A stretch of 51,914 nt of DNA, from assembly GCA_029762535.1 (NCBI GenBank), contig JARVGK010000022.1, positions 1 to 51,914 of the forward strand, in the 5' to 3' direction. The stretch is from Thermoplasmatota archaeon (GTDB lineage Archaea; Thermoplasmatota; Penumbrarchaeia; Penumbrarchaeales; Penumbrarchaeaceae). How positions within the stretch are numbered: the first letter of the stretch is position 1; every line of letters starts with the position of its first letter. The notes under the pieces were generated by a model. The model searched no databases. It was not told where the DNA came from and worked only from the letters and a program-made list of their open reading frames with translations. Position numbers and translations under genes: made by a program. Positions 1 through 51,914 of the stretch are shown here, in pieces.

Positions 1-1
1 G

Positions 2-373
2 GATGCAGGGGAGGATCAGGCCATAGAAGAGGAAGATACGGTACATTTCGATGGAAGCGGCAGCTACGACAATGTCGGGATCGTCAATTATACCTGGAGC
101 TTCTACGATGGTTCGAGCAGTGTCATGCTCTACGGGATCTCCCCTTCTCACACCTTCTCGATCCCCGGGGTCTATACAGTGACATTGACGGTGAAGGATG
201 AGGCGGGGAACGAGGGATCCGATACTATGAAGGTAGAGGTCAAGGAGAAAGAAGAGAATGGTTCGGATCATATCTGGTTAATAATACTTGGATCCATCAT
301 TGTTGTCATAGCGATCCTATTGATGACTTTATTGTTCGGATCTCGAAGAAGGGGAAGATCTTCGGAAGAGTAA
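2..373 (+). CDS. 5'-truncated PKD-domain surface protein with C-terminal TM anchor
   Basis: Frame is open from nt 2: DAGEDQAIEEEDTVHFDGSGSYDNVGIVNYTWSF...HTFSIPGVYTVTLTVKDEAGN is a typical PKD repeat, followed by a hydrophobic helix and an RRR stop-transfer signal. Confidence 0.85.
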   Translation, partial: DAGEDQAIEEEDTVHFDGSGSYDNVGIVNYTWSFYDGSSSVMLYGISPSHTFSIPGVYTVTLTVKDEAGNEGSDTMKVEVKEKEENGSDHIWLIILGSIIVVIAILLMTLLFGSRRRGRSSEE

Positions 374-699
374 GGTTTTTCTCCGTCGATCTCTTCAGAA
401 TCCTCTCGTTCACTGCCCTGATCCCGGCGCCTTGGATATTTTCGTGCAATGAAAAAAAAAACGCTACCTTGGATGCTAATCGCAGGCCTTTACAAAAAGG
501 TGAAGTCCATGTAGTATTAACCATCGTCCATGTTATCGCCCCGCGGCCGGGCAGTTTTGGCACTCGTTCCGTCCCGGTCGTGAACTTTTACCGGGTATGT
601 TCACTTATCGTTAAAATAATGTTAAAAAATATATGCCTACTCTGGTTCAATAATATCAATAATTATTCGACATTAAGTAAAAAATGAAAAAAATATCCA

Positions 700-727
700 G
701 AGATATAAAACATAATTTTTATATCCC
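700..727 (+). promoter_or_regulatory. Putative archaeal TATA-box promoter for the PKS-ACC locus
   Basis: Very AT-rich intergenic region (about 590-730) with TTTTATAT at about 717-724, roughly 95 nt upstream of the ATG at 819. Confidence 0.4.
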
Positions 728-818
728 TGGTCAGATTAAGGGAAAAAGGTCCTTATCGGAAAAGTGAAGTGTATCCGTCCGGACCAAATACTGGGTAAAG
801 CGCCAGAAGGTAATATCG

Positions 819-3800
819 ATGACGCCGACCATACTTGTTTACAATCCACCATCTACAGACGACATATCGGTCATGGAAGCCGCCGCCTCATCAGGGGCGC
901 TGGGGATCCTGGACCTGGAATATATGGAAATAGACTCCATAAAGAGGATATTGTCCTCCCTTGGGTCAAAGGGTTTCCCCTTCGGGATCCGAGCGGATCC
1001 CACCGGCGAGAAGATGATGTTGCTGATGGGGGACGAGAGGCCCACTACCCTAAGGATGCTGGTGTGCATCAGCAAAGGTGGGATGGGGGAGATGATCCGA
1101 AAGAGCATATACGAAACGGCCTCCGGAATGGGTATAGAGGTGGTACAGGAGGTATGCGATCTTGAGGAGGCGGACGAGTCCGCAAGGAGCGGGATCGGGA
1201 CGATAGTGGTCAGGGGGCAAGGTTCCGGAGGGCGCATCGGATCCCTGCCCGAGTTGGATTTCGCATCGAAGGTCAAGACATCGAATCCGAACGTCAAGGT
1301 CCTCGTGATGGGGGATGTCGGCCTAAAGGACATGGATACGCTTGTGAGATCAGGAGCGGACGGGATCGTCCTCGATTCACAGGTGGTCGGGTTTCCCGAT
1401 AGGATGGAGGAGGCAAAGATGCGCGCTTCCGTTCCCACGAGGGTTGTCATGGCGGACATAGGCAAGGGCATGAGGATGAACATGGGGGGCGAGGGAGAGC
1501 GCATAGCCGCAATTGACGCCCAGCTCGCATCATCCGGAGCCGGGGGCAAGGAGAGGTACAAGGCAGTGAGGTCCGAGATAGCATCGGTGATATCCTCCGG
1601 AAAGGACCCGTTCGTTCTCCTAGGTCCCGGAGCCTCGAAACATCTGAACGGTTTGGAGGAGATCGGGGCCTCGGGCCCAACATCGGAAAGGGCCACACCC
1701 GTGCAGAGGGTTCCCGCGATGAGGGAACGGACCGTCACCGTGGACGGAAGACCCGTGCCTCCTGATTACTACGACAACGCCGTGGCGATAATCGGTTTGG
1801 GTTCGGTATTCCCCAGGGGCATAGGCAACGACAATTTCTGGAGGATGGTCCTCGACGGCGTGGACGCGTGCACGGAGGTGCCCCCGGAAAGATGGGACTG
1901 GCGCCTGCACTACGATCCCGATCCAAGTGTTCCGTACAAGACCTATTCAAAGATCGGAGCGTTCATCAAGGATTTCCACATGGACTACAAGGAGTTCAAG
2001 ATCCCCCCGAAGGCCTTCGACCAGTTCGACCTTTTCCAGAGGTACGCGATCAGGGCGACGAAGGAAGCGCTGATCGATGCGAACATATTCGACCGCAAGG
2101 ACCTGGACAGGGACAGGATAGGATGCGTCATCGCCAACGCCAGCGGAGGGGAGAGAAGGGACTGGGTAGCTCTCAGGACCATGTTCGAGGAGCTAGAGTC
2201 ATGGACCCGCTCCATGGAGGATTGGAAGGCCTTTCCCGAAGATGTTAGAGAGAACATGCTCGGGACAATCCGCAAGGCCCTGGAGACGAACGTGTTCGAT
2301 ATCGATGAGGACACGATGCCGGGATCGCTTCCGAACATATCCTCCGGGAGATTGGCCAACATGTTCGACCTGCGGGGGCCGAACTTCATAACCGACGCCG
2401 CGTGCGCCTCGACCATTGCCGCGATATATTCATCCATCAACCAGCTCAACCTGAACCACATAGATATCGGGGTCACCGGCGGGACCGACTCGGGTCACAA
2501 CTCGCATGTTTACATAGAGTTCTGCAAGATAGGAGCGTTGACACCAGACGGCTCGCGGCCGTTCTCGGACGGGGCCAACGGCTTCCTGATGGGTGAGGGT
2601 GCGGGCACTATCGTCCTGAAGAGGATCGAGGACGCGGTAAGGGACAACGACAGGATATATGCCGTGATAAAGGGTATAGCGGGATCCTCCGACGGGAAGG
2701 GCAAGGGCATAACCGCACCAAACCCCAGAGGCCAGACGAGCTCTGTAAAAAAAGCCCTTCTGGATGCAAAGGTCGATCGCTCGACGATATCCTTCATAGA
2801 AGCTCACGGAACCTCGACGATAGTCGGAGATGTCGCGGAGCTGGCGAGCCTTCAGGAGGTATTCGGAGGGTTGCCGAAGGGAACCATAGGGCTCACCTCG
2901 GTCAAGTCCCAGATAGGGCATCTCAAGGCGGCAGCGGGAGCTCCTGGCATGATAAAGGCCGCCCTTGCCATACATAACAAGGTGCTGCCACCTCAGATAA
3001 ATTTCGAGAAGCCCAACAGGTACTTCGATTGGGAAAAGTCCCCTTTCTACGTGATAACGAAGACAATGGAATGGAAGAGGATCGCACAGGACACCCCCAG
3101 GAGATGCGGCGTATCCTCGTTCGGATTCGGCGGTACCAATTTCCACGTGGTCATGGAGGAGTTCGACCCGACCATCTACTCCGCATGGAAGAGGGTAAAA
3201 GAGGCGAACCCCCGTAAGGTCCAGGAGGCATCGTCCGGGCCGGGGGCGCCTCTTGAATACGATATGGAGAAGATATCCGAATACATGGCCAAGAAAGGGG
3301 ACCTGGTGTCGGAGGTTTTCTTCTTCGATTCGGACGATCCCTTGAACATGCTGAAACTGGCGGAGGAGGCTTCTGAAGAGGCCAGGTCCGCGATCAGGCT
3401 AAGGGACGTATGGAAGAGGCCCGAGGGTAAGGGCAGGTACAGGCTGGCGATCGTGGCCAAAGACGCCGCCCATTTCGCGGACCAGATAGCAATGTTGAAG
3501 AAGGTCGGAATGAACGAGAAGGCCCTGATGGCCCTTGCGGCCAAAGGTATATTCGTCGGGGACAGGGAGAGGATACGGAACAGGAAGACATGCCTAATGT
3601 TCCCGGGACAGGGATCGCAGTACATCAACATGTTCAGGGACCTCTCCGAGAAATATTCCATAGTCAGGGACGCCTTCTTCGAGGCGGATGCCGTGATGAA
3701 GGACTACATAGACGACCCTCTGAGCTCGTACGTGTTCAGGGACGTGGAATTGGGGACATCCGAGTACAAGGAGGCTCAGGCGACCCTGACCAGGACCGAG

Positions 3801-6800
3801 TTCAACCAGCCGGCGATGCTGACAGCGGATACGGCGATGTACAAGCTCCTTCGATCGTACGGAGTTGAACCGGACATAGTCATGGGCCACTCCCTTGGCG
3901 AATACGGGGCCTTGATCGCATCCGGGGCGCTTTCGTTCAAGGACGCCCTAATAGCGGTATCCGCAAGGGGCAGGGAGATGAGGGACCTGCCTGTGGAGGA
4001 CCCTGGAAAGATGGCCTCCATAATGGCGGGAGTGGACGAGGTGGAAAAGGTACTATCCAAGATCGACGGATACGTGATAGCCGCGAACAAGAACTGCTAC
4101 ATACAGACCGTGATAGCGGGGGAGTCAGCCGCGATGGACGAGGCGGTGGCGAAGTTCAAGGAGATGGGAATAGAGGCGCAGTTCATCCCCGTTTCTCACG
4201 CGTTCCATTCAGCCGTGGTCGCTCCCGTCAGACCCATACTCAGGAACTACCTTGCAAAGCTGGATTTCAGGACCCCTGCCATACCCATACTTGCGAATAT
4301 CGACGGTGATTACTATCCCGGAGGGGGGGATCCCGATAAGGTGAAGGAGAGGATGCTCGATATCCTCGAGGAGCAGGTCGCTGCATCGGTCGAATGGATA
4401 AAACAGGTGCAGAGGGCCCATGCTGATGGGTGCAACGTGTTCATTGAATCCGGCCCAAAGCGCGCCCTGTCCACCTTCGTATACAACATACTCGAGGAGA
4501 AGGTCAAGAAGGGGGAGGTATTCCCCGTCACATCGAACCATCCAAAAAAAGGCGGCATATTCTCCTTCAACGAGATGCTCGGTTCCCTCTGGGCGATAGG
4601 CTATGATCTGAAGTTCCCGGATGTGAACGACGAGACGTTCTTCGACCCGGGCTTCCTGCACGCTCTGGACCGATTCTCGAAGCCGAGAGAGGCCCCGATC
4701 GTATCACCTCCGGTCGTCATTGAAACACCGCCTGCTCCCCCGCCGGTCTCATCTTCCGCTCCGACCTTCGACGAGTTCATGAGGGAAAACGCAAGGGCGT
4801 TCGAGGATTTCCTGAAGGAGCGGTTCGAAAGCTATGTAGGTAGAACGGGCACCGAGGCTCCCGCGCCGCAGATCCCTTCCAGAGTGGTGGAGAGGGTCCG
4901 GGACAGGCGCAGGATCGTCGTTACCGGGGTATCAATGGGGCTTCCAGGCAGGTTCAAGAAGGTCTTCTCCGAGGATAATTTCGATCTGCTTATCCAGGGA
5001 AGGGACCTCATTGGCACGATCGACCCGTCCCGGAGAGAACGTATCCTCGAGAAGAACATCGTACGTCTAGAGAAGAGGCCGGACGGCTCGGCCGAGATGA
5101 TCAAACTGGACGACGATTCTATGATCGCGCATCTCGCGGGCCTGCTCGGCGATTTCGATCCGGTATCCGAGTTCGGCATACCTCAGAATATCGTGGAGGA
5201 CCTCGATATGACCTCGAAGCTCGCGTTCGCCGCGGGCCTGCTGGCGCTCAGGGACGCTGGGATCCCTCTGGTGAGGAGATATTCCCAGACCACTACCGGG
5301 TCATATCTTCCAGAGGGTTTCGAGCTTCCACAGGAGCTACAGGAGGACACCGGGATCATATTCGCATCCTCCTTCCCGGGAATGAACAATGTGTTCAGGA
5401 ACCTGAAGGAGTTCTACAAGGACAAGGGATCATACACCATGCCCAGGCATATCATGTTCCAGATCCTTGCCATGGCCCATTCACAGTTCGCACAATATAT
5501 AAAGGCGAAGGGACCGAACACGCAGGTGAACTCCGCGTGCGCATCGACCACTCTGGCCATAGCGATCGCTCAGGACTGGATAAGCACAGGCAGGTGCAAG
5601 AGGGTAATAGTCCTTGGCGCTGACGATCCGGCGAACGACGATTCGATCGAGTGGCTGGGATCCTCCCTCCTGGCCCTTGGTGCGCTTACGACAGAGAAGG
5701 ACGTGTCGAAGGCCGCCGTCCCGTTCGACAGGAGGAGGAGCGGGATGATAGTAGGTTCGGGTGCGGTAGGGCTGGTACTGGAATCGGAAGAGGGGCCTCG
5801 CCGAAGGGGGATGACCCCCATCGTTGAGGTACTGGGGTCCCATATCGGCAACTCGGCCTTCCACGGATCGAGGCTCGACATACCTCATATCGCAAGGTCC
5901 ATGGACCGCTTCATCACAAAGATGGAGAGGGAGCACGGACTGCGCCGTGAGGAACTCGCTCCCGACCTGATCTTCATGTCCCATGAGACCTATACTCCGG
6001 CCCGCGGCGGTTCATCTGCGGCGGAGGTGGAGTCGCTGAGGAGGACCTTCGGGGACAGGTTCAAGGACATACTCATAATGAACACCAAAGGTTTCACGGG
6101 CCATGCCTTCGGTTGCTGTATAGAGGACCCGGCCCTTTTGATGAGCATAAGGACCGGGAGGGCGATACCGATCGCCAATCTGGACCCGAAGAACATAGAT
6201 CCCCAGTTCGAGGGATTGAACCTCTCCAATGGCGGGAACCATGAGCGTAGATACGGATTGAGACTGGCCGCAGGGTTCGGATCCCAGCTCGCCTTCGTTC
6301 TGTTCAAGAAGACCTCTTTGGAGGAATTCCCAGAAGATAAGGCAAGGTATGGGTCCTGGCTCCGTGCGATAGCAACGACCGAGCCCGTTGAGCTGGAGGT
6401 CGTACAGAACGTGTTGCGTCTGAGGGACGGGGGGATCTCGAACCTCATCCATTACAGGGCGATCAGGCGCGAGTCCGCCGAGATAGGTTTCGAGAGAGGG
6501 GAGGCTTCAAACATACCAGAGGAGAAGTTCAGCAGGTTCAAGGACGAGATACTCAGGATCTTCTCGGAGAAGACCGGGATCGCCGTGGAACTGATAGACA
6601 TCGATGCCGATCTGGACTCGGACCTCGGTATAGATTCGGTGAAGCAGGTGGAGCTCTTCGCAGCCGCGAGGACGGCCTTCGACCTGCCCAAGGACGAGGG
6701 AGTTAACCTCAGGGACTATCCGACATTGAGGAAAGTGATAGACTACGTCGCCTCCAAGAGCGCATGGGGGCAGGTGGATATCGACACCGCACCCACCCCC

Positions 6801-9800
6801 TCCCCCTCGAACGAGATAGAGAAGAGGATCGTAGAGATAGTCTCGGAAAAGACAGGGTATTCTCCGGACATGCTAGACCTGGACCTCGACCTCGAGGCTG
6901 ACCTGGGCATAGATACGGTGAAGCAGGTGGAGCTCTTCGCCTCGGCGCGTGGCGAGTTCGATCTACCCCGGGACGATACCGTGAACCTCAAGGACTTCCC
7001 GACGCTGAGGCACATCATCGATTACGTCTCGTCCAGGGCCAAGGTCGAGCCTCAGTCCAAGCCGGGGAAGACCGCCCAGCCCTCTATGGAATCTCAGGCT
7101 GACCTTATCCGGGACCGGATCGTGTCCATCGTGGCCGAGAAGACGGGGTATCCCTTGGACATGCTGGAGTTGGACCTCGATCTCGAGGCTGACCTGGGCA
7201 TAGATACGGTGAAGCAGGTGGAGCTCTTCGCCTCGGCGCGTGGCGAGTTCGATCTACCCCGGGACGATACCGTGAACCTCAAGGACTTCCCGACGCTGAG
7301 GCACATCATCGATTACGTCTCGTCCAGGGCCAAGGTCGAGCCTCAGTCCAAGCCGGGAGAGGCCGCCCAGCCCTCTATGGAATCTCAGGCCGACCTTATC
7401 CGGGACCGGATCGTGTCCATCGTGGCCGAGAAGACGGGGTATCCCTTGGACATGCTGGAGTTGGACCTCGATCTCGAGGCTGACCTGGGCATAGATACGG
7501 TGAAGCAGGTTGAGCTCTTCGCCTCGGCGCGTGGCGAGTTCGATCTACCCCGGGACGATGCTGTCAACCTCAAGGACTTCCCGACGCTCAGACACATAAT
7601 CGATTACGTGACATCAAGGGCCTCTATGGGATCGGAGAAGAGCGGGGACGTTTCGAAGAAAGCATCCGTTGAGGAACTTAAGCAAAGTGTTAACAGATGG
7701 GTCCTCCAGGCGGACCCCGCTCCTGCGATAAAGGATGCGAAACCCCGTCCGCTCGAAGGGAAGAGGCTTCTGATGTTGGGGAACGCATCTCCCGATCTCA
7801 TCAGGGAAAAGCTCGGTTGCGAGGTCGTCCGGGTGACGATGGAGGATGTCCTTATGGAAAGAGTGGAGATCTCCGACTTCCATGGGATGCTGGACCTGTC
7901 CATTCTGGATTCGAGCTTCGATCCACTCAAGGACGATTGGAAGATAGAAACGGACAGGGTCATTCTACCGCTATTCAGGATAGCAAAGGGCATGCATGAT
8001 GTGCTGAAGAACGGCGGGACCTTCGTGACGGTCACGACCATGGGGGGCCGATTCGGAACGGATCGGCCTGTGAACCCCCTAAATGGCGCCGTATCCGGTT
8101 TCACCAAGGCATTGAAGAGGGAATACCCCTCGTCCCAAATAATGGTCTTCGATGTAAGGCCCGACCTTGAAAAGGAGGCGCTTTTCGAAAATCTCTCCCT
8201 CGAGCTAGGGGTTTCCGATACACCCCCGGAGGTGGGATGGGACGGAAGACGTTTCATCCCCGCACTGAGGATCATCACCCCCTCATTGGAACCGGGAGGG
8301 ATCAGAAACGGCATGAGGATACTGATATCGGGCGGGGGCACCGGGATCACGTCGGAGATAGCCAGGGGCCTGGCAGATCGTGCGAAGCTGGACCTGCATC
8401 TCATGGGACGAACTTCGCTTCCGAAGGACATAAAGGAATTGGCATCCCTCGACGAGAAGGGCATGGCCGAAAGAAAGGATAGGATCAAGGAGAAGCTCAA
8501 GAAGGGCAAGGACAAGGTCACCCCTGTCATGCTGGAGAGGGAATATTCGAAACTGGAGAAGGCCATATCGATATATCGCCTGATCGAGGATATAGAGAGA
8601 AGGGGGAGCGTGGCACATTACCACAGCGTCGACGTGACGGACGCAAAGGCAGTATCAAAGATAGTGAAGCACGCAGGAGAGATCAACGGTGTCATACATG
8701 CGGCGGGGATAGAGCAGAGCAAACTCCTAATCAACAAGACCGAAGAGGATTTCTCAAGGGTTGTGGACACCAAGATCGTAGGGGCCGCGAACATCATCGA
8801 GGCCACCAAGGACCACCCTCTGGAATTCTTCGTATCCTTCTCATCGGTCGCCGGAAGGTTCGGCAATGCGGGGCAGGCGGATTACAGCGCTGCCAACGAC
8901 ATGCTTGACAAAATGTGGGGCACCGTTCGCTCGCTGCATCCAGATTGCCTCGTGAAGGCCGTAGGTTGGTCGGCGTGGGCGGATGTGGGTATGGCGAGCA
9001 GAGGCTCGGTCAAGACCATACTCGAGATAGGCGGAGTGACCTTCATTCCGATCGCCGAAGGCGTGGAATACGCGATCGCCGAGATGATATCTGGCAGGGA
9101 AAAGGAGGTGTTCTACGCCGGGTCGATGGGCCCCCTGGACAACGAGGGGACAATGAGATGGTCGGAGGGCGTCCATCAACCCTATCCTTTGGGCATCTCC
9201 CCGCTCCTCGACAGCATGGATACCAAAGATGAGATCAATATCTTCAGGAGAAGGCTGGATGGACGCAGGGAGATATTCCTCAACGACCATCGCATAATGA
9301 ACGTCCCTGTACTCCCCGGGGCCATGGGTGTCGAGATGTTCTCTGAGGCCGCTCAGAGGGTCTTGGGCAGCAGGGTCGAGCTCTTCGACGTAAAATTCAA
9401 CAGACCAGTGAACGTCGATCCATTCCTTGATGTGGAGATACACACGAAGGAGGACGGCTCTGGCGCCATCGAGATGGAACTCGTATCCGGTCCAGAGGAC
9501 AAGAGAGTGATACACTTCACCGCAAGGGCACGGTCCATGAAGAAGGAGAAGACCGAACTCATCAAGGGACATCCGATCCGGCCTGGAACGGTCCTTGCGA
9601 GGATATCCGCGAAGGAGATATACCCCCATCTGTTCCTGGACGAACTCTTCCATGTTCTATCAGGAGCAGAGGTGCTCGGAGACGGAGAGTTCCTCGGCGT
9701 ATACGAACCGGTCAAAGGAGATCTAATAGATCCGGGATACGGTTTCTCGAATGCGGATATGGAATACTCTCCTATGCATGTGGAGCTGGGTTTCCAGCTT

Positions 9801-17261: not shown

Positions 17262-17410
17262 TCGCTCAGATATGATCACGAACGTTTGAGATGCTATCTT
17301 TCATCACTTCGGGCTTTGGACCAATCCGGGATATTCGCCTTGCTGGGGCGCTTGACATCACAGCGGGTTATTGCATAAACCGTTTATAATAGGGAACATT
17401 ACACGTCGCG

Positions 17411-18223
17411 ATGATAGAAAGAGGAGATATCCAAAACATGGTCGTCATGGGAAAGTCCGGGGCCGGAAAGCAGCCCCGGATCGATGTACTGGTAAAGGAG
17501 TTCGGCCTTGTCCAGCTCTCGACCGGGAACATCTTCAGGGAATACGTAGGGGCATTCGATCGTTCCGGGTTCAAGGGGGATCTCGAACGGTTCTACGATG
17601 CCGAGCGTGACACCTTCGTTCCGGACGATGTCATCATTGGCGCGATAAGGGAGCAGCTCGGGAACGTCGATGACGCACGGTCCGTGATGCTGGGGCTCAA
17701 GGCGAAGTACTTCATGAACTCCGGAAGGTTCGTTCCCAACAGTTCCACGAACGAGCTGTTCGCGGAATATTTCTCCAAGGGGGACTACAAGGGATTCGTC
17801 CTTGACGGTTATCCGAGGACACCGGACCAATCCAGCTTTCTTCTGGATCTGTGCGCCGATAAGGGAACGAAGGTTGACCTGGTCCTTCTGGTCGAGAACG
17901 AGGACGAGCTCATAATCGAGAGGACGATGGGCAGAAGGATCTGCAAAAAATGCGGCAAGGTCTATCACGTCAAATTCAAGCCTTCAAAGGATGGGATGAA
18001 CTGTGATATATGCAATATCCCGCTCATTCAGCGGGCGGATGATACCGAGGAGAAGATAAGGACTCGGCTTGCGGAATACTACGACAAGGCCGTACCGGCC
18101 CTCGCCGTCCTTGAGAAGGCGGGAATACCCGTCGCTCGCGTCCCAGGAAACCTTCCGGTGTTCACGGACGAGGCGGTCAGAGAGTCCGTGATGATCGCGA
18201 TCTCTCCTTATCTGAAAGGATAG
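17411..18223 (+). CDS. adk: Adenylate kinase family protein (long Zn-LID type)
   Basis: P-loop GKSGAGK, LSTGNIFR, LDGYPRT, LID CKKC...CDIC, QRADD...RL. Confidence 0.85.
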   Translation: MIERGDIQNMVVMGKSGAGKQPRIDVLVKEFGLVQLSTGNIFREYVGAFDRSGFKGDLERFYDAERDTFVPDDVIIGAIREQLGNVDDARSVMLGLKAKYFMNSGRFVPNSSTNELFAEYFSKGDYKGFVLDGYPRTPDQSSFLLDLCADKGTKVDLVLLVENEDELIIERTMGRRICKKCGKVYHVKFKPSKDGMNCDICNIPLIQRADDTEEKIRTRLAEYYDKAVPALAVLEKAGIPVARVPGNLPVFTDEAVRESVMIAISPYLKG

Positions 18224-19038
18224 GACCGGACAAGGTCCAGAAGGTTCGGGTAAACGGGCGTATCCACGTCGCCCGGTTGATCCCCATCCCCTGTGAGGAC
18301 AAGGGCCACGTGCGTGCCGCACTTGGAACCGGATGCGATATCGGTATCCATCCGATCCCCGATCATTATTATCTCGGAAGGTTCCAGGCCGAGCTCCTCG
18401 ATGGCCATCCTGGTAGAGAACTCATGCGGCTTTCCAACGATGATAGGCTCGACGCCCGTGCACGTTCTGAGCGCGCAGATGATCGTCCCGGCTCCGGGGA
18501 TGGCCCCGCCCTCCTTCCAAGGAAGGGTCGGGTCCTCGTTGGTCGCCACGAAGAGCGCTCCCTTCCTTATGTGATGCATGGCATCGGCGAGCTTGGCGTA
18601 GGTCACGTGGCGGTCGAGACCGGCGACCACGGCGTACACATCGATGTCCTGTATGGGGAATGACAGTTTGGCTGAATTGGAGGATGTGGCATGGGTTCTT
18701 TCGAAGTTTTCCCCTCCGCATGGATGGACATCATGACCGTCCCTTCTCAGCTCCTCTATCAATCCCCGCTCCCCGAGGACAAGGCATCGGGACCTCCCAT
18801 TCGTTCCAAGGAGATATCTGGATGCCGCGATGGCCGAACTGATGACCGGTGCCAGGGGATAACCCATTCCCAGAAGCCTTTCGTGGAACATCTCTCTGGT
18901 CATCGTGGAGTTATTGGAAAGATACAGTATCTTCAACCCTGCATCCTGCATGGTGTTGACGGCCTCGACAGAGCCTGGGATGGGCTCGGATCCCCTCCAT
19001 AGCACCCCGTCAAGGTCGAGTATCGCCCCTCTGATCAT
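18208..19038 (-). CDS. HAD-IIA (NagD-like) phosphatase
   Basis: DLDGVLW, LSNNS, ATNED, GKP, MIGDRMDTDI. Start placed at the ATG at 19038, which forms an ATGA overlap with the upstream stop. Confidence 0.9.
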   Translation of the reverse strand: MIRGAILDLDGVLWRGSEPIPGSVEAVNTMQDAGLKILYLSNNSTMTREMFHERLLGMGYPLAPVISSAIAASRYLLGTNGRSRCLVLGERGLIEELRRDGHDVHPCGGENFERTHATSSNSAKLSFPIQDIDVYAVVAGLDRHVTYAKLADAMHHIRKGALFVATNEDPTLPWKEGGAIPGAGTIICALRTCTGVEPIIVGKPHEFSTRMAIEELGLEPSEIIMIGDRMDTDIASGSKCGTHVALVLTGDGDQPGDVDTPVYPNLLDLVRSYPFR

Positions 19039-19721
19039 CCCCCCCACTCCCTTATTAGCTCGTATGCCGTTCCTATGTTCTCTACGATGGCATCGGGGTA
19101 CGCCTCGTTGCCGTATCTTATCCTATCTTCCATTATCCTTTCGATCTGCCTCTTACCCCTGCCGGTCGTGACCAGGATCGACCGGCATCCCGCCCTGTGG
19201 CCGGCCATGATGTCCTTGAGATGATCTCCTATCATGAAGGAGGATGGAATGTCCACGTCGTGTTCGAGGGCCGCCCGGAGGAGCATACCAGGCCCCGGCT
19301 TCCTGTCGATGCTTTCGGCGATGTATGGTTCGATCACGCCCTCGTCATGGTACGGACAGTAATAATAAGCATCCCATGGGGGGCCATCGTCGCCCAGTAG
19401 GTCCCAAAGCCTCCTTGTGAAGGAGAGCATGTCCTCCTCCGTGAAGGAGCCGAGAGCTATCCCGCCCTGATTTGTGACCACAAGCCTCAGAAGCCCCATG
19501 GAGTCGAAACCATTTAGCGCCTTGCGGGCGCCATGGATGATGTTCATCGAGGAAGGGCCCCTCCTGTCCTGATCGTCGGTGCATAGGACGCCGTCGCGGT
19601 CTATGAAGACGGCCTTGTTGGACCCCCTGGCGTGAGGAGCCGCCCTGGGCGTGGATGGTCTGGAAGGCATTTGAACTCGAAGCGCTCGCATTTCTGATGC
19701 TTTCAGCTCGATCCCCTGCAT
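19035..19721 (-). CDS. HAD-IIIA phosphatase, GmhB/histidinol-phosphatase family
   Basis: FIDRDGV, VTNQGGI, YYCPYH, RKPGPGM, MIGD. Exact start uncertain. Confidence 0.85.
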   Translation of the reverse strand: MQGIELKASEMRALRVQMPSRPSTPRAAPHARGSNKAVFIDRDGVLCTDDQDRRGPSSMNIIHGARKALNGFDSMGLLRLVVTNQGGIALGSFTEEDMLSFTRRLWDLLGDDGPPWDAYYYCPYHDEGVIEPYIAESIDRKPGPGMLLRAALEHDVDIPSSFMIGDHLKDIMAGHRAGCRSILVTTGRGKRQIERIMEDRIRYGNEAYPDAIVENIGTAYELIREWGG

Positions 19722-19722
19722 C

Positions 19723-20601
19723 CTACAGGACCGTCCTGTGAGGTGATCTCGAGGAGGCCTGCTTGGAAGGATCGAACAGAATGCTCCCTCCCTCGGGCAG
19801 CAGGGTTACGATGTATGAGCGCGTGAAGGCCTCGTTGTCCTCCAATTTGAACACGTTGTCGGTAAAGAGACCCGTTGTCGAGAAGAACACGATCCCTCCG
19901 CCGTTATCTCCGAGCTGATACTCCACCGCTATGGGGCCGAAGGGTTTGTAAAGGTCCGAGAGCTCCTGGACGTAGTTGCGGTTGAGGTCCACGACAGTGA
20001 GCTGTTTGGTCGTCTTGAGTACGACGTTGCCGCTGCCTGTATGGTTCAGGCCCATGGGATCGTGGGTGATAACGTTCAGGATCCTGCCGTTTATGTTCGC
20101 CTGGGTCTTGACGAATGACCTGTTTCCCTGAAATCCGGTGTCGCTCTCTCCCTGCATGGCCTGGACGATGTACGGATGTCCCAGGAATTCCACCTCACCG
20201 TTCCCCGTGGACTTGGGGATAAGGCCAAGGTCGTTGGCCAGGGTCCCGTCGTCGGCAACGAGAACCTTTCCGCCCGAATGGATGAAATCCCTGATGGTGA
20301 AGAACTCGCTGGAGTTTAGCGGTTTTTCTATTCCTATAAGCATATAGAGGGTCTTCGAGGGGTCATCGGTAGTGGACAGGGTCATCGGGGAGGAGACCTC
20401 GTAATACTTGATGGTGGAGAAATCGTTCACCGTTCTCTTGAAGCCTTTGAGATCGCTCCAGGGGCCGCTCTCTATGCGCTCCTTCTCCTTTGGTTCCCCC
20501 CGCGGACCCCAGACAATGAGGCCGATCATGAAAAGCATGGCCACGACGATGAAGGCCGCTACGACTATCCTTCCCTTTCTTTCGGTCGATATGGGGCTCA
20601 C
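19723..20601 (-). CDS. Membrane-anchored DUF4350-like protein
   Basis: N-terminal TM helix; GGKVLVADDG motif shared with the DUF4350 protein at 45968-47083. Confidence 0.6.
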   Translation of the reverse strand: MSPISTERKGRIVVAAFIVVAMLFMIGLIVWGPRGEPKEKERIESGPWSDLKGFKRTVNDFSTIKYYEVSSPMTLSTTDDPSKTLYMLIGIEKPLNSSEFFTIRDFIHSGGKVLVADDGTLANDLGLIPKSTGNGEVEFLGHPYIVQAMQGESDTGFQGNRSFVKTQANINGRILNVITHDPMGLNHTGSGNVVLKTTKQLTVVDLNRNYVQELSDLYKPFGPIAVEYQLGDNGGGIVFFSTTGLFTDNVFKLEDNEAFTRSYIVTLLPEGGSILFDPSKQASSRSPHRTVL

Positions 20602-20771
20602 GCTCGAACAAAAGGCGTGGCGTATTTCTAATTTACGCCTTCATGCATCAAATTCATTCTCCCCATGATACCTCTTCACCCATTACGGTAAAGAGGGGGA
20701 TCCGAATATCGATCATCGTTCAATGGACAATAAGATATACAGACTCGGCGATAACCGTCCAAGGTGTATTG

Positions 20772-22001
20772 TTGAAACTCTGCATGATATCATCGGAGTA
20801 TCCGCCCAAGTGGGGCGGCGTGGGAGTGGTAACATACTATCTGGCCACATGGATGGCGAAGCTCGGTCATGAGGTCCATGTTGTGACGAGGAAACAAAAC
20901 ATAGGTTACGAGCCGTCCCATGAGAACATACACATCCATCCAGTACCCTGGCTCAAGCTCCCGCTTTTGTTTACCACTTCCTTCGGAAAGAACGCCGTGA
21001 GATGGTACAGGGATTCGGGCATGGATTTCGACCTGGTGCACGTCCACTCCAACATGGCCCTGATACCCGAGAGATATTACGACATATTCAGATGCCCGGT
21101 CGTCACCACGATGCACGGGACGTGGTGGGGTGAGAGATCGACGATATCGTTGAAGGACCTCACCCCATCGATCTCCACCGTTAACGATCTCGCGATCCTC
21201 TATCTCGGCCCCCTGATGGACAGGTACGAAGATCTGGCCCTTAAAAGGTCGAACGCTGTTGTGATAGAGTCGCTCACCGAGTGCAGGGATATAAAGAGAA
21301 GAGGGGTGAAGAACCGATACGGCAGGTGGATAAGGCTTCCTCCGGGAATAGATACGAATGAGTTCCATCCATCGAAGAACGATGAACAGCTCAGAGAGAA
21401 GGCCCTCGGCGGATCGGATGGAAAACTCATCGTATCCGTGGGTAGGTGGGCGGCGAGAAAGGGCATAAGGGAGGTCCTCGGGGTCTTCGAAAAAATATGG
21501 GAGAGCAGGAAGGACGTCGTTCTCGCCCTGGTCGGATGGGGTCCTCTCGAAGGTGAGATAGAACGGAGGATCAAAAAGAGCGGTCTCGGAGGCTCTATAA
21601 GGACGTATAGGTCCATGCCCTCAGGGGAAATGCAGTCCCTGGTGGCCTCCGCCGACCTGGCGCTCTTCCACAGCTACTGGGAGGGTTTCGGATTGACGGT
21701 AGGGGAGGCATTATCCTCGGGGACACCTGTATCGGCGACCGCCGTCGGGGGCGCACCGGAGATGGTCCCGGAATCCTGCGGTAGGCTCGTCAGGGTAGGC
21801 GACGTGAGATCACAGGCCAGGGATGTCCTCGCGCTTCTGAAAAGGGATGATCTCCGTGAGATGGGTTTGAAGGGCAGGGAGCATATCGAGTCGTTCTGTT
21901 CCTGGGACCTGGTCGCGAAGCGGACGCAGTCCCTTTATGAATGGGTCCTTGAGGATCCCGAGAACGAGGGCACCTGGAGAGACGGTTTCGAACATTGCTA
22001 G
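20772..22001 (+). CDS. Glycosyltransferase family 4
   Basis: SEYPPKWGG, GHEVHV, HVHS, TMHG, PPGID, VGR..RKG, EGFGLTVGEALSSGTPV. Probable TTG start at 20772 after AAGGTG; the ORF track starts at 20643. Confidence 0.92.
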   Translation: MKLCMISSEYPPKWGGVGVVTYYLATWMAKLGHEVHVVTRKQNIGYEPSHENIHIHPVPWLKLPLLFTTSFGKNAVRWYRDSGMDFDLVHVHSNMALIPERYYDIFRCPVVTTMHGTWWGERSTISLKDLTPSISTVNDLAILYLGPLMDRYEDLALKRSNAVVIESLTECRDIKRRGVKNRYGRWIRLPPGIDTNEFHPSKNDEQLREKALGGSDGKLIVSVGRWAARKGIREVLGVFEKIWESRKDVVLALVGWGPLEGEIERRIKKSGLGGSIRTYRSMPSGEMQSLVASADLALFHSYWEGFGLTVGEALSSGTPVSATAVGGAPEMVPESCGRLVRVGDVRSQARDVLALLKRDDLREMGLKGREHIESFCSWDLVAKRTQSLYEWVLEDPENEGTWRDGFEHC

Positions 22002-22071
22002 CAAATGATGCTGATCCGTCTCGATCAAAATCGCCGATAGTTGCATATCCATCGAGGGCGGTCGTGGTCCG

Positions 22072-24849
22072 TTGCCCAAGGAATCACACGACAGCGAAGG
22101 ATACCATGCCCTTGATGTGGATGAGGTAATGCGCCGGTTGGGAACCTCGCTGAAAGGACTAGATCAGAAGACCGCAGAAAGAAGATTGACCCGGGATGGG
22201 CCGAACGAGATCCCCAAGGTGAAGAGGTCATTCCTTCGCAGCATGGCCCCCCAGATATTCGATTTCGTCATCCTTCTTCTCATCTGTATCGCCCTGATAA
22301 TGGCTTTCCTGACATGGCTCTTCCCGGAGAACGAATCCACCTCGTTCGAGACATCGATCGCGATCGTTTTCGTTATCCTTCTAAGCTGGATCCTGATAAT
22401 AATCCAGATGTACTCGGCCGAGAGGTCCCTCGAATCGCTGAGGAGGATAAGCGTGGGAAAGGCGAATGTCCTGAGGGATGGAAGATGGGTCCAGGTACCG
22501 CGGGTAAAACTCGTGATAGGCGATATTGTCAGGATAACCGAGGGAGATAGGTTACCCGCGGACATGAGGATGATAACGAGCGAGGGTCTCATGGTGGACG
22601 AATCCTCGCTCACAGGAGAGTCGATCACCGTCGAAAAGGACCCTGAACCTGTTGGATCGCCCGTTCCGTCCCTTCATGAGATGACGAGCATGGCGTTCAT
22701 GTCAACGGTCGTGACCCGCGGAACGGCAGAGGGTGTGGTCACCGGCGTTGGCGTTGGAACCGAACTTGGAAAGATCGCGAACGAGATCAGGGACGCACCC
22801 GAGCCTCAGATCCCCCTGCAGAAGAAGATGAGCCAGCTTGCCAGGACACTGTCGATGATCCTTTTCGTCCTGATATTCCTTCTCTTCATTATCCAGATCC
22901 TCAGGCTTTGGATGCGAGGCGACCTCGCACCGGAAACCGCTGTGGAGCAGTTGGTGAACGCGGTGATACTGAGCGTGGTCGCCGTGCCCTGGAGCTTTCC
23001 GATCATCACCACGTCCGTCATGGTAAGGGGAATGATGTATCTCGTGAAGGAGAACGCCATAGTTAGGAGGGTCGCATCCATAGAGGCATTGGGGAGGGTC
23101 AGTGTCATATGTTCCGATAAGACCGGGACGATGACCGAGAACGCAATGACCGTTAGGAAGATCTATCAGGATGATAAGACCTTCGACGTGACGGGATCCG
23201 GATACGAACCAAAGGGTTCCGTGACGCTGAATGGGTCGGAGATCGATGTAGGGAAGGACCATTTCCTCAGCTTGATGCTCGAAGCGGCGTGTCTAGTCAA
23301 TGACGCCAGGTTGATAGAAGAGGGGAAAAAATGGCACATCCTGGGGGATCCCACGGAGGGAGCACTCAAGACACTGGGAATGAAGGCAGGTCTGGGCAGG
23401 GAACTCGGGGATCATAGTTCGATCCGGGAGGTGTCCTTCTCTTCCGATCGAAAGATGATGACCAAGGTGTTCCCAAAGGGCAAGAACCACGTCGCCTATG
23501 TCAAGGGCGGGTTCGAAGCCATCGTAGGGTCCTGCGATCGTATGCTCCATAACGGTGAGGTCGTGGAGATGGACAAGGGTCTCCTGAAAAAGGCCATGGA
23601 GGCGAATGACAAGATCAGCTCAGATGCCATGCGGACATTGGCATTCGCTTACAGGGATATAGAAGGTCCTCTCGATGAAATGTCCGATGCCGACCTCGAG
23701 AGCCATTTGACCTTCCTTGGCCTTGTAGGGATGGTCGATCCGCCAAAAAAGGGTGTTAAGGATGCCGTTATGAAGTGCCACGCCGCGGGGATTAAGGTCG
23801 TGATGATCACGGGGGACAGCAAGGTCACCGCCGCCTCCATAGCAAGGGAGCTGGGAGTTCTAAGGAATGGTGACCTGATAATCGAGGGCTCTCAGATGCC
23901 GATAGACCCGAAAATGCTCGGGGACGTGAAGGTCTTTTGCAGGGTCAACCCCAAACAGAAGGTGGATATCGTAAAGGCATACAGGAAAAGCGGCCACATA
24001 ATCGCCATGACCGGGGACGGAACGAACGATGCCGCGGCACTGAAGAACGCGGATGTCGGAGTGGCGATGGGGCTGAACGGGGTGGACGTGGCGAAGGAGG
24101 CCTCGCAGATAATACTCGCCGATGACAATTTCTCGACCCTGGTCACGGCGGTCCATCGGGGCAGGCAGATATTCGACAATATCAGAAAGAGCATAACCTA
24201 CCAGATATACACCAATATCGGTGAGCTGAGCGTGATGTTCTTCGGGTCGCTTATATTCTTGGAGCAGATGATGACCGATAAACATCTCCTGTTCCTTTAT
24301 TTCTCCACCCACATATTCCCGGTGGCGGCCCTTGTTCTGGACAGAACATCGGCGAGCGTCATGAAGGAGCCCCCCCGTGATGTTAAGGAAGGCATAGTGT
24401 CAAGCAAGGTCCTGGGATCGCTTGCGGTAATGATCCTCACGATGGCCATGATCTCCCTTTCGCTCTTTTTTCTACTCAACAGGGGGATCGTGGATATTGG
24501 GATAGAAGGGGATGTCATCGGCACGGTCCAGACCATGATACTTGTGTTCATGGTTTGGGCAGAGAGCTTCAATCTCTTCAACAGCCTTTCCCTGAGGGGA
24601 TCGCTGATCAGGCAGATCAAAGAGAAGAACATCCTCCTTCCGATCCTGCTGACGATGGTCCCGATAGCGGCGCTCACGTCACTGATGTATTTCGGAAATT
24701 GGGGCCAAGGTTTGGACCTTGTCCGTTTGACCCCGCTCCAGTACTCGATATCGGTATTGTCCGGTTCCTTGATCATACCGATCGTCGAGTTCTGGAAGAT
24801 ATACCTGCGTTTCTTGTGGAGAAGAAAATATCAAACATTGCGGTCCTGA
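22072..24849 (+). CDS. P-type cation-transporting ATPase (P2/Ca2+-type)
   Basis: DESSLTGES, CSDKTGT, GDPTE, DPPK, MITGD, MTGDGTND, multiple TM helices. Confidence 0.95.
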   Translation: MPKESHDSEGYHALDVDEVMRRLGTSLKGLDQKTAERRLTRDGPNEIPKVKRSFLRSMAPQIFDFVILLLICIALIMAFLTWLFPENESTSFETSIAIVFVILLSWILIIIQMYSAERSLESLRRISVGKANVLRDGRWVQVPRVKLVIGDIVRITEGDRLPADMRMITSEGLMVDESSLTGESITVEKDPEPVGSPVPSLHEMTSMAFMSTVVTRGTAEGVVTGVGVGTELGKIANEIRDAPEPQIPLQKKMSQLARTLSMILFVLIFLLFIIQILRLWMRGDLAPETAVEQLVNAVILSVVAVPWSFPIITTSVMVRGMMYLVKENAIVRRVASIEALGRVSVICSDKTGTMTENAMTVRKIYQDDKTFDVTGSGYEPKGSVTLNGSEIDVGKDHFLSLMLEAACLVNDARLIEEGKKWHILGDPTEGALKTLGMKAGLGRELGDHSSIREVSFSSDRKMMTKVFPKGKNHVAYVKGGFEAIVGSCDRMLHNGEVVEMDKGLLKKAMEANDKISSDAMRTLAFAYRDIEGPLDEMSDADLESHLTFLGLVGMVDPPKKGVKDAVMKCHAAGIKVVMITGDSKVTAASIARELGVLRNGDLIIEGSQMPIDPKMLGDVKVFCRVNPKQKVDIVKAYRKSGHIIAMTGDGTNDAAALKNADVGVAMGLNGVDVAKEASQIILADDNFSTLVTAVHRGRQIFDNIRKSITYQIYTNIGELSVMFFGSLIFLEQMMTDKHLLFLYFSTHIFPVAALVLDRTSASVMKEPPRDVKEGIVSSKVLGSLAVMILTMAMISLSLFFLLNRGIVDIGIEGDVIGTVQTMILVFMVWAESFNLFNSLSLRGSLIRQIKEKNILLPILLTMVPIAALTSLMYFGNWGQGLDLVRLTPLQYSISVLSGSLIIPIVEFWKIYLRFLWRRKYQTLRS

Positions 24850-24886
24850 ACGACATGAATAAATATACACTGTATGTTCCCAATAC

Positions 24887-26125
24887 ATGAAGGACACCCT
24901 GCATAATATCATAACGGGCCTTCTTCATCGATGGGAGGGATCCACTCCATACAAGCTGTTCGAGACGGATCTCGCCAGAAAGACACGTTTCACTAAGATA
25001 TTCCAGTTCTTCTTTCCTGCCTTGTTATTCGTATCGTTCATGGTCCTCACCGTCTCCATGCTCTACTTTCAGAAGGGTTGGGATGTGTCAAAGGAACTCC
25101 TGTCCGGTTGGATATTCTATCTCCTGCCCCCGCTTGGAAAGGAGATAATCATACCGACGCGTGTAGCATCAGGGGTTCCATCATATTACATCGGTTTCGC
25201 GACCTTCTGGGTGGACCTGTGCGTATGCCTCTTCCTGACCTGGAACTACGATTGGGTCAAGAGGATACCGTGGGTAGGAAAGGCAATGCTAAGGACGGAG
25301 CAGAAGGGACGGGACAGGGTCAAGAGCTCCAGATGGTTTCGAAGGGCTGTGTTCCTGATGGTCACATCGGTCGTTTTCATACCTTTACAGGGTTCCGGCG
25401 GCGTGGGAGGGACGCTCCTGGGAAGGGTGGTGGGACTTCATCCTTATCTCGTTGTTCTCGCGGTCGGCCTCGGTTCACTATTGGGATCATACGCGTATGG
25501 GGCGTTTTCCGAAGCGATGGTCGGAGTGATGGAGGAATCCACGGTCTTTATTTTCATAAGTGAGGTCAACATCCTCCAGATCCTCGCGGTAGGGATCGCG
25601 GTGGGTTTGCTCATCTATGTTATCAGGAACCCGAGAAAGGCCACGGAAGACACGGGAAGACTTCTGTCGAACGCCCTGGACGCTGCCGGCAAGGGGATCC
25701 TTCTGATCGGTGACAGTGGGGAAGAGGCGACGCATCTGACCTTCAGGGGCGTGAGGGATACATTGACCCTCCTGGACAAGGTAGGTGATAGAGTGGACGA
25801 CATCAACCTGGAGTTGGTGACCATGCCGATCGGATTAATGGGACCATCTGGCAGGGAGATTGCACTGAACGCGAAGGTGCTGGGAAAGAAGAGGCTCAGG
25901 TATGCCAAGGACCTCACCGGCAGGTTCATCGAAGCCGGTTTGGCCCTCAGCGAGAGGGCAGCATCCCTAACGATGAGGAAGGCAGGGGAGTACGGCAAGG
26001 GAGGGGTGGATATCGCCAAGAACGGTGTGGGCAACGCCACGAACGTCCTGATAAAATCAGCCGACAGGTTGGGTGCAAAGAGGAAGGAACCCGACGCCGG
26101 AAATGGAACGAGAGTAGAGGAATAG
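24887..26125 (+). CDS. Membrane protein, putative small multidrug export protein family, with soluble C-terminal tail
   Basis: PPLGKEIIIP, WNYD, IPLQGSGGVGG motifs and several TM helices. Confidence 0.6.
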   Translation: MKDTLHNIITGLLHRWEGSTPYKLFETDLARKTRFTKIFQFFFPALLFVSFMVLTVSMLYFQKGWDVSKELLSGWIFYLLPPLGKEIIIPTRVASGVPSYYIGFATFWVDLCVCLFLTWNYDWVKRIPWVGKAMLRTEQKGRDRVKSSRWFRRAVFLMVTSVVFIPLQGSGGVGGTLLGRVVGLHPYLVVLAVGLGSLLGSYAYGAFSEAMVGVMEESTVFIFISEVNILQILAVGIAVGLLIYVIRNPRKATEDTGRLLSNALDAAGKGILLIGDSGEEATHLTFRGVRDTLTLLDKVGDRVDDINLELVTMPIGLMGPSGREIALNAKVLGKKRLRYAKDLTGRFIEAGLALSERAASLTMRKAGEYGKGGVDIAKNGVGNATNVLIKSADRLGAKRKEPDAGNGTRVEE

Positions 26126-26166
26126 CCCCGACAAAGATATAATAACGATCAGGCCTTGGAGCGATC

Positions 26167-27120
26167 ATGGGCGCGAAAAGGATACTCGTTACCGGAGGGG
26201 CGGGCTTCATAGGAAGCCATCTGGTCGACGCTCTGATCTCAAGGGGCAACGATGTGATAGTGTACGACAACCTCTCATCGGGCAGGTTGGAGTTCATATC
26301 TCATGTCATGGATCGTATAGAATTCCTGGAGAGGGATCTTGTCCTGGACAATGATCTTGAGGAAGCGGTAAAGGACGCTGATCACGTGTATCATGTGGCC
26401 GCGAACCCGGATGTCAGGATAGGGGAGGCCGACACGTGGACATCGGTGGAACAGAACATCATGGCAACCTACAACCTTCTCGAGGCGATCAGGAAGTGTA
26501 GAAGGAATGATCCTCCCGGGTTCACGTTCACATCGACATCCACCGTTTACGGTAATGCTACGATCATGCCAACACCCGAAGATTACGGGCCTTTGATGCC
26601 CATATCACAGTATGGCGCCTCGAAGCTCGCTGCGGAAGCCCTAATATCCGCGTTCTCGGACAATTTCGGGATCAAGGCAACGGTCTTCAGGTTCGCGAAC
26701 GTCGTAGGATCGAGGTCCACCCACGGCATACTCGTGGATTTCATCAGGAAACTGAGGGAGGGCCCCAAAAGGCTCGAGATATTGGGGGACGGGACACAGC
26801 GTAAGTCCTACATACACGTGAGCGATTGCGTTGAAGGTATGATCCATGCCACAGAATCCCAGAGGCCCTCCTTCGAATTCTATAATCTGGGAACAGATGA
26901 TAGCGTCAACGTGGACGGTATAGCCGATATCGTTCTCGAGGGAATGGGTCTCCAGGGAGCTTCCAAGGTATTCACCGGGGGCCATAAGGGTGCTGGATGG
27001 AAGGGCGATGTGAAGTTCATGTCCCTTTCCGTAGATAAGATGAGGTCAACCGGATGGACATACAAGATGAATTCCGAGAAGAGCCTCAGGACGGCCCTGA
27101 AGGAGCTTCTGGAAAATTGA
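26167..27120 (+). CDS. NAD-dependent epimerase/dehydratase (UDP-glucose 4-epimerase-like)
   Basis: TGGAGFIGSHL, STSTVYG, YGASK, RFANVVG. Confidence 0.93.
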   Translation: MGAKRILVTGGAGFIGSHLVDALISRGNDVIVYDNLSSGRLEFISHVMDRIEFLERDLVLDNDLEEAVKDADHVYHVAANPDVRIGEADTWTSVEQNIMATYNLLEAIRKCRRNDPPGFTFTSTSTVYGNATIMPTPEDYGPLMPISQYGASKLAAEALISAFSDNFGIKATVFRFANVVGSRSTHGILVDFIRKLREGPKRLEILGDGTQRKSYIHVSDCVEGMIHATESQRPSFEFYNLGTDDSVNVDGIADIVLEGMGLQGASKVFTGGHKGAGWKGDVKFMSLSVDKMRSTGWTYKMNSEKSLRTALKELLEN

Positions 27121-27130
27121 AGTGTGCCCC

Positions 27131-28093
27131 TTATCTGTCCTTCGATGAAAGCAACTGTATCCTTGCCAGAAGGGCCTCCAGCTGTATCCTCTCGTTGGAT
27201 CCTTCGATGAGCCTGAAATCGGCCTCGCCGATAGCATCCAGGAGATGTACCCTTGTCTGGTCGGGCAGTGGTAGGTTGTATAGCTCCTTGTGCATCTGTG
27301 AGAGTATGTCCTCGCCCGAGAGCCCCGCCTCGGTGACAAGCTTCATGAGCACCTCTCTGGCTCCTTTGAAGTTTCCGTTGAGGGCCTTTGTCATCATATC
27401 GGAAACGAGCTCGGGCCTCGCGACCGAGGCGGTGGAGAAGAGCGTGTCGGAATCGATCCTCTCGGAGAACGATGCTGCGACCTGAAGAATGTTCACCGTC
27501 TTTCTCAGATCACCTCCCGATATGTACATCAGAGTATCGAACCCGTCCTCCGTCACATCGATCCCCTCACTAGAGGCTATCCTGTTCACATATTTGCGAA
27601 TGTCCTCCTTGGACAAGGGAGAGAACCTCAGGACGGAGCATCTTGACTGTATCGGGGGTATGATCCTGGAGGAGTAATTGCAGGAGAGGATGAAACGGCA
27701 GGTCTGGCTGTAGCGCTCCATCGTCCTACGAAGTGCCGCCTGGGCGTCCGTCGTCAGGGAATCCGCCTCATCAAGGAATATCACCTTGAAATCGGCCCCT
27801 CCCAGCGGAGCGGCCCTGGAGAAGGACTTGATCTTGGTACGCACCACCTGTATACCTCTCTCGTCAGAGGCGTTGAGCTCCTGGAAGTTGTCCTGCCAGC
27901 CCTCCTCGCCGAACAGCTCACGGGCCAGGGCAAGGGCGCATGTGGTCTTTCCGGTGCCGGCGGGGCCAGCGAAGAGAAAATGCGGTATGTTCCTTCTCTC
28001 AACGACCGCCATGAGCCTTCGGACTATGTCGGTCTGGCCTATGACCTCGTCCAATTTTCGAGGTCTGTACTTCTCCGTCCATATCTCCTGCAT
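27131..28093 (-). CDS. rfcS: Replication factor C small subunit
   Basis: WTEKYRP, GPAGTGKTT, ELNASDERG, LDEAD, AQAALRRTME, SRC, GDLR. Confidence 0.96.
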   Translation of the reverse strand: MQEIWTEKYRPRKLDEVIGQTDIVRRLMAVVERRNIPHFLFAGPAGTGKTTCALALARELFGEEGWQDNFQELNASDERGIQVVRTKIKSFSRAAPLGGADFKVIFLDEADSLTTDAQAALRRTMERYSQTCRFILSCNYSSRIIPPIQSRCSVLRFSPLSKEDIRKYVNRIASSEGIDVTEDGFDTLMYISGGDLRKTVNILQVAASFSERIDSDTLFSTASVARPELVSDMMTKALNGNFKGAREVLMKLVTEAGLSGEDILSQMHKELYNLPLPDQTRVHLLDAIGEADFRLIEGSNERIQLEALLARIQLLSSKDR

Positions 28094-28097
28094 GGTC

Positions 28098-28553
28098 TCA
28101 CCCCATCCCCCTTACCTTATCACGACGTCTAAGGTAGCGATCATCTTGAAGAGGGATCGCTTCGATGAACTCATCAATGATGGATAACGCCAGGTCAGTT
28201 CCGGTAACCCGTCCTCCCAGGCACAGAACGTTGGCGTCGTTGTGCATCCTGGCCATCCTTGCCATGTATTCGTTGGTGCACAGTGCCGCGACGATGCCGT
28301 CGAGTCGAGAGGCGGCGTTGCACATGCCGATGCCGGTACCGCAGACGAGGATGCCGAGGTCAGCCGTGAACGAGAGAAGGTCGGAGCATACGAGCGCGGC
28401 AACATCTGGGTAGTCCACCGGTCCGGGGTCGAAGCAGCCTCGGTCCAGGACCTCGTGCCCTATCTCTTTGAGATGGGATGAGATCAGCTCCTTCAGTTCG
28501 AACCCCCCGTGATCGGACCCAAGTGATATCCTCTTTAGATCGCCCATGGTCAT
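28098..28553 (-). CDS. rpiB: Ribose-5-phosphate isomerase B
   Basis: GSDHGG, DYPD, CGTGIG, HNDANVLCLG. Confidence 0.93.
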   Translation of the reverse strand: MTMGDLKRISLGSDHGGFELKELISSHLKEIGHEVLDRGCFDPGPVDYPDVAALVCSDLLSFTADLGILVCGTGIGMCNAASRLDGIVAALCTNEYMARMARMHNDANVLCLGGRVTGTDLALSIIDEFIEAIPLQDDRYLRRRDKVRGMG

Positions 28554-28617
28554 ACAGGGGTTAGGCGCTTCCCGATTATAAATACATGGAAGGGGGGGGC
28601 GCGAAAGATGGGATTTA

Positions 28618-28956
28618 TCAGCTCTCTATGACGTTCCACACCTCTTCCTGATCGGCAGTGGAGCTGCCGGCTAGCTCCAGATGGGCGCGGAGCTTTCCGT
28701 TCTCGAACGTCAAAAAAGCCGATTTGAGGTTGGACTGGTAGAGGGCAACCCTCTTCCCTTTTGGAGTGAGGATCTTCTCGGTGATGTTGAGGAGGCTCAT
28801 GTCCTCGAGCTCCCGTATCCTCCTGTAGCATGCGGCGATGGGTATGTCGAACTTGATCCGGAGGTAGTTCGCCGATCTCGGCATACGATAAGTGGCGGTG
28901 AGTATCTTCACCGTGTACTCATCGCTCAACAACTTGGTTACGGCCAGCGGATTCAT
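28618..28956 (-). CDS. Winged helix-turn-helix transcriptional regulator (archaeal ArsR-like)
   Basis: LLSDEY..KIL, IPIAACYRRIRELE, GKRVALY. Start at 28956 follows GGTGA; alternative start at 29001. Confidence 0.8.
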   Translation of the reverse strand: MNPLAVTKLLSDEYTVKILTATYRMPRSANYLRIKFDIPIAACYRRIRELEDMSLLNITEKILTPKGKRVALYQSNLKSAFLTFENGKLRAHLELAGSSTADQEEVWNVIES

Positions 28957-29269
28957 CCCATCACCCTGCCGGGGATCCCAACCATGTACGTGTTGGGACA
29001 TGTTTCCGGATGATATAGTATTCGTAAAACTAGTATATATATCTATTCATTCACTAAAGTAGGAGTAATGGAAAATGGTCAGTGGAATTACAATGAATAT
29101 CTGATATAGATGTTTAGGGAGGCAAATGAAATTTGTATTGCCTGAGTTCACGATATAATGAGGATGGGAAAAATGGTCTCAGTTCTTTAGATTGTACATT
29201 TAACAAATAAATTACCTAAAAAATAAAATAATAATATATAAGGTGAAAAATAATTTGCAAAATAATAGG

Positions 29270-29285
29270 GAAAAAGTATATAAAC
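29270..29285 (+). promoter_or_regulatory. Putative BRE/TATA promoter of the small-protein cluster
   Basis: GAAAAAG-TATATAAA about 45 nt upstream of the ATG at 29326, with a GGAGG SD-like motif, inside an AT-rich divergent intergenic region. Confidence 0.5.
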
Positions 29286-29325
29286 TTAATATGTCTTATG
29301 GTTACTATAAACATGGAGGGAAAAT

Positions 29326-29706
29326 ATGGAAGAAAACCGCAAATTATTTGCCAGAAAGAGCGCCCTCAAAGGTCAGTCGGGTTACGCTCGGATACATTCC
29401 GATGTGTTCGCCGCGATGGACCTTGAGGAGAAAGACATGGTTGAACTCGTAAACGCCGAGGACAAGGCGATACTCGTCGATGTATCCCATGATAAACTGA
29501 TCCCTGCGACCGATGTAAGGCTCGGAGAGAAGGACATGGAGAAGCTGGAGGTGAAGGACGGTGATGCGGTCACTATCAGGTACCACAAGACCGTCGGAGA
29601 CTCCGTTGACGAGATGAAGGAAAAGGCGAAGGAGAAGGCGACCGAACTCAAGGAGAAGGTCGCGAAGAAGTTCAAGAAGGATGAGGAAGAAAAAGGAGAT
29701 GATTGA
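29326..29706 (+). CDS. Hypothetical protein with a double-psi beta-barrel-like (CDC48_N-like) domain and charged tail
   Basis: Two-fold repeat ARIHSDVFAAMDLEEKDMVELV / VRLGEKDMEKLEVKDGDAVTI; SD present. Confidence 0.6.
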   Translation: MEENRKLFARKSALKGQSGYARIHSDVFAAMDLEEKDMVELVNAEDKAILVDVSHDKLIPATDVRLGEKDMEKLEVKDGDAVTIRYHKTVGDSVDEMKEKAKEKATELKEKVAKKFKKDEEEKGDD

Positions 29707-30009
29707 ATGGAGAACGAAACCGAAAAGGTCAGATTGGGGATAGGAGAGAGAATGAAGGCGATCTCGCCGGATTTCACCACATCGACGAACAAGATGGTCG
29801 AGGGATATCTGGCGCACAACCTGCCGGAGCTGATCCAGAAGCACGACCTCGCCCTCATGGGCGAGCTCAACGATATCGACGCGCAGACCGTGAGCATCGA
29901 GAACCGCGTCGAGGACCTGGAGATATGGAAGGGTGAGGCGACCATGAGGATCGATGACGGCAAAAGAAGGGTAGAGCTGCTCGAAAAGAAACATGGAGTG
30001 AAGGGGTGA
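29707..30009 (+). CDS. Hypothetical coiled-coil protein (paralog 1)
   Basis: Abuts the upstream gene; contains VEGYLAHNLPELIQKHDLA followed by heptads. Confidence 0.75.
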   Translation: MENETEKVRLGIGERMKAISPDFTTSTNKMVEGYLAHNLPELIQKHDLALMGELNDIDAQTVSIENRVEDLEIWKGEATMRIDDGKRRVELLEKKHGVKG

Positions 30010-30014
30010 TATAA

Positions 30015-30350
30015 ATGACACAATATCAATCATTGCTATCAGAGCCGTTCTTCTGGATAATGATCGCGGTTATCGCGATACTGGTCGTTATAACCATCAT
30101 CATGATCATAAGGCTGATCTTCAAGAAGAGGGAGGACCATGTCGCCGTCTATTTCGAGGGTAACTTCAGGACAATGATAGGCGAATGGGACCTGGTCACA
30201 AGACCAAACCTCAGGAAATGGAAGAACGAGGCCGCCAAGAGACTGGGCCACCTCGATAAGGAGGTCGGCTCCATCGAGAAGATGAGGAAGAACATCGACG
30301 GCAGACTGAACGCGCTGAACAACGACATCGTCAAACTCGAGAGGTATTGA
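30015..30350 (+). CDS. Hypothetical TM plus coiled-coil protein (paralog 2)
   Basis: N-terminal TM helix; VAVYFEGNFRTMIGEWDLV followed by heptads; GGTGA SD. Confidence 0.75.
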   Translation: MTQYQSLLSEPFFWIMIAVIAILVVITIIMIIRLIFKKREDHVAVYFEGNFRTMIGEWDLVTRPNLRKWKNEAAKRLGHLDKEVGSIEKMRKNIDGRLNALNNDIVKLERY

Positions 30351-30363
30351 GGAGGGATCATAG

Positions 30364-30696
30364 ATGGAAGATTACGAAGAAGAGAAGATAGGGTTCTTTG
30401 CCAAGATCAAGTCCTGGTTCAAGAAGGACAAGGATGAGGACGTGCAGGCCGAATACAAGAGGAAGCTGATGGACCGCAAGATAGAGCGGTTCCTGGACAG
30501 CAATTTCGACTCCTTCATCGCAGAATACGGCCTCGTCAGGGAGATCGACATCGCAAGGTACGATGAGAGGCACGGGATACTCTCGAGCAAGCTCAAGGTA
30601 TTGAACGATTTCGTCAAGGAGGCCGATGCCGATATCAGCAACCTCGAGATCCGGGTGGAGCATATGAAGAAGAACATTAAAGGATACAAGGGGTGA
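30364..30696 (+). CDS. Hypothetical coiled-coil protein (paralog 3)
   Basis: GGAGG SD; IERFLDSNFDSFIAEYGLV followed by heptads. Confidence 0.75.
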   Translation: MEDYEEEKIGFFAKIKSWFKKDKDEDVQAEYKRKLMDRKIERFLDSNFDSFIAEYGLVREIDIARYDERHGILSSKLKVLNDFVKEADADISNLEIRVEHMKKNIKGYKG

Positions 30697-30697
30697 T

Positions 30698-31210
30698 ATG
30701 ATGAAGCTGTTCAGTCAACTGGAAGGATATGATATAATATCAAAACTCGGAGACGAGATGGGGGCTCTTGAGGACATGATAATAGATTCGACGAACTGGA
30801 CCATAAAAGGATTCGTTCTCAAAGAGGGCGGATTGTTCAAGAAGGAGAGGTCCATCGTCGAACCGGCCGATCTCAAGATCAACGATGATGATGAGATCAT
30901 AAACCTATCTCCGGAAGCACACAGGAAAGAGATCGAGCAGGACAGATCGTCCGTACATCATCTTTATCTCTCGGACCTCATGAAGAAGAAGGTCGTCCTC
31001 AAGGAAGGCGAGGATATCGGAAAGGTATACGATATCGAGATCGCCACGGAATTGAAGGACTGGAAGGTATGGAAGCTGTTCATAAGGACGGGCCTCAAGC
31101 AGAGAAGGTTGAGGATCAAACCCGACCAGGTGACCGACCTCGGGGAGGACGTCGAGATAGGTCTGAGCAAGGAAGAGGTGGAGAAGCTCTCGAAACCCGT
31201 CATATCATAG
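30698..31210 (+). CDS. Tandem PRC-barrel domain protein
   Basis: Two repeats: SQLEGYDIISKLGDEMGALEDMIID..W.I and SDLMKKKVVLKEGEDIGKVYDIEI. Confidence 0.8.
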   Translation: MMKLFSQLEGYDIISKLGDEMGALEDMIIDSTNWTIKGFVLKEGGLFKKERSIVEPADLKINDDDEIINLSPEAHRKEIEQDRSSVHHLYLSDLMKKKVVLKEGEDIGKVYDIEIATELKDWKVWKLFIRTGLKQRRLRIKPDQVTDLGEDVEIGLSKEEVEKLSKPVIS

Positions 31211-31318
31211 GCGGGCAGGAAAGGAAAGGAGAGTGTTGGAGGCGGTCCCATGGGACCGCCTCATTTTATATCTTATATTGCATATGCATCATGGAAAGAG
31301 ATAACGGGGGAATAAAAA

Positions 31319-31735
31319 ATGGCATCTTTGGGCGAGGTCATATCCGAGAATTTCATATTGTTACTGCTGTCGGTGATAGGATTCATACTCCTATTGCTAC
31401 TGCTGCAGGTCCTGAAAGCATGGGTCAAAGGCAGGAACCTCAAAATAAAAGCCCAGTACGAGATGGACATGGCCAAGCTAGAGATCGCCAAGAAGAAGGC
31501 TTTCATGGAGGAATTGCGGAACTCGACCGTGGTTCTTAACAACAGCGAGAGGCAGAGGCTCGAATCGATAAGAACAGATAATTCCATTCTCACAAGGAAG
31601 CTGATCTCCGATATGAACGAGATAGAGGAGAGGATAAAGAGGCTCGAGATCGGTTCGGACACCGTAAGAACTAGCCAGATACTTGGCATGATAAAACGTC
31701 ACGAAGGGAAGCTCTTCAATAGCGATAGGCGTTGA
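31319..31735 (+). CDS. Hypothetical TM plus coiled-coil protein
   Basis: N-terminal hydrophobic helix and long heptad region. Confidence 0.7.
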   Translation: MASLGEVISENFILLLLSVIGFILLLLLLQVLKAWVKGRNLKIKAQYEMDMAKLEIAKKKAFMEELRNSTVVLNNSERQRLESIRTDNSILTRKLISDMNEIEERIKRLEIGSDTVRTSQILGMIKRHEGKLFNSDRR

Positions 31736-31746
31736 GGTGATGGTTC

Positions 31747-32100
31747 ATGGTCGAAGGTATGGATGGTGAGAAGGCGGGCCTCGCGACCGGGATCATAATG
31801 AGCTACGCCGATGCGGGCGGCAAGTCAAACGACACCAAGAGGATGAACAGGCTAAAGCACCTCATACGGATCGAGACCGGATTGGACCTCGATATCGATT
31901 ACATAAGGAAAAAGGTGGACGCCCTCGAGAAAAGGCGAGCTGCAATAAAGAGAAGGGACTTCCTCCTGGCCAACGTATTCTCCGAGGAGATCCCCGAACC
32001 GGAGCTCAGAATGGGATCGAGCTTCTGTCCCAGGTGCAGGAGGTTCAAGAACCATCAGAAGGAATGTCCATTCTGCGGACATCACGAGGTCACGCCTTAA
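31747..32100 (+). CDS. Hypothetical protein with C-terminal Zn ribbon
   Basis: CPRC...CPFC; GAGGTGA SD. Confidence 0.7.
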   Translation: MVEGMDGEKAGLATGIIMSYADAGGKSNDTKRMNRLKHLIRIETGLDLDIDYIRKKVDALEKRRAAIKRRDFLLANVFSEEIPEPELRMGSSFCPRCRRFKNHQKECPFCGHHEVTP

Positions 32101-32118
32101 TAAGGACAGGTCGGTTGT

Positions 32119-32526
32119 ATGAAGAGGATCAAGGAACACACGAAGGACGTCAAGGACCGTATAAACCGGATTAAACGCGGAGGCGACCATATAGATCTCT
32201 CAAGGGTGATATCGGAGATAAAGAGGGTCCGCCCCTCGGGGGACAGGCCCAAAGAGACGATAGGGGAGACCGACATGTTCGTTTTCGAATGCGATCTCTG
32301 TCTCATGAAGATCAAGGAAGGCGAGCTTACCCAGTGCCCGTACTGCGGGAGATGGGTTTGTTTGAAGCGATGCTACTCGAAGGACGAATCCTCATGCATA
32401 TCCTGCGAGAGCATGATAAGGCTCAAACGCGAATCCATTCAGCATATAAAGGAGATATTGAGCATACCGGATGCCGGAACCGACAAGATAATCGGGGAGG
32501 ATGAAAAAAATGGCAAGGAAGGATAA
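32119..32526 (+). CDS. Hypothetical Cys-rich Zn-finger protein
   Basis: CDLC..CPYC..CLKRC..CISC (8 Cys). Confidence 0.7.
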   Translation: MKRIKEHTKDVKDRINRIKRGGDHIDLSRVISEIKRVRPSGDRPKETIGETDMFVFECDLCLMKIKEGELTQCPYCGRWVCLKRCYSKDESSCISCESMIRLKRESIQHIKEILSIPDAGTDKIIGEDEKNGKEG

Positions 32527-32737
32527 GGGAACGCCAAGAAGCCTCGATCTGATAATGTCAGACCTGAATTGGGGAGGGCGCATCTCCTACGTGGAGGATG
32601 TACTTTATAACAGGGACATATCCTCGAGGCGGAGGCAGAGGTCATTTACGATGATATTCTTCCTTCTTGCTTTCTCGATAGGACTGACCTCAGGGATATT
32701 GATGTTCTTCATACTGGACTTCCTTTCTTTGATCTGA
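32501..32737 (+). CDS. Small hypothetical membrane protein
   Basis: C-terminal TM helix; overlaps the upstream gene end; followed by a T-tract. Confidence 0.55.
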   Translation: MKKMARKDKGTPRSLDLIMSDLNWGGRISYVEDVLYNRDISSRRRQRSFTMIFFLLAFSIGLTSGILMFFILDFLSLI

Positions 32738-32745
32738 TAACGTAT

Positions 32746-32763
32746 CCCAAGGGTTTTTTTTTT
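32746..32763 (+). terminator. Putative oligo-T terminator
   Basis: CCCAAGGG followed by a run of 10 T just after the last gene of the cluster. Confidence 0.5.
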
Positions 32764-32885
32764 CAGGGAAAAATCTTTACAAAGGAAAATGCGGTCCCAT
32801 TGTTATTAGAAATAATAATAATATATTATACTCAAACCTCTTTCTACCCAGACGAAAAATATGACATGTCCGAGACAGCATATGC

Positions 32886-34181
32886 ATGTATGCCGGATCG
32901 ACCTCAGGTGGGATAGGTTTGGAACTGAGCATGATCGAGCAGATCATCTCGGAACACTCGAAGGACCGGGTAGTTCCGGGGGGGATCGTTTGGATGGACA
33001 TAGATCTGAAGACGGCCAGGGATTTCGGGGGGGCGAACGTAGTAGGGCATATGGAGGAGCAATATCCGAACGAGCCTGTCGCCGATCCAGAAAGGACGTT
33101 CTTCACCTTCGACACCGTTGTGCCTGCGAAGACGATCCCCTACGCGGAGAACCAGCACATCATAAGGCGCTTCGCCAGAAAATGGGGACTCAAGGTATAC
33201 GACGTCGATGCTGGGATCGGGTCGCATATAGTAATCGAGGAGGGGCTTGCGACACCGGGGGCGACCATGGCGGGAACCGATTCCCATTTAAACATACTCG
33301 GGGCCGTAGGCGCCTTCGGCCAGGGCATGGGGGACATGGACATTGCCTTCATATTCAGGACCGGAAAGACATGGTTCGAGGTCCCGAGGACAATGAGGGT
33401 CGCGGTCGAAGGCAGGATGCCAAGGAACTGTTCTGCAAAGGACCTTACATTGGCTGTTGTCGGAACCCTTGGTTCTAAGGGGGGATTGGGGATGTCCATG
33501 GAGATGACCGGGGATCAGGTCGAGAGCCTCTCGCTCTCCGGAAGGATCACCCTGGCATCGATGGCGACCGAGATGGGCGCCGTGTGCGCCCTCATAGAGC
33601 CTAACGGTGAAATACTGGAACATTTCAGGTCGGTGAACGGAGAACAACCTCAGAACGTCCCCGTCCACGTTCCGGATTATCTCTTCGAAAGGGAGGTCTC
33701 TTTGGACGTTTCCGATCTGGAGGCCCTGGTCTCGATGCCTGGAAAACCGGACAAAGTCAGGCCCGTATCATCCCTGGGAACTATAGAGGTGGATTCCGTT
33801 TTTATAGGATCCTGCACCAACGGGAGCTATGAGGATATATCGGAGGTGGCTCGTATCGTGGAGGGGACAAGGATACACCCTAGGGTGATGGCGAAGGTGG
33901 TCCCGGCCACGAGATCGGTTTGGAAGAGGCTGCTATACGAAGGAAAGGTGAAGACGCTCTTCGATTCCGGCTTCATCATATCAAATTCAGGCTGCGGGGG
34001 ATGCGCTTCCGGTCAGATAGGAATGACCGGTCCGGGAGAGGTCCAGGTCTCGACCTCGAACCGTAATTTCATGGGAAAACAGGGAAAGGGGGACACCTAC
34101 CTGGCCTCACCTCGGACGGCGGCCGCCTCCGCTCTTCTAGGCCGGATCGCGTCGATTGATGACCTGGGGGTGGGACAATGA
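32886..34181 (+). CDS. 3-isopropylmalate dehydratase/homoaconitase family large subunit
   Basis: GTDSH, NM/SMATEMGA-type motif, FIGSCTNG, CGGC, STSNRNF, YLASP. Start may be the TTG at 32919. Confidence 0.9.
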   Translation: MYAGSTSGGIGLELSMIEQIISEHSKDRVVPGGIVWMDIDLKTARDFGGANVVGHMEEQYPNEPVADPERTFFTFDTVVPAKTIPYAENQHIIRRFARKWGLKVYDVDAGIGSHIVIEEGLATPGATMAGTDSHLNILGAVGAFGQGMGDMDIAFIFRTGKTWFEVPRTMRVAVEGRMPRNCSAKDLTLAVVGTLGSKGGLGMSMEMTGDQVESLSLSGRITLASMATEMGAVCALIEPNGEILEHFRSVNGEQPQNVPVHVPDYLFEREVSLDVSDLEALVSMPGKPDKVRPVSSLGTIEVDSVFIGSCTNGSYEDISEVARIVEGTRIHPRVMAKVVPATRSVWKRLLYEGKVKTLFDSGFIISNSGCGGCASGQIGMTGPGEVQVSTSNRNFMGKQGKGDTYLASPRTAAASALLGRIASIDDLGVGQ

Positions 34182-34699
34182 TCATCGAAGGCGCCGTAAT
34201 GCTCCTGAAGGACGAGAATGGGGATCTCCTGGGCGACATAGATACTGACATGATATTCCACAACAGGCATCTGGCGATAACGGATGTGAACGAGATGGGC
34301 AAGTACGCCCTCGGCAACCTGAAAGGATACGAACATCTTCCGTCCCTCAAAGGGAAGGTCCAGATACTGATAGCGGGGGACAACTTCGGCTCTGGTTCCT
34401 CAAGGCAGCAGGCGGTTGACTGCTTCAAGGCATTGGGAATAAAAGCTCTGCTCGTTCGGTCCGTTGGGGCCATTTACAAACGCAATGCCATAAACGCCGC
34501 GCTCGGGCTTTTCACGATAGAGGGTACATCGGATGGGATCGTTCGATCGAAGGACGGGGACCGGATCTCGCTCGATACTATTACGGGAGATGTGAAAAAG
34601 GACGATGGGATGATAGGAAGGATCGCCATACCCTCTGGGGTCCAGATGGACATACTGGATGCCGGGGGGCTATTCGAGTACGGCAGAAGGTGCGAATAG
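34178..34699 (+). CDS. 3-isopropylmalate dehydratase/homoaconitase family small subunit
   Basis: DIDTD, AGDNFGSGSSRQQA, IYKRNAIN, GGL; ATGA overlap with the large subunit. Confidence 0.9.
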   Translation: MIIEGAVMLLKDENGDLLGDIDTDMIFHNRHLAITDVNEMGKYALGNLKGYEHLPSLKGKVQILIAGDNFGSGSSRQQAVDCFKALGIKALLVRSVGAIYKRNAINAALGLFTIEGTSDGIVRSKDGDRISLDTITGDVKKDDGMIGRIAIPSGVQMDILDAGGLFEYGRRCE

Positions 34700-35299
34700 A
34701 TGATCGCAAGAGAAAGGAGGATCGCGAGAAGGGCGGGGGCCGCATCCTTCGTTCTGATGGTCATCGGGATAGCGTTCCTCATCATCTCCTCCACAGGATC
34801 TCTGACCACCATCATCGAAGTACAGATCCCCGATCACGATCAGGACGACATGGTCCATGCAGGCCGAGGAAGCAAGGGAGAGGAGTACGTTCTGGAGATC
34901 GACGAGCGGACAATGGGCTTTTTAATGATCACCATACTTCATGAAGAAGGAGAGGATGGATGGGTCTGGTTGAAGGTTTGGGAAGGGAAGAGGACCGCGT
35001 TGAGAATGACGAACGCCACACTGCCATACGTCGGGAACGCTGACCTTACGGGAAGTGGGGCGATCAAGGTATCCATTTACTGCCAGGAGGGGGGCGCGGA
35101 TTTCGAGGACCTTCAGATAGAGTTCAATAGGCCAGGCGGCGCCACGTGGGGGGGAATGATCATCGGAGGTTGCTTCGCGATCCCATGCTGCCTTATATGG
35201 ATCGCATCATTGGTTTCATCCATTTACGCCCTAACCAATTACCTCATATACAAAAGGAGCAGGTCCTCGATGGATCGTTCAAGGGGGCATAGTGAATGA
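34700..35299 (+). CDS. Hypothetical membrane protein (2 TM)
   Basis: N- and C-terminal TM helices; abuts both neighbouring genes. Confidence 0.65.
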   Translation: MIARERRIARRAGAASFVLMVIGIAFLIISSTGSLTTIIEVQIPDHDQDDMVHAGRGSKGEEYVLEIDERTMGFLMITILHEEGEDGWVWLKVWEGKRTALRMTNATLPYVGNADLTGSGAIKVSIYCQEGGADFEDLQIEFNRPGGATWGGMIIGGCFAIPCCLIWIASLVSSIYALTNYLIYKRSRSSMDRSRGHSE

Positions 35300-36159
35300 T
35301 CCTCTTCTTCATCATATTGGGGGCATTACTGTCCATAACGATCCCTCTCTTCATGGCGGTCTCATCCTGGGCGGTCTTTTACATACCGTCGAGGTACGCC
35401 AGGCGCATGTTCTTCAAAAGGATCGGATGGACCTCGAACGATCCGGCGGCAAGGTCGATCTCGCTCGCCCTTACTCCATGGGTATACATGACCGCCGGCT
35501 GGACAAGCGCATCAATTTCGATATTCTTCGAGCTCATCGGTGCAGCTATGCTGATGATCATCGGATTGCCCGATAATTGGAGCGCATTCCTGTTGGTCGT
35601 CTCAGCAGGCCCCATAGAGGAGGGGGCGAAGTTCCTGTGCGCACTGGTGCTGTTCATTGTTCTGGACTGGGCGATACTCAGGAAAGCCAGAGGGGAAAGG
35701 GCTCCCGTCAAGGATGCGATCATGGCGGGATTCCTGGTCGGCTGCTCTTTCGGTCTGATAGAGTCGATCGGATACCTCGCAATGGGTTTTTCGGGCATCA
35801 TAAAGGGAGGTATCTCATATGAGACGCTGGACCCCGTGATCTGGAGGACGCTTCTGGGGGTGCCGATACACGGGCTATATACGGCCATTGCATGCATAGG
35901 GTTGGGACGCCGGACCGCCATATCGAAGATCGCATTGACGATCGTAGGATTGCTGTCGGCGACGATCCTGCATTCTCTGAACAACGCGGTACAGGGGCTG
36001 TTCGTTTTCATCCTGGAGAGAGAGGGCCCCATGGAGATCATGATCGTGGACGCTCTCCAGATAGGATTGATATTCTTCGGCGCGATATTGCTTATCACGG
36101 CATGGAACCTGGGCACGGGCGGGAAAGAAATCCCCGGAAAACGGAAGATCGCAAAATAG
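35296..36159 (+). CDS. PrsW family intramembrane protease
   Basis: AGPIEEGAK, FGLIES, HGLYT, LHSLNN and multiple TM helices. Confidence 0.85.
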   Translation: MILFFIILGALLSITIPLFMAVSSWAVFYIPSRYARRMFFKRIGWTSNDPAARSISLALTPWVYMTAGWTSASISIFFELIGAAMLMIIGLPDNWSAFLLVVSAGPIEEGAKFLCALVLFIVLDWAILRKARGERAPVKDAIMAGFLVGCSFGLIESIGYLAMGFSGIIKGGISYETLDPVIWRTLLGVPIHGLYTAIACIGLGRRTAISKIALTIVGLLSATILHSLNNAVQGLFVFILEREGPMEIMIVDALQIGLIFFGAILLITAWNLGTGGKEIPGKRKIAK

Positions 36160-36218
36160 CGCTTATTTCCCTGCTCATTCATTAATTACAAAAGAATTAT
36201 TAAGAAGGGCAGGGATGA

Positions 36219-39200
36219 ATGAAAAAACCAATAGAGGCGGGCCATTTTATGAAAGTTATCGCGTTATTTGCGGCATTGCTCATTTCCTTATCCATCTTTC
36301 CCTACATCGATGCACAGGAAGGGGAATGGGACCTTGAGCTCTTGTTCGAGATCCCTGTTCCGGATATAATGGATACGGATGCGGGGGCCCTTCTGTTATG
36401 CTCCGGATGGTCCCCTTCGGGAAGGATAGGATCACCTCTTCTTCCGGAGAGGACCTACCACATACCGCTCGGGCACAGGATGTCGGAGATGGTATCGTTC
36501 CAGCTGGTCGGTGGATACTCAATACCCGTAGACAGGCCGCTCATGCTCTCACCCCTTGCAGGTGGCGGGGATCTGGTGATCGATAGGTATGAGGAAACCA
36601 AAGCACCAGCAGTCCGCATGACGGGAATGATATCAGGTAAGAGCGGCTCTTACGCGGTCATAAGGTTGAGCCCTTATTCGTACACTGATGGTACTCTGGT
36701 TTTCCCGGAGGAAGTGATTGTACGTCTGAAAGTGGAACCTTCCATCGGAAGGAGGACCGTTCGTGTGACCGAGGATAATCCGATGGTCGACAGGAGAGAT
36801 GACTCGGATGCCCAACCCGTGTGGCAGGAAGCACCTCCCGCAGCTCAGGATACGATGCCCTCGACCTATTATCACAACACCACACCTCCAACGAAGCTTG
36901 TCATCATAACATCCTCCACGTACAACTCCACATTTAGGCCGCTCGCGAATTGGAAGACCGCAAAGGGGGTCTATACCAGGGTGGTCGAGACGAGCTGGAT
37001 TTACGGAAAATATTCGGGGACGGACAATCCGGAGAAGATAAGGAAATACCTTATCGACCTTTACAAGAACGAAGAGCTCGAATGGGTCATACTGGGTGGG
37101 GACAACGACGTGGTCCCGACCAGGCTAGCTTACGTTCCTGACGGTTACGACGATTCGGGTAGCGACGGGTCCTACGTGGCCACGGACGCTTACTATTCGG
37201 ACCTGAACGGGACGGGACACACGCCGTATGATTGGGACGGGGACAGCGACGGGCTGTTCGGCGAATACTCGGACGATAGTATCGACCTCTGGCCGGAGGT
37301 GTTCGTGGGCCGTCTTTCCGGGAACAGCGCGAGCGAGCTGTCCGCGATGGTCTCGAGCATAATCAAGTACGAGAAGGGCCCTGCGACCGGAAGCTGGTAC
37401 AATAGGTCGGTAATGGCGGGTGCATATTCGAACTACATACGCAGCTCGACCGTCAACGACACCACGGACGAGGCGGACCTTAAAGAAGCGATAAGGGCCG
37501 ACTTCATGTCATCTGGATACAAGACCTACACACTTTACGAGAAAGCGGGGATATGGCCTTCGCAGCAATCATGCGATGCGAACCTGACAACCAACAACGT
37601 GGTGAGCGCCATCGATCCTGGCGCCTTCATGGTCAACATGGCAGGGCACGGAAGTTCCACCGGGATATACAGAAGGATATGGAACTCGGACTCGAACGGC
37701 AACGGGCTTTGCGATTCAGGGGAATACTCGAGCACCGCATACTATTCCACATCGGCCTCGCAGAGCAACGGGGAGAAGAGACCTCTGTTCTACAACGACG
37801 CATGCAACAACGGGGAGTTCGACAGGGTGACGAACTGCCTGACCGAGGACATACTCAGAGATGTGGGGATCGGCGCTGTGGGGTCGTCCAGGGTGAGCTG
37901 GTACGCCGTCCACTGGACGAAGGGATCCGACGGCGGATACTACAATCAGGGCCATGATTACCGTTTCTGGGAGCAGTTCTTCGGCAGCGGGGATCAACAG
38001 CCGGGAAAGGCATTGTATCTTTCGAAGTACGATTACATAAACGACAAGGGCGCCCATAATAGATATGCCTGGAAGAACCTGCTTCAGTACAATCTCATGG
38101 GGGATCCAGAGATACCGATATGGACCAAGACCCCGGAAAATATGACAGTTACCCACACAGACCCCTTCCCGAGCCCCGGCACAATGAGGGTGACGGTAAA
38201 GGACGCCTCGAACCAACCCATCGAGGATGCCAGGGTCTGCATCATGAACGGGACGGTATTCTATTCCACCGCCATGACGAACTCCACAGGGACCGCTTCG
38301 TTCTCGCTTCCAGAACTGCTGATGGACCTCAACCTCACCGTTACGGCACTTAATTTAAAACCCTATCTTGGCAAGGTGTCCATAGGCGAGGACGACGATC
38401 CCCCAAGGATAGACTCGTTGGAATTCGAGGGCAACGATACCACCGCGGATCCGTATCGGATCTCGGCCTCCGTGTCGGATGCGGCGGGGATAGGATATGT
38501 AAACCTTCACTGGAACCGCTCGGTCTTAACACCAGCCACGTATCAAAACGTCACCATGCTCCCGGAAGGAGCGGGGGTCTACGTTCATGCGGGGAACAAC
38601 CCATCGGATTCAGTTCTCCCGCTGTGGTTCAGGTTGATAGCCAGCGATATCAGGGGGAACGTTAACATATCCTCCTGGAGGTCCGTGCAGATATACGATA
38701 ACGATGCGCCCATCATCCACGGCGACCTCTCGGACATAATAGCGACCACGGGGGACCCGTTCAATTTCTCGCTGGACGTGCATGACAATATAGGCATAGT
38801 TTCATCGAAGGTCAATTACAGCATCGGAGGTGCTTCCTTCATCAATTCTTCCCTTTCTGGATCCGGACCATATGTTCTTACGATAGATGTACCCTCGAAC
38901 GCCAGCGGAACGCTGTCGTATTCTTTTTACGTCGAGGATGCGATGGGGAACATGAACCATACAACGGACGTTTATATCCAGGTGATCGATGATGACCCTC
39001 CATACATGGTCGAGGACCTGACCGACGGGGTCCCGACTACAGGGGATGACTTCGTTCTTTCGATGAGGGCCGGGGACAACATAGGGGTGAACTCCGTTCA
39101 TGTGGAGTACAGGTTTGGAAATGCTACGCCCGTTAACTCGACCATGGCCCCATCCGGAGTGTCTTTCGGGATCGAGATCGATGTCGCCGAGGATGAGATC

Positions 39201-41189
39201 GAACCTCTGAGATACCGATACATGATAACCGACACCTCAGGGAACATCGCCTGGACGCACACGGTCGATCTGGGGGTGGAGGACGACGATCTCCCGCATG
39301 TCATCGATATGACATCCGGATATCCGACCACTGGGGATAATTTCACGATCAGATTCAGCGCTTCGGACAACATAGGCATAGCGTCGTGCCACGTGGATAT
39401 CATCCTCCCGGGCAAGACGTTGGACAGGATCGATGCCATGTCCGTCTCGGGCATTTTCGAGGCCCAGATATCCATACCCTCGGATGCGTGGGGTAATCTG
39501 AGCTACAGGCTTGTGGCTGTCGATACATCGGGGAACGCGGCGGAAAGCGGCATGAACGAAGTCACGATACTGGACGACGATCCTCCGGAGATGCTCTCTT
39601 TCGAGATCCCCTCTCAGGCGACCACGGGTGACGAATTCCTGATGGCGTTCGAGCTTGCGGACAACATCGCCATCGTGAACGCTTCGGTGGAATGGTCCAT
39701 CGGCAGCGTGAAGGGATCGGTGCTACTGAACGGCCCGACCAGGGCGGTATCTGGAAGATTCTCAGGCTCCATGACCGTCCCTGCATCCCTGACGGGCCTG
39801 ATGGGAGTGGTCCTGACCATCACTGATACTTCGGGTAACTCGAACACGTACGAGATGGACCCTATCCCAGTGCATGACAATGACCCGCCGGAACTCGTAT
39901 CCATCGATCATCCCCGGAATGCCACGACGGGGGATCCGTTCACAATAGAGGTTCAGATGATCGATAACATAGCGGTGATCGAAGTGAGCGCCGAGTTCCA
40001 CTGCCATCCGGGCAACGAGATCGTCAGGATGTACAGATCCGAAGGGATTTACCGGGCGACCTACGATGTCCCCATGAATGCCACTGGTCAGTTGATGATC
40101 GTCATAACGGCGATCGATAGCTCGGGCAACGCCCTTGCGGTTCCCGAGATCGACGTCTATATACTGGATGACGATGACCCCGTGATCGCATCGACGGGGG
40201 GCCTTGGGTCCATGGAATTGACCACGGGCGAGTCCTTCACCGCTTCGATCACGGCCGAGGACAACGTCGGGATCCATTCGGTCTCGCTCCTCATCGCATC
40301 GTTCGAGAGGTCATCGGAGTTCACATTGGCGGGATCCGGACCACTGTTCGAGATCGGGTTTTATGTATGGCCGGACATATCCGGCGAAGCTCTCATCACC
40401 ATCACTGCCAGGGACCTCTCCGGGAACGAGGCGACGCGGACAATCACGCTTCTCATAAGGGATAACGATCCGCCCTCCGTCTCCATCGACGCTCAGGACG
40501 GGGAGATCCTTCTATCGACCGGACATATCATAATGACAAGATCTCAGGATAACATTGGAGTAGAGGAAATGATCGTTCACGCGATCAAGGGTCAGAGTAA
40601 CATCACGCTCGATAAGAGCGCCGAAGGCTTCGCTTTCCTTCCGGATGATCACGGCCTATGGACGATCATAGCGATCGCAAGGGACGCAGCGGGTAACATC
40701 GGCAGCGTCAGGGCAGAGGTCAACGTGATCGATGACATCCCTCCAGAGGTCAGCATATCGCCGGTCCAGAAAGCAAAAGCGGGGGATCCGATCATACTCA
40801 AAGCCCAGGGAGAGGAAGGTGAGGTGACCTGGATCGTAAAGGATCCCAATGGAGAGGAGACGGCCCTCACTGGAGCAGTGGCGGAGTACATCCCCACGGT
40901 TGCGGGAACTCATTACATAAAGATGACCGTAAAGGACGCATCAGGCAACGCGGCAGAGGATGAACTGACTTTCGATGTCGAGAACGGGGCCTCCTCATCG
41001 AGCATCCTACCTCTTATCGTTGGTTCTCTCGTTCTTCTTGCGGTGTTGCTGCTTTTGATCGTCCTGGCATTTGTATTGATCGCAAGGAGAAGGAAGGCCG
41101 CAGGTCCAGGCGACGAGGATTTCGTAGTCCGGTCACATCAAGCGGGACATAAGAAATTGGAGATGGAGGAGGACGATCCCTGGGGTTGA
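36219..41189 (+). CDS. C25 (gingipain-like) cysteine peptidase with Ig-like repeats and C-terminal TM anchor
   Basis: Signal peptide, propeptide, WKTAKG, LGGD, TDAYY, VGRL, catalytic GHG and DAC, YNLMGDP; about 9 D(N/D)DPP..TTGD repeats; TM helix plus RRRK. Confidence 0.9.
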   Translation: MKKPIEAGHFMKVIALFAALLISLSIFPYIDAQEGEWDLELLFEIPVPDIMDTDAGALLLCSGWSPSGRIGSPLLPERTYHIPLGHRMSEMVSFQLVGGYSIPVDRPLMLSPLAGGGDLVIDRYEETKAPAVRMTGMISGKSGSYAVIRLSPYSYTDGTLVFPEEVIVRLKVEPSIGRRTVRVTEDNPMVDRRDDSDAQPVWQEAPPAAQDTMPSTYYHNTTPPTKLVIITSSTYNSTFRPLANWKTAKGVYTRVVETSWIYGKYSGTDNPEKIRKYLIDLYKNEELEWVILGGDNDVVPTRLAYVPDGYDDSGSDGSYVATDAYYSDLNGTGHTPYDWDGDSDGLFGEYSDDSIDLWPEVFVGRLSGNSASELSAMVSSIIKYEKGPATGSWYNRSVMAGAYSNYIRSSTVNDTTDEADLKEAIRADFMSSGYKTYTLYEKAGIWPSQQSCDANLTTNNVVSAIDPGAFMVNMAGHGSSTGIYRRIWNSDSNGNGLCDSGEYSSTAYYSTSASQSNGEKRPLFYNDACNNGEFDRVTNCLTEDILRDVGIGAVGSSRVSWYAVHWTKGSDGGYYNQGHDYRFWEQFFGSGDQQPGKALYLSKYDYINDKGAHNRYAWKNLLQYNLMGDPEIPIWTKTPENMTVTHTDPFPSPGTMRVTVKDASNQPIEDARVCIMNGTVFYSTAMTNSTGTASFSLPELLMDLNLTVTALNLKPYLGKVSIGEDDDPPRIDSLEFEGNDTTADPYRISASVSDAAGIGYVNLHWNRSVLTPATYQNVTMLPEGAGVYVHAGNNPSDSVLPLWFRLIASDIRGNVNISSWRSVQIYDNDAPIIHGDLSDIIATTGDPFNFSLDVHDNIGIVSSKVNYSIGGASFINSSLSGSGPYVLTIDVPSNASGTLSYSFYVEDAMGNMNHTTDVYIQVIDDDPPYMVEDLTDGVPTTGDDFVLSMRAGDNIGVNSVHVEYRFGNATPVNSTMAPSGVSFGIEIDVAEDEIEPLRYRYMITDTSGNIAWTHTVDLGVEDDDLPHVIDMTSGYPTTGDNFTIRFSASDNIGIASCHVDIILPGKTLDRIDAMSVSGIFEAQISIPSDAWGNLSYRLVAVDTSGNAAESGMNEVTILDDDPPEMLSFEIPSQATTGDEFLMAFELADNIAIVNASVEWSIGSVKGSVLLNGPTRAVSGRFSGSMTVPASLTGLMGVVLTITDTSGNSNTYEMDPIPVHDNDPPELVSIDHPRNATTGDPFTIEVQMIDNIAVIEVSAEFHCHPGNEIVRMYRSEGIYRATYDVPMNATGQLMIVITAIDSSGNALAVPEIDVYILDDDDPVIASTGGLGSMELTTGESFTASITAEDNVGIHSVSLLIASFERSSEFTLAGSGPLFEIGFYVWPDISGEALITITARDLSGNEATRTITLLIRDNDPPSVSIDAQDGEILLSTGHIIMTRSQDNIGVEEMIVHAIKGQSNITLDKSAEGFAFLPDDHGLWTIIAIARDAAGNIGSVRAEVNVIDDIPPEVSISPVQKAKAGDPIILKAQGEEGEVTWIVKDPNGEETALTGAVAEYIPTVAGTHYIKMTVKDASGNAAEDELTFDVENGASSSSILPLIVGSLVLLAVLLLLIVLAFVLIARRRKAAGPGDEDFVVRSHQAGHKKLEMEEDDPWG

Positions 41190-41239
41190 ATTAAGGCCTC
41201 ATGGATAAATACCATATGAACCATAGCTAACTGAGATCG

Positions 41240-42877
41240 ATGCCTCCTGTCCGAAAAAGAGCGCTCATTTTCGCCCTGACCCTTATTACAGGGTTTTCGC
41301 TCATTATATCGGGATCTCTCTGGAATCCAGGAATATCATCGAGGATAATAGAACATGGATCGTCAGGTCAAACCGAAATGCCCTTGGGCCAGGGAACGAT
41401 AATGGCCGGGACCGGAACGCTGATGGCCTATTCTTGGTCCGGTATGGCGACGGGGCAATATATCGAGCCCATGGACATGGTATACGATGATATGCTTCCT
41501 GTTCAGTTGGCGGCTGCGATCGACGATAAAGGCCTCATGATGGGCGATACGCCCACACTCGTAATGGACATGGACCTCGAGGAGGAGATGGGCAGGAGCG
41601 GAATAAGCCCCGGTCGAGCGACGAAAGGGCCTATAAAGATATGGAGCCGGATTCTGAACAAGACCCTTGATGCCGAGCCAGTCTTGGAGAGGAAGATCTC
41701 TGGAAGGAGTGCCCGCGTCTATGCTTTGAACGTGGTTGACGAGAGCATTGAAAATGACGCGCTATCGGGGATCGGAGGCATTCCGAGATCCATCCCGCTC
41801 TCAATGAAGATAGATATGCTATACTCGGATAGGACACAATACGTCCTGGATGATAGGACGTCGATCCCGCTGGATATCAAGCTGGACATCGAAGCGGACA
41901 TAACATTTCCTGATACAAGGGTGCTTCCCGTATTCGAACATCAGATAAGCTATGCCAAGCAGAGCGTGACGATGTTGGACCAGGACGATCCCGGGTCGCA
42001 GACCACTGAGGAACATATCGTTCAGAGGCATCTCACAGGCATCATGGACTCGGATGACGAGAGGGCGGCCCTTTTCCACGAGTGGATGGTAACGATCGAC
42101 AATAAGACCGGAGAAGTGGTGGATGCCGATGATGGGGAGAGATATGCGGTCGATATCCATACTCACATGTATCTCACGGGATACAAGGGGACCGCGAGAT
42201 CGGGGCTGCACCAATTCCCTACTGGGAACGTGATGGAGAGGGATTACGAGATGTGGGACCCGATCTCATCCAGGAAGAACATAGCACGATACATATCAAG
42301 GGAAGGGAACGGGACGGACGCGCCGATGATATTCAGGATGGGATCCTCGGATGTCCCCGTGGATCCAGAATCGCTTATGATATCCAGGATAGGTGTGGGC
42401 GGTTACTATATGGACTCGGTCCAGACCTGGAAGGTCTCTTCAATATCCGGCACCATGCTGGATTATGTCATAGAGGGCAGGGTTAGGCTGAGGTCCACAG
42501 GCCCTCTGGGGGCCGTGGACAGGGTCGTGGCCCAATTCAACGTGACGTTCGCGGACAATACGACGGCGGAGCTTCGATCGGTGGAGAGGCTTTACGATAG
42601 GTTTCTATTACCCATATCGGGGAGCAGGCTCGTTGCGTTCAGCCTGGAAGCCTCGTTCACCGAAGAGATGAGGGTGGAAATGGCCGATCTCTCGAAGAAG
42701 GCAGGAACATACATGGACCTGGCCGAAGTATGGTCACCTGCGGCCTTGATCATATCGGGAGCGGCGCTCATGGTCCTGATAGGACCTGTCTTCTTGATAG
42801 GTTACTCAAGGCGGCGCGCTTCAAGGGAACTCGGACGCGATCGAGATCGGCGTGATAGCAACCAAGGGCCCCCATGA
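41240..42877 (+). CDS. Membrane-anchored DUF3068 (PorA-family)-like protein
   Basis: N- and C-terminal TM helices; YAVD..T and QFPTGNV.ERDYEMWD motifs resemble DUF3068. Confidence 0.5.
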   Translation: MPPVRKRALIFALTLITGFSLIISGSLWNPGISSRIIEHGSSGQTEMPLGQGTIMAGTGTLMAYSWSGMATGQYIEPMDMVYDDMLPVQLAAAIDDKGLMMGDTPTLVMDMDLEEEMGRSGISPGRATKGPIKIWSRILNKTLDAEPVLERKISGRSARVYALNVVDESIENDALSGIGGIPRSIPLSMKIDMLYSDRTQYVLDDRTSIPLDIKLDIEADITFPDTRVLPVFEHQISYAKQSVTMLDQDDPGSQTTEEHIVQRHLTGIMDSDDERAALFHEWMVTIDNKTGEVVDADDGERYAVDIHTHMYLTGYKGTARSGLHQFPTGNVMERDYEMWDPISSRKNIARYISREGNGTDAPMIFRMGSSDVPVDPESLMISRIGVGGYYMDSVQTWKVSSISGTMLDYVIEGRVRLRSTGPLGAVDRVVAQFNVTFADNTTAELRSVERLYDRFLLPISGSRLVAFSLEASFTEEMRVEMADLSKKAGTYMDLAEVWSPAALIISGAALMVLIGPVFLIGYSRRRASRELGRDRDRRDSNQGPP

Positions 42878-43625
42878 ACCTCGAATCCTTTGGAACCATG
42901 ACCTCCGCATTCGAATGCTCACTTATAGTACCCGATATCCCTGGCAGTAATGACGCGCCTCCGGTCAGCACTATCGCGTCGTCGGGATAGGCTCTGAGAT
43001 GTGGTCTCAGCCTCTCGAAGACGGAATAGATAACGCCCGATGCCAGTTCTTCCCTGGAGACGCCTTCGACCATAAGGGAGATGAGCTCCGTCTCGGTGAA
43101 GACCGAGCAGGTGGATTCAAGGACCTTCCTTCTTCCTTTGTGCGATCCTAACTCCATAACGGTCATTCCGAGCATGCCGGCCATCTTCTCGAGGAACCTG
43201 CCCGTTCCAGCTGCGCATTTGTCGTTCATCGAGAAATCGACGATCCCTCTGTCCTTCACCCTGATGACCTTGAAGTCCTGCCCTCCGATGTCTATCAAAG
43301 TGAAAGTGTCGATGTCCAAGGAAGAAAGGACGCCTACGACATGGGCCCTGATCTCGTTTATTGAGGTGGCTCCCTTGATCATGCCCCTGCCGTAACCTGT
43401 GGTAACACATCGAAAGCCATCTGTAAGGGGGGGGGTCCCGGAACATATCATGGTCTCGGTATCGGTTATCCACAATACATGTTCGCCATCGACAAGGCCC
43501 GCCGCCTTTATGGAACGGGAGCCAAGGTCCATTCCGATCCGGCCCTCGCATTCGCTCAGGAATTCCTCCAGGCGAGCGGATCGCTCCACAGGATACGGTC
43601 TCCATACAACCCTCTCAGCCTTCAT
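42768..43625 (-). CDS. 2-hydroxyacyl-CoA dehydratase activase (HgdC/BadF-type ASKHA ATPase)
   Basis: GMDLGS, TTGYGR, DIGGQD, MNDKCAAGTGRFLE, STCSVF.E.E, TGG, GALG. Confidence 0.9.
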   Translation of the reverse strand: MKAERVVWRPYPVERSARLEEFLSECEGRIGMDLGSRSIKAAGLVDGEHVLWITDTETMICSGTPPLTDGFRCVTTGYGRGMIKGATSINEIRAHVVGVLSSLDIDTFTLIDIGGQDFKVIRVKDRGIVDFSMNDKCAAGTGRFLEKMAGMLGMTVMELGSHKGRRKVLESTCSVFTETELISLMVEGVSREELASGVIYSVFERLRPHLRAYPDDAIVLTGGASLLPGISGTISEHSNAEVMVPKDSRFMGALGCYHADLDRVRVPLKRAALSNLSRRQVLSGP

Positions 43626-44998
43626 CGGCAGGATCCCTCGCTTTCCTTCTCGATGGAGTCGATGGCGTTCAGGAGCCCTTCAGTGACGGATCGGAGCAGT
43701 GCCCGATCCCCCTTTGTTTCCACGTTCAAACGTATCAGGGGCTCGGTGTTCGATGATCTGAGATTGAACCTGAACCTTTCATGCTCTATGGATATCCCGT
43801 CCGTCCTATCGATGGACAATGCACCGGGGGCATATTCTCTCTCAATGGCCTCAATGGTCTGCCTGGGATCCATCGCTTTCCTGTTGATCTCCCCTGAGAC
43901 CGGGTACCTGTTCTCCATATCGCGAACAAGGCTGGAGAGCCCCTTTTCCGATCCTGATATGAGTTGAAGCACAAGCATAAGAGGCACCATCCCGGTATCG
44001 CAGTAGTAGAAGTCCCTGAAATAATGATGTGCGGACATCTCACCTCCGTATGCGGCGTCCTCCTTTCTCATCCTATCCTTGATGAAGGCGTGCCCGGTCC
44101 TGTTCATCATCGGGACGCCGCCCATGGACCTTACTATCTCGACCGTGTTCCACACCAGCCTCGGGTCATGGACTATCTTTGCTCCCTTCTCCCTTTCAAG
44201 AACGGTCTTCGCCAGCATTCCTACGATGTAATAACCCTCGATGAAACGCCCATTCTCATCGAAGAGGAAGCATCTGTCGAAGTCCCCATCCCAGGCCGCG
44301 CCGGCATCGGCGCCGGAGCTTATCACGGCTTGCGAGATCTCCCGGCGCATCTCGGGAAGGATAGGATTGGGTACGCCGGCGGGAAAGGACCCGTCGGGAT
44401 CGTGATGGATCCTTACGAGTTCGATACCCAACCTGGAAGCTATTTTGTCGATGAAAGGTCCCGCGCATCCGTGGCCCGGATCGGTGGCCAACTTCATACC
44501 ACCAAGCCTATCAGGGTCTTCCAGGAACGATACTACCTTGTCGATGTAAGGTTCCACCACATCCGCGCTCATGAGGCCGCCGCCTCGGCCCGCCCGGGGG
44601 ATGTCCTTATCCTGTAGGGACATGTCCCGGATATCGTTGAGTCCGTTCAAACCATGTATCGGGATGGATCCCTTTCCGACGAACTTCATACCGTTGTAGT
44701 CTCGTGGGTTGTGGGAAGCAGTTATCATTATACCTCCACCTGCGCCGAGATGAGAGGTGGCGAAATAGACCACCTCCGTTCCGCACATGCCAATGTCAAT
44801 TACGTTGGAGCCTCCGTCCATCAACCCGTCCGAGAGCGCTTTGAACAGGTCCCGGGATGATTCCCTCACGTCCATTCCCAAAACGACGCTCTCCGGTTCG
44901 AAGAGGTGGGAGAAGGACATGCCGATCCTATATGCCAATGGCTCGTTCAGGTCCTCACCCACCCTGCCTCTCACGTCGTATGCGAGGAAAGGGTCCAT
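43622..44998 (-). CDS. manB: Phosphomannomutase/phosphoglucomutase (CpsG/ManB type)
   Basis: AYDVRG, TASHNP, DGDFDR, GGEMSAH, RSSNTEP. Confidence 0.93.
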   Translation of the reverse strand: MDPFLAYDVRGRVGEDLNEPLAYRIGMSFSHLFEPESVVLGMDVRESSRDLFKALSDGLMDGGSNVIDIGMCGTEVVYFATSHLGAGGGIMITASHNPRDYNGMKFVGKGSIPIHGLNGLNDIRDMSLQDKDIPRAGRGGGLMSADVVEPYIDKVVSFLEDPDRLGGMKLATDPGHGCAGPFIDKIASRLGIELVRIHHDPDGSFPAGVPNPILPEMRREISQAVISSGADAGAAWDGDFDRCFLFDENGRFIEGYYIVGMLAKTVLEREKGAKIVHDPRLVWNTVEIVRSMGGVPMMNRTGHAFIKDRMRKEDAAYGGEMSAHHYFRDFYYCDTGMVPLMLVLQLISGSEKGLSSLVRDMENRYPVSGEINRKAMDPRQTIEAIEREYAPGALSIDRTDGISIEHERFRFNLRSSNTEPLIRLNVETKGDRALLRSVTEGLLNAIDSIEKESEGSCR

Positions 44999-45002
44999 GA
45001 TA

Positions 45003-45971
45003 TCATGCTCTCCCGGATGCTTTGGCCGGGTCGGGCCTTGGCCGTCTGAGTATCGGAACCCGGTTCAGTATCCTGTCCACCACGAGAGAGGGCGATAATC
45101 CGTCAAGCTCCGAGTCGAGGTTCAGCATTATTCGGTGTGGAAGTACCTTCCTGCTCATGGACTTGACATCGTCCGGTATCACATGGGACCTTCCGGAAAG
45201 CATCGCCTTCGCCTTGGAAGCGTAGAGGAGAAGCTCACCAGCCCTGGGGCTTGCGCCGAGCATGACGTTCTCCTCTTTTCTCGATTCAACGATGATGTCC
45301 CTGATGTAGGTGAGTATGTTTTCATCCGCATGGCAGGTCCTGACCTCCTTATTAAGCAATTGGTAAAGACCCTTTATTGGTTCCATACCGGACCTGTCCT
45401 TCCATTTGTCGTTCTTCCGTGCGAGCATGTCAAGCTCCATGTTTTGGGGAAGATAGTCCATCTTCGATTTTATCATGAAGCGGTCAAGCTGCGCCTCGGG
45501 GAGGTTGTATACCCCCTCATGCTCGATGGGGTTGATGGTAGCGATCACCATGAACGGCTCATCTAGTTCGTACGTGGTCCCCTCGACCGTGACCTGCCTC
45601 TCCTCCATGGCCTCGAGCAGGGCAGATTGTGTCTTGGAGGGGGCCCTGTTTATCTCATCGGCAAGGACGATGTTCGCGTGTATCGGACCCTTTCGAAACT
45701 GGAACTCCTGCTGCTTCTGATTGTAGAAGTAATGTCCGGTAATGTCCGATGGAAGAAGGTCCTGGGTGAACTGTATCCTCTTGAAGCTGAGCCCGATCCC
45801 ATCCGAAAAGGTCTTGGCAAGCGTGGTCTTGGCCACGCCTGGAACCCCCTCGAGGAGAAGATGTCCTCCCGAGCTAAGACAGATGAGCATATCCTCTATG
45901 ACCTCGTCGTATCCTACTATATTGCCGTGCATGTTCCTCATGAGATGTCCGTACATCTCGTACGCTTTCAT
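45003..45971 (-). CDS. MoxR family AAA+ ATPase
   Basis: LEGVPGVAKT, RIQFTQDLLPSD, DEINRA, LPEAQLDRF, GASPR. Start at 45971 forms an ATGA overlap with the upstream stop. Confidence 0.95.
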   Translation of the reverse strand: MKAYEMYGHLMRNMHGNIVGYDEVIEDMLICLSSGGHLLLEGVPGVAKTTLAKTFSDGIGLSFKRIQFTQDLLPSDITGHYFYNQKQQEFQFRKGPIHANIVLADEINRAPSKTQSALLEAMEERQVTVEGTTYELDEPFMVIATINPIEHEGVYNLPEAQLDRFMIKSKMDYLPQNMELDMLARKNDKWKDRSGMEPIKGLYQLLNKEVRTCHADENILTYIRDIIVESRKEENVMLGASPRAGELLLYASKAKAMLSGRSHVIPDDVKSMSRKVLPHRIMLNLDSELDGLSPSLVVDRILNRVPILRRPRPDPAKASGRA

Positions 45972-47083
45972 CCTTCCACCTCCGACATTCCAGCGAGCTT
46001 GTAGAGCGTGTCCCTGTTCCAATCCGGGTGTCGCGTCATGATCCCATCGATCATCATATCCATGTCTTTGAAATGGGGGTCATCCTCTTTGGTCCAGGAG
46101 TCGACAATGGTCCTGATCCTTCTCATCGACCATCGAAGTATATCCGTTTGTACCAGAAGGAAGGCCAGTATAATAACGAGTAGTACGCCGATCTTCTCGG
46201 TGCCTCCGATGGATCCGGTCAGGCTACCGATCACCCTTACGGTATCCGCGGAGTCCCTGTGTGATTCGTCGATAACGACGGTGCTACGGTTATCCGTAAT
46301 GTAGGATATGATGTTCTGGACGAGCAGAGCGTTGTCCATCCTGGTTATCATGTTGTTTATCATTATGCTAGGATCGGACAGGAGGATAAGCTCTCCCTTT
46401 CCGTAACCTTCGATGGTGAGAAGGCTGAAAGGTCCCTGGAACTCGTCCTCGTCGTTAAACAGGTTCCCATTGCTGTCGATCCATGATGATGAGCTTGAAC
46501 CCATGAGCTGCCTCGAATATGGCGAGGGGATGACTATCGAAGGGTGGTTGAGCAGAACGGATGTTATGCCTGAGGTTATCGAGTGGTCGCTCATTTCCGA
46601 TGCAACTGCGAACTCGGCCCTCTTCATGAATGAGAGGTCGACCATCATGCCGGATGAGAACCTCGACGTGGTATTCAGCATTCCCAGCAGCTGATTACCT
46701 GTTCCGATGTCATCAGCTAGAAGAACCTTGCCTCCGGATGAAAGAAGGTCGTGAACGAACCTGCCCTCCTCTTTGGAGAAGTCCGATGATGGTCCAATGA
46801 TGATAAGGGAACTGTCCTCGGGGTTCAAGACGTTCCGGAGATCGGAGAGAGGCTCGTGCATTACCCTCTGCCTGCTGGAGGAACCTATGTCGATCGTTGG
46901 TAGAAGGGATCCTGTTGAATACACCTCCTTTGCCAGGGATGAGCAGCCGTCCCATCCGGTGTTGTAAATGGAGAAATCCGCGTTCGAGGAGATCAGAGGG
47001 ACCGTGACGGATATCGCAAGGAGCAACAGTGCCGCTCCGATGACGATGAGGTACTTGTATGCGGTCTTCATCTCCTCGATCAT
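45968..47083 (-). CDS. DUF4350 domain protein
   Basis: FSIYNTGWDGCS, GGKVLLADD, G.G.LILLSDPS..IN.M, DESH; lies directly upstream of MoxR. Confidence 0.8.
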   Translation of the reverse strand: MIEEMKTAYKYLIVIGAALLLLAISVTVPLISSNADFSIYNTGWDGCSSLAKEVYSTGSLLPTIDIGSSSRQRVMHEPLSDLRNVLNPEDSSLIIIGPSSDFSKEEGRFVHDLLSSGGKVLLADDIGTGNQLLGMLNTTSRFSSGMMVDLSFMKRAEFAVASEMSDHSITSGITSVLLNHPSIVIPSPYSRQLMGSSSSSWIDSNGNLFNDEDEFQGPFSLLTIEGYGKGELILLSDPSIMINNMITRMDNALLVQNIISYITDNRSTVVIDESHRDSADTVRVIGSLTGSIGGTEKIGVLLVIILAFLLVQTDILRWSMRRIRTIVDSWTKEDDPHFKDMDMMIDGIMTRHPDWNRDTLYKLAGMSEVEG

Positions 47084-50000
47084 CTACCGTTCCCTCCCAT
47101 GCGCGACGGGTGTTCCGAACCTCTGAAAGCCGTCCTGAGCCAGGAGCCGATCGCTTTAAGCTTACTTATCACGCCATATGACCTTTCATCGTCATACGGC
47201 GTTTTGGAGTAGATCCCCCGCTCGAGATCGAACATGACCCGTTCCGGCTCCTCGGGCGCTCTTAATTCCCTCAACCTATGTGATACTTCTCTCATGGTCA
47301 TGTGCATGTCCATGTTCGCCTGAGGCGGGGAAGATTCGATGGTATCGATGAAGGAGTGTATCAGCTCGTTCTTTCCTTTTCTGAGGGGTGATATACTATT
47401 GGGGCCGTCTATTGACCTCTGTTCCTTGGGCCCGGGAATCCTGGTGATGGCTGCATCTTCATAAATATCCGCGGCATGTTCCTTTCGTCGCCTGCGAACG
47501 ACGATCACTGCAAGGAATGACAGGCCAATGATAATGAGGAGCGCCACGATGATGGCGAAAAGTATAGGAGGGATCGCCCGATCCTTCGTCTCGACGGGAT
47601 CGATATCACCGGTCGGGTCCTGATCGTTTATCGGGGGGTCCTCCGGGTCATCAACAGGAGGGTCCTCGGGTATTATGGGAGGGGGGGGCTTGTTCGCTTC
47701 AATATACTTCCTGTGGTCCTCCTCGGACATGACCGTTATCCATATCGGATCGCTCGACCCGTTCCTGCACCATTGAACATTGCTTATAAGCGTTACATCA
47801 AGGGCATGGGTCCCTATGCCAAGGATGCTCGAATTCAGGAGATAGGGCGTTATGGACCGGTTCCATGCACCCCCTATTATCATCGGCGACGAGGGAAGAA
47901 GCATCATCAGCTGCCCCTCTCCCAGGATGCATGAGACGTTCAGTGAGATGTCATCGCCTATCTTGAAGACCGACCCTGAAACTTGGAGATGTATTATCGG
48001 AACGTAGGATACCTCTATCAAGATCGTTGAATTGGATGGGTCTTGGTATGGATCGCCGGGATATTCAAGTTCGACCTCCATCTGTCCAGGCTGTTGGTAA
48101 CTGATGTTGAGGATCAATGGGCCGAACACGGAATGGGAGGCTCCGGATATACTGAGGTTGCCAGGGACGGACCTTGATAGTTCGTCCCTCAAGTGCAGTT
48201 CGACCTCGATATGCTCTCCGGGCTGGACCAAGGGTTCGTATGGGTGATGATCGATGTAAGTCCTCAGTTTCCTGATGTTGAATGATATGTTGTTATAAAG
48301 ATAGGGCCCGCCATCGAGCTCGCAAGAGGTGTTGATGGTGTGTGCTCCGAGGGAAAGACCTCGATCCACCAAGAGGTCGTATCTACCCCTCCCTTCGATG
48401 GATTCGATCGTGGACAAAGCTGTATCGTCGAGGGAGATCGCGACCCTTGCCTTTTGGGGGAAGGCCAGATGACCGTCCAGCGTCCGCTCGATCACGAGCA
48501 CCCCTATCCGGACGATGGAATCGTAGGGGGCGTCATACCTGTTCAGTGAGATGAACAGGCCTTCTTCGAACTCCATCTCGAACAGTACCACGAGCATGAG
48601 CTCATCGTACATGTCCAAGAGATGCTCAAGATCCGATATGAGCGATGATCTGTCGTCCAGCCCGTACGATGTGCCCTCCTCCGTTGCATCCGAGATCCCG
48701 TCAAGGGAGAGATGCATGGAGTTGAGCCTTTCGGCGGCATCCATGGCCATGAGGCGGTCCCCTTCTTCGTTGATGGACCTCGTCGATGGATCGGAGGATA
48801 ATAGTTCCGCGATGTTCTGAACGAACCCGGCATGGTTGACGGAGAAGGAAAGCGATTCCCGGTACAGGGTTGCGAGCGCTTCATAAGGGCCTTGGTATCG
48901 GGATGCGGTGTATGCGTCCATTCTCTCGAGTACGGATGATATGTTCTCCAGCATGGACGATGCCCTCTCCAATGAGGACATGATCCCTTCGGGCAGCTCC
49001 ATTCCGGATGCCTCCGAAAGGGATATCACCCCGTCTCCATCCCGATCGGCATCGATGGAATTATCTTTCAATACCTCCTCCAGAAGAGAGGATAATTCTC
49101 CTATATCGCTGAATACCAGCTTCACATCCTCGAGGTCCGACCTGTAGGATGCTATGAGGTCGGCCAAAGCGTCGATGGAAGAGATCACGTCGCCATCATC
49201 ATGGTCCCGAAGCATAGGATAGGCTTCGTAAAGGGATGTAAGCCCCTCCTCCATGAGGACGAGATGCTCCATCGCGTTCCGGGATCGAGAGTATTGCTCG
49301 AGAATGCTTGAGCCAAACTCGATCTCGGTTTTAAGGGATGCTAGATGGTGTTCGAAGTAGATCTGGTCCCTTCGGATCCCCAAAAGTGTGGAATGGGAAT
49401 CTATGACGTTTACGGTGAACCCTTCCATCAGGGATCGGAGTTCCGAAGATGTGGATGACGAGGCGGATCCCAGTATGTCGGCCATCTCCTTGAGGGCGAT
49501 CCCCGGATCGGCACCCATCGTGACGTTGTCGATGGCATGGGAATAGTTTCTCATCATCGGTTCGAAGAATACATGCAGATGGTCGGAATAGTTCAGATCA
49601 TCGCCCGATCCCGATCTTGTGTTCTCCGACCATCGGGATAGGTCGATCAAGGTGATCTCGAGGTCGATGTCCGAGATCGCAAGGAGGTTGTCTTGCAACA
49701 ATGTCAGAGAGTCAAGCATAAAACGCAGGCTTTCCTTGGACCCTGGAACGGCAATGTCAAGCCGGGTGAGGTTCTCTTCGAGGGAGGCCCTTGTCCAATT
49801 GCTCGATGACAGCGTGGAGAGCCACATCATGTAAGTGGTGAGGTTCGTCCAGTGTTCAACGGACAGGCTGAGGTTCCTCTCCGCGTAGATCATGATGTTG
49901 ACATGTCGTTCCAGGTATTCCCTGGAATCGACATAAACGGGGATCCCCTCCAGGGTGGATAATGCATTTAATACCCTGTTTGCGAAGGCCCCCGTGTAGA

Positions 50001-50199
50001 AAGAGCAATTCGTTATATCTTCGGATGCACCGTATTCGACTGAGAGTTTCAGCATGTCCAGGGCATCGCGGAGGAAATACTCGAGTGTGCTCATGTCCAT
50101 TTCGGCATCGTCGTAATTCTCGTGGGATTTCGAGGTGCTTATGCCAGAGGCCAACACCATTGTCGTAATGACGGCCGCAAGGACCCAAACATATCTCAC
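47080..50199 (-). CDS. Large membrane-anchored protein of the MoxR operon (helical N-terminus, Ig-like domains, TM, DUF4129-like C-terminus)
   Basis: Signal-like N-terminus, Pro/Asp linker, TM helix plus RRRRK, T.RE and ERGIYS motifs; ATGA-coupled to the next gene. Confidence 0.7.
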   Translation of the reverse strand: MRYVWVLAAVITTMVLASGISTSKSHENYDDAEMDMSTLEYFLRDALDMLKLSVEYGASEDITNCSFYTGAFANRVLNALSTLEGIPVYVDSREYLERHVNIMIYAERNLSLSVEHWTNLTTYMMWLSTLSSSNWTRASLEENLTRLDIAVPGSKESLRFMLDSLTLLQDNLLAISDIDLEITLIDLSRWSENTRSGSGDDLNYSDHLHVFFEPMMRNYSHAIDNVTMGADPGIALKEMADILGSASSSTSSELRSLMEGFTVNVIDSHSTLLGIRRDQIYFEHHLASLKTEIEFGSSILEQYSRSRNAMEHLVLMEEGLTSLYEAYPMLRDHDDGDVISSIDALADLIASYRSDLEDVKLVFSDIGELSSLLEEVLKDNSIDADRDGDGVISLSEASGMELPEGIMSSLERASSMLENISSVLERMDAYTASRYQGPYEALATLYRESLSFSVNHAGFVQNIAELLSSDPSTRSINEEGDRLMAMDAAERLNSMHLSLDGISDATEEGTSYGLDDRSSLISDLEHLLDMYDELMLVVLFEMEFEEGLFISLNRYDAPYDSIVRIGVLVIERTLDGHLAFPQKARVAISLDDTALSTIESIEGRGRYDLLVDRGLSLGAHTINTSCELDGGPYLYNNISFNIRKLRTYIDHHPYEPLVQPGEHIEVELHLRDELSRSVPGNLSISGASHSVFGPLILNISYQQPGQMEVELEYPGDPYQDPSNSTILIEVSYVPIIHLQVSGSVFKIGDDISLNVSCILGEGQLMMLLPSSPMIIGGAWNRSITPYLLNSSILGIGTHALDVTLISNVQWCRNGSSDPIWITVMSEEDHRKYIEANKPPPPIIPEDPPVDDPEDPPINDQDPTGDIDPVETKDRAIPPILFAIIVALLIIIGLSFLAVIVVRRRRKEHAADIYEDAAITRIPGPKEQRSIDGPNSISPLRKGKNELIHSFIDTIESSPPQANMDMHMTMREVSHRLRELRAPEEPERVMFDLERGIYSKTPYDDERSYGVISKLKAIGSWLRTAFRGSEHPSRMGGNGR

Positions 50200-50238
50200 G
50201 GGCTGGTAAGAAAGATATGAGCTGATAATATTTTCGAC

Positions 50239-51069
50239 ATGTTTATCTGTAAAGGTCGTGATGATGCGATGATGAATGCAGGTAATGTCTGGGTCAGGGC
50301 GGGGGGCGTTTGCCTGATATTTTTTGGTTTTTACTTACTGTTCTTATCTATCTGGTTATTGGACCCTGACCCGGAGAACGGGACTAGGGAGATGTCCGGT
50401 CTTTTCACAAGGGTCGGTTTCGCCGTCATACTTCTTGGCCTGTTCGCGCTCTTTCTATATTCGGAGAGGGTGCTTCCGGTCCAGATCACTGAATCCCTGG
50501 CATCGACAGCGAACGAGAATTCCGCGAGATCCATCCGCGCATTGAACCTGAAAGGCCGCGGCATATATATGCCTCCGGGAGGAAGGCTCCTGGAGGACCG
50601 CGTTTTCATTCCAATTGACGACAGGCGGCTGGAGCTACCTCGTCCCGCTTCGGAAACGGTCCTGAACTCCGGGGATCTCGGTCCGTCCCTTGGAATGTTC
50701 GTAATACCCCCCGGAAAAGACACCGTGGACCTTGTGGAATCGCTCACATCCAAGCGCTTCAGCGATGACGATCCCTCCGACGCTCAGGAATCGCTCGAAC
50801 GCCTGACCGCTGGGACCGGTTTAATTAGAAAGGTGGAGTGCAGGGAAAAGGGCGACATCGTGACGTTGACCATACTACATTCCAAGATGGAAGTTATATG
50901 CTCCAAGACCTGGAAGGACCATCCGGACCTGCACGCTCGATTGGGCTGCGTTGGATGCTCGATCGTTCTGACGGCACTTGCGAGGTCGGAAAGGAGGCCT
51001 TTGAGGATCGAGGAGGCAAGGAGGGAGAAGGACAGAACGGTCTATGTTCTCAGGAGGCTTCATAATTGA
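50239..51069 (+). CDS. Hypothetical membrane protein (2 N-terminal TM, C-terminal Cys motif)
   Basis: Two TM helices, GIYMP, PPG, C..GCVGCS. Start uncertain. Confidence 0.7.
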   Translation: MFICKGRDDAMMNAGNVWVRAGGVCLIFFGFYLLFLSIWLLDPDPENGTREMSGLFTRVGFAVILLGLFALFLYSERVLPVQITESLASTANENSARSIRALNLKGRGIYMPPGGRLLEDRVFIPIDDRRLELPRPASETVLNSGDLGPSLGMFVIPPGKDTVDLVESLTSKRFSDDDPSDAQESLERLTAGTGLIRKVECREKGDIVTLTILHSKMEVICSKTWKDHPDLHARLGCVGCSIVLTALARSERRPLRIEEARREKDRTVYVLRRLHN

Positions 51070-51308
51070 CTCCCGCCAACAGGCTTCTCATCGCCCTATC
51101 CATATGGATGGCGATATGTCTGGTCTTCGTGAATTCTTTGGAGGTCTTCTTCGTACTCGTCCTTCTGGGGATACTGGTCATCAGGGAGATGACCGACTCA
51201 TTCATGCCCGATCCTGTCAAGGACAGGGTGAACTTCTTCATTTACACGTTCCTGTTCATATTCTCCCTGATAGTCATGAGGAAGGTATATGTCATACTAT
51301 CACCATGA
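51066..51308 (+). CDS. Small hypothetical membrane protein
   Basis: Three hydrophobic segments; TTGA overlap with the upstream gene. Confidence 0.65.
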   Translation: MTPANRLLIALSIWMAICLVFVNSLEVFFVLVLLGILVIREMTDSFMPDPVKDRVNFFIYTFLFIFSLIVMRKVYVILSP

Positions 51309-51482
51309 ACAACCTCTGATCCACAGGATCGAAAAATAATATTCAGACATGATAATGGTGAGCTAAATTATTTTATACACCTTCTTGATGGAAAGCCGCA
51401 GTGCGGTGATATGTGATCATCCCTCATAGGGGCCTCCCTCATTGTGGGATCACATGACCGCATAGCAAAGGATGGTGGAAAG

Positions 51483-51914
51483 ATGAACGATAGGGTCCGC
51501 GAGACGATACTCGTATCGGTTGCGGCAGTGCTGTTTCTGGCGACTTTCATGGCGATCGCATATTTCGACCGTTCCCACGGCGATGTGGGGACGGAATACG
51601 GAGTAGACCAGGTGGATGTGGCGATATCCGGATCCCAGGGCAAGATAACGGTTCCGGACCTGCCCGAGGACCTGATATTCATAGGCGCATCCCAGCCCGC
51701 GAGCATGGATCTCAGCGTGACAAATAACGATCCCGACAACGACATAGATACGATATACGTGACGATCCCCGGATCGACGATCACCGGGACCGGTTATGAG
51801 TGGTATGTGCCATCGGAGCCCCGGGATTGGAACATGAGCCTTCCCCAATCCGATGTGGCGATGTTCCAGGCGGTTACGGACTATCCCGGTCTGAACTACG
51901 GCGGTTCGGCCCAG
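51483..51914 (+). CDS. 3'-truncated secreted or membrane-anchored hypothetical protein
   Basis: ATG after GGTGG; MNDRVRETILVSVAAVLFLATFMAIAYF signal/TM; frame open to the window end. Confidence 0.65.
   Translation, partial: MNDRVRETILVSVAAVLFLATFMAIAYFDRSHGDVGTEYGVDQVDVAISGSQGKITVPDLPEDLIFIGASQPASMDLSVTNNDPDNDIDTIYVTIPGSTITGTGYEWYVPSEPRDWNMSLPQSDVAMFQAVTDYPGLNYGGSAQ

What the first reader, a model, noticed from the sequence alone, without database searches (positions are those of the whole stretch)
6540..7615. Three of four ACP domains have Thr instead of the phosphopantetheine-accepting Ser
Seen: ACP1 is LGIDSVKQ (TCG at 6636) whereas ACP2-4 are LGIDTVKQ (ACG at 6915, 7206, 7497). Established: PPTases modify the conserved Ser of the (D/H)S motif. 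Inference: either only ACP1 is active and the others are structural spacers, or the fused PPTase can modify Thr, which would be unusual chemistry. It is the Thr version that was amplified.
Basis: partly seen in the sequence, partly recalled or inferred. Interest (0 to 1): 0.8.

Follow-up and report, generated by a model that had tools for sequence, protein, structure and literature searches.

The report
Threonine-type acyl carrier domains, archaeal synthase
Three of the four carrier domains of a giant archaeal fatty-acid/polyketide synthase have threonine where textbook carriers have the cofactor-bearing serine; threonine is the rule across this large enzyme family and swaps freely with serine, so a threonine-linked phosphopantetheine arm is likely but unmeasured.

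Summary
ORF 819-10745 (3308 aa) carries four PP-binding domains: GIDS (TCG at 6636), then GIDT three times (ACG at 6915, 7206, 7497).

- Of 242 relatives that share the family-specific second KS domain, 225 have only Thr carriers and 4 have only Ser.
- In 80 named genomes the count is 231 Thr to 2 Ser, written with all four Thr codons, so this is not an assembly error.
- In this Thermoplasmatota family, ACP1 is an old, separate lineage whose acceptor flips between Ser and Thr. It is 11 Ser to 13 Thr, with about 5 changes, and Ser is written as TCG, TCC and AGC.
- ACP2-n are always Thr and are homogenised by gene conversion.
- Sister proteins have no Ser carrier at all, yet keep the fused Sfp-type PPTase with invariant catalytic residues. 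In some of those genomes it is the only PPTase found.

So "only ACP1 works" is disfavoured. The fused PPTase most likely loads Thr as well as Ser. This is inferred, not measured.

I found no paper describing Thr-linked phosphopantetheine, and E. coli ACP S36T cannot be modified. This scan has noted the GIDT trait before in at least eight other genomes. The new point here is the natural mixed Ser/Thr array.

The parts
819..10745 (+). 3308-aa megasynthase gene: FabK/NMO-like N-terminus, KS, AT, second KS, 4 ACP, KR, PS-DH, PPTase
   Evidence: ORF and translation; Pfam domains; TIGR02813 PfaA 997 bits against a cut-off of 1010
5427..6398 (+). Second KS domain (KS2, the 'CLF' of Type R clusters), used as the family marker
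   Evidence: phmmer over 1.84 billion proteins; alignment A4 with invariant Cys, His, His
6543..6749 (+). ACP1, acceptor Ser1940 (TCG 6636-6638)
   Evidence: ACP1 forms a separate clade across orthologs
6825..7028 (+). ACP2, Thr2033 (ACG 6915-6917) at the acceptor position
7113..7319 (+). ACP3, Thr2130 (ACG 7206-7208)
7404..7610 (+). ACP4, Thr2227 (ACG 7497-7499)
6866..7609 (+). 291-nt tandem repeat spanning ACP2-4, with mosaic identity that suggests gene conversion
   Evidence: TRF; codon comparison
10119..10742 (+). C-terminal fused Sfp-type PPTase domain with catalytic H3185, D3202, E3204, E3249, K3253
   Evidence: Pfam ACPS; alignment to Sfp 1qr0/4mrt; invariance in orthologs; residues checked
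10833..17261 (+). Downstream one-piece acetyl-CoA carboxylase, the probable malonyl-CoA supplier (context only)

Best explanation
The four domains are the tandem carrier array of a 'Type R'-like PfaA-family iterative fatty-acid/polyketide synthase. In this family threonine, not serine, is the ancestral and near-universal residue at the phosphopantetheine attachment site. The synthase's own fused Sfp-type PPTase most likely transfers 4'-phosphopantetheine from CoA onto the Thr hydroxyl of ACP2-4 as well as the Ser of ACP1, so that all four carriers work in parallel. The Ser in ACP1 is a near-neutral single-nucleotide variant (ACG to TCG) that has come and gone several times in this archaeal family. 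It shows up only in ACP1 because that domain is too diverged to be homogenised with ACP2-4 by gene conversion. Shown here: the Thr position, its family-wide conservation, the Ser/Thr toggling, the intact PPTase, and the absence of other carriers. Inferred: that Thr is actually phosphopantetheinylated.
For: (1) Thr occupies the exact acceptor column and is the first residue of helix II in a confidently modelled canonical ACP fold. (2) In a survey through the KS2 domain, which does not select on the ACP sequence, 116 of 150 cluster representatives are all-Thr and 4 are all-Ser. On the KS2 tree, 225 of 242 proteins are all-Thr. Over 977 carrier domains the acceptor column is T 95% and S 4%, and no other column exceeds 19% Ser, so there is no alternative conserved Ser. 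(3) In 80 named genomes from many phyla the count is 231 Thr to 2 Ser, spread over ACG 97, ACC 93, ACA 25 and ACT 16, which shows amino-acid-level selection. (4) ACP1 is a distinct, well supported clade in the archaeal orthologs. Its acceptor is Ser in 11 and Thr in 13 proteins, with 5 parsimony changes, including a flip within one genus on very short branches. Ser is encoded by TCG, TCC and AGC, which indicates separate origins from Thr codons. (5) 48 of 265 family proteins carry a fused PPTase, and most of those have only Thr carriers. The catalytic residues matching Sfp H90, D107, E109, E151 and K155 are invariant in the archaeal orthologs, including five with no Ser carrier. (6) In relatives G003 (96% complete) and G016 the only PP-binding domains and the only PPTase detected belong to the all-Thr synthase. 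In the window's own genome (93% complete) the only four carrier domains are these. (7) The synthase occurs in 22 of 23 sampled genomes of this archaeal family, so it is long-resident and maintained.
Against: There is no biochemical measurement. E. coli ACP S36T cannot be modified by its PPTase and is non-functional (PMC3340395), so Thr is not a generic acceptor, and PPTase papers define the target as a conserved serine (PMC4103896). The window's genome has a second, AcpS-type PPTase on another contig, so the fused domain is not strictly the only candidate enzyme here. One all-Thr relative (G002) also holds a truncated paralog with a Ser carrier. No expression or read data could be obtained.
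Confidence: 0.7

Rival explanations
1. Only ACP1 (Ser) is phosphopantetheinylated. ACP2-4 are apo, structural spacers or docking modules.
For: Ser is the only proven acceptor, and E. coli S36T is dead. ACP1 is a separate, older lineage placed first in the array.
Against: Orthologs P0005, P0011, P0013, P0015, P0057 and genomes G003, G008, G016 and G023 have Thr in ACP1 too, and most of the family has no Ser carrier at all. The Thr domains keep a motif (DLGIDTVKQ) that is 95-99% conserved and a canonical fold, which spacers would not need. Within the folded core, ACP3 differs from ACP4 by 7 synonymous and 2 non-synonymous changes.
Confidence: 0.08
2. The Thr carriers are functional but use different chemistry. 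Candidates are a different prosthetic group, a different attachment residue, or direct O-acylation of Thr without phosphopantetheine.
For: Nothing here measures the modification. Two other Thr positions are about 95% conserved in the domain, at residues 2012 and 2062.
Against: A PPTase with an intact CoA/Mg catalytic set is fused or adjacent throughout the family (PMC3098273). Ser, the classical Ppant acceptor, substitutes freely at the same column. The Thr sits at the exact position that PPTases target.
Confidence: 0.12
3. The ACP-like domains are not the working carriers and a separate, discrete ACP serves the synthase in trans.
For: None found. This is only a formal possibility, because divergent small carriers can escape Pfam.
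Against: No other PP-binding domain was found in the window's genome or in G003, G008 and G016.
Confidence: 0.04
4. The ACG codons are sequencing or assembly errors.
For: Tandem repeats are error-prone, and reads could not be inspected.
Against: There are three separate copies here, and hundreds of independent assemblies use all four Thr codons.
Confidence: 0.01

Closest known systems
'Type R' secondary lipid synthase cluster (Shulse & Allen 2011, PLoS One 6:e20146, PMC3098273)
   Same: A pfaA homolog with KS-MAT-'CLF'-ACP(3-6)-KR plus a dedicated PPTase carrying the x(G/D)xP and hShxH motifs (here GGKP and ISISH). It is sometimes linked to an acetyl-CoA carboxylase gene, and its product is unknown.
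   Different: The PPTase here is fused to the C-terminus rather than encoded downstream. A FabK-like N-terminal domain and a PS-DH domain are present, the host is an archaeon, and the ACC is a one-piece enzyme. The paper does not mention threonine at all. The Thr state of its named strains was not checked here.
Tandem ACP domains of PfaA in PUFA synthases, loaded by the PPTase PfaE (NCBIfam TIGR02813)
   Same: Tandem, near-identical carrier repeats after KS-AT, a GID(S/T)(V/I)K-type motif, and an Sfp-type partner PPTase. P0001 scores 997 bits on TIGR02813.
   Different: The score falls just under the 1010-bit cut-off. Canonical PfaA-like hits without KS2 (P0087, P0095, P0106) have only Ser. 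A 2026 paper still treats the 'conserved Ser' as the check for functional PfaA-type ACPs (PMC13291983).
E. coli AcpP S36T with AcpS
   Same: The same Ser-to-Thr change at the acceptor position of the same fold.
   Different: In E. coli the Thr variant cannot be modified and cannot support growth (PMC3340395). Here Thr is the selected state of a whole family that keeps its own Sfp-type PPTase.
Megasynthases with an integrated PPTase (fungal FAS alpha subunit, enediyne PKSE; from general knowledge, not tested here)
   Same: A self-activating architecture with the PPTase at the C-terminus of the carrier-bearing polypeptide.
   Different: Those enzymes act on Ser carriers. Here the cis substrates are mostly or only Thr.

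Membership tests
Acyl carrier protein / PP-binding domain (PF00550) | Profile match above the curated cut-off | tested here: met
   All four domains score 31.8-38.8 bits against a cut-off of 20.8
Acyl carrier protein / PP-binding domain (PF00550) | Helical-bundle ACP fold with the acceptor at the N-terminus of helix II | tested here: met
   AF2 model with pLDDT 83.8 and helix II starting at residue 2033; Foldseek top hits are ACPs with TM 0.79-0.88
Acyl carrier protein / PP-binding domain (PF00550) | Conserved Ser in the (D/H)S motif as the phosphopantetheine acceptor | tested here: not met
   Met in ACP1 (Ser1940). Not met in ACP2-4, which have Thr2033, Thr2130 and Thr2227
Acyl carrier protein / PP-binding domain (PF00550) | Holo form carries 4'-phosphopantetheine | not testable with these tools
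   Needs mass spectrometry
Type R secondary lipid synthase (Shulse & Allen 2011) | pfaA homolog with KS-MAT-CLF-ACP(3-6)-KR | tested here: met
   KS 320-730, AT 927-1235, KS2 about 1537-1860, four ACPs, KR 2501-2721. KS2 keeps the catalytic Cys, so it is 'CLF' only by position
Type R secondary lipid synthase (Shulse & Allen 2011) | Dedicated PPTase next to the synthase, with P1a x(G/D)xP and P1b' hShxH motifs | tested here: met
   Fused rather than downstream; GGKP and ISISH are present and conserved
PfaA, polyketide-type PUFA synthase (TIGR02813) | Score above the NCBIfam cut-off | tested here: not met
   997.3 bits against a cut-off of 1010.1
Sfp-type (group II) PPTase | ACPS profile match and a two-lobed domain of about 220 aa alignable to Sfp | tested here: met
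   PF01648 scores 34.9 bits against a cut-off of 25. The N-terminal half aligns to AcpS and the whole domain to Sfp residues 55-182
Sfp-type (group II) PPTase | Catalytic and Mg-binding residues (Sfp H90, D107, E109, E151, K155) | tested here: met
   H3185, D3202, E3204, E3249 and K3253 are invariant in 10 orthologs
Sfp-type (group II) PPTase | Transfers Ppant to the carrier acceptor residue (here Thr) | not testable with these tools
   Inferred only

The most novel reading that the evidence does not exclude
O-(4'-phosphopantetheinyl)-threonine is a natural protein modification. It would be made by a specialised clade of Sfp-type PPTases for a very large family of bacterial and archaeal lipid/polyketide synthases, forming a carrier/PPTase pair that housekeeping AcpS-type enzymes cannot touch. 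This window's mixed Ser/Thr array would show that one PPTase accepts both residues.
Probability: 0.65. Interest if true: 0.85.

Novelty: new variant of a known kind. Interest (0 to 1): 0.78.

Why it matters
The serine acceptor is treated as an invariant, defining feature of every acyl and peptidyl carrier protein. Annotation pipelines and papers use it to call a carrier 'functional'. A family with hundreds of species-level members (at least 595 matching stretches in one genome collection) that uses threonine would have several consequences. It would add a new attachment residue for phosphopantetheine. It would imply PPTases with altered acceptor specificity, which could serve as orthogonal labelling and engineering tools. 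It would also rescue a whole class of 'inactive-looking' synthases from mis-annotation. In archaea it bears on how organisms without a native ACP system run an acquired fatty-acid-type synthase. This locus is a convenient test object because one polypeptide carries a Ser carrier, three Thr carriers and the PPTase.

Tried and rejected
- **Literature:** ten full-text searches found no report of Thr-linked phosphopantetheine. The hits with 'threonine' were irrelevant, either a residue next to the Ser (PMC11744666) or a substrate threonine. The 2014 PPTase review (PMC3918677) is not held.
- **First homolog search:** one search is biased by shared words such as GIDTVKQ, so I did not rely on it. I repeated the survey through the KS2 domain and through named genomes.
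- **First tree run:** it returned no answer and was redone with FastTree.
- **KS2 tree anchor:** a regex anchor mis-scored P0008, whose ACP1 reads GIES. This was corrected.
- **Complex prediction:** not run. PPTase-carrier pairs pass by likeness to solved Sfp-PCP and AcpS-ACP complexes, and docking cannot distinguish a Ser from a Thr acceptor.
- **PPTase residues covarying with the Ser/Thr state:** not attempted, because there are too few Ser-type members with a fused PPTase (P0138, P0166).
- **Alternative conserved Ser in the domain:** considered and rejected, since no other column exceeds 19% Ser.
Full report
**1. Observation**

The window holds a 9.9-kb ORF (819-10745, + strand; 3308 aa). 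Pfam assigns the following domains:
- KS at residues 320-730 and AT at 927-1235
- a second, divergent thiolase-fold KS at about 1537-1860
- four PP-binding domains
- KR at 2501-2721 and a PS-type DH at 2795-3063
- a C-terminal PPTase domain

The four carrier domains lie at nt 6543-6749, 6825-7028, 7113-7319 and 7404-7610.

The Thr sits at the true acceptor site. In phmmer alignments to solved ACPs it falls in the same column as the phosphopantetheinyl Ser. An AlphaFold model of ACP2, built on a 76-sequence family alignment, has mean pLDDT 83.8, and helix II begins at Thr2033. Foldseek's best matches are canonical ACPs (TM 0.79-0.88, rmsd 1.4 A).

ACP2-4 form a 291-nt tandem repeat at 96% identity. 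ACP1 shares only 47% aa and 63% nt identity with them.

**2. Thr is the family norm, not the anomaly**

My first homolog search was biased by shared words. I therefore searched 1.84 billion cluster representatives with the KS2 domain, which says nothing about the ACP sequence, and then read the acceptor column with an ACP profile.
- Of the 150 best representatives, 116 have only Thr carriers, 4 have only Ser, 13 are mixed or odd, and 18 are fragments without ACPs.
- Pooling all retrieved proteins that hold KS2 gives 225 of 242 all-Thr.
- Over 977 carrier domains the acceptor column is Thr 95% and Ser 4%. The surrounding DLG(I/V)DTVKQ motif is 94-99% conserved. No other column exceeds 19% Ser, so there is no hidden alternative serine.
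The 80 best come from Thermoplasmatota, Heimdallarchaeota, Myxococcota, Chloroflexota, Acidobacteriota, Elusimicrobiota, Actinomycetota and others.
- In those 80 genomes I counted 231 Thr and 2 Ser, with Thr written as ACG 97, ACC 93, ACA 25 and ACT 16. Synonymous turnover with a fixed amino acid is the signature of selection for Thr, and it excludes assembly error.

**3. What this window adds: Ser and Thr interchange at an orthologous site**

The synthase is present in 22 of 23 sampled genomes of the window's own archaeal family, and in 4 of 4 genomes of a second family in the same class. It is therefore an old resident.

A tree of 68 carrier domains from 13 proteins puts every ACP1 in one strongly supported clade, apart from all ACP2-n. 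ACP1 is thus an orthologous, independently evolving domain.

I mapped the ACP1 acceptor onto a KS2 tree of 24 archaeal orthologs. It is Ser in 11 and Thr in 13, with 5 parsimony changes, at least 2 of them forced by strongly supported branches. One flip occurs inside a single genus on branches of about 0.04 changes per site.

The Ser is encoded by TCG or TCC in most orthologs, but by AGC in G006. TCN and AGY serine codons cannot interconvert in one step, but each is one step from a Thr codon (ACN). This points to independent Thr-to-Ser events.

Across the whole family, any-Ser proteins are scattered over the KS2 tree, needing 10 changes with at least 6 forced.

In contrast, none of the 56 ACP2-n domains in that tree has Ser. 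Within the window their identity is mosaic: ACP2 differs from ACP3 only in codons 0-26, and ACP3 differs from ACP4 only after codon 39. That is what gene conversion produces, and it would erase or spread any single change. This explains why the toggling is visible only in ACP1 and why the Thr version is the one amplified.

**4. The PPTase argument**

The C-terminal domain (nt 10119-10742) aligns to Sfp residues 55-182. His3185, Asp3202, Glu3204, Glu3249 and Lys3253 match Sfp H90, D107, E109, E151 and K155. All are invariant in ten archaeal orthologs, including five (P0005, P0011, P0013, P0015, P0057) whose carriers are all Thr.
- Family-wide, 48 of 265 proteins have a fused PPTase, and most of these have only Thr carriers.
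- In relatives G003 (96% complete) and G016, the only PP-binding domains and the only PPTase detected in the genome belong to the all-Thr synthase. G008 adds only a small AcpS-like gene.
- In the window's genome (93% complete), the four domains here are the only carrier domains found.

A catalytically intact PPTase, kept for long periods in proteins and genomes that offer it no serine carrier, is hard to explain unless threonine is its substrate.

**5. Caveats**

- Nothing here measures the modification.
- E. coli ACP S36T cannot be phosphopantetheinylated and is non-functional (PMC3340395), so acceptance of Thr would need a specialised enzyme.
- The window's genome has a second, AcpS-type PPTase (119 aa) on contig C47. 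It sits next to an AMP-dependent ligase in a low-GC glycosyltransferase island, and it could in principle serve ACP1.
- G002, an all-Thr genome, also holds a truncated paralog ending in a Ser carrier.
- Reads and expression could not be examined.

**6. Comparison with what is known**

The architecture and the PPTase motifs (GGKP and ISISH, which are x(G/D)xP and hShxH) fit the 'Type R' secondary lipid synthase cluster of Shulse and Allen. That cluster is KS-MAT-CLF-ACP(3-6)-KR plus a PPTase, is sometimes found with an ACC gene, and has an unknown product (PMC3098273). The paper never mentions threonine.

The protein falls just below the PfaA cut-off (997 against 1010 bits). Canonical PfaA-like hits without KS2 are all-Ser.

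Recent work still uses the 'conserved Ser' as the test of a functional PfaA-type ACP (PMC13291983), and PPTase papers define the target as a conserved serine (PMC4103896). Ten full-text searches found no description of a Thr-linked phosphopantetheine.

This scan has recorded the GIDT trait before, on at least eight other genomes of marine Group II and Asgard archaea and others. The family-level claim is therefore not new to the scan. The new elements here are the natural mixed Ser/Thr array, the repeated Ser/Thr toggling of ACP1, and the gene-conversion explanation.

**7. Verdict**

'Only ACP1 is active' is unlikely (about 0.08). The best reading, with confidence about 0.7, is that all four carriers are functional and that the fused PPTase loads Thr as well as Ser. 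Threonine-linked phosphopantetheine would be a new variant of a textbook modification. The decisive test is intact-mass and Ppant-ejection MS of this array co-expressed with its own PPTase domain.

Noticed in passing
window 5427-6398: The second KS domain, called 'CLF' in the Type R description, keeps the catalytic Cys and both His in all 30 aligned family members (alignment A4). By sequence it looks like an active KS rather than a chain-length factor.
   Followed up: partly
G000 contig C47:25924-26247 (L010 9898-10257, - strand): A second PPTase in the genome: AcpS-type, 119 aa. It overlaps the end of an AMP-binding ligase gene inside a low-GC (34-44%, against 54-57% in the window) glycosyltransferase island. 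No recognisable carrier protein lies nearby.
   Followed up: partly
L121 (G002 contig C43:1-1604): A relative with an all-Thr full-length synthase also has a second, truncated paralog that ends right after KS2 and a single Ser-type carrier (DLGVDSVTQ).
   Followed up: no
L034-L036 (G004, G015, G010; one genus): These relatives carry a shorter open frame (2171-2230 aa) with only two or three carriers (Ser then Thr). This suggests a split or truncated form of the synthase.
   Followed up: no
L007 17823-20419; L009 19153-21716: In the closest orthologous loci, the genes right after the synthase encode a 2-oxoacid:ferredoxin oxidoreductase (POR/TPP/Fer4 domains). In the window the one-piece acetyl-CoA carboxylase occupies that place.
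   Followed up: no
P0008 residues about 2030-2040: The ACP1 of this ortholog reads GIES instead of GIDS, so the conserved Asp before the acceptor is replaced by Glu.
   Followed up: no
G020 contig C4:36226-43200: The synthase of this relative is read in three separate open frames (1387, 768 and 585 aa). It may be frameshifted, decaying or mis-assembled.
   Followed up: no
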